Source: an uncultured Bacteriovoracaceae bacterium
GTDB taxonomy: Bacteria > Bdellovibrionota > Bacteriovoracia > Bacteriovoracales > Bacteriovoracaceae
DNA length: 58,415 nucleotides
NCBI GenBank assembly: GCA_964350135.1
Contig: CAYGJN010000001.1
Span: 110 to 58,524, forward strand
Reading direction: 5' to 3'
In this document: positions 1-58,415 of the stretch, in pieces
Numbering within the stretch: position 1 is the first letter of the stretch
Layout of the letters: each line of letters opens with the position of its first letter
Translations under genes and position numbers: made by a program
The notes under the pieces: model-generated
Database searches by the model: none
What the model saw: only the letters and a program-made list of their open reading frames with translations
What the model was told of the DNA's origin: nothing

Positions 1-223
1 TGCAACAATTAAAAACCTCACAGCTTATTATAGATCTATAAGTGGAAATCCTTATTCGACAAAACAGCTAAAGCCTCATTTTACACTTGGGCAATTTAGA
101 GCTGCTGGTTATGACTGGGGTCATATTAAAGATATGGGCTTTACTTTAAAAGAATCTATTACTGCCGGTGCAACAATTAAAAACCTCACAGCTTATTATA
201 GATCTATAAGTGGAAATCCTTAT
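1..223 (+). repeat. Intragenic tandem duplication: nt 1-55 identical to nt 169-223 (period 168 nt = 56 codons)
   Basis: Direct comparison: tgcaacaattaaaaacctcacagcttattatagatctataagtggaaatccttat occurs at both positions (55/55). Both copies are in the same frame and encode ATIKNLTAYYRSISGNPY. Confidence 0.9.
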
Positions 224-322
224 GGATTGAAAGATTTAGCAAAGCATTTTAGTGCCGCTGCACTTGTAAATGCCGGGTTTAAGTATGAAGATGTTAAAAA
301 ATACTACCCAGAAGAGAATTAG
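2..322 (+). CDS. 3' end of a repeat-containing protein of unknown function (5' end outside the window)
   Basis: Frame 2 is open from the window edge to TAG 320-322. The ORF-track ATG at 134 is in this same frame, so the 62-aa ORF is probably only the tail of a longer gene. Confidence 0.5.
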   Translation, partial: ATIKNLTAYYRSISGNPYSTKQLKPHFTLGQFRAAGYDWGHIKDMGFTLKESITAGATIKNLTAYYRSISGNPYGLKDLAKHFSAAALVNAGFKYEDVKKYYPEEN

Positions 323-351
323 AATACTAGATAACTTATTTAACTAGCTTA

Positions 352-882
352 TTAGAAAAAATAAAACAAAACCAAAAGTACAAATCCACCTGCGCTCATT
401 AATATGAGCGTGGGTTTTTGATCCCTTTTTGTCGCAAAGGCAATAAGCATTCCTGAGACAAGTATAATCATCAGGCTGACCCCAAGTATGGTCTGAAGCC
501 CTTTTAAAATCTTAGGACCATGGCCTTTATGTACTTCTATTATTGATTTAAGAAAATTTGGCTTAACTCTATAGATAGTATACTGATCTCCGGACTGCTT
601 AAACTCGTAATTCATTCGAGTGGTAGGCCTTGTCATAATAAGACCTGATGATGTTTTTAAATATTCAAATGTGTATTCAGGATCAATTTCTTTGAGATAG
701 CTTCTAATACTATCTTCGTTAAGTTTTGCATGAGTTACTAAAACTGAGGTTATTTTTTCTTTTTCAACTGATCCTTTATACCCCAATAGATAAAAAGTCC
801 CTGTTACTGCCATCAAAAGTAGAAATGGTGCGAAAAAAGCCGAAAAATAAAGATGTATCTTAACTAATAATTGTCGGTTCAC
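352..882 (-). CDS. Small membrane protein, PepSY-associated TM-helix-like
   Basis: 176-aa ORF with hydrophobic helices at both ends (KIHLYFSAFFAPFLLLMAVTGTFYLL; HKGHGPKILKGLQTILGVSLMIILVSGML) in the H-x-hydrophobic-TG/SG pattern of PepSY_TM proteins. Family assignment is tentative. Confidence 0.4.
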   Translation of the reverse strand: MNRQLLVKIHLYFSAFFAPFLLLMAVTGTFYLLGYKGSVEKEKITSVLVTHAKLNEDSIRSYLKEIDPEYTFEYLKTSSGLIMTRPTTRMNYEFKQSGDQYTIYRVKPNFLKSIIEVHKGHGPKILKGLQTILGVSLMIILVSGMLIAFATKRDQKPTLILMSAGGFVLLVLFYFF

Positions 883-891
883 TTATATGCC

Positions 892-2217
892 TTATTTATA
901 AATTAATAAATCGCTTTTAACTCTATCAATATGCTCTTTGGGACTCTGCTTTTTACTTTGAGAATCACCTAGGCGCCACCAATATTTTAAATGCTGTGAA
1001 TCCAGATGTCTTTTTAAATTTGTTGGGATTCCATCAAAATAAATAGCTTCAACAGCTCTAGCACCTAAGGATTCACTCCAGATACTAAATTCATCTAAGT
1101 CTCCATTAAAAAAACGGCTTTTTCCCTCATAGGATCCAAGCATTAATGGATAAGCTCCAAAGCCTGTAAACGTATCAATCTTTTTAACTACGGCCTTACC
1201 ATTCACATATAAAATGAATTCACTATCATTATAAGTGATTATAATGTTAAACCAATCATTTGTATTATAAGAAATAGAATACTTTAGCTCATGATAGTTT
1301 TTATCTATATCCCTGTAGCCAGCTATAATGGTCCCTTTTTTCAAGGAAAGATTAATAGCAGTTTGTGGGCTAGAGTTATGATGAAAATTCACCATTCTAG
1401 TATCATTTTGATCTTCTAAAGTTCTAAACCAAATTGAAATACTGAAATGATTCGATGAGAAGTACTCGCTTGAAGAAGCTCCTTCAAGGTAATGCCCTCC
1501 AACTAATTCTAAAAATTTCTTATTCGAAATTTTTGGATTTTTATAAGCAGGCTCATTTAAGGCTTGCAAATAAGTCCATTTCGCAAAGTCTCTATGCCTT
1601 GCTTGCTTAGCGAAAGCAATATTAAACTCATTTGTCTTTTGTGTAAGTTTTTCTTGAGAAGACAAAAGCTTTTTCTTTATACTTGTTTTTTTGTTCTCTT
1701 TGGTATTGGAATCTAAGAGTAAACTTTTATATTTTTCAATTAATGCTCTTTCCTTATTTATGCTCACTTCAAGTTTTTTAGCAATATTTTGCTCTCTTCG
1801 CATAATGGAAAGATGTTGATCATATAATGATGTAAAAGGGTTTTTATGTTTTTCAAAATAAGTAAGAGTATCAACTCTCATCTCGGTATCAGCAATATTT
1901 TTAAAACTTACTTTTGAATCCTTAAGCACAGATGAACCCTTCAGGTTTAGCCCATATAAAGTCTTTTCTTTTAAGTTGGCCTCTTCTAAAACCTCTCCAG
2001 ACATATCACCGCATTCTTCAATTTTTTGTTTGTTATATCCTTCTTCTTTAAACTCATTAATGCATCTGCCTGTTTCTTTAGAAAAATAAAACAAAGAACT
2101 TTTCTCAAGTAACGTAGCTTTTGCTGATCGTTTTTTCTCTTCCACGTTGTCTACAGGTTTGATTTGAATACACGACGATAGAATAAATAGAGTAGTCACA
2201 ATAAGGTTTATTTGCAT
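892..2217 (-). CDS. Lipoprotein with central coiled coil and C-terminal LamG/concanavalin-A-like jelly-roll domain
   Basis: Lipobox FILSSC at the N-terminus. C-terminal LamG_3-type motifs: HFSISIWFRT, NDWFNIIITYNDSEFILYVNGKAV, FFNGDLDEFSIWSESL. Confidence 0.6.
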   Translation of the reverse strand: MQINLIVTTLFILSSCIQIKPVDNVEEKKRSAKATLLEKSSLFYFSKETGRCINEFKEEGYNKQKIEECGDMSGEVLEEANLKEKTLYGLNLKGSSVLKDSKVSFKNIADTEMRVDTLTYFEKHKNPFTSLYDQHLSIMRREQNIAKKLEVSINKERALIEKYKSLLLDSNTKENKKTSIKKKLLSSQEKLTQKTNEFNIAFAKQARHRDFAKWTYLQALNEPAYKNPKISNKKFLELVGGHYLEGASSSEYFSSNHFSISIWFRTLEDQNDTRMVNFHHNSSPQTAINLSLKKGTIIAGYRDIDKNYHELKYSISYNTNDWFNIIITYNDSEFILYVNGKAVVKKIDTFTGFGAYPLMLGSYEGKSRFFNGDLDEFSIWSESLGARAVEAIYFDGIPTNLKRHLDSQHLKYWWRLGDSQSKKQSPKEHIDRVKSDLLIYK

Positions 2218-2293
2218 AAAAACTCATCGGATAAATTAAGCATTCACTCAAATAACCGAAGAAATAACCGAAGAGTAATTTACTAGGAGAATT

Positions 2294-2935
2294 ATGAATA
2301 AGTTAAACCATAGACTCTATTTTCGTGAATCTAAGCTATCTTCCTATTATGAACTTTTTCATAAATTTGCTGAGAACTTTATATTTTTTCGATGGATGTA
2401 CTTTAAAAATCGTCCCCGAACAACTTTTCTTATGATGCGCTCAGTTCTTGTTAATAGTTTAGCTTTTAGTGCCTATTACTATTTATTTTCTCACTTCGAT
2501 TTTCTGATTATGGGAATTGAGGTTGATCCTGTTCTTCTTTATTTTGGAGCATGCACAGTAGGCTACTGGAATATGAGTTGGAATTTTTTTCAAAAATGTA
2601 ATTATCTTTCTAGTATGTACAACGATATCATTAAGCTATGCTCAAAAACTCAAGGCCTTGAAGCTCAGATGCTGAGAATTAATTTCTCAATGCAGCTTTT
2701 AACAATGGATCTTTGGGGACATCGTTTATACTCCTGGATACTAAATGAAACCTTAGAAGAAACCTTTGAGTGGGCCATTCAAAATAAAACTGTCTCTTTT
2801 AAAAATATGAATGAGTTTTATGAAGTTGCTAATAATAAAAAACTAGAGATCTCTGTGGCAAGAAGTGCTCTTCTTGATTATCTTCAACACCTAAGTCATA
2901 TGGCCACAAAGACTCATCTTTCAAAAGTTGCTTAA
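2294..2935 (+). CDS. Hypothetical membrane protein (two predicted TM helices plus a soluble C-terminal domain)
   Basis: 213-aa ORF preceded by aggag. Hydrophobic segments SVLVNSLAFSAYYYLF and VLLYFGACTVGYW. No recognisable family. Confidence 0.5.
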   Translation: MNKLNHRLYFRESKLSSYYELFHKFAENFIFFRWMYFKNRPRTTFLMMRSVLVNSLAFSAYYYLFSHFDFLIMGIEVDPVLLYFGACTVGYWNMSWNFFQKCNYLSSMYNDIIKLCSKTQGLEAQMLRINFSMQLLTMDLWGHRLYSWILNETLEETFEWAIQNKTVSFKNMNEFYEVANNKKLEISVARSALLDYLQHLSHMATKTHLSKVA

Positions 2936-3915
2936 TAAGCTTTTAAAAGGTGTCTCTCAGCTTTTGTCGTGTCTGGACCAATTAGTTTATTTTTATACTT
3001 AGGTCTATACAAAGCTGCTAACCCTTCAACTCTTTCATGCGGAGTCGCAAAAGAGATAATAAGCATAACTCTAAACCCTTCTTCCACTCTCGCTCCATGA
3101 TGGAAACAATGATAGGGATTAACGAACCAAGCTGAACCTGCTTTACCGGTTAACTTTGTATAGTTCTCAGGAGAAATAAATTTTTCAATAATTTCATCTT
3201 TCACTCGACCGTCTTCATGATTTAAAGCTGTTATTATTTCTAAAGACTTCTTGGCATTAATATATGTAAATGGGCCATTTTTAGGTCCAATATCATAAAC
3301 AGGTATCACTAAATGCAAGAAGTCTGGATCAAGTGCATCTCTGTGAAACATTTGAGCATTGATTGGTGTATGCCCTTTTTCCATAGCAGGTGTATATATA
3401 AACGAAGTATTTGATAAAGTTGGAATCTGTCCCAAATAATCAGCGGCTAATCCCATAAGCTTTGGTTGAGAAGCAAATTTTAAAATAGGTTTTATAAGGG
3501 CAATTTGCTCATCACTCACTTCTTCCTGATCTTTTCCTGCAGGCTTAATTAATAATGAATAAGGAGCAACAAAAGCTTTCTCTATAGCTTCTCTGTTCGA
3601 TTCAAAATATGACCTAAGATGGGTAAGCAATTCAGGCACACCATCAAGCTCCCCTTCTGGTATTGCCAGCTCATGCTTGTTTTTAGGTACCCTAATATTA
3701 TTAAGTGCACTGGTATAAATACTAATATTTTTTGATTTAATATAAAGAACTGGTGCAGATAGTATCTTAACAAATCTTATAATGCTTAAACGTAGACTTT
3801 TTTTAATACCCAACATGCTTAGCACTTCATTAAGTAAACGCCCCAGACCTTTTTGTCTGATTTGACTGGGAACCTTCATAAAATACACAGGTAATCTTGA
3901 AACTTTAAAACTCAC
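2932..3915 (-). CDS. Putative Fe(II)/2-oxoglutarate dioxygenase (PhyH-like)
   Basis: HxD (MFHRDALD) followed about 80 aa later by CFHHGARV, then a beta-strand-like RVMLIISF. This fits a 2-His-1-carboxylate facial triad. Tentative. Confidence 0.4.
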   Translation of the reverse strand: MSFKVSRLPVYFMKVPSQIRQKGLGRLLNEVLSMLGIKKSLRLSIIRFVKILSAPVLYIKSKNISIYTSALNNIRVPKNKHELAIPEGELDGVPELLTHLRSYFESNREAIEKAFVAPYSLLIKPAGKDQEEVSDEQIALIKPILKFASQPKLMGLAADYLGQIPTLSNTSFIYTPAMEKGHTPINAQMFHRDALDPDFLHLVIPVYDIGPKNGPFTYINAKKSLEIITALNHEDGRVKDEIIEKFISPENYTKLTGKAGSAWFVNPYHCFHHGARVEEGFRVMLIISFATPHERVEGLAALYRPKYKNKLIGPDTTKAERHLLKAY

Positions 3916-4059
3916 AGCCCTCTCCTGGAAGCAAAACTAGCCTCCATACTAGCAGATGCTAATCACCCCAGAAAGCCCTCAAAACCGGGTTTTTCCTTTA
4001 TATGAGAGATTTTCCATGGTAGTTTTTTTTGTAAACTATTCCCCTACTGGAGACCCTTT

Positions 4060-4962
4060 ATGGAAAAAAGAAGTTCAATCGAAGATTTAGTTGTAGGTAT
4101 TGGCAAGGCCATCACACCTCCCTTTATCCGCGATCAAGTAAAACGCGCTTATTATTCAGTTAAGAAAAAGAGCTTGGCCGAGAAGTTTGCTAAGGAAATC
4201 AAAGAGAAATCTTATATTAAGTGGTACCAAGAGTTTATTGATAACAAGGCCGAAAGCTTTGAAATTACAGATGAACTTATAAGCACTGGCTCCCGTGACC
4301 TTGAGGCCATGAAAGCAAGGGGTATGAAGCCAGAACATACACTCTATGAATTTGGAGTTGGTTATTTAAGATCAACTAAACACTTTGTGGAATATCTGAA
4401 CCCTGGTAATTTCACTGGAAATGACACAAGCGCTAAGAGAATAGCAAGAGGAAAAAAGCTTTTTCCAGTTATGGATGAGAAAAAGGCTAACCTTCTTGTA
4501 ACAACTGATAATAGTCTGGACTGGCTAAACGGTAAGAAGTTTGACTTTATCTACTCACATGCAGTTTTTTGCCATATGCCAATGGAAGACGTGAGAGAGG
4601 TTTTTATTAATCTTCATGATAAGGCCATGCATGAAAAATCAGAGTTCTATACAACTTACTCAGTTTTAGATTTTAATGAGTTTAGAGGTCTTAAGGATAC
4701 TCCTGCAAATGAAATGGAAGAAAAACTCATTGAGATTTTTAGAGGCAAAGATCAAATGAACTTATTTGATCATATGAAGAAATCTCAAGGTGAAGATGTT
4801 ATCCAAAGTGGATCATCTAACTGGTTTCAATCAAGAGAGTACATGGAAAGATTCTCAAGAGAATGTGGTTTTCATGTTGAAGATGTAACTGAATCCTTAG
4901 GTGATAAAACAGGTCTTTGTTACAGCCCTTGGAATCGTCTTATCAAAATGACTTTAAAGTAA
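4060..4962 (+). CDS. Putative class I SAM-dependent methyltransferase
   Basis: Motif I-like LYEFGVGYL and the later FDFIYSHAVFCHMPMEDV, typical of Methyltransf_11/23-like proteins. Confidence 0.5.
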   Translation: MEKRSSIEDLVVGIGKAITPPFIRDQVKRAYYSVKKKSLAEKFAKEIKEKSYIKWYQEFIDNKAESFEITDELISTGSRDLEAMKARGMKPEHTLYEFGVGYLRSTKHFVEYLNPGNFTGNDTSAKRIARGKKLFPVMDEKKANLLVTTDNSLDWLNGKKFDFIYSHAVFCHMPMEDVREVFINLHDKAMHEKSEFYTTYSVLDFNEFRGLKDTPANEMEEKLIEIFRGKDQMNLFDHMKKSQGEDVIQSGSSNWFQSREYMERFSRECGFHVEDVTESLGDKTGLCYSPWNRLIKMTLK

Positions 4963-4971
4963 TTCTTATTT

Positions 4972-6681
4972 TTAGGCCTGGCTTTGATTTAAAGTCAGGT
5001 CTATAACCTCATCACAAATATCCTCGATACCTTTTTGATGCGAAATCGCAATAATAGTCATTTTGCCTTTAAGATCTTTTAAAGTATTAATGATGACTTG
5101 CTCACTAGCTTCATCAAGGGCCGATGTAGACTCATCAAGAATAAGCACCTCTGGCTTTAGTAATAAGGTTCTTGCTAAAACTACTCTTTGCTTTTGCCCA
5201 CCAGAGAGTTTAGAGCCTGTCTCTCCCACTTGTGAGTCAAGTTTATCTGGCAGAGCTGAGACAAATTTTTTCGCTCCCACTCTTTCAAGGGAACTCCAAA
5301 TCTCTTCATCTTTAAGAGTTGGATCAAAGGCCCAAAAATTATTTCGAAGAGTATCGTTAAACATAAAGGGCTCTTGTCCCATATAAACAATTTTTTTTCT
5401 AATGGATTCTTTATCAATATCTTCTAAATTAACTCCATCAATTAAGATTTTTCCACTTTTAGGTTTTCTTAAGCGAATTAAAAGATCTATAAAGGTAGTT
5501 TTCCCTGATCCAGATGTTCCTTTAAAGATAACTGCAGAACCTTTCTTGATTGAGAGATTAAGTGATCTTAAAACATCCTTGCCTGGATAAGAAAACGAAA
5601 GATTCTGGATTTGTATTTCTTTATTAAGAATAAATTCGTTATCTCCAGTACTCTCTTCTTCTTCTTTTTTCATTCCATTAATCAAGCCAAAGATAAACTC
5701 ATAAGCAGGAATTGAGACAAGGTAGGTCTGATAGTAAATTTGAATAAACGAAAGCCTTTGGGCCGTCCTATAAAAAAGCAAAAGAAGAAGAAATAAATTA
5801 TCAGGATTAAGCTTTAAAAAGTTTAAAAAGACATAAAGACATATACAAACAATTAACACCTGCACAGGCTCTTGAAAGTGGTTTACAGCATATACCCCGT
5901 CAGTTCTTTTCTTATTAGCATCAGCAAAACTATTAATTTCAACATCCATAACTTTTTGAATGCTCTCTTCTCGAGAAGATGCTTTTAATTGCTTCATTCC
6001 TCTAATGAAATCAACAAAAAATGAGTTCATTGAGATGGCCTGGTCTGTTCCTTTTTGACTTGCACTTTTTGCTTGCCTTAAAAACTTCTTCAGTATGAAA
6101 AGTGAAATCCCACAGATAACAATTGCTCCTAGAGCTACGCTAAAAGAGACATTAATGGCCAAAAATAGATAGACTGTCACAGGAACTATATTTGCGAGTG
6201 TTTTTCCTGTTGTTAGATAGACATTAGAAACTTTTTCAACTTCAGATGATAGAGCAGTTGTTAACTCTCCAGCTTTCATAGAAGAAAGATAGTCCCACTT
6301 AGATCCAAGAACTGCTCTGACAATATCAGACCTTAGATCAGCAACAATATCCTGAGAAATATGAGCAACCTTACATAATGCTAAATAATTTGCAATCCCT
6401 TTAAGAAGCATCATTGTAAAGATTAATATCAATACATAAATTAGCTCAAAGGGTACTCCGAAAGTTGCAAATACCTTTACTAAGTAGGAAGCAATCCCAC
6501 TGTTCGCAACAGTATCATTTCCCAAGGTAATATTCATAAGTGGGATTAGTGCAGTAAAACCTATCCCTTCAACAAGTCCTGAAATCAGAAACATGATTGA
6601 AACAAGAATCGACTGCCGCTTATACTTTCTAATAAAGTACATGGCAGGACTAAACTGATCTTTAAATCGCTTAACAATCAT
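4972..6681 (-). CDS. ABC exporter, fused permease/ATPase (MsbA-like type I exporter)
   Basis: Six-helix hydrophobic N-terminal half. Walker A GTSGSGKTT, signature LSGGQKQR, Walker B LILDEST. 4-nt overlap with the upstream gene. Confidence 0.9.
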   Translation of the reverse strand: MIVKRFKDQFSPAMYFIRKYKRQSILVSIMFLISGLVEGIGFTALIPLMNITLGNDTVANSGIASYLVKVFATFGVPFELIYVLILIFTMMLLKGIANYLALCKVAHISQDIVADLRSDIVRAVLGSKWDYLSSMKAGELTTALSSEVEKVSNVYLTTGKTLANIVPVTVYLFLAINVSFSVALGAIVICGISLFILKKFLRQAKSASQKGTDQAISMNSFFVDFIRGMKQLKASSREESIQKVMDVEINSFADANKKRTDGVYAVNHFQEPVQVLIVCICLYVFLNFLKLNPDNLFLLLLLFYRTAQRLSFIQIYYQTYLVSIPAYEFIFGLINGMKKEEEESTGDNEFILNKEIQIQNLSFSYPGKDVLRSLNLSIKKGSAVIFKGTSGSGKTTFIDLLIRLRKPKSGKILIDGVNLEDIDKESIRKKIVYMGQEPFMFNDTLRNNFWAFDPTLKDEEIWSSLERVGAKKFVSALPDKLDSQVGETGSKLSGGQKQRVVLARTLLLKPEVLILDESTSALDEASEQVIINTLKDLKGKMTIIAISHQKGIEDICDEVIDLTLNQSQA

Positions 6682-8201
6682 ATTAAATCCTGTATATCGG
6701 ATGGAAAACTTTTAATAAAACTTCTCATCACATTTTTTTTATATTCTGTATCAGTAAAACGAGCTCGATCACCTCTTAAATACTCAAGAGGCATTTCGAC
6801 AGAGCTTTCTATATAAGCAGCTAAAAAGAGTGCTCCATCTTTTTTTCTTATTTCATCATTTTCATCATAAGCAATCTCATTAAGTTTTGCTCTCATAGCA
6901 CTCATGTCCGTTAATACATGTACATGAGGTACAAAATTATAAAAATTATGAAGACCAAAGGATATCACAGGCTTACCAATTACGGCCCCTTCAAAACCAT
7001 TTGTCCCCGTTATAGTAATTACTCCAACACTATTTTTCACAAGAGGAAATGAGCTTTGAGAATAATCAGCAAAAATGCAATTAGGAATTTTTAATATATT
7101 ACGATAAAAGGACAATGGTCGTCTTCCTACTCCTACTGGGTGCTCTTTAACCAGCAATTTATGACCCGCTGGAAGATTTTTACAAATTGTTTGGATAATG
7201 GCCGCTTGATCATTAAACTCTGGAGCAAACTGGCTTATAGATATTTCAGGCTCTGTATGAAGAAAATAAGTAAAATACTTCTCTCCTTCTAAGTCTTGTG
7301 CTTTTTTGAGATTTAATCCCTGAATATAAAGGTGATGTCGATAAACTCTAATGACCATCCCCATTGAAGACCAGTAATTATAAGCTGAGTAAGTCGCGAC
7401 ATTTTTAAGTTTTTGATAAAGAGTTTTTTTAGTCACACTAAGCAAAGTTTTAAGAACATGAGAAATTCGAGGTCTTAAATCAATTTGAACAGATCTCATA
7501 TAAGAATTATGATCTTTCCAAAACTGCTCCATATGCTCATCAATATTAACTAAAGATTTTGAAGACTTTTTAATCTCTAAAAAATTTTTCTCAATTCGAG
7601 AGTTTCCAAAATATAAATCATCGATCCAATAAGGAAAATTTTTATAACGAGGTGGAGAAAATGCCCTAAAAAGTGATCCATGCTTTAAAAGAACATAATA
7701 TCCAGGTAATCCCCAAACTCCACTTGATAAGCCGATTTTAAATTTTGGTCTGTATTTTATGGCCAAGTCTTCCCAAAACTTAAAAGTCTTATTGATATAA
7801 TTTGTCATCTTTTTAAGATCAGGACGATCACTGATATAAGAACTAGGATGCCCAACACCTAAAGGGCTTAGGCTGTGACCAAAGTGCCGATCACTTTGAA
7901 TAATGTCCATATATAGTACGCCATATTTTTCTTCATAGGCTTTGGCCATATCATAAACATTGGCAGGAACTTCATCATCATAATTTGGCAGATAATCTTC
8001 TATACTAATAAACTCATCGATCTTGGTGTATTTTTCCATTCGCTCTTTCATACCCATATCAAGAGCAACACCTATAATTTTATGTCCATAAACTTCTCTT
8101 AACTCTGTCGCTAGAGCGGCCCAAATATAATCAAAATTAGATGTAAAAAAGAAAAGCGAAACCTTCGAGTCTGAATTAAAATTTGAAATACTACTGGTCA
8201 T
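6678..8201 (-). CDS. Capsule_synth (KpsS/KpsC-like) family glycosyltransferase
   Basis: C-terminal half matches the pattern I recall for KpsS/KpsC: GHKLLVKEHPVGVGRRP ... VGVITITGTNGFEGAVIGKPVISFG. Confidence 0.55.
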   Translation of the reverse strand: MTSSISNFNSDSKVSLFFFTSNFDYIWAALATELREVYGHKIIGVALDMGMKERMEKYTKIDEFISIEDYLPNYDDEVPANVYDMAKAYEEKYGVLYMDIIQSDRHFGHSLSPLGVGHPSSYISDRPDLKKMTNYINKTFKFWEDLAIKYRPKFKIGLSSGVWGLPGYYVLLKHGSLFRAFSPPRYKNFPYWIDDLYFGNSRIEKNFLEIKKSSKSLVNIDEHMEQFWKDHNSYMRSVQIDLRPRISHVLKTLLSVTKKTLYQKLKNVATYSAYNYWSSMGMVIRVYRHHLYIQGLNLKKAQDLEGEKYFTYFLHTEPEISISQFAPEFNDQAAIIQTICKNLPAGHKLLVKEHPVGVGRRPLSFYRNILKIPNCIFADYSQSSFPLVKNSVGVITITGTNGFEGAVIGKPVISFGLHNFYNFVPHVHVLTDMSAMRAKLNEIAYDENDEIRKKDGALFLAAYIESSVEMPLEYLRGDRARFTDTEYKKNVMRSFIKSFPSDIQDLI

Positions 8202-8232
8202 TTGCTTCCTAGATAATTAGAAATTTAAATAC

Positions 8233-8925
8233 TTATGAAAAGTATTCCTTAATCTTATCAAGCCCGAAATGAGGATCATCACTGTAATACTTCTTAAAGA
8301 TTTCTTCCAAAAGGTCTAGATCCTCTTGGGTGTCTATACAAAGATTAAGATGAGAAAGATCTTCTTCATGCTCAATACTCTTGGCCTTGAAAAGATCAGG
8401 ACTGTTTTTGATTTTATTAGTAGCGTACTCTCTTTCCTCTGGAGTTTTTAAATTATCATTGCACCAATTAATAGCAGTTTTTGAAATTAATTCGCATGAA
8501 AGACCAAGTGGAAAGGTATACTTAATTCTATTGGAAATATAATCAAGAGAGTTATCCCCAGCATATGATTTTGCCATTAGTGACATAACCCTTGGATCAA
8601 CTAAAGGACAGTCTGCATTGACCTTTAAAAGAGCATCACATGCGGCCAATTCAAAACAACCCTTAAGCCTAAGAGCAATATCATTTTCATCAGGGCATCT
8701 ATAAATAAGAATATCTTTTTCTTTTGCTATTTCTTCAAGAGCATCATTTCTAGGGTCAATAGTCGTTGCTAAAATAATTCCAGAAATTTCTTCAACTGCA
8801 TTAAGGCGATCAATAATATGCTCAATAATAGGTTTTGAGCACAAAGGCTTAATAACCTTTCCAGGAAGTCTTTCTGAGCCCATTCGAGCTTGAATACATC
8901 CAAAAATTCTTTTAGGCATTGGCAA
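8233..8925 (-). CDS. Cytidylyltransferase of the SpsF/PseF-like branch (CTP_transf_3)
   Basis: N-terminal ARMGSERLPGKVIKPL motif typical of SpsF-type CMP-sugar synthetases. Confidence 0.7.
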   Translation of the reverse strand: MPMPKRIFGCIQARMGSERLPGKVIKPLCSKPIIEHIIDRLNAVEEISGIILATTIDPRNDALEEIAKEKDILIYRCPDENDIALRLKGCFELAACDALLKVNADCPLVDPRVMSLMAKSYAGDNSLDYISNRIKYTFPLGLSCELISKTAINWCNDNLKTPEEREYATNKIKNSPDLFKAKSIEHEEDLSHLNLCIDTQEDLDLLEEIFKKYYSDDPHFGLDKIKEYFS

Positions 8926-9451
8926 ATTCTTCTCTCAAAATGCTCATCATAACTACATCGTAATAGCGGCCGTTGCGATAGACAAGTTTACGACGCACCC
9001 CTTCTTTTACAAATCCAGCTTTTTCATAGGACCTTACAGCAGCTGTATTCTCTGTGTTAACCCCAAGATAAATTGTCTCAAGGTTTAGTTTATTGAATCC
9101 GTAATCCAAGATTAGATCAGCGGCTTCAGTGCCGTAACCTTTTCCCCTCATTCCAGGGGCACCGATAAGAACTCTAAACTCGCCTCTTCTGCAAATCCAC
9201 TGAAGCATATAAAGTCCAATAATACCTATTGGCCTCTTGGTCGTTTTTTCTTCTATAACAAAAACAATATTTTCATCGTTATTTGTTGATGCACGCATTA
9301 CTTTTTCAAGATCAAGGTCCCCAACGGGTCTTGTGCCTGTTTCCATGAATTGAGTAGCTTCGGGGTTTTCCATCCAAGCTCTATAATCTTCGCGGTCAGT
9401 CTCTTTAAGCCCTCTCAGACCAACTTTTTCACCTTCCATCATATAACTCAT
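8912..9451 (-). CDS. GNAT family N-acetyltransferase (RimJ/RimL- or PseH-like)
   Basis: Acetyl-CoA binding region RGKGYGTEAADLILDYGF and C-terminal NTAAVRSYEKAGF. Confidence 0.8.
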   Translation of the reverse strand: MSYMMEGEKVGLRGLKETDREDYRAWMENPEATQFMETGTRPVGDLDLEKVMRASTNNDENIVFVIEEKTTKRPIGIIGLYMLQWICRRGEFRVLIGAPGMRGKGYGTEAADLILDYGFNKLNLETIYLGVNTENTAAVRSYEKAGFVKEGVRRKLVYRNGRYYDVVMMSILREEFANA

Positions 9452-10425
9452 AATGACTCCGAATTACTTATAAGTTTAAACACACGCTGAGAGCTCTGTT
9501 TAAAAGTTTCACGAAAATTGTTTTTATCGAACTTACTCCATTCTATCTTCTCAGCGTTAGAATTTCCAATAATTGGAATTAAATCTCGTTTTGAGAGAGG
9601 GTCATAATTTTTAGACCCATCAGGGAGTATGGTAGCTACTTTTTTCCCCATCAAATAAGCTTCCACTTGCAAAGAGGAGTACATTCCAGTCACCACCTCA
9701 ACTTTTTGAATAGCTTCTTGACCATTTTTAATGACTTCCATGTCTTCAATATCAGTATCTTGAATACTAGAGCCTGCTGGATGAGGAATATAGATCATTT
9801 TACTGACACCAAAATAATCCTTAGCTACCAAGTTTTTAAAGAGCTTTAAGCAATCTCTTTCATCAAAACCGAGGCTTTTCCCATAAAACTTTGCGACAGG
9901 CTGATCAATAAATGCAACACCAAAACCATCTTCAGACTTCATACTTAAGTACTGTTCAAAAGCTGGTTGCCCTACAATAAAAATCTCTTCATCTTTAAGG
10001 CCAAGGTCTAATGCCATTTCTTTTACTGTCTGATCAACAACTAGAAGTTTTGAAGGTCTAACAAAATTAAGTTTTAATCTTTCAGAAAGTTTATCCCACA
10101 CATCAAAGTACATAATGATTGGTAATCGATTATTTTTAGCATGCTCAATCACTTCATTTTCTTCATCTCTTCCTGTGCAAGATGAAATCAGTTGATCGAA
10201 AAGACCTTCTTTTATTTGTGTAAAGGCTTGCTCTTTATTCAACAGAAAAGAATGAACCTTGTTTTGTATGCCTCTTCTTTTTAAATAACTTAATGCTTCA
10301 TCACTACAATAAAGCGATACGCCTTGTGAAAACTTTTCAAAGACTGGAAGAAGATAAGCCAAAGATCCAGCCTCTCTGGCATAAAATAAAAAATTTTTAT
10401 TTCTTGAATTCATGCTTATTAGCAA
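9448..10425 (-). CDS. Hypothetical protein, possibly a two-Rossmann (GT-B / epimerase_2 / PseG-like) fold
   Basis: 325-aa ORF embedded in the operon. C-terminal SSLQVEAYLMGKKV resembles the conserved S-x-x-x-x-E-A-x-x-x-G-x-P-V element of GT-B enzymes and 2-epimerases. Weak. Confidence 0.3.
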   Translation of the reverse strand: MLISMNSRNKNFLFYAREAGSLAYLLPVFEKFSQGVSLYCSDEALSYLKRRGIQNKVHSFLLNKEQAFTQIKEGLFDQLISSCTGRDEENEVIEHAKNNRLPIIMYFDVWDKLSERLKLNFVRPSKLLVVDQTVKEMALDLGLKDEEIFIVGQPAFEQYLSMKSEDGFGVAFIDQPVAKFYGKSLGFDERDCLKLFKNLVAKDYFGVSKMIYIPHPAGSSIQDTDIEDMEVIKNGQEAIQKVEVVTGMYSSLQVEAYLMGKKVATILPDGSKNYDPLSKRDLIPIIGNSNAEKIEWSKFDKNNFRETFKQSSQRVFKLISNSESL

Positions 10426-11680
10426 TCACCTTTTTAGCAGCTTTAATAAATAAATCCATATCCTCAAGGGTATATGGTTCATTAATCATACCTGTCACCA
10501 TCATCTCATTATTTTGAATTCTCTCCACAATTGGGCAGCTGCCTTTAGCATAACTGATTTCACTATTTCGATTATTGGCGGTGAAAGGAAAACCATTTTT
10601 TCCAAAACAAATTTTCTTTTGAAAAAGTGGTTCCCAATAAACTGGTTTCAAATAACCAGAACGTAGCTGTAGTCCTTCTGCATTCATAGCACTAACAAAA
10701 TCTTCTCTTGAAATTCCAGTTATTTTTTCATCATATCTAATTCCATAAAAATAATACACATGACGACAATTATCTTGAACATAAGGAGGTGTAATACCAT
10801 CAATTTCACGAAGACCAGCTGTAAGTCTATTTGCCCTTTCAATTCTGCGTTCATTAATTTCAGGAAGTTTTTTAAACTGCTCAATAGCAACAGCTGCTTC
10901 CATTTCAGTCATTCTATAATTAACACCGATGGTATTAACAATATCTTGAGTTTCAAAACCCTCTACTGCATACTCGCCATGGTTACGCATGCAACATGCT
11001 TTAAAGAAAATATCTTTATCATTTGTTAGCATTACACCACCCTCACCACTTTGAATGGCCTTGTGACGATTAAAACTAAAAACTCCTGCATCTCCAATTG
11101 TTGCAGTTTTCTCACCTTTATAGTGAGCATCTGGCCCTTGAGCATTATCTTCTACAATAAAAAGATTATGCTTTTCTGCTAATCTTTTTAACTCGTCAAA
11201 ATCACAGGGGTGGCCAAGAATATTAACGGCTACAATACCCTTTGTATTTGGTGTGATCTTTTTTTCAACTTCTTTTGGATCTAGACAAAATGTATCTTCA
11301 TTAATATCTGCAAAAATAGGAACAGCACCACACATTAGGATACATGTTGCAGAAGCTGTCATTGTATAAGGGGATGTTATAACTTCATCACCTGGACCTA
11401 CGCCCATAGCGGAAACCGCACAATGTAGGGCCGAAGTTGCAGAGTTAACGGCTACTGCATATTTAACTCCAAAGTATTTGCAGAAATCTTCTTCTAATTT
11501 TCTGACTTTTTCACCACCATAAAAGCGGTCTGTGTTTCCAGCTGTAAAGCCTGACAGTTCTCCACTATCTAGAACCTCCATAACTGCTTTCTTCTCAGCC
11601 TCACCAATTGTATTATAGGAATAAAAAGGCTTTGGCCTTAAAGCCTTGCCACCAAATAAAGCTAAACTGTTTCCACTCAT
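10397..11680 (-). CDS. DegT/DnrJ/EryC1/StrS family PLP-dependent sugar aminotransferase (long, 427 aa)
   Basis: FSFNRHKAIQSGEGGVM (PLP lysine context) and an N-terminal SATSALHCAV-type motif. Confidence 0.85.
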   Translation of the reverse strand: MSGNSLALFGGKALRPKPFYSYNTIGEAEKKAVMEVLDSGELSGFTAGNTDRFYGGEKVRKLEEDFCKYFGVKYAVAVNSATSALHCAVSAMGVGPGDEVITSPYTMTASATCILMCGAVPIFADINEDTFCLDPKEVEKKITPNTKGIVAVNILGHPCDFDELKRLAEKHNLFIVEDNAQGPDAHYKGEKTATIGDAGVFSFNRHKAIQSGEGGVMLTNDKDIFFKACCMRNHGEYAVEGFETQDIVNTIGVNYRMTEMEAAVAIEQFKKLPEINERRIERANRLTAGLREIDGITPPYVQDNCRHVYYFYGIRYDEKITGISREDFVSAMNAEGLQLRSGYLKPVYWEPLFQKKICFGKNGFPFTANNRNSEISYAKGSCPIVERIQNNEMMVTGMINEPYTLEDMDLFIKAAKKVIANKHEFKK

Positions 11681-12657
11681 AACAATCCTTTTTCAAAATT
11701 AACAATATCTACGGCCTCTATTTTTTCTTGTATCTCAACTATATGAACAGCCTCTTTAGGGGTGCAGCCTAATAGCTCGCAACCTTCTTTAAGGTGAGCA
11801 ACAATTGCTTCATAAAGTTCATCCATTCCACCCAAGGGAGATTTATCTTCGCTTTCAATAGCAAGTGACTCATAGCCATCATAGAGAGCATTCTTTTTTG
11901 AACTCTCTACTTGAATAACAGCACCTCCTGACTTGAAATGAAAACATTTTTTATCTGTATAAACATCAATATCTAATAGATCATAAGAAGCTTCAGGAAA
12001 AGCGTTGAAGACTCCCTGTATATTATCCTTAAAATTAAGAACAAAACTATAATGATCTTTTTCACTATGAGTCTTGGCCATACTTATGGCAGGGCCTAAA
12101 AGATTAACAGCAAAATCAAGAGCATGAGAACAATAGTTTTTAAAACCATTATTGTATTGAACCGTTATTTTTTTTATCTTTGAAATATTCTTCAAACTAT
12201 TATTTATTTTTGTTGAAAACCTTCTATGAAAATTCACTCTCAACTGCGTCTTACTACCATCAAAAAGATTAGTGATGGTTTGTGCTTGAGAAATAGTTGC
12301 CGCAAATGGTTTTTCTATAATAAGAACCTTAGGGTTGAGCTTTGATAGAGTTTTAAGAGTCTCATCTCGTTTATCCAAATGTGTTGCTAAAATAAAAACA
12401 TCAACATCTTCAATATTATTAATTTCATCTAGACTAGAAAAAAAGAGGTAATCATTTAAGCTGCTCCATTTTTTTTGTAATGAAGCCTTATCTGGATTAG
12501 GGTCTACAATACTATGCAGCTCCAAAAAAGAGTTTTCAATAATAGCTCCCAAGTGGGAACGTCTGCTTGTTTCATAACTATCGTTAGTTAAGTCATAAAG
12601 AGCACCGATGCGGCCAGCACCTATAAGAGATACTTTTATTAGTGTTTTAATCTTCAT
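11677..12657 (-). CDS. Gfo/Idh/MocA family NAD(P)-dependent oxidoreductase
   Basis: Rossmann motif VSLIGAGRIG and an EKP motif (IIEKPFAAT). I place the start at the internal ATG (MKIKTLIK, 12657) because it has an upstream aagga and avoids a 116-nt overlap. The ORF-track start is 12762. Confidence 0.75.
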   Translation of the reverse strand: MKIKTLIKVSLIGAGRIGALYDLTNDSYETSRRSHLGAIIENSFLELHSIVDPNPDKASLQKKWSSLNDYLFFSSLDEINNIEDVDVFILATHLDKRDETLKTLSKLNPKVLIIEKPFAATISQAQTITNLFDGSKTQLRVNFHRRFSTKINNSLKNISKIKKITVQYNNGFKNYCSHALDFAVNLLGPAISMAKTHSEKDHYSFVLNFKDNIQGVFNAFPEASYDLLDIDVYTDKKCFHFKSGGAVIQVESSKKNALYDGYESLAIESEDKSPLGGMDELYEAIVAHLKEGCELLGCTPKEAVHIVEIQEKIEAVDIVNFEKGLL

Positions 12658-13687
12658 AATCCTTAAAGCACTTATAGTAATCGTCAGGTCTTCCAATATC
12701 GACCCATTCCTCATGAATTGGAAATGCACTAACTTTTTGTGATTTCTTAATACATTGATCAATTAATTCAGGCATATCATAAGATGTCTTGCTTGGTATT
12801 AGATCTAAGCATTTTGGATCTAATACATAAATGCCTGCATTTGTATGTCTGTAAAGAGTTGGTTTTTCCACAATCTTTTTAATCTCACCTGTCAGCTCAT
12901 CACTTTCAACAACTCCAAAAGGAATCTGGACTTCGTAATGTCTCGTTCCAACAGTAAAAAAAGATTCAGAGTCTTTATGAAATTCAAGCATATGAGCAAA
13001 ATTTATATTGGTTAGAAGATCTCCATTCATAACAATAAAAGGAGACTTAATTTTATCAATCAGAGCTAGTGGTCCTGCAGTTCCAAGAGGCTCAGGCTCT
13101 TCAGTGTAAGTGATATTAATTCCCCATTTTGATCCGTCACCAAAATGCTTACGTATTTGATCGCCATAATGATTAATACAAAAGATAAAATTCTCAAAGC
13201 TTTGATTGACAAAATTTTCAACTATTCTCTCAAGAATAGGTTTGCCCCCCACAGGAAGCATTGGCTTTGGCGTTGACTCTGTTAAAGAACCAAGCCTAGT
13301 ACCTTTTCCACCAACAATTAACACGACATATGTATCTCTTGTAGTTTCAGAAATACTTTCCAGTAATACTATATCAACCAGTTCCTTTTTATTATTAATG
13401 ACAGGTAGATGTCGTCTATTTTTTTTTCTAAGTAAACCAATATGAGCATCTCTTGTCTGCTCAGTTGTGCCAAAAAAGAAATCACGATTAATATGTTCAT
13501 TAACCTTGCTTTCAAAATTACCTGTTTTTAGAAGAGCTCTTCTTAAATCACCATCAGTAAGTATTCCAAATAGTTTATTTGAGTCATCTATGAAGAAAAG
13601 AATTCCTTTTCCTCCAATATCTAGACGCTCAATAGCTTCTTTTAAATTTAAATCTTCTCTAACAATTAACTTGTTTTTTATATCCAT
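12647..13687 (-). CDS. CBS-pair + sugar-phosphate nucleotidyltransferase (PtmE-like)
   Basis: N-terminal CBS-like region (LFGILTDGDLRRALL) followed by GGKGTRLGSLTESTPKPMLPVGGKPILE. Confidence 0.85.
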   Translation of the reverse strand: MDIKNKLIVREDLNLKEAIERLDIGGKGILFFIDDSNKLFGILTDGDLRRALLKTGNFESKVNEHINRDFFFGTTEQTRDAHIGLLRKKNRRHLPVINNKKELVDIVLLESISETTRDTYVVLIVGGKGTRLGSLTESTPKPMLPVGGKPILERIVENFVNQSFENFIFCINHYGDQIRKHFGDGSKWGINITYTEEPEPLGTAGPLALIDKIKSPFIVMNGDLLTNINFAHMLEFHKDSESFFTVGTRHYEVQIPFGVVESDELTGEIKKIVEKPTLYRHTNAGIYVLDPKCLDLIPSKTSYDMPELIDQCIKKSQKVSAFPIHEEWVDIGRPDDYYKCFKDYED

Positions 13688-14352
13688 TATATAATCTCTT
13701 TGATTGTCATAAATGCTTCAGCATACTCAACTCCAGCAAAGCTACCTCGAAGAATGGCCTGTGACTCCACTGCCTTCAAGCTACGAGGAAAAGGATGCTC
13801 TGAGAACTCTGCCTTATAATGACTTAACAACTCTAACTTTCTTTTAAACTGTTTCGAAATATCTACAAATGTGTTTGGTCTAAAAACGGCACTTAAAGGA
13901 GAAGAAAAATCAGTTTCAGATAAAGTTTCATAAACCCTAACAGTTTTAACATAAGGGTTTCTAAAACTCTTAAGACCGCTTTGACAGATATCAAAAACAA
14001 TCTTGTGGTCAGAGTGAGCATCTTCTCTAAAAGGAAGATAAACAATTTCAGGCCTTAATTCATTAAACACCTCTGAAACTTTTTTAATCATGTCTTGATG
14101 AGCTAATGTTTCAAGAGCAGCCGCGGGAAAATCACCTCGATAAAGCTTGTGAAAACCAATATCTTTATTAACAGCTGTAAGCTGCTCTTCTTTTTGAGTA
14201 ATTTGCTCATCTGATAGGCCAAGACCTTTATGGGCCTTTGTGAATAAAAACCATGAAACTTGATCGCCTGACTCAATATGCTTTAATATTGTTCCTGCAC
14301 ATCCTATACATTCATCATCAGCATGAGGGGCAACTACTAGTACTTTTTTCAT
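13687..14352 (-). CDS. PIG-L/LmbE family de-N-acetylase
   Basis: VVAPHADDECIGCAGT and the downstream AHSDH metal-binding motifs. Confidence 0.8.
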   Translation of the reverse strand: MKKVLVVAPHADDECIGCAGTILKHIESGDQVSWFLFTKAHKGLGLSDEQITQKEEQLTAVNKDIGFHKLYRGDFPAAALETLAHQDMIKKVSEVFNELRPEIVYLPFREDAHSDHKIVFDICQSGLKSFRNPYVKTVRVYETLSETDFSSPLSAVFRPNTFVDISKQFKRKLELLSHYKAEFSEHPFPRSLKAVESQAILRGSFAGVEYAEAFMTIKEII

Positions 14353-15222
14353 TTAATTTCTCCACTCAACTGGGTAATCCCACCAGCCGTTAAATGATTT
14401 TGGTCTCTTACTAAGAAATAAAAGGTAATCATTCATAAGTTCCATATCATTTCTAAGTTCTTCAAATAACTTTTTAGTTTTAACAAAAACTTCATTATAG
14501 GAAGAACTAATATTTTTCATCAATTCATAATGTGAAAGCTTAATACTTAAAGCCTTCAAAATAGATTCAGATGTTTCTTTCTTTTTTAAAGCAATATTAC
14601 TTTCGTGGGAGCGATAAAATGTCCATGTCTGATTATTAAAAATAGCTTTTACAGGTTTTTTTAATAAAAGCTTAGAAAACAGGGCCCAGTCATAAGCAAT
14701 GATATTAGAAGGTATATCCCGATGTTCTCTACCCAATATAGATAATTTAAAGGCAGTATTTGTGAGTCCAAAATAATTTTTAGATATTATGTCCTCAAAA
14801 GCTATTTCTTTATTAAGATTTAATCCCTTAGAGAATTCACTAGTATTAAGGTTTATTTCTGATAAAGAGTTAAAAATCCAAAGATCACTAAGTACGATAT
14901 CATAATTCTCAAGACTGTTCGCAACTACCTCTATACGATTGGCCGCCAATATATCATCTGCATCCACAAGTATAATATTTTCAAACCCAAGTTCTTGAGA
15001 CTTTGTAAGTAAAAACTCTCTCGTTTGTGTAATTGTGCCTGAAGTTTGGATAACTTGAAAATCAACCGAGGTATTTTTTAATAGATCAGGTTTTTCTATA
15101 GAATCTAGAACATATAAAACTTCAAAATTCTTGGAACTCTGTTTGTTGATAGAGTTTATAAGATCATCTAAAAAAGGTAATGCCTTTTCATAAAGTACTG
15201 TAGCAAGAAGATTTTTCTTCAT
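14353..15222 (-). CDS. Glycosyltransferase family 2-like (GT-A fold) protein
   Basis: N-terminal pattern LINSINKQSSKNFEVLYVLD and a DxD-like IILVDADDIL. No TM segments. Confidence 0.5.
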   Translation of the reverse strand: MKKNLLATVLYEKALPFLDDLINSINKQSSKNFEVLYVLDSIEKPDLLKNTSVDFQVIQTSGTITQTREFLLTKSQELGFENIILVDADDILAANRIEVVANSLENYDIVLSDLWIFNSLSEINLNTSEFSKGLNLNKEIAFEDIISKNYFGLTNTAFKLSILGREHRDIPSNIIAYDWALFSKLLLKKPVKAIFNNQTWTFYRSHESNIALKKKETSESILKALSIKLSHYELMKNISSSYNEVFVKTKKLFEELRNDMELMNDYLLFLSKRPKSFNGWWDYPVEWRN

Positions 15223-16100
15223 AAGATATAATCTCCCACTTTTGGCAATTCTTTAAGCTCATGTTCTAAAAGCCAAATTCCTTTATCCATGCACTTTATA
15301 AGAATTTCATTACTATTAACTTGTAGAACCTTTCCTTGCTCAAGATTAGAGGGTGTATTGTCTTCAATACGCACTTTCCAAACTTTAACCTCGTTGTCTT
15401 TATAGAGAAAGCTTGCACCAATATATGGATGTGTTAAGGCCCTTACTAAATTATAAATTCCAAGAGCGCTCATTTTCCAATCGATCAGACCATCTTCTTT
15501 TGTGCGCTTTCTCCAATAATTTGAATTCTCATTTCTTTGAGAGACTCTTTGGATTTTGTCCTCTGCGAATTCACGAGAAAAGCGGAGTACCTGTTCTTGT
15601 GCCTTGGCAATAATTTTTTTATACAATGATGTTGCATCATCTTTAAGACTTATAGAGATATTTTCCTGAGATATAATATCTCCTGTATCAGCTTCCTTTT
15701 CTATAAAGAAAAAACTTGTCGCCGTTTCTTCTAAACCTAAAACTAATGCCCATATCAAAGGATGTCTTCCTCTATTCATTGGAAGCTTTGCCGGATGAAA
15801 ACCAATGGCACCATGTTTAGTTATAGAAAACACTGATTCAGGCAATAAATGGGACCAGCCAAAACAATAGATGATATCTGCATTTGTTTTTTCTATAAAT
15901 AGAGTAAGATCATCGTCGTTTTTATCATAATAAAAAATTGGGCATCCTACTTTTTCAGCAAGAGGTGTTAAGTCTTTGAAGTCCGAATTAAAACTTGATT
16001 TTTTTTTAGTTACAACACCTACAATCTCGAACTTGTGATCGACAAGAGTTTCAAGAGTTGCGTAGCTAAGTTGGACACAGCCAATAAAGACGATTTTCAA
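15219..16100 (-). CDS. Formyltransferase (Fmt/ArnA-N-like sugar N-formyltransferase)
   Basis: MKIVFIGC N-terminus and catalytic-region motif FHPAKLPMNRGRHPLIWAL. Confidence 0.8.
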   Translation of the reverse strand: MKIVFIGCVQLSYATLETLVDHKFEIVGVVTKKKSSFNSDFKDLTPLAEKVGCPIFYYDKNDDDLTLFIEKTNADIIYCFGWSHLLPESVFSITKHGAIGFHPAKLPMNRGRHPLIWALVLGLEETATSFFFIEKEADTGDIISQENISISLKDDATSLYKKIIAKAQEQVLRFSREFAEDKIQRVSQRNENSNYWRKRTKEDGLIDWKMSALGIYNLVRALTHPYIGASFLYKDNEVKVWKVRIEDNTPSNLEQGKVLQVNSNEILIKCMDKGIWLLEHELKELPKVGDYIL

Positions 16101-16780
16101 AACTGCCCCTTTTCTTTTATGAGGAGCTCGGCAATTTTGAAATCAAGAGCTGTATCAATATCAATGGATCTCTCTTTAGGCATAATATGGCCAAAAGTTT
16201 TTGGTCCATAATAATTTTTGTTTTTTTTCAAGTATTCTGATTTAAAAATATAAACGGCACCATTGGGGATATATTGTCGTTCTAGATCTTGCCTATTGGC
16301 CACAAAGTCTCTTTTATCCTGCACAATATTTTCAAGTACTCCCTGATCATTTAATTTTTTATACCACTCAATAGGAGTCTCAGCTTCAAATACAGTTAAA
16401 ACAACATCTGCATCTTTTTCTTTAAAAAGCTTAATTGCATTATCAATATCAAAGGCTTCTTTAAGTGGAGAGGTTGGATTTAAGGCAACAAAGCTTGAAT
16501 ACTCTTTGTCTAAACTAGCTAGTACATGCATATAAGTATCTGCAACAATAGCAGTATCACTTGCAAGCTCTGCTGGTCTTAAAAAAGGTACTTGTACGCC
16601 ATGAGCTTTAGCAATATCAGCAATATTTTGATCATCCGTACTTACAATAATTTCAGTTATAAACTCTGATTTCTGTGCAGCCTTAATAGTATAAGCAATC
16701 AGCTCAAGACCATTAAGTTTTTTAATATTTTTTCCTGGTAACCCTTTAGAGCCGCCGCGAGCTGGAATAATTGCAAGCAT
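16097..16780 (-). CDS. neuA: CMP-nonulosonate synthetase (NeuA/LegF family acylneuraminate cytidylyltransferase)
   Basis: LAIIPARGGSKGLPGKNIKKL N-terminal motif. Confidence 0.9.
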   Translation of the reverse strand: MLAIIPARGGSKGLPGKNIKKLNGLELIAYTIKAAQKSEFITEIIVSTDDQNIADIAKAHGVQVPFLRPAELASDTAIVADTYMHVLASLDKEYSSFVALNPTSPLKEAFDIDNAIKLFKEKDADVVLTVFEAETPIEWYKKLNDQGVLENIVQDKRDFVANRQDLERQYIPNGAVYIFKSEYLKKNKNYYGPKTFGHIMPKERSIDIDTALDFKIAELLIKEKGQF

Positions 16781-16785
16781 ATTAT

Positions 16786-17850
16786 TTAAACATCATCCCA
16801 TGAGATTAATTGATCAAAACTAATATCTTTTTTTGCTGTTCTACCTATAAGTAGCTCATAACTTCCTGGGGCAATTCCAGTACCTGGTCTTTTATATTCA
16901 AGGTCAGACTCTTCTATAACTTTCCCTACAGGTATTTCCTTAGCTGCTACTATACTTCTTCTAAAGGAAGGCATTCGCTCTTGATCATCATCAGTTACAA
17001 TACGACTAAAACTTCCCAAGGCCACTTGAATTCTTGCTCCTTGTTCACAAATTTCTTTCATTTCTTCAGGATTCGCTGAAACTTTATGATCCCAACCAAA
17101 CATCTCTTTATCCAAAGTGAAATGTTTTTCAAGAATACATGCTCCTTTAGCAATTGAAGCTAGGGGTATTGAAGTCCCAATAGAGTGATCAGAGAAACCT
17201 ATTGGGTATTTTGGAAATACATTTCTAAAATAGTCTATATTATTAAGGTTTACGTTCTCATCTTTAGGTGGATAGTTTGCAACACAATGAAGAATAGCAA
17301 TATCTGTATTACCTGCTTCTTCAATGGTTCTAACAGCTCTATCAATTTCAGCAAGTGTAGAAAAACCAGTCGAGATAATAATAGGTTTTCCTTTTCGAGC
17401 TAGATAATCAAGAAAGGGATAATTATTACAATCCATTGAAGCAACTTTAATAAACTCTGCCCCAAGTTCATTAACTAAAAAATCTGCTTCCTTTCTAGAA
17501 AATGGAGTTGAAGAGAATCCAATTCCGATTTTATTACAATAGTCTTTCATATCGATTAATTCATTTTCAGAAATACTAAACTCATCAACAATTTGCTCGA
17601 GTGTATAATCAGAGCGATCTCGATAATCATCTTTAAGAAAAAAGTTTTGATCATAAACCGAACGAGAAAAAATACTATCCTTTGACCAAGACTGAAACTT
17701 CACGCAATGTGCACCTGCCTCTTTAGAAGCATCAATAAGCTTCTTGGCCATATTCATATCCCCATTATGATTTGAACCAAGCTCAGAAATCACATAAGGG
17801 CTGCCAAAATTTTCAATCTTATGATTGTGAAATTTCATAGTATTCTCCAT
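16786..17850 (-). CDS. neuB: Nonulosonic acid synthase (NeuB/LegI/PseI family) with C-terminal SAF domain
   Basis: ISELGSNHNGDMNMAKKLIDASKEAGAHCVKFQ and C-terminal RSIVAAKEIPVGKVI...YKRPGTG. Confidence 0.9.
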   Translation of the reverse strand: MENTMKFHNHKIENFGSPYVISELGSNHNGDMNMAKKLIDASKEAGAHCVKFQSWSKDSIFSRSVYDQNFFLKDDYRDRSDYTLEQIVDEFSISENELIDMKDYCNKIGIGFSSTPFSRKEADFLVNELGAEFIKVASMDCNNYPFLDYLARKGKPIIISTGFSTLAEIDRAVRTIEEAGNTDIAILHCVANYPPKDENVNLNNIDYFRNVFPKYPIGFSDHSIGTSIPLASIAKGACILEKHFTLDKEMFGWDHKVSANPEEMKEICEQGARIQVALGSFSRIVTDDDQERMPSFRRSIVAAKEIPVGKVIEESDLEYKRPGTGIAPGSYELLIGRTAKKDISFDQLISWDDV

Positions 17851-17898
17851 AGTTTAAGACGGAGAAATATTAACATTTGCTGCTCAGCTTTGAAATGC

Positions 17899-18549
17899 TT
17901 AAAGGCTAGAATCGCCTATTTGACGGTCTTTGAGGACTTTCCCGGGAACACCAACAACAAGCTTATTAGATGAAACACTCTTAATAATGGCCGCACCAGC
18001 TCCAACCACTGTATTACTGCCAATGGTCATGCCCTGAATTACACTTGCTCCAAGCCCGATAAGACTTAGCTCTCCTATATGACACGTACCACCAAGGCAT
18101 GCACCAGGGCCGATACTGGCAAAGTTTTCAATTTTGCAGTCATGATCAATACTGGCCTTGGTATTTATAATACAATGCTTAGCAATAATAGTGTCTATAT
18201 TAATGACTGCTCCGGCCATAATAACTGTACCTTCGCCAATTTTAACCGCTGGCGAAACAACAGCACTCGGATGGATAACAGAAACAAAATGAACTCCTGA
18301 AAAACGAGACTTCAAACTATCAGCAATTTTTTTTCTTTTATTATTTTCACCAATACCAATAACAATATAAGCTTGCTTTAAAGTTCCTAAATAATCTTCA
18401 GCCAACACCGGAACACCCATCAGTTTTTGATCAGACTCTTTTTGCTCAATAAACCCACAGAGTTTGTATTCTTTGCCTGCAAGTATAGAGTCGGCAATCA
18501 CTTTTGCATGTCCACCACTACCAATTACAAAAACATCTTTTAAGCTCAT
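17899..18549 (-). CDS. NeuD/PglD/LegH-type hexapeptide-repeat sugar N-acetyltransferase
   Basis: VFVIGSGGHAKVIADSI N-terminal Rossmann-like part and a left-handed beta-helix repeat region (IGEGTVIMAGAVIN...). Confidence 0.85.
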   Translation of the reverse strand: MSLKDVFVIGSGGHAKVIADSILAGKEYKLCGFIEQKESDQKLMGVPVLAEDYLGTLKQAYIVIGIGENNKRKKIADSLKSRFSGVHFVSVIHPSAVVSPAVKIGEGTVIMAGAVINIDTIIAKHCIINTKASIDHDCKIENFASIGPGACLGGTCHIGELSLIGLGASVIQGMTIGSNTVVGAGAAIIKSVSSNKLVVGVPGKVLKDRQIGDSSL

Positions 18550-19712
18550 AATGCTTCACCTAAAAAACTGCTACTTGGGATATTAATCACTCTTTTATAA
18601 AGAGACTCTGTTATTGATAAATCCATTCTTGGAGAATTTTCATAAGGCCTTAACAGATGGCTTGGCTTCCATAATGGTCGCAAAAATATTTTCTCAGATA
18701 AGCAGTACTCAAGAATTTCATCACGAACTTCTAAGTCTGAGTCTTCTAAAATAAGGCAGTTAAGCCAATGATTAGAGTCATCAAAAGCTATTCCTTCAAA
18801 AAAACTTACTCCTTGAAGATCTGAAAAAGCCTCTCTGTATTTCAAAGCAAGTTTTCTTCTTGATGCTAAAAAGCCAGATAGCTGTTCCAATTGAGCAACT
18901 CCAAGTGCTGCATTTAGATTTGGCATTCGATAATTATAGCCAACTTCATGGTGAACAAATTCAAACTTATGTCCCTCTTTTGCAGTAGTTGAAAGATACT
19001 TTGCTCTTTGAGCAAGTTTTTCGTCATTAGTTAGAACTGCACCACCACCGCCAGTTGTGATAATCTTATTACCGTTAAAGCTTAAAGCACTGCAATGCCC
19101 ATAACTACCAACATGTTTACCCTTGTATTTAGTTCCAAGGGCCTCAGCGCTATCTTCAATAAATTTTATATTAAATTCAGAACAAAGATCGAGAAGATTT
19201 GTAATCTCATTTGGGTTACCAAAAGTATGCATACAAACAAGAGCTGAAATCTTATTTCCAGTTTTTTTATTAAAAAGAAGATTATTTCTTCTCTCAGTAT
19301 TTTCAACGAGATAATTTTTCAACTTATTAACATCAATACCCAAGCTACTCTCATCAACATCGACAAAATGGGGGATTGCCCCTGCATACTTTATCGCTGC
19401 ACTTGTAGCAACAAATGTAAGTGAAGGAGTTAAAACTTCATCACCCTGTTCAACACCACTTATAAGTAAGCATAAATGAAGTGCAGATGTTCCATTAGAT
19501 GTAACTACTGCATGTTTTACATCACAATATTCAGCGATGTTTTTTTCAAGTAGATCAACATATTTTCCACTCGAAGAAACCCAGGAAGTATCAACACATT
19601 CTTTTAAATACTTTAACTCATTTCCATTAAGAGATGGTTCCGATAAGTGAAGATCTTTATCTCCACAGACAGATCGAATTCTTTTTGCAATTTCGACTTT
19701 GAGGTTGCTCAT
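18546..19712 (-). CDS. DegT-family aminotransferase (LegC/PseC/PglE-like)
   Basis: LSFNGNKIITTGGGGAV (PLP lysine context). 4-nt overlaps with both neighbours. Confidence 0.85.
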   Translation of the reverse strand: MSNLKVEIAKRIRSVCGDKDLHLSEPSLNGNELKYLKECVDTSWVSSSGKYVDLLEKNIAEYCDVKHAVVTSNGTSALHLCLLISGVEQGDEVLTPSLTFVATSAAIKYAGAIPHFVDVDESSLGIDVNKLKNYLVENTERRNNLLFNKKTGNKISALVCMHTFGNPNEITNLLDLCSEFNIKFIEDSAEALGTKYKGKHVGSYGHCSALSFNGNKIITTGGGGAVLTNDEKLAQRAKYLSTTAKEGHKFEFVHHEVGYNYRMPNLNAALGVAQLEQLSGFLASRRKLALKYREAFSDLQGVSFFEGIAFDDSNHWLNCLILEDSDLEVRDEILEYCLSEKIFLRPLWKPSHLLRPYENSPRMDLSITESLYKRVINIPSSSFLGEAL

Positions 19713-20713
19713 ATATTATATATATCTGTTTTGTATTGTTTAAGGTTTTCTGGATTTTTAAACCATTCAATTGTTTTTAACAAACCTTTCTCTAGGCCAT
19801 CAAGCCCGCCATGTTCTGGATTCCAATCAAAGAGAGATTTTGACTTCTCGACCCCAGCAAAGAGACGATTAACTTCACTATTTTCAGGTCGCATTCTTTC
19901 TTGATCACAAGTTATTTCAATTTCTTTATTCATGACCTTGGCAATACTCTTGGCCAAATCCCCAATAGAGATTTCAAAACCACTACCGATATTTGTAATT
20001 TCTCCAACTGTCTTGTCACAAGCTGCACATTGAATAAAGCCCATGGCCGTATCTTGGACAAAAGTAAAATCTCTCGTAGGACTTAAAGCTCCGAGCTTAA
20101 TTTTATCTTTTCCTACTAAAAGTTGAGAGATTATTGTGGGAATAACTGCCCTTGCTGATTGTCTCGGCCCATAAGTATTAAAAGGACGTAAAACTGCTAC
20201 TGGTAATTCAAATGAGCGATGAAATGAGATGGCCATTTGATCAGCACCAATCTTAGATGCTGAGTAAGGGGACTGACCATGCAAAGGATGCTCTTCATGA
20301 ATTGGTACAAATTGAGCTGTTCCATACACTTCGCTTGTAGAGGTGTGAACAACTTTTGATACTCCCAGCTCTTTGGCTGCTTGAAGTATATTTAGAGTGC
20401 CTTTAATATTTGTATCAACATAAGTTTCCGGAGAATGGTATGAATACGGTATTGCAATTAGGGCCGCAAGGTGAAGGACAATATCGCAGCCTTTCATCGC
20501 TTCTTTAACACCATACGGATCTCTAATATCGCCAAGAAATACTTCTACTTGGTCTTTAACTGGTGATTGTTCGAGCCAGCCCCAAGTACCAAATGAATTA
20601 TAAAGACAAAAAGCTTTTACATCTAATCCTTGCTTGCATAGAAGCTCAACCAAATGAGATCCAATAAATCCATCAGCTCCAGTTACTAATATTTTCTTTC
20701 CTTTAAGATCCAC
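19709..20713 (-). CDS. NAD-dependent nucleotide-sugar 4,6-dehydratase/epimerase (LegB-like SDR)
   Basis: KILVTGADGFIGSHLVE (GxxGxxG) and catalytic YSASK. First gene of the operon. Confidence 0.85.
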   Translation of the reverse strand: MDLKGKKILVTGADGFIGSHLVELLCKQGLDVKAFCLYNSFGTWGWLEQSPVKDQVEVFLGDIRDPYGVKEAMKGCDIVLHLAALIAIPYSYHSPETYVDTNIKGTLNILQAAKELGVSKVVHTSTSEVYGTAQFVPIHEEHPLHGQSPYSASKIGADQMAISFHRSFELPVAVLRPFNTYGPRQSARAVIPTIISQLLVGKDKIKLGALSPTRDFTFVQDTAMGFIQCAACDKTVGEITNIGSGFEISIGDLAKSIAKVMNKEIEITCDQERMRPENSEVNRLFAGVEKSKSLFDWNPEHGGLDGLEKGLLKTIEWFKNPENLKQYKTDIYNI

Positions 20714-20843
20714 AATCTCTCCTCTCGTGGGCGTATAGGCTCTACACTAGCATTTGAGGTCTAATTTGCCTCTAAAATACTGTAATAATTGCCTTCTTCA
20801 CCTCATTTCATTGCTCCCATTTTGCAGGAGAATACAATAAAAT

Positions 20844-23507
20844 ATGATGAAAAATAGATTATTTAAACTCTTGATATTATTAGCGAATGCTATGGTTTTT
20901 GTCTATGCACCTTTCATCAATGCAGCTCAAACATTTCCATCAAGTCAAATCATTGAATTCCAAGGTTTTATTAATAATGCTTACTTGGATAACTCACATA
21001 ATCTACTTAAAATTCAAGGAACAAAGGAATATTCTGCAGAGTTTTTAAAATCAATGTATCTTTTACGATTCAATGAAACCCAAAAACTTTTAAGATCAAG
21101 AAAAGCTTTGCAAGAGCTTCGCTCCCCTCTTAAAGATCAAGAGCATCTACCCAAACTATCTGAAAACTTTAAAAGCCTTTACAATATTGGATCAAAAAAA
21201 ATTGAGCCTATACAAACTTTAATTAACCAAGTTGAAAAAGGAAGCACTCTTTCTAAGATAAAAAGAGAAGAGCAAAGAGAGGAGTTATTCTCACAGCTCA
21301 ATATTTATGCAGTGGTTTTAAATTACCTAGATCGTGCAATTAAATTTATTGAAACTGATTTATGGGAAAATAATAAAAGTCTTGATTTGATCGTTGAAAA
21401 AATCAGAACAGAGAAACTAAGAAAAGCTGGCAGAGATAGAAGAAACACCAGTAGGAAAAAGATTAAAGAAGCTTTGAAGAAAAAATTTTTTAAACAGCTT
21501 GATCTTAGCTCTAAACTTGAAACACTCTATGCTCAGAAAATTTTCTTCTTGAATAGGTTTCCCCTCTTAGGAATAGAGCTTAAAGATCCTCATACTGAAA
21601 AAGATCTTCTTTCATATAAGCATCTGTATACTCGGATGCAAAAAATCATTGAGCTACCTGACCTTAGTAAGTCTATCAACTCCAATTTCATTGATTTCTC
21701 TAAGGATCAAATTAATTTTGAGTATAAAGATGAATTACTAGATTATGATCCTGAAGTTATTCTTTTAATTGCAGGAAATTCAACTAAAGACCATATTGAA
21801 GAAACCAGAAAAATTAATGAATCTACTCATGAAGTTTATGATCTTTGTCTAGAAAAAGCCCTCGAAGGAAATCATGAGTTTCTTGAGGACCTCAATAAAG
21901 AAATTCAATTTGAAGATAATACAGCCCCCTTTCTTTTATTAGCAGCTAACCCAGCTCATTGGAATGAGTTAAAAAGATTTTATCCTTGGTTCAGTGAAGA
22001 GTTTTTTACAAAAGCTGAAATACAAGCTGAGAGTATTATTCTTAAACAAGCTGAAAAACAAAAATTTTATTCTACAGCCCTTAAATATACTAGCTATGGT
22101 TTTTACGGTCTAAGCGCTGTTTTTTTTATAACAGGAGTGGGAGGGGTTCTTACTGCAGGTGCAGGAGCGGCCCTAAGAACTGCTGCCACAAGAATGGCCT
22201 TGCATAGAATGATGGTTTTAAGAAAGGTAGGAGCCATGAACTCCGCTGGAATTGGAACAACTTCTATGAGCGCAAAAGTTGGATATGACTGGATTAATCA
22301 TAAACGTTTTTCTGAGCTTGCGACAAATTTATATATTGGAGCAAGAGAGTCCCAAGATTTTGAAGGACAACTTGATAAAAGGCTGATTACTGATAGAGAC
22401 TTCAATGAATTAATAATTACAGTTGTGGGGTCAATATTATTACTTAGAGGCCCTATCGGAGCTATTGTTGATAGAGCGAGATTAACATTTTCCTCTCCTG
22501 CACAAGGAGTTATAAGCCTGGGAGCAAAAGGTGAGAAGAATTTCAGGCAAACGCTTTCAAGAATTTCTCAATCTAGTCTTATGAGCACTAAGCTTATTAA
22601 AAATATGCATCAAAAAGCATCAGCAGTTTTTTCCAAACCAAAAAATCCTATGATTGCCTGGACTAATAAACTTGCAACTAAGGCCAAGACAACAAGAACA
22701 GAGCTTATAAGAAAAGTTAAGAATTCTGAGTACTACCAAACATTTATCAATAACCCAGAAGCCTTTCCCACTCTTCAAAGAGAGTTAACGGTCGAGTTTA
22801 TGGCAGCCTTAACAGCTGAGATCATGGTTAGAGGAGATAATTTCGATGATGAAATTGGTGAAGCAACCTTTAATATTATGTTTGCTATGTTTGTGACTTT
22901 TAATATTGTCTCTAAAAGCTATAGACAAGTTGATGGTCTGGTTTCTAAAAAGATTTGGCCTGAAGTTGGAAAAGGTAATTATACAAAAGCTCTAAAGAAC
23001 TGGGGTTTCAATTCAGTTCAATTGATGAAGACAATTGCAAAAATCGCAACGGCTTTTAGTGCAGGCCTTCTTCTCTCTGATGCTTACAAACATATTGTGA
23101 ACGGAAAGGAGTTTTCCAAGGAGGATCTTTTCCAAACAGCTGAGCGTATTTTTTGGATGACAACGGTTATTGGAATTGGCTCTCCTCCTAGATCTGAGCT
23201 GGTTTATCATGGCTTTAATCCTAGCGTTGATAAACTTCTAAGAAAAAAACTTGGGAGCAGGGTTGGTAATTTTGTTATCAAAAAATATGGAGAAGGCCTT
23301 AAAATTCCAATCTCTATTGGAAATAATTCAATTGGTCCTTATCTATTAACTTCCGTACTTGTTCAACGAGGGATTCAAGGTGATTCTCAAGAGCTTAATG
23401 AGCAGAGTTTTGTTTACATTGAACCCGATGCTAGAAACGCTGCTTATTTATATCCAGATCTTATAACCGAAGGTTATGATTTGGTATTTCAAGGAATTTC
23501 TGAGTAA
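20844..23507 (+). CDS. Large orphan envelope protein: signal peptide, charged N-terminal half predicted coiled coil, multi-TM C-terminal half
   Basis: 887-aa ORF. N-terminal LLILLANAMVFVYAPFINAAQ. Gly/Ala-rich hydrophobic segments (FFITGVGGVLTAGAGAAL, ATFNIMFAMFVTFNIV, IAKIATAFSAGLLL). No family recognised. Confidence 0.6.
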   Translation: MMKNRLFKLLILLANAMVFVYAPFINAAQTFPSSQIIEFQGFINNAYLDNSHNLLKIQGTKEYSAEFLKSMYLLRFNETQKLLRSRKALQELRSPLKDQEHLPKLSENFKSLYNIGSKKIEPIQTLINQVEKGSTLSKIKREEQREELFSQLNIYAVVLNYLDRAIKFIETDLWENNKSLDLIVEKIRTEKLRKAGRDRRNTSRKKIKEALKKKFFKQLDLSSKLETLYAQKIFFLNRFPLLGIELKDPHTEKDLLSYKHLYTRMQKIIELPDLSKSINSNFIDFSKDQINFEYKDELLDYDPEVILLIAGNSTKDHIEETRKINESTHEVYDLCLEKALEGNHEFLEDLNKEIQFEDNTAPFLLLAANPAHWNELKRFYPWFSEEFFTKAEIQAESIILKQAEKQKFYSTALKYTSYGFYGLSAVFFITGVGGVLTAGAGAALRTAATRMALHRMMVLRKVGAMNSAGIGTTSMSAKVGYDWINHKRFSELATNLYIGARESQDFEGQLDKRLITDRDFNELIITVVGSILLLRGPIGAIVDRARLTFSSPAQGVISLGAKGEKNFRQTLSRISQSSLMSTKLIKNMHQKASAVFSKPKNPMIAWTNKLATKAKTTRTELIRKVKNSEYYQTFINNPEAFPTLQRELTVEFMAALTAEIMVRGDNFDDEIGEATFNIMFAMFVTFNIVSKSYRQVDGLVSKKIWPEVGKGNYTKALKNWGFNSVQLMKTIAKIATAFSAGLLLSDAYKHIVNGKEFSKEDLFQTAERIFWMTTVIGIGSPPRSELVYHGFNPSVDKLLRKKLGSRVGNFVIKKYGEGLKIPISIGNNSIGPYLLTSVLVQRGIQGDSQELNEQSFVYIEPDARNAAYLYPDLITEGYDLVFQGISE

Positions 23508-23624
23508 TGTGTTTTTCTAAATTACCTTAAGAGTTTTAGGCTTTAAATTCTTTAGACTTATATCTTCTTCTAGTTTTATTTACCCTTACTTGCAGCAAAC
23601 TTAAACCATAGTTAAGATCAAAAT

Positions 23625-24383
23625 ATGAGAATACTAATAATATTTGTATTAATTTTCACTTTCAAACCAACTGCATTTTCCCAGTCAGGTACTAATATAC
23701 TTAACGCTGACTTTGCTGATCTTGAACTTGGTGGTGGATACACTGCTGGAACAAGATTCCGAGAGGATTTTGATGATGATAGTGGGGATAATTATAATGG
23801 TCTGACCTACCTTATTCATGCAAGGTTTATGATCTTCCACTTTTCCAATGTTCTTACTATAAGCAATATTAATAATGATAAAGGTTTTAAGCTTGGCTTT
23901 TTAACTTATTATACCGGTCATGATTACGAGTCAGAGGGACTAGATGATCGAAACAAACATTTTTTTGGAGGAGGCTTTACTGGCTATGGCCCCTTTATAA
24001 TTTATGGCTATGCTGATGTAGGCTCAAAAAGTAGTGGCTCTGTTTATGGTTTTAGATTTACACCCCTTATCTACAAATCAGGAAAGGCTACAATTAACCT
24101 TCTTATTGAAGGCAATTATTATAACCACCGCTATGTTGACTATTTTTTTGGTGTTACTTCTGATGAAGTTGCTCTGTCTGATAATATTAGTAGTCCTTAT
24201 GAGGGAAAAGGTACTGGCTCTGGTGAGTTAGGCGCTGTTTATAATAGGGCCTTAGGTACCAATTCGAGGTTTACCATCTTTGCCAAAGGTGAGTGGTACG
24301 ATAAGGGTATCTCTGACTCCCCTACGGTAAAAAAGAATTTGAGAGTTGGTGCAGGAGCTGGTTGGCTCTATAAATTCTTTTAA
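23625..24383 (+). CDS. MipA/OmpV family outer-membrane beta-barrel protein
   Basis: Signal peptide. DYFFGV and ISDSPTV motifs, alternating beta-strand pattern, and terminal aromatic residues (YKFF). Confidence 0.6.
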   Translation: MRILIIFVLIFTFKPTAFSQSGTNILNADFADLELGGGYTAGTRFREDFDDDSGDNYNGLTYLIHARFMIFHFSNVLTISNINNDKGFKLGFLTYYTGHDYESEGLDDRNKHFFGGGFTGYGPFIIYGYADVGSKSSGSVYGFRFTPLIYKSGKATINLLIEGNYYNHRYVDYFFGVTSDEVALSDNISSPYEGKGTGSGELGAVYNRALGTNSRFTIFAKGEWYDKGISDSPTVKKNLRVGAGAGWLYKFF

Positions 24384-24598
24384 ACTAGTTGGAAAAAAAA
24401 CATCAAAAATCAATTTTTTGTTGCAAAATATCGCCTCATTAAATATTTTCTGCTTACTCAAATCTTACACAAAGCCTTTTAATTCTAAATATAACTACCT
24501 GTAATTAATGAACTTTCCTCCCCTAAACAAAGAAAATCTAGTCTTTAAATCATAAACTGCCCCACAATAGTCCCAAGTCATTAATCGAAGGAGCTGTT

Positions 24599-25228
24599 AT
24601 GAAATTAGTTGATAAGATTCTCTCGACTCTAGTGCTCGCAGCAGTCTTTTTATCTACAGGCTGCGGTAGTAATAAAAAATTAGTTGTGAACTCAGCACCA
24701 AGTAATGCTGATGTTTACCTCAAGGGAGCAAATTCTGATTATTTTCCTAACAATAAATTCAAAGTCGGAAAGACTCCTCTTATTATAGAAAACTATAAAT
24801 TTACTAATGATGAAGGTGAAGTAACAGAAGTAGAGATTAACGATATAATGGAAGAACAGTTTTTTGTTATCATTGAAAAAGAGAGTTATGAACCAAACTC
24901 TTTTATGGCACCACCTCTTGCACATGAAGTAAAACTTAAAGTCATCCCCGAGCTAAAAATTTCAGGACAGCACTTAAAAAAAGAAGCTAGTTTTAATGGA
25001 GAAGTTCGAATTACATCTAATCCAACTGGAGCAAAAATTTATATCGACAATATGCTCGTTGGAAATAGTCCGTATACAGGGGATCTAAAGTCAGGCGAAT
25101 ATGAGCTTGTTATTAAACAAGATGGTTTTAAGGATTTAAAAGAGAAAGTTCAGGTAAACCCAAATAAACTAAAAGGTCTTCATTTTGACCTTTCTCCAAC
25201 AATTAAAAATGGATTAGTGAAAAATTAA
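24599..25228 (+). CDS. PEGA-domain lipoprotein
   Basis: Lipobox FLSTGC. Two PEGA-like modules (VNSAPSNADVYLKG...; VRITSNPTGAKIYIDNMLVGNSPYTGDLKSGEYELVIKQDGF). Confidence 0.7.
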   Translation: MKLVDKILSTLVLAAVFLSTGCGSNKKLVVNSAPSNADVYLKGANSDYFPNNKFKVGKTPLIIENYKFTNDEGEVTEVEINDIMEEQFFVIIEKESYEPNSFMAPPLAHEVKLKVIPELKISGQHLKKEASFNGEVRITSNPTGAKIYIDNMLVGNSPYTGDLKSGEYELVIKQDGFKDLKEKVQVNPNKLKGLHFDLSPTIKNGLVKN

Positions 25229-25311
25229 TATGAAAAACAAATAAAGCACCATAATGTTTTATCCACCTCTCCCTCTTCTTAAATTTTGGTGCTGAAGTTA
25301 CTAGGGTCGGT

Positions 25312-26277
25312 TTAGGCCCTAGTGCTTTTTTGAGAAAGAAAATAACAACCGCTTGTCTTAAGGTCTTCATCTGAAAAATTTTGAAAAGCAGATGCTAATT
25401 GACTTCTATCTATTGACGAGGTCTCTTCCACTGAAATCTCCTTTAAACTTTTAAAACCATATTTCGTCAAATAGTTCCTGTGGTCTGAGACAGGGGATCT
25501 ATTTATTAAATAAGGTCTTTTTCCTCTGATAATTTTCCACTGCCATTCAGGAATTGCCCAATGACCGTCCCAGGTTGTGGCCAATCCATGACATTTAAAG
25601 TCTACCTGATGTGAAACAACTCCCCCGTCTTTAAGCCATTTATACATTGATAAATAAGTTGAGTCTAAATCATCAACATGTTCAAGAACGGCCTGGGAGT
25701 AAATTAAGTCCAGTGAAGATTCTCGGACAAGCTTTGAGTCAGACCAAGGAGCACAATAATGGATGACGGAACTTTTAGAGTTTACTTCAATAAGAGAGTC
25801 TCTGATTCTTTTCAAGCGTTGTGGTGCTAGGGCATTTTCCAAATGAGCTGAATCTAAGATTTTAGGAAAGTCGTAATTTTTTAAAAAGGGTTTTACTCTT
25901 GGAAATTCTTCATTATCAGGCAAAGCTGCAGTATTTTTAAAAAGCTCTACTAATTCATCAAAAATTACTAAGTTTTTCTCTAAGTCAGAATAAGCAATAA
26001 CATCAAAGGCATAATAATGTTCAACTCCACTAATAAGAGCTGCTAGACCGATTCCAAGTGAGTCCCCAGGACCGAGCTCTGCAATATGTTTGGGAAAACT
26101 AAAGTTTGGAACTGTCTCTGCGCAAAGTTTAAGATGCCTTAACCAAACAGTATAACAATAACGTGATTTACTCGTACCCCCTGTCCCTGTTTGCAAATAG
26201 CGAAAATTGGCCATTCCTGGAATATGTGTCAGCATTCCAAAAAGAAGAGGTTTAAGTCTAGGTTGAGGTCTTATCAT
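25312..26277 (-). CDS. Class I SAM-dependent methyltransferase
   Basis: Motif I IAELGPGDSLGIG, acidic loop YYAFDV, and later LDLIYSQAVLEHVDDL. Confidence 0.6.
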   Translation of the reverse strand: MIRPQPRLKPLLFGMLTHIPGMANFRYLQTGTGGTSKSRYCYTVWLRHLKLCAETVPNFSFPKHIAELGPGDSLGIGLAALISGVEHYYAFDVIAYSDLEKNLVIFDELVELFKNTAALPDNEEFPRVKPFLKNYDFPKILDSAHLENALAPQRLKRIRDSLIEVNSKSSVIHYCAPWSDSKLVRESSLDLIYSQAVLEHVDDLDSTYLSMYKWLKDGGVVSHQVDFKCHGLATTWDGHWAIPEWQWKIIRGKRPYLINRSPVSDHRNYLTKYGFKSLKEISVEETSSIDRSQLASAFQNFSDEDLKTSGCYFLSQKSTRA

Positions 26278-26323
26278 AAGCGCATTAAATCAGATTCATT
26301 AGGAAAAAGAAAGGCACTCAGAA

Positions 26324-26908
26324 CTATGTCTCTTGCAAATATTTAGCAATATAAGAAATGCAATTTATTATACTCGTAAGTTCAAGGCCTTCTTCTTCTA
26401 GGTTCATATGCGGGGTTGGAGGAATATGAATAAAGCCTGCTTTGTAGTCTTTGGCCATGGTGTAATCAAGGGTCTTGTACATTAAATCATTGCAAACATA
26501 AGTACCTGCTGTATTTGAGATCTCCACAGGCATTTTGTTATCTTGGCATTTCTCCAAGAGCTCTTGAATAGGAAGAGTGCTAAAAAGTCCATCATGACCA
26601 TTTATATTTATCTTTAAATTTTTAGGTTGATAATTATCATTATCTGCAATTCGAGCATCTTGTATATTAATAGCAATTCTTTCTAATGAAACTAGTTTGC
26701 GATTGCTTGCTAGACCCAATAAAACAATAATCTCTGGTCTAAAGTGATCAATCTCTTTTTTCAACTCTTGAAAAGCATTCTTAAAACTGACAGGTAAAAT
26801 GATTTTTTTGAGTTTAGGGTTTTCTGGTAATAAATCTATAACTTCTTGAGACGGGTTAGTGCTCATTTTATCAAATGGGGCAAAGCCAGTTATCAATAGT
26901 TTTTTCAT
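26324..26908 (-). CDS. pcp: Pyroglutamyl-peptidase I (pyrrolidone-carboxylate peptidase)
   Basis: LLITGFAPFD N-terminus, catalytic Cys context GTYVCNDLMY, and His context GFIHIP. Confidence 0.8.
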   Translation of the reverse strand: MKKLLITGFAPFDKMSTNPSQEVIDLLPENPKLKKIILPVSFKNAFQELKKEIDHFRPEIIVLLGLASNRKLVSLERIAINIQDARIADNDNYQPKNLKININGHDGLFSTLPIQELLEKCQDNKMPVEISNTAGTYVCNDLMYKTLDYTMAKDYKAGFIHIPPTPHMNLEEEGLELTSIINCISYIAKYLQET

Positions 26909-27030
26909 CTTATCCGACCTTTCTCCGCGTCAAAACTAGGTCAAAAGCTAGTAATTACTTCAATATGACAGATTTAGATCATAGACCTTTTCTTAAAGTC
27001 TGATAATATGAAGCTTAAAAGCTTTTGCAA

Positions 27031-27048
27031 ACCAAACTTTTGTTTGGT
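27031..27048. promoter_or_regulatory. Perfect 7-4-7 palindrome accaaac-tttt-gtttggt, 24 nt upstream of feoA
   Basis: Read directly from the sequence. It lies between a putative promoter region and the aagg Shine-Dalgarno of feoA. It could be an operator or a 5'-UTR hairpin. Confidence 0.35.
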
Positions 27049-27071
27049 ATACAAAACAAAAGGTTAAAACC

Positions 27072-27323
27072 ATGCAAGAAATCACTCAATCTCTTTGGGA
27101 GATAAAAGAAAACTCAAAAGCAATTATTGATATATACAATGATTCAATTCGCATTGAATACAAAAGCCGTTTGCTTGAACTTGGCTTTTCCCCTTCCACT
27201 GAAATCACTTGCCTCAAAATTACTCCATTTAATGGCCCAAGAGTTTTTGAAGTTTCAGGAAGTATTTTTACTTTAGAAAGAGATCTTGCCAAAAATATTT
27301 TTGTAAAGGCACTAAATGAGTAA
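27072..27323 (+). CDS. feoA: FeoA family ferrous iron transport protein
   Basis: 83-aa SH3-like protein (RLLELGFSPSTEITCLK) overlapping the start of feoB by 8 nt. Confidence 0.8.
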   Translation: MQEITQSLWEIKENSKAIIDIYNDSIRIEYKSRLLELGFSPSTEITCLKITPFNGPRVFEVSGSIFTLERDLAKNIFVKALNE

Positions 27324-29094
27324 TGTTCTTTTGGTTGGCAAACCAAACTGTGGCAAAAGTTTACTTTTCAATCGACTAACTGGTCTTCAGCAAAAAGTTG
27401 CAAACTTTCCTGGTGCAACGGTTGAAGTTAAAAAAGGCCAAATAGAAAACCAACAAATTATTGACCTTCCCGGAGTGTACTCTCTTAACCCTCTTTCACA
27501 AGATGAGGTTATCGCTACTAAAAATATCAAAGAAGCTATAACTGATAGCAATACTAAAACTCTTGTCTTTGTAGTAGACGTAAACAGGCTAGAGAGAAGT
27601 TTAAATCTTGTGATCCAAGTTTTAGAAATTGCTCAAAGATCTTCTCTACGTATTGTAGTTGCTCTTAATATGATCGATGAGGTTTTAGGTCAGAACAAAA
27701 TTTCAATTAAAAGCCTAGAAGAAAACTTAGGAATCAAAGTTATTGCTGTCTCTGCAAAAAAAAGCACAGGTCTAGACAAACTTAAAGCTTTTATCACTGG
27801 AAACGAAAGTCCAAAAAAATACGAACAGCCTGCAAAAACAGCGAGAAGTATCACTCAGGAATTTTTGGCAGAAAATCCAGGAATGGTAAAACTAGGCAAT
27901 GAACTAGACTCAATATTTCTATCAAGTTTTTTGGGAGGCTTATTCTTTCTTGTCATAATGGCCTTTTTATTCCAATCAATTTTCACATGGGCCGATCCTA
28001 TTATGGGACTAATCGAAGAGATTATTGCCTACTTAGCTGTAACAACAACAGCTTACCTTGGTGATGGAATAATAAAAGACTTTATCAACGATGCTCTTTT
28101 TGGTGGCTTTGGTTCTTTTGTCGTTTTTGTTCCTCAAATTTTTATTTTAACATTTCTTATTGGTGTTCTCGAAGATTCAGGATATTTAGCTCGGGCCGCA
28201 ATCATTTGCCATAGAATTTTTAGTATCTTTGGCCTTACAGGCAAAAGTTTTATCCCTTACCTTTCAGGTCATGCCTGCTCTATCCCTGCCATTATGGCCG
28301 CAAGAACAATTGAGTCAAAAAAGCAAAGACTTATTACAATACTAACTATTCCATTAACAGTATGCTCTGCAAGACTGCCAGTTTATGCTCTTCTTGTAAC
28401 GATACTAATTCCAGCAACACCCTATCTTGGTGGCCTAATCACTGCCCAAGGGCTTACATTTTTCGCTCTCTACGGATTTGGACTTGGGATGGCATTGATT
28501 GCAAGTGGTCTGCTTTCAAAGTTCCTTTCTTCAGAAAAAGATATTCCTTTTATATTAGAACTTCCCGCATATAGAATACCTAACTTCACTGCCCTTATAA
28601 GGAGATCTCTTACAAGCACATGGTTTTTTCTTAAAGAAGCTGGACCAATAATCTTTACTGTTACAGTTGTAGTATGGATTCTAGGCTACTTTCCTAATGG
28701 AGCGGAAAACTTGCAAAGCTCATGGTTAGCTAGTCTTGGTAAGTTTATTGAACCACTATTTACTCCAATGGGTCTAGACTGGAGGTATGGTGTTGCTATT
28801 TTGGTTTCTTTTTTAGCAAGAGAAGTTTTTGTTGGAACCTTGGGAACATTTTATAGTATTGAAGGGGCTGATGAAAATATCACTGGATTGGCAAACCAAG
28901 TTCAAGCAGACGGACTAAGTATGGCAAGTGGTGGAGCTCTTCTTATTTTTTATGCTATCGCTCTTCAGTGTATCTCAACTGTTGCGGTTATTAAAAAAGA
29001 ACTTGGAAGTCAAAAATTAGCAGCTTTGGCCTTTGCTGCCTATAATGGGGTGGCTTATCTTATTGCCATTCTTTTTTATCAGATATTTGCCTAA
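27316..29094 (+). CDS. feoB: Ferrous iron transporter FeoB (short form, 592 aa)
   Basis: G-domain VLLVGKPNCGKSLLFNRLTG, DLPG, then a polytopic membrane domain with gate motifs. Confidence 0.9.
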   Translation: MSNVLLVGKPNCGKSLLFNRLTGLQQKVANFPGATVEVKKGQIENQQIIDLPGVYSLNPLSQDEVIATKNIKEAITDSNTKTLVFVVDVNRLERSLNLVIQVLEIAQRSSLRIVVALNMIDEVLGQNKISIKSLEENLGIKVIAVSAKKSTGLDKLKAFITGNESPKKYEQPAKTARSITQEFLAENPGMVKLGNELDSIFLSSFLGGLFFLVIMAFLFQSIFTWADPIMGLIEEIIAYLAVTTTAYLGDGIIKDFINDALFGGFGSFVVFVPQIFILTFLIGVLEDSGYLARAAIICHRIFSIFGLTGKSFIPYLSGHACSIPAIMAARTIESKKQRLITILTIPLTVCSARLPVYALLVTILIPATPYLGGLITAQGLTFFALYGFGLGMALIASGLLSKFLSSEKDIPFILELPAYRIPNFTALIRRSLTSTWFFLKEAGPIIFTVTVVVWILGYFPNGAENLQSSWLASLGKFIEPLFTPMGLDWRYGVAILVSFLAREVFVGTLGTFYSIEGADENITGLANQVQADGLSMASGGALLIFYAIALQCISTVAVIKKELGSQKLAALAFAAYNGVAYLIAILFYQIFA

Positions 29095-29140
29095 TTTTTT
29101 TTAATTTGTAACAAATATCATTTTTGTTAGACTCATTAAT

Positions 29141-30166
29141 ATGAAAACTCTAATAATTGCTCTTTTATCATTTAATCTTTACTCCGCTACCGAAAAAATC
29201 ACCTTGGCTGGTGGTTGTTTTTGGTGTGTTGAGGCTGATATTGAAAAGCTTCCTGGTATTGTATCGGCCATATCAGGTTTTATGGGAGATAATAAGAAAG
29301 CGAGCTATGAAGAAGTTTCAAGTGGCAAAACAAAGCATTTAGAAGTTGTTCAAGTTATATTTGATAATAAAAAAACAACTCTTTATAAGATCCTAGAAAA
29401 ATTTTGGACAAGTATTGACCCTACAGATTCAGGTGGTCAATTTGTTGATAGAGGTAGGCAATATACAACTGCTATTTTTTATTACGACGAAAACCAAAAA
29501 AGCATTGCTCAAAAAACTAAAGACAAAATTGATAAAGCTGGAATCTTTAAAAAGGAAATCATGACCCCTATTTTAAAGGCTCAGGTCTTTTATCCTGCAC
29601 AGAAATACCATCAGGACTATTATAAAAAGAACTCTTTAAAATATAAGCTCTACCGCTTTAACTCAGGTCGTGATCAATTTATTCAAAAAGCTTGGAAAGA
29701 CAGAACTCTAAAATTTTCCTCTGAGCAACTCTATATTTCACCGTCTCAAGAAGATCTAAAAAAACAACTTACAAATCTACAATATAAAGTAACCCAGGAA
29801 GATGCTACTGAGCCCCCTTTTAAAAATAAATATTGGGATAATAAAAAGAAAGGGATTTATGTAGATATCGTTTCCGGAGAACCCCTGTTTAGTTCTACAG
29901 ACAAATTCAAATCAGGTACAGGATGGCCTTCATTTACTAAACCAATAGACCCTAATGGGATTTCAGAACATATAGATATAAGCCTAGGACTTCCAAGAAC
30001 TGAGGTTAGATCATCTCTTTCAGACTCGCACCTGGGCCATGTTTTTAAGGACGGCCCTAAGCCATTAGGATTACGATACTGCATCAATTCTGCGGCACTA
30101 AAGTTTATTCCTTTAGAGCAAATGCATACTAGTAGATATAGACAGTACCTTAGTCTTTTCAGGTAA
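29141..30166 (+). CDS. msrAB: Exported bifunctional methionine sulfoxide reductase MsrA-MsrB
   Basis: Signal-peptide-like [16 protein letters not shown]. MsrA GGCFWCVE. MsrB GTGWPSF and RYCINS. Confidence 0.9.
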
Positions 30167-30224
30167 TTAGCGTCTTTTTCAAACTTAATAACCTCCGACT
30201 TGAATGGAGGGTTATGATAGTAGT

Positions 30225-30614
30225 ATGAACTTAAAAGTGCTGATAGTTGATGACAACCAACTTATAGCTGAAAATTTAAAAGAGCTTTTTGAGCTATATG
30301 AAGTAGCTCCCAATGCAACTGTATGCTGCATGCCAAATGCTCTTGAGAAGTCTTTCAAGGAAGATGGGCCTTATGATCTCTACCTTATAGATCACCAATT
30401 TCAAAGTCTGGATGGACTTAAGGTAACTCAGAGTTTTTTAAGTAATATTCCTTCCAATGCACTTTTGATTTTTATGTCAGGAAACTGTATTAAATCTAAA
30501 GTAGAAAGTTTTCCTCACCCTCATAAAATTTTTCTACTTAAGCCATTTCAAATGGATGAAGTTATTAAAGTAATTGAAGAACATATGGACAATATTGGAA
30601 AAGCAGCTGGTTAA
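30225..30614 (+). CDS. Stand-alone response-regulator receiver (CheY-like)
   Basis: MNLKVLIVDDNQ, phospho-acceptor context DLYLIDHQ, and LLKPF. Start chosen at ATG 30225 (ggaggg 12 nt upstream). The ORF-track start is 30204. Confidence 0.75.
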   Translation: MNLKVLIVDDNQLIAENLKELFELYEVAPNATVCCMPNALEKSFKEDGPYDLYLIDHQFQSLDGLKVTQSFLSNIPSNALLIFMSGNCIKSKVESFPHPHKIFLLKPFQMDEVIKVIEEHMDNIGKAAG

Positions 30615-31281
30615 AATATTATTTCAAGATGAGCATTATATAGCTGTTGATAAACCTAGCGGCTTACTTGTACATCCTTATAAAAAAGAAACTAATGAAA
30701 AAGAGAATTTAATGAAACTAGTTAAGGAACGGACTGGTCATTATCTCTACCCTATTCATCGAATAGACAGACCAGTTTCAGGTATTGTTATTTTTGGTCT
30801 TTCAAGTGAGGCTACGTCTAAAATTAATAGTATTTGGCATAATGAAAGCACCTCTAAAAAATATATTGCTCTTGCTAGAGGTGAAGTTTGTGAAATGATA
30901 ATAGATTTTCCTTTAAATAATGATAAAAAACAAAAACAAGATGCTCTTACTTATATTTCTCCTCTGTCTCTATTACCAAAAGCAACACTTCTCAGTGCTA
31001 AGATATCAACAGGCCGAAAGCATCAAATTAGGAGACATCTATCAAGAAGAATGCATCAAGTTATTGGGGACACTGCACATGGAAAAGGAAAGATAAATCA
31101 ATTTTACCGGGATACTTATAATTTACAGAGAATCTTTTTACATGCTTCAAAATTAGAGTTTGTTCACCCTTACAATAATCAAAAAATTTCTATTTTTTCT
31201 CCAATGCCCACAGAGCTTCGAGAAGTTTTGACCAAAATAAGAAATGATCTTGATTTAGAATCTCTTGAGAAGAGCATCTAG
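30574..31281 (+). CDS. RluA-family pseudouridine synthase without S4 domain (TruC-like)
   Basis: HRIDRPVSGIVIF catalytic Asp motif and GRKHQIRRHL. Start uncertain (TTG at 30595 would shorten the overlap). Confidence 0.75.
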   Translation: MKNIWTILEKQLVKILFQDEHYIAVDKPSGLLVHPYKKETNEKENLMKLVKERTGHYLYPIHRIDRPVSGIVIFGLSSEATSKINSIWHNESTSKKYIALARGEVCEMIIDFPLNNDKKQKQDALTYISPLSLLPKATLLSAKISTGRKHQIRRHLSRRMHQVIGDTAHGKGKINQFYRDTYNLQRIFLHASKLEFVHPYNNQKISIFSPMPTELREVLTKIRNDLDLESLEKSI

Positions 31282-32607
31282 AGGCTTTTTAAAATTACCT
31301 TTATTATAATCATTTAAAAAAGTCGTCTTTAAATCAGCAAGTCCATTAAATTGATTGTAGTAAATATGATCTGCTGTTCTTAATGCTAAAATAAAAAGAG
31401 CACTTAGTGGATTTACTCTTGTTGCTTGCAGACCTCGAGGAAATCCACCTCCGTCAGGTCTTTCATGATGCTCATAAATAATATGGTAAACATCTTGAGG
31501 GAGATCTTTCATTCCTTCAACTAATTTTGCTCCTTCCTCAGGATGGTAGAGCACATGCTGTTTTCCCATACTATCCAAATTCTTGAATTTTTTATCGTCT
31601 TTATTTAGGATTTCTGAAAAAGTTGGTTCCTTTAAAGTAATATCATGTAGTAATGATGCATAAGAAAGTTTATCGAGAGTTAAATGATTCGCATGTCCCA
31701 ACTCATCAGCGATCATATAAGAAATATGAAGTGTGATCATTGAGTGTGATACTAAATACCCCTGCCCGGCCAAGAACTTCTCCAACAAACCTTTTAAATC
31801 TTTATTATTAAAAAATTTCTCTTTGCAAACCTCTACCGACTTTGAGACTAGTGCAATCTGTTGGTCACTTACCCCAAACTGGTGAAACCCTTCGTAAAAA
31901 TAACTAAGGGCATCTGAAGTTGCACTTATGGCGGATTCTGCATCTGAAGCTTGATTTAATTTTTCATTAATACTCAAGGTCATTTGATTTGTTATTTTTT
32001 GATAATCACTTGCTCTTAAATATAGATAATCGCCACCTTTTTTTTCATATTTTTCAAAATCTGTCTCTGAAAGTAAATCATCCTCAGAGAACAGTTTTAA
32101 AAACTTATTTTCTGAAAGTTTTACGTAAACAGCAATATTGCCCTTAATATGTTTTTTGAAAATATTGATTTTAATTCTACGATAACCTTCTTCTTTTTCT
32201 TGATAAGTTAAATCATTGCTTTTTAGATTTCCGGTCATGGAAAACATTGTCTCAACAGTTTCAAGCAGGATTTCGGTATCTATGGGCTTACTCAAGAAGT
32301 AGTCTAAATTAGAAGCCTCATCAAAGCCTTCAAGGTCAGTATAGTCTTCTAGAAAGCCACCGGTTAAAAAAGCAAATGGAACTCGGTTCTTTTGATTTTT
32401 ATTATGATTATATAAAATGGCCCCATTACCATTAGGCATCGTATAGTCTGAAATAATAATATCAATGGATATGTCAGATTCTAATAACTCAACGGCCTGA
32501 TTGCCACTCTCAGCCTTTATCACTTCACAGCTAAGCTCACCTAGTAATAAAGTCTCAACAAGCTCCAGGATCTCAATTTCGTCGTCTACAAGTAATATTT
32601 TCTTCAA
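31255..32607 (-). CDS. Response regulator with C-terminal HD-GYP domain (c-di-GMP phosphodiesterase type)
   Basis: Receiver KILLVDDEIEILE...IIISDYTMP. HD (SLLHDITL) and HHERPDGGGFPRGL. Confidence 0.85.
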   Translation of the reverse strand: MKKILLVDDEIEILELVETLLLGELSCEVIKAESGNQAVELLESDISIDIIISDYTMPNGNGAILYNHNKNQKNRVPFAFLTGGFLEDYTDLEGFDEASNLDYFLSKPIDTEILLETVETMFSMTGNLKSNDLTYQEKEEGYRRIKINIFKKHIKGNIAVYVKLSENKFLKLFSEDDLLSETDFEKYEKKGGDYLYLRASDYQKITNQMTLSINEKLNQASDAESAISATSDALSYFYEGFHQFGVSDQQIALVSKSVEVCKEKFFNNKDLKGLLEKFLAGQGYLVSHSMITLHISYMIADELGHANHLTLDKLSYASLLHDITLKEPTFSEILNKDDKKFKNLDSMGKQHVLYHPEEGAKLVEGMKDLPQDVYHIIYEHHERPDGGGFPRGLQATRVNPLSALFILALRTADHIYYNQFNGLADLKTTFLNDYNKGNFKKPLDALLKRF

Positions 32608-32796
32608 GTTTTATCACCGTTTTAAAGGTTTAATTATATCCCAAAACAATTCCAGATAGTTACAGAATTTATTAGATATTTTTAACTAATCCTCTAATGA
32701 TTAATTTTAATATGCGCTCAAAGTGTAAATAACTTAGACAGTATCTAAACATTGTACACTTTAGAGGCTGTTTCTTGAGTGAATCAATCCGTTACT

Positions 32797-32812
32797 TGGC
32801 ATCACTGTTGCA
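32797..32812 (+). promoter_or_regulatory. Sigma-54 (-24/-12) promoter TGGCAT-N5-TTGCA
   Basis: tggcatcactgttgca: GG at 32798-32799 and GC at 32810-32811, exactly 12 nt apart as in the TGGCAC-N5-TTGC consensus. It lies 32 nt upstream of ATG 32844. Confidence 0.6.
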
Positions 32813-32843
32813 AATTAATACTTGAGTAACTTTGGAGAATTTT

Positions 32844-33227
32844 ATGAAAAGCATTTTTACATTTTTAATTTTAACAAGTTTAACCTTTAGCCTTGCTCTT
32901 GCAAAATCTGTAAAGGAAGGCGAGCTTAGATGTCGTACCGAGAATAGTGAAAAACAGTTCTCAATCAAGGGTACTCAGTTTACTTTTCATTCTGCCCCAA
33001 AATCTAATTCATTTAATTCTAAAAGAGATATGGCAGCGAGTGGAATTGTAAAATCAAAACTACTTCCAACTGGAGCCATTGAGAAACGAGTTACAGATAA
33101 AGGTCATCGATATAAGGTGTTTATCGCTAACCAAAATAAACTTGACTCAATTAACGACTACCTAACAGTTGAAATGGTTGGATCAAGTCATAAAATGTCT
33201 TATCCAATTCATTGTGAATGGAAATAA
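32844..33227 (+). CDS. Small secreted protein of unknown function (two Cys)
   Basis: ATG 32844 preceded by ggag (32834-32837). Signal peptide MKSIFTFLILTSLTFSLALA. The ORF-track TTG start is 32832. Confidence 0.6.
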   Translation: MKSIFTFLILTSLTFSLALAKSVKEGELRCRTENSEKQFSIKGTQFTFHSAPKSNSFNSKRDMAASGIVKSKLLPTGAIEKRVTDKGHRYKVFIANQNKLDSINDYLTVEMVGSSHKMSYPIHCEWK

Positions 33228-34019
33228 TTACTTATTCCAACGGATATCTTTGATACCTGGTAGCTCTCCTGCTTCTGGAATTTGGAAGTTTTCGCAACCT
33301 TGAATCGCAATTGTATCTTCAGACCTAACAATAATTTTATCTGCCAAAGGCGCAAACTCACTGTAAAGAATATTAAACTGTGAGTTAAAAAGGGCTATTG
33401 AAATTTGATACTCTCCCTCAAGTGACATTCCCCCATTAAAATGTAGTGGAATAAAACCTGCTGTTTCAAACTTTCCAGTTAAGCCTCTATCTCTTTGGGC
33501 CAAAAGAAGAGATTGCTCAGATCTTGCAGGATTACTTCTTATATCTAAATCATCTATACGAAAGCGGTGATCAAAGGCAGGGCATGGAAACCTTCTAAAC
33601 CTCTCTGACATACTTGCAGCTGCATAGTAAACCATAAACTGAGAAAGCCCACCGTGGGAAAAACGCATTCCTTTATCAGTTCTTACTCTAAAAGGAACAA
33701 CATACATCCCAAGTGAATTATTACTGTTAGAGCTAGTGCTCTTAGTAATTTTTACGAGCCAAGAATCAATTTTATTTTTTTCGTAGAGCTCTCTAAAGTT
33801 TTCTTCTTTTAATTTGGGTAATTGAAATTTCACAATAAAGCCTTTAGAGACTTTTTGCTTAATTCGATTTCTTCCTACAACCCATGTCAGTTCATCTGCT
33901 TTTTCGATTTCAAGCCCTGATGTATCAATAAGAATCGAGTTACCTTTTTTAATAAAGATTTCTTTCTCTTCACAACCAACAATTAAAACAAGAAATACTA
34001 ACGAAATTATTTTGATCAT
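33228..34019 (-). CDS. Lipoprotein of unknown function
   Basis: Lipobox LIVGC. 4-nt overlap with the upstream manA-like gene. Confidence 0.6.
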   Translation of the reverse strand: MIKIISLVFLVLIVGCEEKEIFIKKGNSILIDTSGLEIEKADELTWVVGRNRIKQKVSKGFIVKFQLPKLKEENFRELYEKNKIDSWLVKITKSTSSNSNNSLGMYVVPFRVRTDKGMRFSHGGLSQFMVYYAAASMSERFRRFPCPAFDHRFRIDDLDIRSNPARSEQSLLLAQRDRGLTGKFETAGFIPLHFNGGMSLEGEYQISIALFNSQFNILYSEFAPLADKIIVRSEDTIAIQGCENFQIPEAGELPGIKDIRWNK

Positions 34020-34906
34020 TTTACTACCACTATATTGTTTTTACCTTTATTACTTAAAAGATACTCACCTGGCTCTGATAAGAGACAAGATGAATAAGAT
34101 GAGAGGCTTAGCTGCTTATGGCCTTTAATATTGATAGGCTCTAACAAGTTTATAATCAAAAGGGGCCTAGAACTTACAGAAAGGCTTAATACATCTTCAA
34201 ATGAAAAGTTCTCAACATTAAAGCTCTCATGAGAGAGAAGAACTCTTGTGCTACTAAATGCATCCCTAAAAAGAAGCTTAGAGCTTAAATCGTTAAACTC
34301 CTTTGAAAATTGGATACAATCTAGTCCTTTTTCAATATGTAACTCTCTTTTAGGCTCTCTATTCCAATCCCAAACCCTATAAGTTATATCAGAACTTTCT
34401 TGAATCTCTAGAAGGGTTATCCCTTTTCCAATGGCATGAATTGTCCCAGCAGGTATATAGTAAAAATCGCCTTTTTTAACTTCCACTTCTTGCAAGGCCA
34501 ACTCTAGATGATCACCTGCTTTGATAAGCTCAGTTAATTTATCTCTTTGGATATTATCCTTAAGGCCCATATAAAGTTTAGCCCCAGGCTCATGATCTAA
34601 AATTAGCCAGCACTCATCTTTGCCATTTCCATTTTCAAACTTTTGAGCAAGTTCTTTGTTGGGGTGAACCTGAATTGAGAGATTATCAGATGTAGATATA
34701 AATTTTACGAGAAAGTCATTAAGGTTAAGCTCTTTTTTTTCTTTGAGCTCCCTTAAACTTCCCCTTTCTGTTAATGAGCTCTTCTGAGGTATTAAAGAGT
34801 ATTCCCAAGTTTCACCAATAGGCTGATTTTCTTTAAGCCCTTTTACCTGGGCCAAAAACTGGTTTCCCCAGCCCTTAAACTCGATATATGGAGTCAGTGA
34901 AAACAA
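34016..34906 (-). CDS. manA: Type I mannose-6-phosphate isomerase (cupin)
   Basis: IGETWEYS, LSIQVHPNKELA, DECWLIL, IPAGTIHAIGKG. Confidence 0.8.
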   Translation of the reverse strand: MFSLTPYIEFKGWGNQFLAQVKGLKENQPIGETWEYSLIPQKSSLTERGSLRELKEKKELNLNDFLVKFISTSDNLSIQVHPNKELAQKFENGNGKDECWLILDHEPGAKLYMGLKDNIQRDKLTELIKAGDHLELALQEVEVKKGDFYYIPAGTIHAIGKGITLLEIQESSDITYRVWDWNREPKRELHIEKGLDCIQFSKEFNDLSSKLLFRDAFSSTRVLLSHESFNVENFSFEDVLSLSVSSRPLLIINLLEPINIKGHKQLSLSSYSSCLLSEPGEYLLSNKGKNNIVVVK

Positions 34907-35025
34907 AATAGCTCCTTTTTAATGATTGTCTCACTTAATTGGCACTCGCGCAACGAATCAGGCCTTCCAAGCTCTTCCAAGTACTTGAAATTCCTGAAGT
35001 TTAATCTCGGGCTTAAAATAGATAA

Positions 35026-35721
35026 ATGAGTAAGAAGATTAAAGTAGGCGTATTTCCATTGAGAAATATTATCCTCTACCCTCACACTGTATTGCCCTTG
35101 ATTATCAACGATGAGGGCTATCAACGAATGCTCAAAGACTCCATTGAGCAGAACTTCCCTATAGCTGTAGGGCTTGGGGATACTATTTTGTTGGGTGATC
35201 CAAGTAGGCCATCTCCATATTTAAGACCTAGAGAAACCCTGGGACTTGGGTTAGCAAATATTCTTGAAACCTATGAAGACGGATCTCAATACGTGATATT
35301 TCAAGGTATAGGCAAAATAAGACTTGAAGGAATTGTTCACCAGGAGCCTTACCTTCTTTGTCATGGTGAGGTTATTTATGACCAAGAGCCAAGTCAGGTT
35401 GCCTTGCTCAATAATCCTATCAAAAGACTTGAGTCCTTATTGTTTACTTGGCTAAGGCATAATGTTGATGACTATGATCATCTTAACTCTATGCTCACAA
35501 CTATTAAGACTGCCAATCAGATAGTTGATTATATTTGTGCTTTTCTTGTACAAGATAATGATCTCAAACAAATACTTCTTGAAAGTCGCTCTTTAAGCGA
35601 AAGGATTGCTTTACTAGACGCACTACTACCTAAAAATTATCATAACCGCGAAAGCCCTTATGTTGGGGAGCTTATTAAAGCTTATGAGTTTGATAATCGG
35701 GCCACAGGTACAGATAACTAA
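35026..35721 (+). CDS. Stand-alone Lon N-terminal (LON substrate-binding) domain protein
   Basis: VGVFPLRNIILYPHTVLPLII start typical of the Lon N-domain. No AAA+ or protease part. Confidence 0.7.
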   Translation: MSKKIKVGVFPLRNIILYPHTVLPLIINDEGYQRMLKDSIEQNFPIAVGLGDTILLGDPSRPSPYLRPRETLGLGLANILETYEDGSQYVIFQGIGKIRLEGIVHQEPYLLCHGEVIYDQEPSQVALLNNPIKRLESLLFTWLRHNVDDYDHLNSMLTTIKTANQIVDYICAFLVQDNDLKQILLESRSLSERIALLDALLPKNYHNRESPYVGELIKAYEFDNRATGTDN

Positions 35722-35778
35722 TTCTTTCAAAACTTCTCTGCCTTTGTTAGATTAATGCCTATATCAAAAGGCATTATC

Positions 35779-38178
35779 ATGGATTATAAATTTTCTGACA
35801 TTGAAAAAAAATGGCAACAGTACTGGGATGAGAAGAAAACCTTTAAAGCTGTAGTCGATACTACAAAACCTAAATACTATGTTCTCGATATGTTTCCTTA
35901 CCCGTCAGGGTCTGGTCTCCATGTAGGACATCCAGAAGGTTATACTGCTACAGATATAATGGCCCGATATAAAAGAATGAAAGGCTTTAATGTTTTACAT
36001 CCAATGGGCTGGGATTCATTTGGATTACCTGCAGAAAATTACGCCATTAAAACAGGTACTCATCCAGAAAAAATTACTCGTGAAAATATTAAAAATTTTA
36101 CAAGACAACTAAAGGCCATTGGTTTTAGTTATGATTGGGACCGAGAAATAGCTACAAGTAATGTGGACTATTACAGGTGGACTCAGTGGATCTTCGTGCA
36201 ACTTTATAATAAAGGCCTTGCTTATGAAGATGAAATTTCTGTGAACTGGTGCCCAGAACTTAAAACAGTATTGGCCAACGAAGAGGTTATTGACGGCAAG
36301 TCTGAAGTTGGTGGCCACCCAGTTGTTAGACGTCCTATGAAGCAATGGATGTTAAAAATCACAGAGTATGCTGAACGTTTATTATCAGATCTTGATTCAC
36401 TAGATTGGCCTGAAAATATTAAAGAATTGCAAAGAAATTGGATCGGAAAAAGCGAAGGGGCTGAAGTTGAATTTAAAATTGATGGTCATAACCAATCTTT
36501 AAAAGTTTTTACAACTCGCCCAGATACACTTTTTGGTGCAACTTATATGGTTGTCGCTCCCGAGCATAATTTAGTTGAACAAATCACAACAAGTGAAAAT
36601 AGAGAGAATGTTCAAAACTACCTAAAGTCCATTGCCACAAAATCAGACCTTGAAAGAACGGATCTTAATAAAGACAAGTCCGGTGTTTTTACTGGGGCCT
36701 ATGGAATTAACCCTGTTAATAATCAAAAGATTCCAATTTGGGTTGCAGACTACGTTCTTATCACCTATGGAACAGGATCAATTATGGCAGTTCCAGCTCA
36801 TGACCAAAGAGACTGGGAGTTTGCTAAAAAGTATGACCTTCCTATCGTTCAGGTTTTAGAAGGTGGTGATATCCAAGAAGCTGCCCACACAGGAGAAGGC
36901 TCTCATATCAATTCTGATTTTTTAGATGGTTTAAATAAAACTGATGCGATTTCTAAGATGACTCAATTTCTTGAAAGTAAAAATCTTGGAACAGGTAAAA
37001 TAAATTATAAACTTCGTGATTGGCTTTTTTCTCGTCAACGTTATTGGGGTGAACCATTTCCAGTTTTGAAATTTGAAGATGGATCTGTGAGATGCCTTGA
37101 TGCTGACGAGCTTCCAGTTACTCTTCCTGAAGTGGAAAAATACGAACCATCAGGAACAGGTGAGTCACCTCTTGCAACTATTGATTCTTGGCTAAATATT
37201 ACTGACCCAAAGACTGGCAAGAAGGCCAAAAGAGAAACAAATACAATGCCTCAATGGGCCGGGTCGTGTTGGTATTATCTTCGCTTTATTGACCCAACAA
37301 ACGAAAACGAGCCGTGGGATAAAGAGCTAGAAAAATACTGGATGCCAGTTGATCTTTATATTGGAGGAGTAGAACATGCCACCCTTCACCTTCTCTATGC
37401 TCGTTTTTGGCATAAAGTACTTTTTGATTTAGGTTTTGTTTCAACTAATGAGCCTTTTAAAAAGCTTGTAAACCAAGGGCTTATCCTCGGCGAAGACGGG
37501 GAGAAAATGAGCAAATCAAGAGGTAATGTTGTAAACCCTGATGATGTTATTCAAGAAATGGGTGCTGATACTTTAAGACTGTATGAGATGTTTATGGGCC
37601 CTCTTGAAAAAGTGAAGCCATGGCAAATAAAAGGTACTAAAGGCGTTTTCTCTTTTCTTGCTCGTGTGCAAAAAGTTTTTGGAAATCCTGAAAATATTAA
37701 ATCTGGTGATGAAAATCCTGAAACTGTAAAACTTCTTCACAAAACAATTAAAAAAGTAGGAGATGATATTGAGCATCTTCGCTTTAATACAGGGATTTCC
37801 CAAATGATGATTTTTGCAAATCATTGTATGAAGATAAAAGCTGTAACAAAAGAAACTGCTGAACAATTTATACTTTTGCTTGCCCCTTACGCTCCTCACT
37901 TAGCTGAAGAGATTTGGCAAGGACTTGGACATACTGAGACTCTTGCTTATGAGCCATGGCCCAAGTTTAATGCTGATCTTGCTAAAGATGACCTAATTAC
38001 TATGGCCGTACAAATTAATGGCAAGACAAGAGGAACCTTAGAAGTTGCAGCTGATATTGCAAAAGATGATTTTCTTTCTCAGGTTAAATCTGATGAAAAA
38101 TTTGTTAAATACCTTCAGGGCAATATTGTTAAAGAAATTTTTGTTCCAGGAAAGATTTGTAATCTTATTGTGAAGTAG
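35779..38178 (+). CDS. leuS: Leucyl-tRNA synthetase
   Basis: [16 protein letters not shown] start, HIGH-type HVGHPEGY, and KMSKS (EKMSKSRGN). The ORF-track start 35755 is probably 8 codons too early. Confidence 0.97.
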
Positions 38179-38575
38179 AATTTTTCTTTTTCAAATATTC
38201 TTGAAATTTATTGTGAAGTTCGCAAACTGATTCTTTTGGGACAATTTTTTCTCTTTTGGGATCGTTGTACCCCCACTCTACTGCTTTATAAAATTTCTTA
38301 TAATCTTCGCTAGAAGATTTTTCGATCATGTAATCTAAAAGATGCTTAGCAATAACTGATTTATTAGTTGTTGTTATTTCATGATAAAGATACTTTTGCA
38401 GTTCATCTTGTTTTTCAGTTTTGATAAGTGTTTTAATTTGGACTTCAGAAAGATTAGTCTTATGTGGCCATTTGGTAAACTGACAGGCCCAAATACTGGA
38501 ACTAAAAAATATTATTAACAAAATTTTCAAATAAACCCTCTTTAGGGTTATCGACAAATTGGCAAAAAAACTCAA
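38165..38575 (-). CDS. Hypothetical exported/membrane-anchored protein
   Basis: 136-aa ORF with an N-terminal hydrophobic segment ([13 protein letters not shown]). Its 3' end overlaps the leuS 3' end by 14 nt. Confidence 0.45.
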
Positions 38576-38604
38576 ATAAGGTTCTTGATAAGTAAAATCA
38601 GGTT

Positions 38605-39273
38605 TTAAAAAATCTGAAAGAAGATATTTAAAAAAGTAAGTCCTGCACCAGAAATAACAGGAATAGTGAGATTATCGTCAATAATAACTGAGCAAAGCTC
38701 CGAAAAACTTCCTATAACACCTGCCAAAAGAGAAAAGAAGAGAAGGCCTAACGTAGGCTCACTATAGTAAAGACCAAAAATTAAAGTGATAAGATAACAA
38801 ACACAAAATCCTGCAACACTACCTTGCACACTTTTATTAGGAAGAATTTTATCCGTTCCATAACGAATTCCAAAATAAGAAGAAATTGGATCTGAAAATG
38901 CTAAAAATAAAAGTGAGAGCAGTGCAATTTGTTCATCATAGAGATAAAGACAAAGTCCAAAGCCAAGGGCATAAAATGGAAGACCACTTAATGAGTTCAC
39001 TTCACTCTTTCTCATAAACGGTCCCAATAATTTTAAAAAGAAACTATTCATGGAAGGAAAGCGAAGTCTGATAAATTCCATAGTGAAGCTAAAGGCAGCA
39101 AAGGCCAAAATCATATAAGCAAAACGGTTGTCTTGCTGAAGGTAGTCGAACTCTTTATAAATAAGAATTCCCGATACCCCAAAACATATATGCCAAAGCT
39201 TTCTAACCAAGTGAATATCACTTCGCCTATGAAATGCTGAGGTAAATACCTGAAATTGTTTACTTTCTTCCAT
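38605..39273 (-). CDS. Polyprenol/phytol/diacylglycerol kinase family membrane protein (CTP-dependent, SEC59/DGK1/VTE5-like)
   Basis: VRKLWHICFG and SDPISSYFGIRYG motifs within a polytopic membrane protein. Confidence 0.5.
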   Translation of the reverse strand: MEESKQFQVFTSAFHRRSDIHLVRKLWHICFGVSGILIYKEFDYLQQDNRFAYMILAFAAFSFTMEFIRLRFPSMNSFFLKLLGPFMRKSEVNSLSGLPFYALGFGLCLYLYDEQIALLSLLFLAFSDPISSYFGIRYGTDKILPNKSVQGSVAGFCVCYLITLIFGLYYSEPTLGLLFFSLLAGVIGSFSELCSVIIDDNLTIPVISGAGLTFLNIFFQIF

Positions 39274-39418
39274 TTAAAACCTATTTAATCAACAATAGCC
39301 TTAAAAGCAAGATCAATAAAGCTTCCTTAGAAAAATGACAGATATGTTAACTTATTAAAATTGCAGGGAATTTCTATATTTTGCCCCTTTCAAAACGTGA
39401 AAATCTATCTATAATAAT

Positions 39419-40402
39419 GTGTCGGCTCATGATGGGCAGATATCAAAAGTGGATGCCATGGCATTAAGCGAGCAATTGGAAGGCCTAAGACAAACCATGA
39501 AGGCCCATGAAAAGCAACAGATCTGGGCCATTGGTGGTGGAAAAGGTGGCGTTGGAAAAAGTCTTTTCGCTGCTAATATTTCTATCTGTCTTGCTCTTTT
39601 AGGAAATAAAGTAATTACCATTGATCTAGATTTAGGTGGAGCTAATCTTCACACATGTCTTGGTGTACCAATTCCCAAGATGACACTTTCAGACTATGTA
39701 ACTAAAAATGTTGATAAGCTTGATGATCTTGTTACTCCGACTCCTATTAAAAATTTAAGCCTTATTAGTGGCGCCCAGGATGCAGTTGGAATTGCAAACT
39801 TAAAACATCTTCAAAAAACAAAGTTGATGACTAAGCTTGGGAGACTGGATGCTGATTATATCATTTTTGATTTAGGTGCCGGTACATCTTTTAATACACT
39901 CGACTTTTTTATAATGGCCAACAAAGGTATTCTGGTTGTTCTCCCTGAACCAACATCTATTGAAAATACATACCGCTTTATTAGATCTATGTACCATAGA
40001 AGAATTAGCCAAGTTGAAGAGCTCTTAGACATTAGGCCTCTTATTAATAAGGCCATGAATACAAAACTCGGTGAAACAATCTCACCATCAGAGATTATTC
40101 ATAGAGCAATTGAAATTGATCACGACATGGGTATGAAGCTTAAACGAGAAGTTGAAAAACTTTGTCCAAAGCTTGTTATAAACCAAGTTCGAACTCAAGC
40201 AGATATAGATATAGGCTTTTCTATGAAGAGCATTTGCAAACGTTATTTCGGAGTTAATCTCGATTATATTGGATACCTTGATTATGATTCAGCAGTTTGG
40301 CAAAGTGTGAAAAGAAGAAAACCTCTTCTTCTAGAATTTCCTAATAGCAAATTGGTGAATAATTTTGATCGTATCGTTAACAGACTTTTAGGTGAATCAT
40401 GA
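39419..40402 (+). CDS. MinD/ParA-family P-loop ATPase
   Basis: Deviant Walker A GGGKGGVGKS and Walker B-like YIIFDLGAG. GTG start as in the ORF track (uncertain). Confidence 0.8.
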   Translation: MSAHDGQISKVDAMALSEQLEGLRQTMKAHEKQQIWAIGGGKGGVGKSLFAANISICLALLGNKVITIDLDLGGANLHTCLGVPIPKMTLSDYVTKNVDKLDDLVTPTPIKNLSLISGAQDAVGIANLKHLQKTKLMTKLGRLDADYIIFDLGAGTSFNTLDFFIMANKGILVVLPEPTSIENTYRFIRSMYHRRISQVEELLDIRPLINKAMNTKLGETISPSEIIHRAIEIDHDMGMKLKREVEKLCPKLVINQVRTQADIDIGFSMKSICKRYFGVNLDYIGYLDYDSAVWQSVKRRKPLLLEFPNSKLVNNFDRIVNRLLGES

Positions 40403-41118
40403 ATCCAGAACATTATCAAAGCAAAGCTAAAACTAATAATTATTATGAAATTCTAGAGGTTTCTACAAATGCAACGGAAGAAGAAATTTATGAAGCATTT
40501 AGTAGGGCCAAGAATGCATACTCAGGCCAAAGCATTGCTCTTTACTCTTTGCTAACAGAAGACGAATGCAAAGCAATCTTGGAAATGGTTGAAGAAGCCT
40601 ACTCAATACTAGGTGACCCTGCAAAAAGAGCAAGTTATGATGAAGCAAGAGGCTTTAATAAAAATAAAGAACGAGAGCAAGAACAAAGTCCAACATCCCC
40701 TCTAGCAAAAGCTGTAAGCCAGCATGCTGAAAGTATTAAAAATACTAGCTCAATGAATTATGATGATTATAAAATCTCACACAAAGAAGCAGAGGTCTCA
40801 AAAGTCTCCGCGAGAAATAGGTATGCCCTTGAATATAAAATTGATGAAGAAATGGAAAATGAAATTGAAACTTGCACCGAGTTCTCTGGTGAGTTTCTAA
40901 AAAGAATTCGAGAATACAAAGGTGTTAGTGTCGAAAGACTTGCTGACATGACAAAAATTTCTAAAACGTTTATCCGAAATATTGAAGCTGAAGAAAAAGG
41001 TAATCTCCCCGCTCATGTTTATGTCCGAGGGTTTATTTACCAATATGCAAAAACTCTAAAGCTTAACCCAGATCTTGTGGCTACAAGCTATATCAAACGT
41101 ATAAAACAAGATGCATGA
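40399..41118 (+). CDS. J-like domain (no HPD motif) + C-terminal RodZ-type HTH protein
   Basis: NYYEILEVSTNATEEEIYEAF...YSILGDPAKRASYDE resembles a J domain, but HPD is absent. C-terminal GVSVERLADMTKISKTFIRNIEAEE...VYVRGFIYQYAKTLKL resembles the RodZ HTH_25 region. Confidence 0.65.
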   Translation: MNPEHYQSKAKTNNYYEILEVSTNATEEEIYEAFSRAKNAYSGQSIALYSLLTEDECKAILEMVEEAYSILGDPAKRASYDEARGFNKNKEREQEQSPTSPLAKAVSQHAESIKNTSSMNYDDYKISHKEAEVSKVSARNRYALEYKIDEEMENEIETCTEFSGEFLKRIREYKGVSVERLADMTKISKTFIRNIEAEEKGNLPAHVYVRGFIYQYAKTLKLNPDLVATSYIKRIKQDA

Positions 41119-42067
41119 GACTATCCTCATTGAAGTAAGTTCAGAAGATTTTGAAAGTTTTATCAGACTGGATCAATTTTTAACTGCTAAAACTGACTTA
41201 AGCCGAAACCTTGTTAAGAACCTTTTCGAACAAGGAGAGATTACTTCAAAGAAGAAATTAAAACTTAATAAAATGCCACCAACTGGAACAAGTATTGAGA
41301 TTCAAATTCCACCTGCTATTCCTAGTGAGGCCCTCGCTGAAGATATTGACCTTAATATTTTATTCGAAGATGAGTATCTTCTTTTTGTAGATAAACCAGC
41401 AGGCATGGTCACTCACCCTGCTCCTGGAAATTATACTGGTACATTGGTAAACGCAATTCTTCACCATTGCCCAGACCTTAAGGGTGTCGGTGGAGTTAAA
41501 AGACCAGGCATTGTTCACAGACTTGATAAAGGTACATCAGGTGTTATGGTAGTTGCTAAAGACCATAAAACTCATGAAGGTCTAATCAAACTTTTTTCTA
41601 GCCATACTATTAAAAGAAAATATGTGGCCCTTGGTATGAAAAAAGAAATTCCACGAAGCGGAACAATTAGAACCCTCATTAATCGAAACCCCAAAAATAG
41701 ACTTAAAATGACCTCAAGAACCTCAGAGGGGAAAGAAGCTATAACTTATTACAAAGTACTATCAAGTGGCTGCGGACTCTATTTTATGGAACTCACTTTA
41801 GAAACAGGAAGAACTCATCAGATTCGCGTTCATTTGAGTGAGAAACTAGGTATTCCTGTGCTCAATGATTCTCTTTATGGAAATCCTAACCAAGAAGTCT
41901 TAAGACTTGCTGACGATCTTAAAAGCTTTATTCAAGATTATGAGCATCCATTTCTACACGCCAAAAGTCTAGGTTTTACTCATCCTATTACAAATAAAGA
42001 ACTTTATTTTGAAAGTCCAATCCCTTCACCTTTTTCTCAAATTCTGGAAAAAATGAATGGCCAATGA
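41111..42067 (+). CDS. rluD: 23S rRNA pseudouridine synthase RluD (S4 + RluA catalytic domain)
   Basis: RLDQFL S4-like N-terminus, HRLDKGTSGVMVVAK, GRTHQIRVHL. Confidence 0.9.
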   Translation: MHETILIEVSSEDFESFIRLDQFLTAKTDLSRNLVKNLFEQGEITSKKKLKLNKMPPTGTSIEIQIPPAIPSEALAEDIDLNILFEDEYLLFVDKPAGMVTHPAPGNYTGTLVNAILHHCPDLKGVGGVKRPGIVHRLDKGTSGVMVVAKDHKTHEGLIKLFSSHTIKRKYVALGMKKEIPRSGTIRTLINRNPKNRLKMTSRTSEGKEAITYYKVLSSGCGLYFMELTLETGRTHQIRVHLSEKLGIPVLNDSLYGNPNQEVLRLADDLKSFIQDYEHPFLHAKSLGFTHPITNKELYFESPIPSPFSQILEKMNGQ

Positions 42068-42635
42068 AATTTTTGCAAGAGAGTTCTCACAAGGTAGCCT
42101 CGTTGTCTTTGATAATAAGCCTGACCTTGATTTTCATTTTGTAAAACAAGTCCATGGTAATCAAGTTTTATCTAGTTTTGATACAACAAGTGAAGCTGAT
42201 GGCATGATTGGTGACTATAACACCAAGCTGGCCATTATTACTGCAGACTGCTTACCTATATTGTTTCTAGGTGAAAAAAACTACGCCTTTATTCATGCTG
42301 GTTGGAAGGGGCTTCAACAAAAGATAATTGGAAACTCTAATATAAAAAAAATTAAGCCTTTGCATATCTTTATTGGCCCAAGCATCCAGGCAAACTCCTT
42401 TGAGGTTCAAGAAGATTTTAAACTTCATTTTCCCCATGCAAAACTGATATTAAAAAAACAAAAACTCTTTTTTAATCTTCAAGAGGAAGCTCTTTTGCAA
42501 ATAAGTCAAAACTATCCAAATACCCAAGTAGAAGTCTCCTCTATTGACACTTTTACTAGCGCACAGTTTCATAGTTACAGGCGAAACAAAACAGTTCTTA
42601 GAAATTGGAATGTCTTTCTTCCTGGCTTGAGCTGA
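42057..42635 (+). CDS. pgeF: YfiH/PgeF family (DUF152, laccase-domain) protein, short form
   Basis: KQVHGNQV, ITADCLPILF, FIHAGWKG. Conserved rluD-pgeF synteny. Confidence 0.75.
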   Translation: MANEIFAREFSQGSLVVFDNKPDLDFHFVKQVHGNQVLSSFDTTSEADGMIGDYNTKLAIITADCLPILFLGEKNYAFIHAGWKGLQQKIIGNSNIKKIKPLHIFIGPSIQANSFEVQEDFKLHFPHAKLILKKQKLFFNLQEEALLQISQNYPNTQVEVSSIDTFTSAQFHSYRRNKTVLRNWNVFLPGLS

Positions 42636-42673
42636 TTTTGTTATAATTTCTTTTTAACTTAACGGAGACCTCT

Positions 42674-43816
42674 ATGGAACATAAATCCCTAACTCTTGAT
42701 GGCTTTAATGGACGTCATCTTTTACTTCTTCTCTTGGCAGTTGCAGCCTCAGGGATATCTCTTTATTTAACAAATCATTATATGGACTTTCATTTTCCTA
42801 GTGGATTAGTTGGTGGCTCATTATGTGATATAAATTCAACGTTTAATTGTGATGCTTCTACCTCCTCTGCATTTAGCAATATATTAGGAATTCCCATTTC
42901 AGTATTTGGATTATTCTTTGGAGCTAATCTTATCCTAGCTACTATTTTTGCGAACCCTGACTGGGAAAGGATTAATCACGCACTTTCTTATCTAAATGTC
43001 ATTGGATGCTTTATTCTTTTGGTTTATTCTTTTTTTGCATTAGGTTCTTTTTGTCCTTTTTGTATGGGCTATTGGGGCTGTTCTGCAATTATTGCTTATC
43101 TTTTTTATAAGTATGGAGTTCCCCTATCGATGCCAAGTCCTTCAAGCCTGGCAATAGTTGGCGCTCTTGCCGTTTTTATAATTGGTGCCTACGGTTGGAA
43201 TATTAGCGAAAAAGAGAAAAAAGCTAAAAGAATGTCTTTCGCTCTCGCACAACAATTTAGAAATTTGCCTGCAGTAGTGACTCCTGATTCTCCTCATAAA
43301 ATTCATATGAGCACTGAGAATTTTAAGGATGCGCCATTGAGGATTTCAAAATTTTCAGACTTTCAATGTCCTGCCTGTAAAGATTTTGCAGACAATATCC
43401 CTAAACTAATCGAGCGCTATAAAGGAAAAATTAATATCCAGTATCTTTTTTATCCATTAGACAGCAATTGTAATACAGGTATGAAAAGACAATTACACCC
43501 TCTTGCTTGTGAGGCTGCATATCTGGCCCATTGTTCAAAAGAGAAATTTGCAACAGTTCATGATGAAATTTTTCATCATCAGGCAGGGCTTACTCAAACT
43601 TGGATTGATAAAAAAGCTAATGAGCTTGGAGTATTAGAATGTAAAAACTCGGCTGATACGAAAAGTTTTGTGCAAGAACAAGTAGAGACTGGTAATAAAG
43701 TTGGTGTTCAGTCTACACCGACACTTGTTATTAATGGGAAAAGAATTGCAGGATCTCTTCCTCTAAGCCAGTTTTATCTTTTACTAGATGAGCTTTTAAA
43801 AATGCAAAACCAGTGA
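42674..43816 (+). CDS. VKOR (vitamin K epoxide reductase-like) membrane domain fused to a DsbA/thioredoxin-like domain
   Basis: Loop cysteines CDINSTFNC, TM CxxC (CPFC), and C-terminal thioredoxin CxxC (FSDFQCPACKDF). Confidence 0.8.
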   Translation: MEHKSLTLDGFNGRHLLLLLLAVAASGISLYLTNHYMDFHFPSGLVGGSLCDINSTFNCDASTSSAFSNILGIPISVFGLFFGANLILATIFANPDWERINHALSYLNVIGCFILLVYSFFALGSFCPFCMGYWGCSAIIAYLFYKYGVPLSMPSPSSLAIVGALAVFIIGAYGWNISEKEKKAKRMSFALAQQFRNLPAVVTPDSPHKIHMSTENFKDAPLRISKFSDFQCPACKDFADNIPKLIERYKGKINIQYLFYPLDSNCNTGMKRQLHPLACEAAYLAHCSKEKFATVHDEIFHHQAGLTQTWIDKKANELGVLECKNSADTKSFVQEQVETGNKVGVQSTPTLVINGKRIAGSLPLSQFYLLLDELLKMQNQ

Positions 43817-44583
43817 AAAAATTTATTGAAACCCATTGTCACCTAGACTATCTCAAGGATCTTCCTACAAATAAGATCCTTGAGAAGGCCAAAGCTGAAG
43901 GCATTGAAAAATTTATTACTATTGCTGTTGAGCCAGATAATTTAGAAATTGTTAAAAATCTTGCTGAAACTTATGAAGAAGTATTTTTCACACAGGGTAT
44001 TCATCCACATGAGGCAAGGCTTATTACAGCTGAAGCCTTTCAAACTATTGAGCAAACTGCAAAAACTCACCCCAAATGTGTCGCAGTTGGTGAAATAGGA
44101 CTTGATTATCATTATGATAACTCTCCTCGTGAAAAACAAAGAGAGGTCTTTAGAAAACATCTTGATTTGGCATCACGAATTGATAAGCCTGTAGTTATTC
44201 ACTCAAGAGAGGCTGATGAAGATACAATAAACATTCTTAAAGAGTTTTCTGATCCTCTTAAAAAGAAAGGGGTCATTCACAGCTTTACTGCAGGAAAAAA
44301 ACTTGCTGAGTTTGCACTTTCTGAAGGTTTCTACCTAGGCTTTAATGGAATTATTACTTTTAAAAAGGCCGAAAATGTTAGAGATATTGTGGCACTAACT
44401 CCAATTAATCAAATTCTTTTTGAAACAGACTCTCCATTTCTCACTCCTGTTCCTCATCGTGGAAAAGAAAATGCACCTTTTTATCTACCTTTTATTGCTA
44501 GTGAGATTGCAAAAATCTTGAATATAGATGAGCAAACTCTTAACCAACAAGTTTATCAAAACTCAGAAAATTTATTTTTTTAA
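43813..44583 (+). CDS. tatD: TatD family metal-dependent hydrolase/DNase
   Basis: ETHCHLDY, VIHSREA, VIHSFTAG, ETDSPFL. Confidence 0.9.
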   Translation: MKKFIETHCHLDYLKDLPTNKILEKAKAEGIEKFITIAVEPDNLEIVKNLAETYEEVFFTQGIHPHEARLITAEAFQTIEQTAKTHPKCVAVGEIGLDYHYDNSPREKQREVFRKHLDLASRIDKPVVIHSREADEDTINILKEFSDPLKKKGVIHSFTAGKKLAEFALSEGFYLGFNGIITFKKAENVRDIVALTPINQILFETDSPFLTPVPHRGKENAPFYLPFIASEIAKILNIDEQTLNQQVYQNSENLFF

Positions 44584-45084
44584 TTTTAAAGAAAGTGTAA
44601 GTGTGAAATTAGCTACGGGCTCATCACCAAGTTTTGTGGGGACAGTTGCATAGACATTAATTAATTCATTTTCTCGCTCTCCAGACTCAAGAGTCCTGGC
44701 CATAAGAGCTCGCACTTTTTCACCTTCAGTGCAAATGAAATGAGTAGGACCTTCTGCTCTTTTCAGGAAATCTGCTTTGAAATCTTTAAAAACAAGTGAG
44801 ATATTTTTTTCAGATTCTCTAATAAGTTTCATGGCCATAAGCCCTGCAGCCATATCAGCTCCACAAGCAAGAGTTCCAAAATAAAGAGATCCAATATGAT
44901 TTTTTGTTTTAAAATTAAGAGGTATCTGAATTTCACATCTATTTTGAGTAAGCTCAATTAGCTTTGGACCACAAAAACCAAGCAAAGGGATTTTAAAGCC
45001 AAAAAGTTTTATCATCCAACTTTCTTTAAAACTTTGAGGAAGTCTTTCTTCTAACTCAGATCTTAAACTAGCTATCATCTTCAA
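44572..45084 (-). CDS. Hotdog-fold thioesterase-like protein (PaaI/YiiD_C/DUF4442-like)
   Basis: GSLYFGTLACGADMAAGLMAM core helix pattern. Assignment tentative. Confidence 0.4.
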   Translation of the reverse strand: MKMIASLRSELEERLPQSFKESWMIKLFGFKIPLLGFCGPKLIELTQNRCEIQIPLNFKTKNHIGSLYFGTLACGADMAAGLMAMKLIRESEKNISLVFKDFKADFLKRAEGPTHFICTEGEKVRALMARTLESGERENELINVYATVPTKLGDEPVANFTLTLSLKLKK

Positions 45085-46147
45085 CCTTAAAGTCCTTTAA
45101 AAGAGATCCTAGGTTTTGCTTCAACTCTTTTGGTTCTCGTTTTTTCTCTGGAGATTTTTTAGTTTTTCTTTCTTCTCTAACTAAAGGTTGTGTAAACTTT
45201 GGAAGTGGAGATTTGTAAACAATACGATCCAGATGCTTAATATAATTGCTCCAGTCTCCTGATGAATTATCTGTTCTTTTTATTGTTTCAAAAGCGTTCA
45301 TTTTTGAATCCATCATATCGATTTGATGAACTAGCATAGCTTCTGAAGTTTGAGGTATTTTAGGAGAACCAAACTCATAACTTCCATGATGAGAAAGTAA
45401 GATATGCTTAAGGTGAAGTTTTGTATAGTAAGGAAAACCTTTAATACGGTAGCTGAACTTATCAACAAGCTCAGGACCTCTTACTAAGTGTCCAACAAGT
45501 TTTCCCTCTTCAGAGTACTCAACATCAACTCCATTATTAAGCTCATAAATTTTACAAAGATCGTGAAGTATACAGCCAGCAACAACATAATTTGTATTAC
45601 AATTATATCTTTTAGAAAGAGTTAGACCCATTTCTGAGCAAGATAAAATATGTTCAAGAAGTCCAGAGCGGTAAGCATGATGAATCGTTTTCCCTGCAGG
45701 CCAGAGTTTTAGTCTACGGGCAATTTCATCGTCATCTAAAATATTTTCAAGCATGGATCTAATATAATAATCATCAAGCTCTGAGACTATGCCTAAAAGG
45801 TCTTTATACATACTCTCTGGGTCCTGCTGGGCCTTAAAAATAAAATCATCCTCATTAATTTCTTTTCGGTTAAGCTTTTCAATCTTCATGATAATAAATT
45901 GCTTTTTTCCCTGAAAAATATTGAGCTTTCCCTGAACTTGAACAAAACTGCCTTTTGAAATTGAGAGAGAATGCTTTTCAGCATCGCTCCAAACCCGTGA
46001 CTCCAGATCCCCAGTTGAGTCTGAGAGAATCACGTTCATATACTGTCTCCCATCTTTAGCTTCCATAAGAGAGGAGAACTTTACATAAAAGATAGACTCA
46101 ATTTCTTCTTTGAGTTTAAGGTCTCTGACAAAAACTGTTTTCTGCAT
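45068..46147 (-). CDS. YhaM-like 3'-5' exoribonuclease (OB fold + HD domain)
   Basis: OB-fold N-terminus (VKFSSLMEAKDGRQYMNVILSD), CILHDLCK, LLSHHGSYEFGSP. Start taken at MQKTVFV (46147). The ORF-track start is 46201. Confidence 0.7.
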   Translation of the reverse strand: MQKTVFVRDLKLKEEIESIFYVKFSSLMEAKDGRQYMNVILSDSTGDLESRVWSDAEKHSLSISKGSFVQVQGKLNIFQGKKQFIIMKIEKLNRKEINEDDFIFKAQQDPESMYKDLLGIVSELDDYYIRSMLENILDDDEIARRLKLWPAGKTIHHAYRSGLLEHILSCSEMGLTLSKRYNCNTNYVVAGCILHDLCKIYELNNGVDVEYSEEGKLVGHLVRGPELVDKFSYRIKGFPYYTKLHLKHILLSHHGSYEFGSPKIPQTSEAMLVHQIDMMDSKMNAFETIKRTDNSSGDWSNYIKHLDRIVYKSPLPKFTQPLVREERKTKKSPEKKREPKELKQNLGSLLKDFKVEDDS

Positions 46148-46283
46148 TGGTTTTAGGCCCTTGAAAAAAATCAGTTTATGACTGAAGTCCCAGGTGGTCA
46201 AATAGATTTACTAGAAGCTCTTATTATGGCATAAATTGTTAAAATTATAAGCAATATCACACAGTGCAAAAGAGGATAGAACT

Positions 46284-47294
46284 ATGGGTAAGATTCGTGT
46301 TGGTGTTAACGGAATGGGCAGAATAGGAAGAACCATTGTTAGAGAATGGATTTCTAGGAATCTAGCTGACTTTGAAATTGTTGCTGTTAACAATCCAGGC
46401 ATTACTTCTCAATACGTTCACTTAACTAAATATGATTCTGTTCATGGTGTTCACCCATCCCATATACGCTTAGAGGGAAATACTTTAAAGATTGATAATA
46501 AGAATATTCATTTTTTTAGTGAAATGGACCCAAGCAAGATTGCTTGGTCTGATCATAATGTTGATATTGTCATAGATGGAACAGGTGTTTTTAAAGATAA
46601 AAAGCAACTATCAAAGCATATTCAAGGAAGCGTAAAAAAAGTAATTATGTGTGCCCCTGGAAAAGACCTTGATGGTACTTTTGTTATGGGTATAAATCAT
46701 AAAGACTATAGTCCCTCTGACCATGATGTCATCTCAAATGCGAGTTGTACGACAAACTGTCTAGCTCCTGTTGCAAAAGTTCTCAATGATGTTTTTGGTA
46801 TTGAAAATGGATTTATGACTACAATTCATGCCTATACTTTAGATCAAATGACTCTTGATAGTTCTCACCCCGATCTTAGAAGGGCCAGAGCTGCTGCGAT
46901 CAATATGATCCCAACAACAACTGGTGCAGCCAAGGCAACTGGACTTGTTATTCCTGAGCTACTAGGAAAACTTGATGGTTATGCTGTTCGTGTTCCAACT
47001 GCCGATGTCTCCATGGTTGATCTTACTGTTAACCTTAAAAAAACTGCATCGATTGAAGAAATTAATAATGCTTTCAGAGAAGCCTCTGATAGTTCATTGA
47101 AAGATATACTTGGTTATTGTGACCTACCTCTTGTTTCTCAGGACTTTAGAGGAAGAAGAGAATCTTCTATCGTTGATAGCCAAATGACTCAAGTGATTGG
47201 CAATACTGCTAAGATTGTTTCTTGGTACGATAATGAAGTTGGTTTTTCAAACCGAGTTATTGATCTCGCTCAATATCTAGGGAGTAAATTTTAA
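46284..47294 (+). CDS. gap: Glyceraldehyde-3-phosphate dehydrogenase
   Basis: GVNGMGRIGR and SNASCTTNCLAP. Confidence 0.95.
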   Translation: MGKIRVGVNGMGRIGRTIVREWISRNLADFEIVAVNNPGITSQYVHLTKYDSVHGVHPSHIRLEGNTLKIDNKNIHFFSEMDPSKIAWSDHNVDIVIDGTGVFKDKKQLSKHIQGSVKKVIMCAPGKDLDGTFVMGINHKDYSPSDHDVISNASCTTNCLAPVAKVLNDVFGIENGFMTTIHAYTLDQMTLDSSHPDLRRARAAAINMIPTTTGAAKATGLVIPELLGKLDGYAVRVPTADVSMVDLTVNLKKTASIEEINNAFREASDSSLKDILGYCDLPLVSQDFRGRRESSIVDSQMTQVIGNTAKIVSWYDNEVGFSNRVIDLAQYLGSKF

Positions 47295-48478
47295 TGGCCC
47301 TTAAGACAATCAACTCAGCTGACTTTAAATCTAAAAAAGTTATTGCTCGATTTGATTTTAATGTACCTCTTAAGGACGGACAGATTGCTGACCCCACAAG
47401 AATTGAGAGGGCCCTACCAACGATCAATGCTATTTTAGAAGGTGGTTGCTCCAAATTAATTCTTATGAGTCACCTTGGCAGACCTAAGGGAGAATTTGCA
47501 AAAGAGCTAAGCCTTGAGCCCGTTGCAACATATCTCGCTTCTAAACTTGGTGAAGAAGTTATTTTATCTGGGTCCTGCACAGACTCTTCTCTTGTACAAC
47601 TTCTAAGGCTTAATACAACTAAAATTGTACTCCTAGAAAATTTACGCTTTCATCCTGAAGAAAAAAATAACGACTCAAAGTTTGCTAAAACTTTAGCAAG
47701 CTATGCAGACATATATGTGAATGATGCTTTTGGTACTGCTCATAGAGAGCATGCTTCCACCCATAAAATAAATGCTTTCTTTCCAAAGACTAATTATGCA
47801 GGCCTTCTCCTTATGAAAGAAGTTGAAAGTTTGTCACGGATTATAAAAAATCCGCAGCAACCATTTATGGCCATTATTGGTGGAGCAAAAGTAAGTGATA
47901 AGATTAAAACCCTTGAAGCCCTTCTTCCAAAAGTTGCTAAGCTTTTTATTGGTGGAGCCATGGCCTACCCATTTTTAAAGGCTCAAGGTATTAATACTGG
48001 AAAAAGTCTTTGCAGTGACACTGATGTTGAACTTGCTCAAAAAATTTTAAAGCAAGATAAAGGGAATAAAATTATTCTCCCACTTGATCATCTTGCAAGT
48101 ACCTCTATCGAGGGTGCACCCCAAACTATTAACTCTCAAGAGATACCAGGTAATCTTATGGCCCTTGATATCGGGCCAAGAACTCTAGAACTTTTTCAAA
48201 AAGAACTGAGTACGGCAAAGACAGTTTTTTGGAACGGTCCCATGGGTCTTTTTGAAAATAAAGAATTTGCCCAAGGCACTTTTTCCGTGGCCAAAATTCT
48301 AAGTGAATCAAATGCTTTTTCAGTGGTAGGTGGTGGAGATAGTGTTAGTGCTGTTAATAAGTCAGGGTTAGCTAGTAAAATATCTCATGTCTCAACAGGA
48401 GGCGGTGCAACCCTTGAATATATCGAAAAGGGAGACCTTCCAGGAATACGCGCATTAAGTTTTGGAGTAGAACTATGA
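47294..48478 (+). CDS. pgk: Phosphoglycerate kinase
   Basis: RFDFNVPL, MSHLGRPKG, GGGDSVSAV, STGGGA. Confidence 0.95.
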   Translation: MALKTINSADFKSKKVIARFDFNVPLKDGQIADPTRIERALPTINAILEGGCSKLILMSHLGRPKGEFAKELSLEPVATYLASKLGEEVILSGSCTDSSLVQLLRLNTTKIVLLENLRFHPEEKNNDSKFAKTLASYADIYVNDAFGTAHREHASTHKINAFFPKTNYAGLLLMKEVESLSRIIKNPQQPFMAIIGGAKVSDKIKTLEALLPKVAKLFIGGAMAYPFLKAQGINTGKSLCSDTDVELAQKILKQDKGNKIILPLDHLASTSIEGAPQTINSQEIPGNLMALDIGPRTLELFQKELSTAKTVFWNGPMGLFENKEFAQGTFSVAKILSESNAFSVVGGGDSVSAVNKSGLASKISHVSTGGGATLEYIEKGDLPGIRALSFGVEL

Positions 48479-49218
48479 GAGACACCTATATTGTTGGTAA
48501 TTGGAAAATGAATCAGAGCCTCAGCTCTATTAACGAGTTTTTTACTGAAATCCAAACTCTTAAGCTTTCTACCAATGTTCATGGATGGATCGCACCACAG
48601 GCAATGCATCTTTCTACTTGTATCAATCTAGGCGCAAAACTAGGGATTAAGATAGGTTCTCAAACTTGTTCTGAGTTTGATGACGGAGCCTACACAGGTG
48701 AGCTTAGTTGTTCATCTTTAAAGGATCTTGGAGTTCACTTCACACTTGTTGGGCACTCGGAAAGAAGAACAATTTTCGATGAATCCCATAAAGTCCTTAA
48801 TGAAAAAACTAAAAAGGCCTTAACAAACGATCTTATATGTATTTTTTGTGTTGGGGAGACACTTGAACAAAGGGAAGCTGACCAAACGTTTAAAGTAGTT
48901 GAAGAGCAAATAATTCAAGGCCTTAAGGATTGTACTCAGGACAATATCCTTATAGCCTATGAGCCTGTTTGGGCCATTGGTACTGGAAAGACAGCAACGC
49001 CAGAACAGGCCAATGAGGTCCATGGGTTTATTAGAAACCTAGTTCAGGAAAAGCTCGGATGGGATGGAGAGAAACAAATTATTCTCTACGGTGGCTCTGT
49101 GAAACCAGCTAATATTGCTGAATTATTGAGCTGTGAGCATATAGACGGCGGGCTTGTAGGTGGTGCCAGTCTTAAATCATCTGATTTCAAGCAATTAACT
49201 GAAGCCTCACAGTCCTAA
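48475..49218 (+). CDS. tpiA: Triosephosphate isomerase
   Basis: VGNWKMN, LVGHSERR, YEPVWAIGTG. Confidence 0.95.
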   Translation: MRDTYIVGNWKMNQSLSSINEFFTEIQTLKLSTNVHGWIAPQAMHLSTCINLGAKLGIKIGSQTCSEFDDGAYTGELSCSSLKDLGVHFTLVGHSERRTIFDESHKVLNEKTKKALTNDLICIFCVGETLEQREADQTFKVVEEQIIQGLKDCTQDNILIAYEPVWAIGTGKTATPEQANEVHGFIRNLVQEKLGWDGEKQIILYGGSVKPANIAELLSCEHIDGGLVGGASLKSSDFKQLTEASQS

Positions 49219-49278
49219 ATATTGCCAGTTGGCGGTTGGCGCGTTATAAAACTAGCCTAAGTTTTAAAGGATTTTCAC

Positions 49279-49632
49279 ATGATTAATGCACTCACAATTG
49301 TTCACGTTATTGTATCTGTTCTTTTGATTATTGTTATCTTGTTACAATTTGGTCGTGGTGCTGAAGCTGGTTTTTTTAGTGATACATCTGCACAGGGAGT
49401 TTTCTCAGGTCCAGGGCCAGCAAATCTTCTTACAAAAATAACAACTTTTCTTGCAATCCTTTTTTTAGGACTTGCGATTGTTCTAGCAAATCTTCGAGGT
49501 CATAATAGAGACAAGTCTATCTTCGATGAAAATATGACGAATGCTGCCTCTTCACCATTGAATGCTCAGCCTGATACAATCAGTCCTGTTAAAAAAGAGC
49601 AAAGCAATGAAACAACAACTCCTAAGAAATAA
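49279..49632 (+). CDS. secG: Preprotein translocase subunit SecG
   Basis: LLQFGRGAEAG motif between two TM helices. Conserved position after tpiA. Confidence 0.75.
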   Translation: MINALTIVHVIVSVLLIIVILLQFGRGAEAGFFSDTSAQGVFSGPGPANLLTKITTFLAILFLGLAIVLANLRGHNRDKSIFDENMTNAASSPLNAQPDTISPVKKEQSNETTTPKK

Positions 49633-50766
49633 ATGAGTGTTTTAAACACGCTTGTAAAAAAAGAATTCGCTCATTTAGATACATTCTATTTTAATAGCGC
49701 TTATTTTGGTCCCAGCCCTTATAGAGCAAAACAAAAAGTAGCTAATGCTCTTTTTAAAGAATTAGATCCTTCATTTTATTCTTATAATATGTGGTACGGC
49801 ATTACAGATCGAATGCGCCAAAAAATTGCTAATTTATTAAATACCAGCGATGACAATATTACTTTCTCTGCCTCTGTCTCAGATTTAAATAATATTATTG
49901 CAAACGGTTACCCTTTTAAAAAAGGGGATGTGGTTTGTACTGTGGCCCAAGAGTACCCATCAAATGTCATTCCTTATATGTTGGCCGAAAAAAGAGAAGG
50001 CATTGAATTTAAAATGCTTACAAAAGAAGATTATACAGATGAAGCATTAAAGAAAGCGCTTCCTAAAAATACTAAGATCTTTATCATTAGTCATGTTGCT
50101 TATAATACTGGTAGAAGAATAGATTTAATTTCACTTGGTCGTTTTTTACGTTCCAGAGGAATCCTTTTTGTTGTTGATGTAACTCAAAGTCTTGGTGGAA
50201 TTGAGCTTTTACCTGAAGAAGTTGAGGCATGTGATGTTATTACATGTGCAGGATATAAATGGATGCTTGGACCCTATGGTATGAGCTATGGGTATTTTTC
50301 AAAAGAAGCTCAAGAGCTTATTCAGCATACTAATGGAAATTGGATAACAAGCCCAAACTCTAAAGATGTTTCAAACCTACTAGACTATACTATTGAAACT
50401 ATTCCTGGTGCTCGTAAGTATGACAGAGGACAAACTCCTAATATGCTTGCCATGGCCTGTCTGGAATCAGGTCTTGAAGTCATAACAGAGATTGGTCTTG
50501 ATAATATAGAAAAGCATAATAAAAAAATTCGTGATCATTTTTTAGCTAATTATCCTAAAGATAAGTTTGAACTTGTGACGCCAGGGGATCTGCTTGGCAA
50601 TATTATCTGTGTAAAGGGTAAAGGAATAGATACTAATGAGCTTGAGATTAATCTTAAGCATAATAATATTGATGTTTCTAATAGAGAAGGAAACCTAAGA
50701 CTTTCTTTTCATCTTTTTAATACGACTGAGCAAGTAGATACTCTTTTAAGAACACTAGATAGTTAA
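49633..50766 (+). CDS. Class V aminotransferase-fold PLP enzyme (cysteine desulfurase/selenocysteine lyase-like)
   Basis: VVDVTQSLG and PLP-lysine context CAGYKWMLGPYG. Confidence 0.7.
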   Translation: MSVLNTLVKKEFAHLDTFYFNSAYFGPSPYRAKQKVANALFKELDPSFYSYNMWYGITDRMRQKIANLLNTSDDNITFSASVSDLNNIIANGYPFKKGDVVCTVAQEYPSNVIPYMLAEKREGIEFKMLTKEDYTDEALKKALPKNTKIFIISHVAYNTGRRIDLISLGRFLRSRGILFVVDVTQSLGGIELLPEEVEACDVITCAGYKWMLGPYGMSYGYFSKEAQELIQHTNGNWITSPNSKDVSNLLDYTIETIPGARKYDRGQTPNMLAMACLESGLEVITEIGLDNIEKHNKKIRDHFLANYPKDKFELVTPGDLLGNIICVKGKGIDTNELEINLKHNNIDVSNREGNLRLSFHLFNTTEQVDTLLRTLDS

Positions 50767-52046
50767 CCTGTTTTTTTCTTTTGATGATCACCAATGGTGA
50801 TTTTCTCATTTCCACCTCCAGACTGATCATATGCAGGTTTCTTCTTTTTATGATCCATAAACGTTACTCGAGTTGATGGCTTTTCTTCGGGAGCTTGAGC
50901 GATATCTACTAAAGGCAATTCATCAAAAGGTCTTTCTGGATCAAAAGTTGCCGCCATCTCTTTAGTAACTTTATTAGTTTGAACGAATTTTTTAACAACT
51001 CGTTGGAAAATTTTAAATATAAAAGGGTCTACTTTTTTTCCGACAGTTCGACTCATTACATTTACTGCTTCTTGAATAGAAAGAACAGCTGCGTATGACC
51101 TCTTTGTTGTTACTGCATCAAAAAAATCAGCGACACAACAAATTCTTGCAAGCAAATGTATTTTATCCCCAGCAATTTTTTTAGGGTATCCAGTACCATC
51201 CCAGTTCTCATGATGCTCTAGAACAACACGCTCTATAACGGAGAATTCAATTCCTGGACATTGATCTCGTACTTCTTCTAATAGAAGAACTCCTTGCTCT
51301 GGATGTTTTTTTATTTCTCCAAATTCTTCTTCAGTAAGAGCACCAGTTTTGTTAATAATGCTTGTTGAAACTTTTACTTTTCCAATATCATGTAAAAGTC
51401 CACCTAGTCCTGCTTGAACTAATTCATATCGAGAAGCTCTAGGCTTTAATGCTTTAAAAATTGCAATACAATACATAGCCACATTAATAGAGTGGTCATA
51501 AGTATAAAAGTCATGAAAGCTTAAACTTCCAATAAGTTTTTGAAGTTCAGTAATATCATAATCCTGAATCACATCCACCATGCACTCAACACTGTCACGA
51601 CAACCGTTTAGAGTTTCTGCTAAAATTTCTGTATTAAACTCTTTGCCTTGTTCAAATAATTTATCTAAGTAATGAATAGCGGAGTCTTTGATCACATCCA
51701 CGCGCTCAACATCGGCCATGGTAAAATTACTCATAAGAGATTTTAGGTAACTAGATCGATGAAACTCAGGAATATATAATGTGTAATACTTGGCCTTAAG
51801 ACCTTTAAGATAATCTTTTTCTAGAGACTGTCCTTTTGGATAAATTTTAACAAACCGATCTCTACCTTCTCTTGTGGATGAGTTTACATAGAGGTCATAC
51901 GGCAGACCTATTCCCACTAAAATGAGATGATCCGGCACTGAAAAGAACTGGGACGAATCCGTTTTCACTAGCTTAATTTCCTTCGATCGATTTCGAGGTC
52001 TAAGAGGACCTCTTAGGGACTGTTCGGTGTGTAGCTGCAACATCAT
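50763..52046 (-). CDS. HD-GYP domain protein with an N-terminal sensory/unknown domain and a Lys-rich C-terminal tail
   Basis: GLLHDIGKV and LEHHENWDGTGYPKKI. Confidence 0.85.
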   Translation of the reverse strand: MMLQLHTEQSLRGPLRPRNRSKEIKLVKTDSSQFFSVPDHLILVGIGLPYDLYVNSSTREGRDRFVKIYPKGQSLEKDYLKGLKAKYYTLYIPEFHRSSYLKSLMSNFTMADVERVDVIKDSAIHYLDKLFEQGKEFNTEILAETLNGCRDSVECMVDVIQDYDITELQKLIGSLSFHDFYTYDHSINVAMYCIAIFKALKPRASRYELVQAGLGGLLHDIGKVKVSTSIINKTGALTEEEFGEIKKHPEQGVLLLEEVRDQCPGIEFSVIERVVLEHHENWDGTGYPKKIAGDKIHLLARICCVADFFDAVTTKRSYAAVLSIQEAVNVMSRTVGKKVDPFIFKIFQRVVKKFVQTNKVTKEMAATFDPERPFDELPLVDIAQAPEEKPSTRVTFMDHKKKKPAYDQSGGGNEKITIGDHQKKKTG

Positions 52047-52254
52047 TAACTCCTCATCAACATTTACTATTATGACAGACTTAAAAACTGTCTAAAAATA
52101 TCAGTAACTTAGAAGCCTTAAAGATCTAAATAAGCTTGATTTTGTCAAAAATTAGACTCAAATTTCCTTGAATTTTCCAGGTGTAGTTTTTATAGACTCC
52201 ATTGAGTGCCATCTGTCTAAAGGTAAAATGGATAAAATTGAACTAGGAATAGCT

Positions 52255-52731
52255 ATGAAATTTGCTCTGTTTTTTCTTTTCAGTATCTCTTTATCTTATG
52301 GATCTTTTGATATTCATAATCTTTCAATTCATCAACTTTCACTTATGGTTGACTCTATTGAGATAACTGAGGACATCAATATTGCTGCAAATAATATTTC
52401 TTTGGGTCTAGGTCTTCCTGAAAATCAAAGGTCTGAACAAAAAGGAAATTTTGGAAAGCTAATTTTAAATATAAATCCCGGCTATCCACATATTATACCT
52501 AAGGGCACAAGGTTTAAGATAAACTCAATCGCTCAAGAAAAAGGTATTGGTATTATTATATTAAACAATGCCCCTAGAATTATTAGCTCTATTATTTGTC
52601 TGGATCTTGAAAATATAAGACTTAAATTTGATGGTAAGGATCTTTTAGACTGTGAAGAGAACTCTAATTTTAAAATTATTTTTAATGACGATGCAGCTAT
52701 TCGAGCTGGAGAGCCCGCAGTTTTAAAGTAG
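52255..52731 (+). CDS. Hypothetical secreted protein
   Basis: Start taken at MKFALFFLFSISLSYG (signal peptide). The ORF-track start 52168 adds 29 non-hydrophobic residues. Confidence 0.45.
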   Translation: MKFALFFLFSISLSYGSFDIHNLSIHQLSLMVDSIEITEDINIAANNISLGLGLPENQRSEQKGNFGKLILNINPGYPHIIPKGTRFKINSIAQEKGIGIIILNNAPRIISSIICLDLENIRLKFDGKDLLDCEENSNFKIIFNDDAAIRAGEPAVLK

Positions 52732-52798
52732 ATATTTAAAATCTATCGCATTGGTATAAGAGCTAGGTTTAAATTTTTTTAATTTCATTTTTCATATT

Positions 52799-52830
52799 AA
52801 AAAGGCCCTTTTTCAAGAGCCTTTTTTTAT
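52799..52830. terminator. Putative bidirectional intrinsic terminator between the convergent 52255-52731 gene and ssb
   Basis: aaaggccc-tttttcaa-gagccttt stem-loop flanked by an A-run on the left and a T-run on the right. On the minus strand, AAAGGCUC/GGGCCUUU pairs over 8 bp including one G-U. Confidence 0.45.
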
Positions 52831-52847
52831 CTTTATTTAGTCATCGA

Positions 52848-53294
52848 CTAAAATGGAATATCATCAGCAGTGAAGTTAGCATCACTAGAAACATTATAGC
52901 TTTGATCAAGCATGCCAGGGTTTGCTTGAGCAGGAGCTTGTTGAGATCTTCCGGCACCAGCATCAGCAGCACCACCAATAAACTGAACAGTTTGTGCATT
53001 AATTTCAGTTGTGTATCTTTTTTGACCGTTTTTATCTTCCCAAGAACGAGTTGTAAGTTTTCCTTCAACGTATGCTTGGCGACCTTTTGTTAGGTATTGA
53101 TTACAAAGTTCAGCAAGCTTTCCCCAAACAACAATTCTATGCCATTCAGTACGCTCTTGCTTTTGACCACTCTTATCAGTCCAAGTTTCATTTGTAGCTA
53201 ATGAAAAACTACAAACTGCTGAACCACCTGCAGTGTACTTAAGTTCTGGCTCTTGCCCCAATCTTCCTAGAACAATCACTTTGTTCACGCTCAT
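52848..53294 (-). CDS. ssb: Single-stranded DNA-binding protein
   Basis: [34 protein letters not shown], and acidic tip DDIPF. Start at 53294 rather than the ORF-track 53324. Confidence 0.95.
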
Positions 53295-53405
53295 AAAATC
53301 TCCTTTCATTACTAAGTCATACAACGGTAAAAACGACCGAGTACTTTCGTCTCTTATTTATGCCGCTACATTATCAATAGCAAAAAGAAAAAGGAATTGG
53401 GATTT

Positions 53406-53915
53406 TTAAGTGTAAGGATTTATATCTGTTTCATAATGCTGAGACGGAACTTGAAAAGGATCCGGGGTAGAAACTGGTTTCTGCTCATCTGCGTTATTAG
53501 TTTCATCTTGTTTAGCTTCCCAAAAAGCAGCCACTTTTTTTCTTGCGACACGGACATCTCGTTTATACCAGGTAGCGTCAAAGCCACAATGGGGACATGG
53601 GATCTCTTTTCGAAAAAGCATTTTATGAATGCCTTCATAGAGGGCCCAAATAATAAACCATGTATAAACTACTTTAAACTCCATTAGTCCCCAGAGAACT
53701 AAAGAGCTCACAATACAAAGCATAAAAATATGAAGGTAATTAAGCGCACTTAGTTTTGATTTGTATTTTAAACCTCTTTCACTGCTACAAAGAGGGCAAA
53801 GAAAATTCGTCACTGGATTTTTTATTTTATAAACACGTTTAAATAATGAATCTTGGTTCATAGACATCCTCACATTCATTTTAGCCTGAAAAAGAGATCT
53901 GAATCTAGAGAGCAA
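53406..53915 (-). CDS. Hypothetical membrane protein with two CxxC pairs flanking TM helices
   Basis: CPLCSSE and CPHCGFD on either side of LHIFMLCIVSSLVLWGL / VVYTWFIIWALY. Preferred over the overlapping plus-strand ORF 53397-53687. Confidence 0.5.
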   Translation of the reverse strand: MLSRFRSLFQAKMNVRMSMNQDSLFKRVYKIKNPVTNFLCPLCSSERGLKYKSKLSALNYLHIFMLCIVSSLVLWGLMEFKVVYTWFIIWALYEGIHKMLFRKEIPCPHCGFDATWYKRDVRVARKKVAAFWEAKQDETNNADEQKPVSTPDPFQVPSQHYETDINPYT

Positions 53916-53943
53916 GATGATCTATATTAAGAAGAGCAATTCT

Positions 53944-55233
53944 CTACGGTACTGACCATTTGGAGGTTAGATGAGCAGATATAAGAGCAACATCCCCTGC
54001 ACTTAAAACACCATCGTAAACAAGAAGTTCTGCCACACTTCCACCAAATGGGTTTGTAGGTCCTCCACCATTATTCCAACTACCTAAATAATAGGCCCAT
54101 GTTGTCCCAGGAGTCCCAGCTGCCCCAATACCGTCTACAGACCCATTTATATATTGAGTCCCTGTAGAGAAATCACTTGAAGCCGCATGAAGATAATTTG
54201 TCGATGCAGATGCTGCAGAAGTAGCTATAACTGAGCTCGCACCGCTAAGAGTTGTAAAAAAATTTGAAGCAATGTCTTTATAAATAACAAAACGACTCGT
54301 ACCACTATCTCCACCGCCCCATACAGCTTGGGCACCCGCCAGAGTATCGTATCTATTGACGATAAAGACTGTAAGGCCACTTACACCGGAAAAGTAATTT
54401 CCATTAATTGATCCATTTGAAAGCTTATCGTTCACTCCATCAAATGTGACACCATGAAGACCTGTTCCAAAGGAGTTTTCTCCGTAAGTAGGAGCATTAG
54501 TTGCTTCTGTGTAATCGTATCCATTTCCACTTTTGTCTTTCCAGCAACCAACACTTTGAGCGTCAGCTGTCACAGGAGTTGTGGTGCAATCATTTGTTAT
54601 ATAAAGACTAGAAAGATCACTTGCATCTAACCAAACAGCAGGAGTTCCATAGTCGTATGGATTAAAATTTCCATCTCCACCAGTATCAAGATCTCCCCCT
54701 ACGCAATCAATAATTTGACTTGAAGAAATTGAACCCACTGATACAACAGCATTAAGATCGAACTCTCCGGGAGCTAGATCGAAGATGCCTTCAAAAACAA
54801 CTTGAGGTCTTCTAAAGTTTTCTTGATTGATTTCTTTAATATTTGAACAAGCAATATTTGAACCATCATCATCTTTAAATCCAAGAAGACGAATTGTTCT
54901 TTGAGCGCCGGATTTTACCAGCATTTCAAGATCATAAACCCCAGGTGATGCAACAGGAATAGTTCCACCTGAAACATTAAAGCCAAAACCACTGCCAGTA
55001 TTTACAGTACAAAACCCGTTTGGATCTTCGGGGTAATCAACTAGAATTCCAATGCAGTCAATATCACCAAGACCAGAATAAGCTGCACCGATGGCCCAGC
55101 CTGCACGATTCTCTGAGAGTTTTGAGTTATCAATTCTAAACTTAAGACGAGTGGTTTCTTCTTGAGAGCGCTCAGAGCATGTGACAAAAAGTAATGTGAA
55201 TAGAAGAAGAAATAATTTTTTCATCATATTCAT
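53944..55233 (-). CDS. Exported (possibly lipo-)protein with C-terminal LamG-like jelly-roll domain
   Basis: Signal peptide ending FVTC. WLDASD...CWKDKSGNGYDY...VTFDGVNDKL and the terminal SVAELLVYDGVLSAGDVALISAHLTSKW pattern of LamG_3 domains. Confidence 0.65.
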   Translation of the reverse strand: MNMMKKLFLLLFTLLFVTCSERSQEETTRLKFRIDNSKLSENRAGWAIGAAYSGLGDIDCIGILVDYPEDPNGFCTVNTGSGFGFNVSGGTIPVASPGVYDLEMLVKSGAQRTIRLLGFKDDDGSNIACSNIKEINQENFRRPQVVFEGIFDLAPGEFDLNAVVSVGSISSSQIIDCVGGDLDTGGDGNFNPYDYGTPAVWLDASDLSSLYITNDCTTTPVTADAQSVGCWKDKSGNGYDYTEATNAPTYGENSFGTGLHGVTFDGVNDKLSNGSINGNYFSGVSGLTVFIVNRYDTLAGAQAVWGGGDSGTSRFVIYKDIASNFFTTLSGASSVIATSAASASTNYLHAASSDFSTGTQYINGSVDGIGAAGTPGTTWAYYLGSWNNGGGPTNPFGGSVAELLVYDGVLSAGDVALISAHLTSKWSVP

Positions 55234-55260
55234 TTATTCATAAATAAAACGAAAATTCTA

Positions 55261-55410
55261 GTTGAGAGTGCCGCGCAGGCCCCTCGGCCTGCACGGTAGA
55301 CACTCGACGTGAGTGAAGAAATCTGAAGTGACGCTAATTAAGGTCGGAGGGTCGAAGCACTAACGTTCCGCTTTAAATCTCCGTTCGACCCGACGGAGCT
55401 CCAGACCCCC
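55261..55410 (-). ncRNA. GC-rich structured non-coding element (candidate cis-regulatory leader or sRNA, class unknown; strand uncertain)
   Basis: 87/150 G+C by hand count in a visibly AT-rich window, with no ORF. Several long complementary segments and two mutually exclusive pairings (see finding). Confidence 0.5.
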
Positions 55411-55521
55411 TCTATACTTCAATATCGATACCAATTCTGGACTAACTGTCAGTTCTATATTTCAATGAGTTGTAGAGAACTAGACAACACTACAGGGTCA
55501 AAACTTTGTTATAAGGTTCGA

Positions 55522-58203
55522 ATGGACACCACGCAAAAGACAAAATTAACCAAGCAGAACGGTCAAATATCTGTATTCTTAGCTGTAATCGTGGTTTTGG
55601 CCATCGCGCTTATGGCCTTTATTATCAATATTGGTATTTTTGTTAAGAGTAAAATCAATTTGCAAAACGCAGTGGACGCAGCAGCGTACTCAGGAGCGGC
55701 AGTTCAGGCACGCCAATTAACAGAGATTGGTTATATGAACTGGGAGATGAGAAATATTTATAAAGAGTGGATGTATAAATATTATGTTCTTGGTCATCTT
55801 GGTTTAACGGACACAAAAAGATCTAATATTCTTGATGGAGGAATGGATTTTAGACTTCCTCCTACTGTAACAAATGCAGGCTCAGTGCTTGCCGGTAGAG
55901 AAAATTATAACAGACAAGACCCTTTCAATATTCCATCAGTTTGTATCACTTATGCGAACTCATTTAATATTTGTGACACTTATGTTTTGCCTGGGCTTCC
56001 TCGTTTTGAATCACTTGGACTTCCAGGAATTGATGAAACACATAATGCCTTTGTTAAAAACTTAGTGGAACAAAAATCAAAAGACTGTTCATCTAGATCT
56101 AAAGTTAACTTCACCGTGGCCAGACAATGGAGTTATGGAATCTTTGATCCCAATGTAAGTGCAGCTTTACCTGCCAATGCTCCAAGAATAGCCCTTGATA
56201 AAATGGGAGCTTTTCCAAAGGCCCTAGAAGCTGCTATCCGGGTTCGTAATATGGAGAGAATTGTAAATGAGCCACCCAAGAACTCAATTGCAAGATCTGC
56301 ACAGGCTCCTATTTGTAATGAACTAGGAGGTTGTCGCCCCTTAACTGAACTTGAATCTCTTTCAGCTACCTACGATGCTCCCATTCATGAAAGAACCATT
56401 AAGGCTTTTTGGGCCGGCTACAGGAATCTTGCTAAAAGCCCTGATGGTGAGCCAAATAATATGAAAGATAATTTTGTGCTCACTGAAATCTCACCAACTC
56501 CACTAGTGGGAAATGATTTTGATTCAGAACTTTCATTTTATCTGATGAAGCAAACAACTGTTAATGGTTATAATTCAAGTGAAAAACATTATCTTGATTT
56601 AAAACCTTATCTTTTAAATCTCTCTATTTTTTATACTTTATTTGCTTCAGATGAGGGCCAAGGGGGCGCCAATACTCCTACCACACAGGCAGAATGTGGA
56701 GCCACCAAAGTTGCCATTCCTGTTCCTGGTTACCCTTTGGGTTTTGTTAAAAATCCTAATCTTGTTACTTATTATGCGGTTAAAGGTGAAACTTATTTCA
56801 CAGGTTTATTGAATCCTTTTCTTGGACCTATTCGTATGGTTGCTTATGGTGCAGCTAAGCCATTTGGTGGAAAAATTGGTCCACAAATTTTTAATACAGG
56901 CGGAACTGATATTAAGCCTCGTGAAAAATATAGTTTCTCTTATCTTTCCGGACTTAATATTCCATCTCCTAATTACAAACTAGGCTTTCCATTACCATTT
57001 GATCAAATTTTTTGGGTAGATTCAGGGACAGATAGTGTTATTGGTGGAACCCCGAGTGCATCTAGCGCTTCAACAAAGTTTGCAATTCCAAATCTTCCTT
57101 ATGATTTTACCACAAGTGGTGCCTCTGGGTTTGCCACAGGCTCTGAGTCCATGGAAAGCATTAATCAAAACACAATAGTAGGTGCTGGTGGCGCCCAAAA
57201 TATAGGTGGTCTTTATAGCCGTTCACAATTTTTTAAATTTAAAGGTAGTGATATTTTAAATACTAATCTGATAGGAGATGCAGATATTGATAAGGCCATT
57301 TATCGAATGTATGCACCTACTGGCTATGAAGCTGGAAATTATTTAATCCCCACACTTGAAAAACATAATAAAGCTCAACAAGTAAGCTCCGTGGGTTTTA
57401 TTCCATCTCTTGATAATGATAGTGCGGTTTTAAGAGAATCAGATCCATTAAAATACAATATTTACGCCCCTATCTTTGGAGATGGGTTGTTATATTCTGG
57501 ACCTGGTGATCTCAAGGACTTACTAGAGCGCTATATTAATCAAAATAAAGGGGCCATCGATCTCTATTTAAACTCTCTTAAAGAAGTAGCACAAGGCATG
57601 ATAGATCTTGATAATGCTGGAGGTGGGGGAAAATATGTAAGAGCTGCTGCAACTATTCATGAAGGAAATAATCTTACATGTAGTAGTATTGCAGGAAATT
57701 TTAGTCAGTTCTTTTTTGGTAATATTAATGCAGGATCAGATTGCCCTGAATATCTAGTATCTACAATAATAGATTATTGGCAGCAAAGAATTGGCGAGGC
57801 CGACGGGGTTTTTAAAAACTACTACAATTCTCCTTATATTGCTCCACAGGATGTAAGTGATAGTGGGGCTCCTGAAAATGATAATCAACTAGGGATAAAA
57901 AAGTATATGACTGGCTATTTACCCGGGACCAAACATGGAGCAAATCCAGATACCGGAAGCGGGCTTAACCCTTTTAGTGCAACTGGCGACACAGCAAGCC
58001 ATAGAAGAAATTTTTATTCAGTGAAGCTTATCCCATTGCAATCCTTAAGAGGAGCAGGGGCAACATCTTATCAAAACGATGGGTTTAGCCTTTATGCAGA
58101 GAGTATGAGGTCCAATTCTTACAATGGTCCTCCTGATATTCTTACTAAAAGTTTCCAAAATCCGGTTAATGACCCCCAGGAGTTAGAGGAAGTTTTTCAA
58201 TAA
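55522..58203 (+). CDS. Large TadG-like protein (N-terminal Tad_N / TadE-G-like pseudopilin-type segment)
   Basis: NGQISVFLAVIVVLAIALMAFIINIGIFVKSKINLQNAVDAAAYSGA matches the Tad_N pattern. Start at ATG 55522 (aagg upstream). The ORF-track start is 55465. Confidence 0.6.
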   Translation: MDTTQKTKLTKQNGQISVFLAVIVVLAIALMAFIINIGIFVKSKINLQNAVDAAAYSGAAVQARQLTEIGYMNWEMRNIYKEWMYKYYVLGHLGLTDTKRSNILDGGMDFRLPPTVTNAGSVLAGRENYNRQDPFNIPSVCITYANSFNICDTYVLPGLPRFESLGLPGIDETHNAFVKNLVEQKSKDCSSRSKVNFTVARQWSYGIFDPNVSAALPANAPRIALDKMGAFPKALEAAIRVRNMERIVNEPPKNSIARSAQAPICNELGGCRPLTELESLSATYDAPIHERTIKAFWAGYRNLAKSPDGEPNNMKDNFVLTEISPTPLVGNDFDSELSFYLMKQTTVNGYNSSEKHYLDLKPYLLNLSIFYTLFASDEGQGGANTPTTQAECGATKVAIPVPGYPLGFVKNPNLVTYYAVKGETYFTGLLNPFLGPIRMVAYGAAKPFGGKIGPQIFNTGGTDIKPREKYSFSYLSGLNIPSPNYKLGFPLPFDQIFWVDSGTDSVIGGTPSASSASTKFAIPNLPYDFTTSGASGFATGSESMESINQNTIVGAGGAQNIGGLYSRSQFFKFKGSDILNTNLIGDADIDKAIYRMYAPTGYEAGNYLIPTLEKHNKAQQVSSVGFIPSLDNDSAVLRESDPLKYNIYAPIFGDGLLYSGPGDLKDLLERYINQNKGAIDLYLNSLKEVAQGMIDLDNAGGGGKYVRAAATIHEGNNLTCSSIAGNFSQFFFGNINAGSDCPEYLVSTIIDYWQQRIGEADGVFKNYYNSPYIAPQDVSDSGAPENDNQLGIKKYMTGYLPGTKHGANPDTGSGLNPFSATGDTASHRRNFYSVKLIPLQSLRGAGATSYQNDGFSLYAESMRSNSYNGPPDILTKSFQNPVNDPQELEEVFQ

Positions 58204-58269
58204 GCCCTTGATAAAAGGGAGCGCTCATCTTATATCTTTAATTAGCTATATATTTAAAAGTGAGGATCC

Positions 58270-58377
58270 ATGGCCCGCAAAAAGACGACAAAGAAAAAAA
58301 CGACTAAAAAGAAAGTAGCCAAGAAAAAAGCAACTAAGAAGAAAGTTGCGAAGAAGAAAGCAACTAACAACAAATGA
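58270..58377 (+). CDS. Unannotated 35-aa lysine-repeat basic protein (histone H1-tail / Hc1-like composition)
   Basis: gtgagga Shine-Dalgarno 5 nt before the ATG. Translation MARKKTTKKKTTKKKVAKKKATKKKVAKKKATNNK, stop TGA 58375-58377. Below the size cutoff of the ORF track. Confidence 0.5.
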   Translation: MARKKTTKKKTTKKKVAKKKATKKKVAKKKATNNK

Positions 58378-58415
58378 GCGAAGACGAAAGGGACTAAGAA
58401 CAAGTAGGCCGTCAA

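Follow-up and report, generated by a model that had tools for sequence, protein, structure and literature searches.

The intergenic region at 55260-55438 on the minus strand of the 58,415-nt stretch analysed here (the window) very probably encodes a member of a genuine family of structured RNAs. On balance, and with modest confidence, we regard the region as the gene for an autonomous structured small RNA (sRNA) of ~170 nt. Judged from the sequence, the likely transcript would run from ~55436 to ~55268, both of these ends being predicted positions. The family is a new one within a known kind, the bacterial structured small RNAs; no Rfam family and no report in the literature was found for it.

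The region stands out from its surroundings by composition. The first-pass annotation had counted 87 G+C among the 150 nt of 55261-55410 and found no open reading frame there, and our recount agrees; this is the highest count of all 150-nt windows (mean 53.1, sd 6.5) in a stretch whose overall G+C content is 35.4%. No open reading frame of 30 aa or more lies within 55234-55464. A long plus-strand reading frame begins at 55465, with the likely start of the TadG-like gene at 55522. A search of the whole window with Rfam 15 (4227 models) gave no match at gathering score, and 14 related loci were likewise without a match at that score. When the threshold was relaxed to E<=10 for 55150-55600, nothing meaningful appeared, just chance fragments of snoRNA and frnS models outside the core; neither c-di-GMP-I (RF01051) nor c-di-GMP-II (RF01786) was among the reported matches on either strand. 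A likeness of 'GACGCAAAG' to GEMM-I is confined to the window's own clade and is not kept family-wide. ARAGORN detected no tRNA or tmRNA in the window, and no second copy of the element was found within it. Together, the G+C peak and the lack of a reading frame, an Rfam match and a second copy indicate a genuine island that occurs once in the window and is as yet uncatalogued. A repeat of the REP/MITE type was considered and rejected, as no more than one credible copy per locus was seen across the window and 83 loci of ~10 kb; the repeat reading is also contradicted by the metagenome instances described below (at least seven), which share one genomic context. Full-text literature searches, with Bdellovibrio bacteriovorus set aside, returned no sRNA or riboswitch candidate reported for Bacteriovoracaceae, and nothing relevant was found on RNAs or transcriptomes of Bacteriovorax or Halobacteriovorax.

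Related loci were gathered via an alignment of the TadG-like protein, and one genome per species was scanned, giving 80 loci from Bacteriovoracaceae-type genomes and MAGs. Conservation of the intergenic element is already evident from the contigs that encode the nearest TadG-like relatives, LamG-less ones included. Two covariance models were built. The first, R1, was made from four seed sequences of the window's clade, the window included, and matched 34 sources (the window and 33 loci) in a single orientation throughout; on the window, itself one of the four seeds, it scored 140.5 bits at 55268-55415. The second, R2, was built from 23 sequences; of 84 sources searched, comprising the window and 83 related loci, it matched 68, and the orientation was the same in all of them. 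On the window R2 matched over the full model length at 55260-55438 on the minus strand (19.9 bits, E=1e-3), and this match delimits the whole RNA element. The genera carrying the element are Halobacteriovorax, Peredibacter and Bacteriovorax, all Bacteriovoracaceae. Among the carriers that can be grown in culture are Halobacteriovorax marinus (MAAO01000006.1; element at 3678-3855 of locus L015) and Peredibacter sp. HCB2-198 (NZ_CP174607.1; element at 3782-3951 of locus L046). The RNA sequence pattern alone retrieved at least seven further instances from metagenomes, 73 of the 80 loci listed in that scan being chance matches.

The genomic neighbourhood of the element is largely constant. In nearly all element-bearing loci it lies between p169 and the divergent TadG-like gene, and the usual order is HD-GYP (-), ssb (-), p169 (-), RNA (-), TadG-like (+). 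In the window p169 (53406-53915, minus strand) encodes a small membrane protein with CxxC...CPxC motifs and weak matches to zinc-ribbon families; it is directly downstream of the RNA on the same strand in ~85% of element-bearing loci. The TadG-like gene (55522-58203, plus strand), divergent from the RNA, encodes 893 aa with a Tad/TadE-G N-terminal domain (Pfam PF13400). Its product has 800 homologues, and those that are named come from Bacteriovoracales, Halobacteriovorax and related groups. The metagenome instances have the same gene order as far as their contigs reach (that of L091 ends before the TadG side), with p169 directly downstream in all of those listed (at least seven).

The gene directly downstream of the RNA in the window is not p169 but the gene for a LamG-like lipoprotein (53944-55233, minus strand; weak Laminin_G_3 Pfam match). 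A search for LamG homologues found just 8, all distant, and unrelated genes occupy the same spot elsewhere; LamG is therefore an insertion, specific to its lineage, that separates the RNA from p169. In eight loci (the window with LamG, L001, L002, L013, L027, L037, L045 and L076) unrelated genes for secreted proteins or lipoproteins lie between p169 and the terminal hairpin of the RNA, P1, and in four of these (L002, L013, L027 and L076) the inserted gene follows P1 directly on the opposite strand. In L056 it is the TadG side that carries an insertion. The element had originally been read as a leader or riboswitch dedicated to LamG. This is not supported, since LamG is an insertion almost without homologues and the element is conserved in the divergent p169/TadG-like intergenic region instead.

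The predicted fold rests on three helices, namely P4, a pseudoknot stem and P1. On the 70-row model alignment (1480 cells, 23 pairs) 89.9% of cells pair in these helices, compared to 64.5 ± 0.8% after shuffling, and the covariation score is 0.666 compared to 0.217, with 0 of 500 shuffles attaining 0.666. Double-sided changes occur in 23/23 pairs, and pairing falls to 30-50% when the partners are slid by 1-3 columns. RNAalifold independently finds P4 and P1.

P1 (55271-55296, minus strand) is the GC-rich 3' hairpin and reads CCGUGCAGGCC-GAGG-GGCCUGCGCGG in the RNA, with one G·U pair and a loop of the GNRG type. Across the family it measures 9-11 bp, is GC-rich and is the most strongly covarying helix of the element: its 9-bp core is 99.7% paired over 67 sequences, with double changes in 9/9 pairs. 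The tetraloop is CYNC on the plus strand family-wide, which corresponds to GNRG in the RNA. The first-pass annotation had drawn a longer hairpin here. Its inner pairings, CCG/CGG and GCAGGCC/GGCCTGC around the loop CCTC, are P1 itself, while its outer pairing of GAGTG at 55266 with CACTC at 55301 is absent in relatives. The alternative pairing that it had given for CACTC 55301-55305, with GAGTG 55311-55315, was retained: a compensatory change from ACUC/GAGU to GCUC/GAGC keeps it in the three closest relatives, which supports this pairing and not the outer one. It forms a clade-specific small hairpin (55301-55315, minus strand; RNA CACUC-ACGUC-GAGUG) in the variable region, and the A:U to G:C change is seen in L002 and L004. 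Other clades have different hairpins between core and P1, or a U/C-rich linker of ~35 nt.

P4 (55379-55398, minus strand; RNA CUCCG-UCGGGUCGAA-CGGAG) corresponds to a local hairpin that had been noticed from the start, CTCCG 55379-55383 with CGGAG 55394-55398, and this pairing is real. It is 5-8 bp long in the family and 93.9% paired, with double changes in 6/6 pairs and 41 distinct arm pairs. Its loop at 55384-55391 (GGGUCGAA) is the 5' arm of the pseudoknot. The 3' arm at 55349-55356 on the minus strand (RNA UUCGACCC) pairs with these loop bases; on the plus strand the stem is GGGTCGAA (55349-55356) with TTCGACCC (55384-55391). The earlier reading had included this stem as GGTCGAA/TTCGACC, which stands and is extended by our alignments to 55349-55356/55384-55391; the pairing stacked on it, GGTCGGAG with CTCCaGACC, occurs in the single-sequence minimum free energy fold and had no conserved counterpart that we could see in the family alignments. 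The same reading had set this stem and the P4 hairpin against each other as competitors. They instead jointly form an H-type pseudoknot that, as judged by covariation, is conserved across the family.

The signal of the pseudoknot alone is weaker than that of the whole fold, yet significant. It is 70.6% paired, compared to 61.0 ± 1.3% in shuffled data, and its own covariation score is 0.274 compared to 0.162; neither value was reached in any of 500 shuffles. The register of the stem, whose partner stretch lies ~28 nt downstream of the P4 loop, shifts between clades; when sequences are searched one by one, the stem is found in essentially all members, with a longest Watson-Crick run of 5.0 on average compared to 3.5 when the loop is shuffled. 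Across the loci there are 37 distinct arm pairs with many compensatory variants, such as CCGA/UCGG, GUCGA/UCGAC, GCCAG/CUGGC, UUCUGG/CCAGAA and UGGUGA/UCACCA, next to GGGUCGAA/UUCGACCC in the window.

Several unpaired boxes are conserved along with the helices. The loop joining the two pseudoknot stems contains an ACGUU box (55362-55366, minus strand; AACGT on the plus strand), whose ACGT (55363-55366) is invariant in the 36-sequence alignment A6 and the 23-sequence alignment A7 and nearly so in the 70-row alignment A8. Directly 3' of the pseudoknot arm is a C/U-rich tract (55342-55351, minus strand; RNA CCCUCCGACC), of which the first three bases (55349-55351) are part of that arm. The tract represents the pyrimidine box of the family, which most members have as CCUCUCC and the window as CCCUCC, and its complement on the plus strand is the conserved purine box GGrAGrGG. 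The 5' single-stranded segment (55416-55434, minus strand) holds the boxes UUGG (55434-55431) and UUG (55422-55420), which are invariant in A7 and nearly invariant in A8. By eye, UGAAGU (55421-55416) can pair with ACUUCA (55329-55324) as a candidate closing helix in several clades. Two further helices were discarded: a 5' hairpin CGUAC/GUACG of the L031 clade, the pairing of which is not kept in sister sequences, and a long-range AUUUUGG/CCAAAAU helix present in some members only, where the invariance of the 5' side leaves no covariation to test.

The first-pass annotation had also suggested an undescribed structured RNA. This was borne out, with no Rfam 15 match, a multi-helix core containing a pseudoknot and then a strong 3' hairpin, and conservation in relatives (68/84 sources) in which three helices covary strongly.

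Since every instance has the same orientation relative to both flanking genes, synteny is silent on which strand is transcribed. The base pairs themselves are more informative. In the model alignment 122 cells are G·U when read on the minus strand, compared to 25 on the plus strand, and within the P1 core the tally is 50 to 1. The P1 core is 99.7% paired on the minus strand and 91.3% on the plus strand. When the element is read on the TadG strand, otherwise perfect helices hold many A·C mismatches that are G·U pairs on the opposite strand; a strand-symmetric helix finder applied to P4 and the pseudoknot counted 27 A·C and 6 G·U in this reading. The asymmetry of G·U and A·C indicates that the RNA is read from the minus strand, in line with the reading given to it from the outset. 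Single-sequence minimum free energies and RNAalifold energies barely separate the strands (-28.8 vs -26.9 kcal/mol). The single-sequence fold z-score is -3.47 for the plus strand and -2.03 for the minus strand.

The transcription signals around the element point to a separate unit. A -10-like TNNAAT box, a Shine-Dalgarno sequence and the start codon of the downstream gene follow P1 within 27-130 nt in 52/66 loci, and in 30 of the 52 the box has a TGn extension. The window itself was not matched by this automated pattern, though a -10-like hexamer, TAGAAT, is visible at 55255-55260 on the minus strand, between P1 and the LamG start codon (55233). A T-rich tail begins within 0-2 nt of P1 in 33 of 65 unique loci (51%), compared to 14% at random positions. 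On the other side, 28 loci, element-less ones included, have a sigma-70-like motif TTGACN-N17-TAGCAT ahead of the TadG start, past the element where there is one; read in the TadG direction, the TadG promoter thus comes after the element. Collectively, the insertions, the -10 and Shine-Dalgarno boxes, the U-tracts and the TadG-side motif suggest that the RNA is a separate transcription unit between two independently promoted genes.

A candidate promoter of the RNA is located at 55439-55465 on the minus strand, with TTGAAA (55465-55460), a 17-nt spacer and GTCC (55442-55439). The arrangement TTGAAA-N17-GTCC is common to the window's own clade (the window, L001, L002 and L004), and a related TGAAA...GTCC arrangement is found upstream of the RNA in the L072-type clade. 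The motif is degenerate and differs between clades. Candidates for other promoter classes were also inspected. Several TGGC...GC motifs were rejected by eye as sigma-54 promoters, their spacing being 8 nt and not 10 nt, and GCCGATAA, upstream of P1 on the plus strand, was rejected as a sigma-28 box, as it occurs in three near-identical loci (L017, L031 and L035) with no matching -35.

We propose the following model. The RNA would be transcribed autonomously, and its promoter may be of an alternative-sigma (FliA-like) type; its gene adjoins, in divergent orientation, the promoter region of the TadG-like gene, and the p169-ssb genes downstream would be separately promoted. From 5' to 3' it would present the UUGG and UUG boxes, the H-type pseudoknot, the ACGUU loop, the C/U-rich tract, a variable hairpin or linker and P1, where the transcript would end, with a U-tract after P1 in half of the family. 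It may then act in trans, either by base-pairing of the C/U-rich tract with ribosome-binding sites or, alternatively, by binding of a protein or ligand to the pseudoknot core. The tract (CCCUCCGACC; CCUCUCC) is complementary to Shine-Dalgarno-type sequences, which suggests that it could serve as an anti-Shine-Dalgarno-like seed for translational control in trans. Also in favour of an sRNA, some members have just the ~35-nt U/C-rich linker between core and P1. The TadG mRNA was rejected as a target: when the middle part of the RNA was paired with TadG initiation regions using RNAduplex, cognate pairing was no better than non-cognate pairing (permutation p=0.88). Other observations weigh against the sRNA model. 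In half of the family, the window among them, no U-tract adjoins P1; the candidate promoter is degenerate and differs between clades; and the p169/TadG pair persists with a short spacer and without the RNA in at least 12 related genomes. A plain base-pairing sRNA would need neither a conserved P1 loop nor invariant loop nucleotides, features that would fit a protein- or ligand-binding RNA as well.

A possible but doubtful alternative is that the element is a cis-acting minus-strand leader, a riboswitch or attenuator of p169 or LamG. The core would sense a ligand or protein, and transcription would either stop at P1 or read into p169-ssb-HD-GYP (in the window, into LamG and then p169). The position of the RNA directly upstream of p169 on the same strand, in ~85% of element-bearing loci and in the metagenome matches (at least seven), is consistent with this, as are the terminator-like P1 of 51% of loci and the presence of a conserved, covarying structured domain. 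An HD-GYP gene (c-di-GMP phosphodiesterase-type) lies downstream in the same direction, and the pseudoknot holds a near-invariant unpaired ACGU; near-invariant unpaired nucleotides are typical of ligand pockets. In the window P1 and the LamG start are 38 nt apart, so that a full separate LamG promoter would overlap P1 and there is little space for one. The U-rich run noted after the hairpin in the first-pass annotation is present, but begins 14 nt after P1, overlapping the -10-like TAGAAT, and is therefore no canonical terminator tail. With no U-tract adjoining P1, some read-through into LamG is possible in the window.

These points are set against several others. The downstream gene has its own -10-like box, Shine-Dalgarno sequence and start codon after P1 in 52/66 loci, and in L002, L013, L027 and L076 a gene on the opposite strand comes right after P1. 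Some members have structured hairpins between core and P1 and others a plain U/C-rich linker, and the P1 loop is conserved beyond what a mere terminator needs. Mutually exclusive pairings had been part of the initial description of the island, yet in alignments judged by eye we saw no conserved competition between a terminator and an antiterminator pairing. The 12 or more genomes with the same gene pair and no element also argue against a leader.

A further reading, unlikely in our estimate, is that predatory bacteria have an undescribed class of riboswitch or ligand sponge whose aptamer is the pseudoknot core. Such an aptamer would respond to a signal, for instance a cyclic dinucleotide, would gate read-through of P1 into p169-ssb-HD-GYP (here LamG) or buffer the ligand, and would link signalling to the adjacent Tad-pilus-like gene. 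We give similarly little credence to a stand-alone RNA that binds rather than base-pairs, in which the pseudoknot core would be a sponge for, or partner of, a protein or small molecule. The complex and strongly conserved fold, the near-invariant unpaired bases, the conserved P1 loop and the lack of a co-evolving target pairing with the neighbouring TadG mRNA are compatible with such an RNA, and there is a precedent in an abundant gene-less riboswitch RNA of another predatory lineage (PMC3627812). On the other hand, neither c-di-GMP nor any other riboswitch family is among the reported Rfam matches, and a binding RNA is a sub-case of the sRNA explanation and not an exclusive alternative to it.

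A plus-strand element, either a 5' leader of the TadG-like mRNA or an upstream sRNA in the TadG direction, is highly improbable. In its favour are the single-sequence z-score and the first detection of the element, which was on the plus strand ahead of the TadG-like gene in every locus reached via that gene. The leader, our initial working model, was dropped on the wobble asymmetry and on the TadG promoter-like motif beyond the element, to which L056 adds ~700 nt inserted between element and TadG.

The sRNA that we favour can be compared to several known systems. MicF/ompC and OxyS/oxyR are intergenic trans-acting sRNAs with an intrinsic terminator, divergent from a linked gene. The present RNA resembles them in its size of ~170 nt, in its intergenic position, adjoining the promoter region of a neighbour that is read in the opposite direction, in its GC-rich 3' hairpin with a U-tract (in half of the members) and in a single-stranded pyrimidine-rich stretch, here a putative seed. 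In contrast, it has as its core an elaborately conserved pseudoknot in which loop nucleotides are nearly invariant, the TadG initiation region revealed no target pairing, and half of the family, the window included, lacks the terminator tail. RsaE/RoxS are sRNAs with a C-rich seed and repeated C-rich loops. The conserved unpaired C/U-rich tract (CCUCUCC; CCCUCC in the window) is likewise complementary to GGAGG, although it is a single tract and not a set of repeated loops, its pairing is predicted, and the phylum is unrelated.

H-type pseudoknots also serve as riboswitch aptamers, in SAM-II, preQ1-II, guanidine-III, fluoride and c-di-GMP-II. Like these, the present RNA has a hairpin whose loop base-pairs with a strand further 3', a connecting loop with conserved unpaired nucleotides and a position upstream of a same-strand gene, followed by a terminator-like hairpin. 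It differs in that no Rfam riboswitch family is among its matches even at E<=10, inspection of the family by eye revealed no conserved switching helix, the downstream gene has a promoter-like box of its own, and the spacer to the hairpin is long and variable.

Regulatory RNAs have been little explored in Bdellovibrio-like predators. The family described here offers a well-supported pseudoknotted RNA at a fixed locus, adjoining a Tad-pilus-type gene and upstream of ssb and HD-GYP, and an alignable candidate with a 60-plus-sequence seed alignment in which strand and helices are defined. The title of one paper implicates type IVb/Tad pili in predation (PMC5430801). If the RNA proved to be specific to the attack phase or to bind a ligand, it would provide a handle on how predators switch between phases of their life cycle.

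The closest parallels by lifestyle come from B. bacteriovorus, in which several attack-phase sRNAs and the riboswitch-containing merRNA were reported (Karunker et al. 2013, PMC3627812). Like these, the present RNA is structured, gene-less and found in a predatory bdellovibrio-like organism. It comes from the Bacteriovoracaceae lineage instead, and no sequence or Rfam relationship to the Bdellovibrio RNAs was found, the two being set apart without direct comparison to the published sRNA sequences. For merRNA, which contains a c-di-GMP riboswitch, a sponge-type role was proposed (PMC3627812); its recognisable c-di-GMP-I aptamer is absent from the present RNA. The attack-phase promoters of B. bacteriovorus, including those of some of its sRNAs, have the FliA-type consensus TTAAG-N16-CCGATA (PMC3627812). 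L070 and L083 carry TGAAA-N16-CCGAT(A/G) at the position equivalent to the candidate promoter of the window, and this likeness in a subset of members is a lead towards a possible alternative-sigma (FliA-like) promoter of the RNA.

The small membrane-protein gene p169 (53406-53915, minus strand), which lies downstream of the structured RNA, is kept across the Bacteriovoracaceae and is found upstream of ssb in nearly all of the loci examined. Its small product has two CxxC/CPxC motifs on either side of two predicted membrane helices, and no Pfam family was found for it. The interval that separates P1, the GC-rich 3' hairpin of the RNA (55271-55296, minus strand), from p169 is a hot spot for insertions; it corresponds to 55234-55260 in the window and, in loci L006-L085, to the 27-130 nt that follow P1 on the p169 strand. 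Unrelated signal-peptide, lipoprotein or membrane-protein genes occupy this spot in eight loci, with both orientations seen. The window's own gene at this spot is the lipoprotein-like LamG gene (53944-55233, minus strand).

On the other side of the RNA, the divergent TadG-like gene (55522-58203, plus strand) is preceded in 28 loci by a strikingly invariant promoter-like motif, TTGACN-N17-TAGCAT, which lies 34-139 nt ahead of the gene's start (L008, L014, L029, L033, L057, L060, L068, L072 and others). The fixed G and C of its -10 hexamer, TAGCAT, are unusual. The motif was found in loci both with and without the RNA. In the window clade, the corresponding position (window 55470-55498) reads TTGTAG-N17-CAGGGT. 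The control region shared by the RNA and the TadG-like gene also holds two or three copies of TAGGACCA-like boxes, as direct or inverted repeats, in the stretch from the 5' end of the RNA to the promoter of TadG in L053, L070, L072, L076, L077, L082, L083 and L085; the box in the window is TGGAC (55438-55442). These boxes may serve as a site for a transcription factor, or they may belong to the -10 region of the RNA. Among the loci examined, only L056 has the RNA separated from the TadG-like gene, by an insert of ~700 nt (L056 3304-4001) that is coding-looking and of much higher GC.

Repeats were also observed at both ends of the window. A perfect 55-nt direct repeat stands at the very start (1-55 and 169-223, spacing 168 nt). 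Near the end, at 58291-58380, three tandem copies of a AAGAAAAAAACGACTAAAAAGAAAGTAGCC-like 30-nt unit, 73-100% identical, look like a lysine-rich coding repeat.
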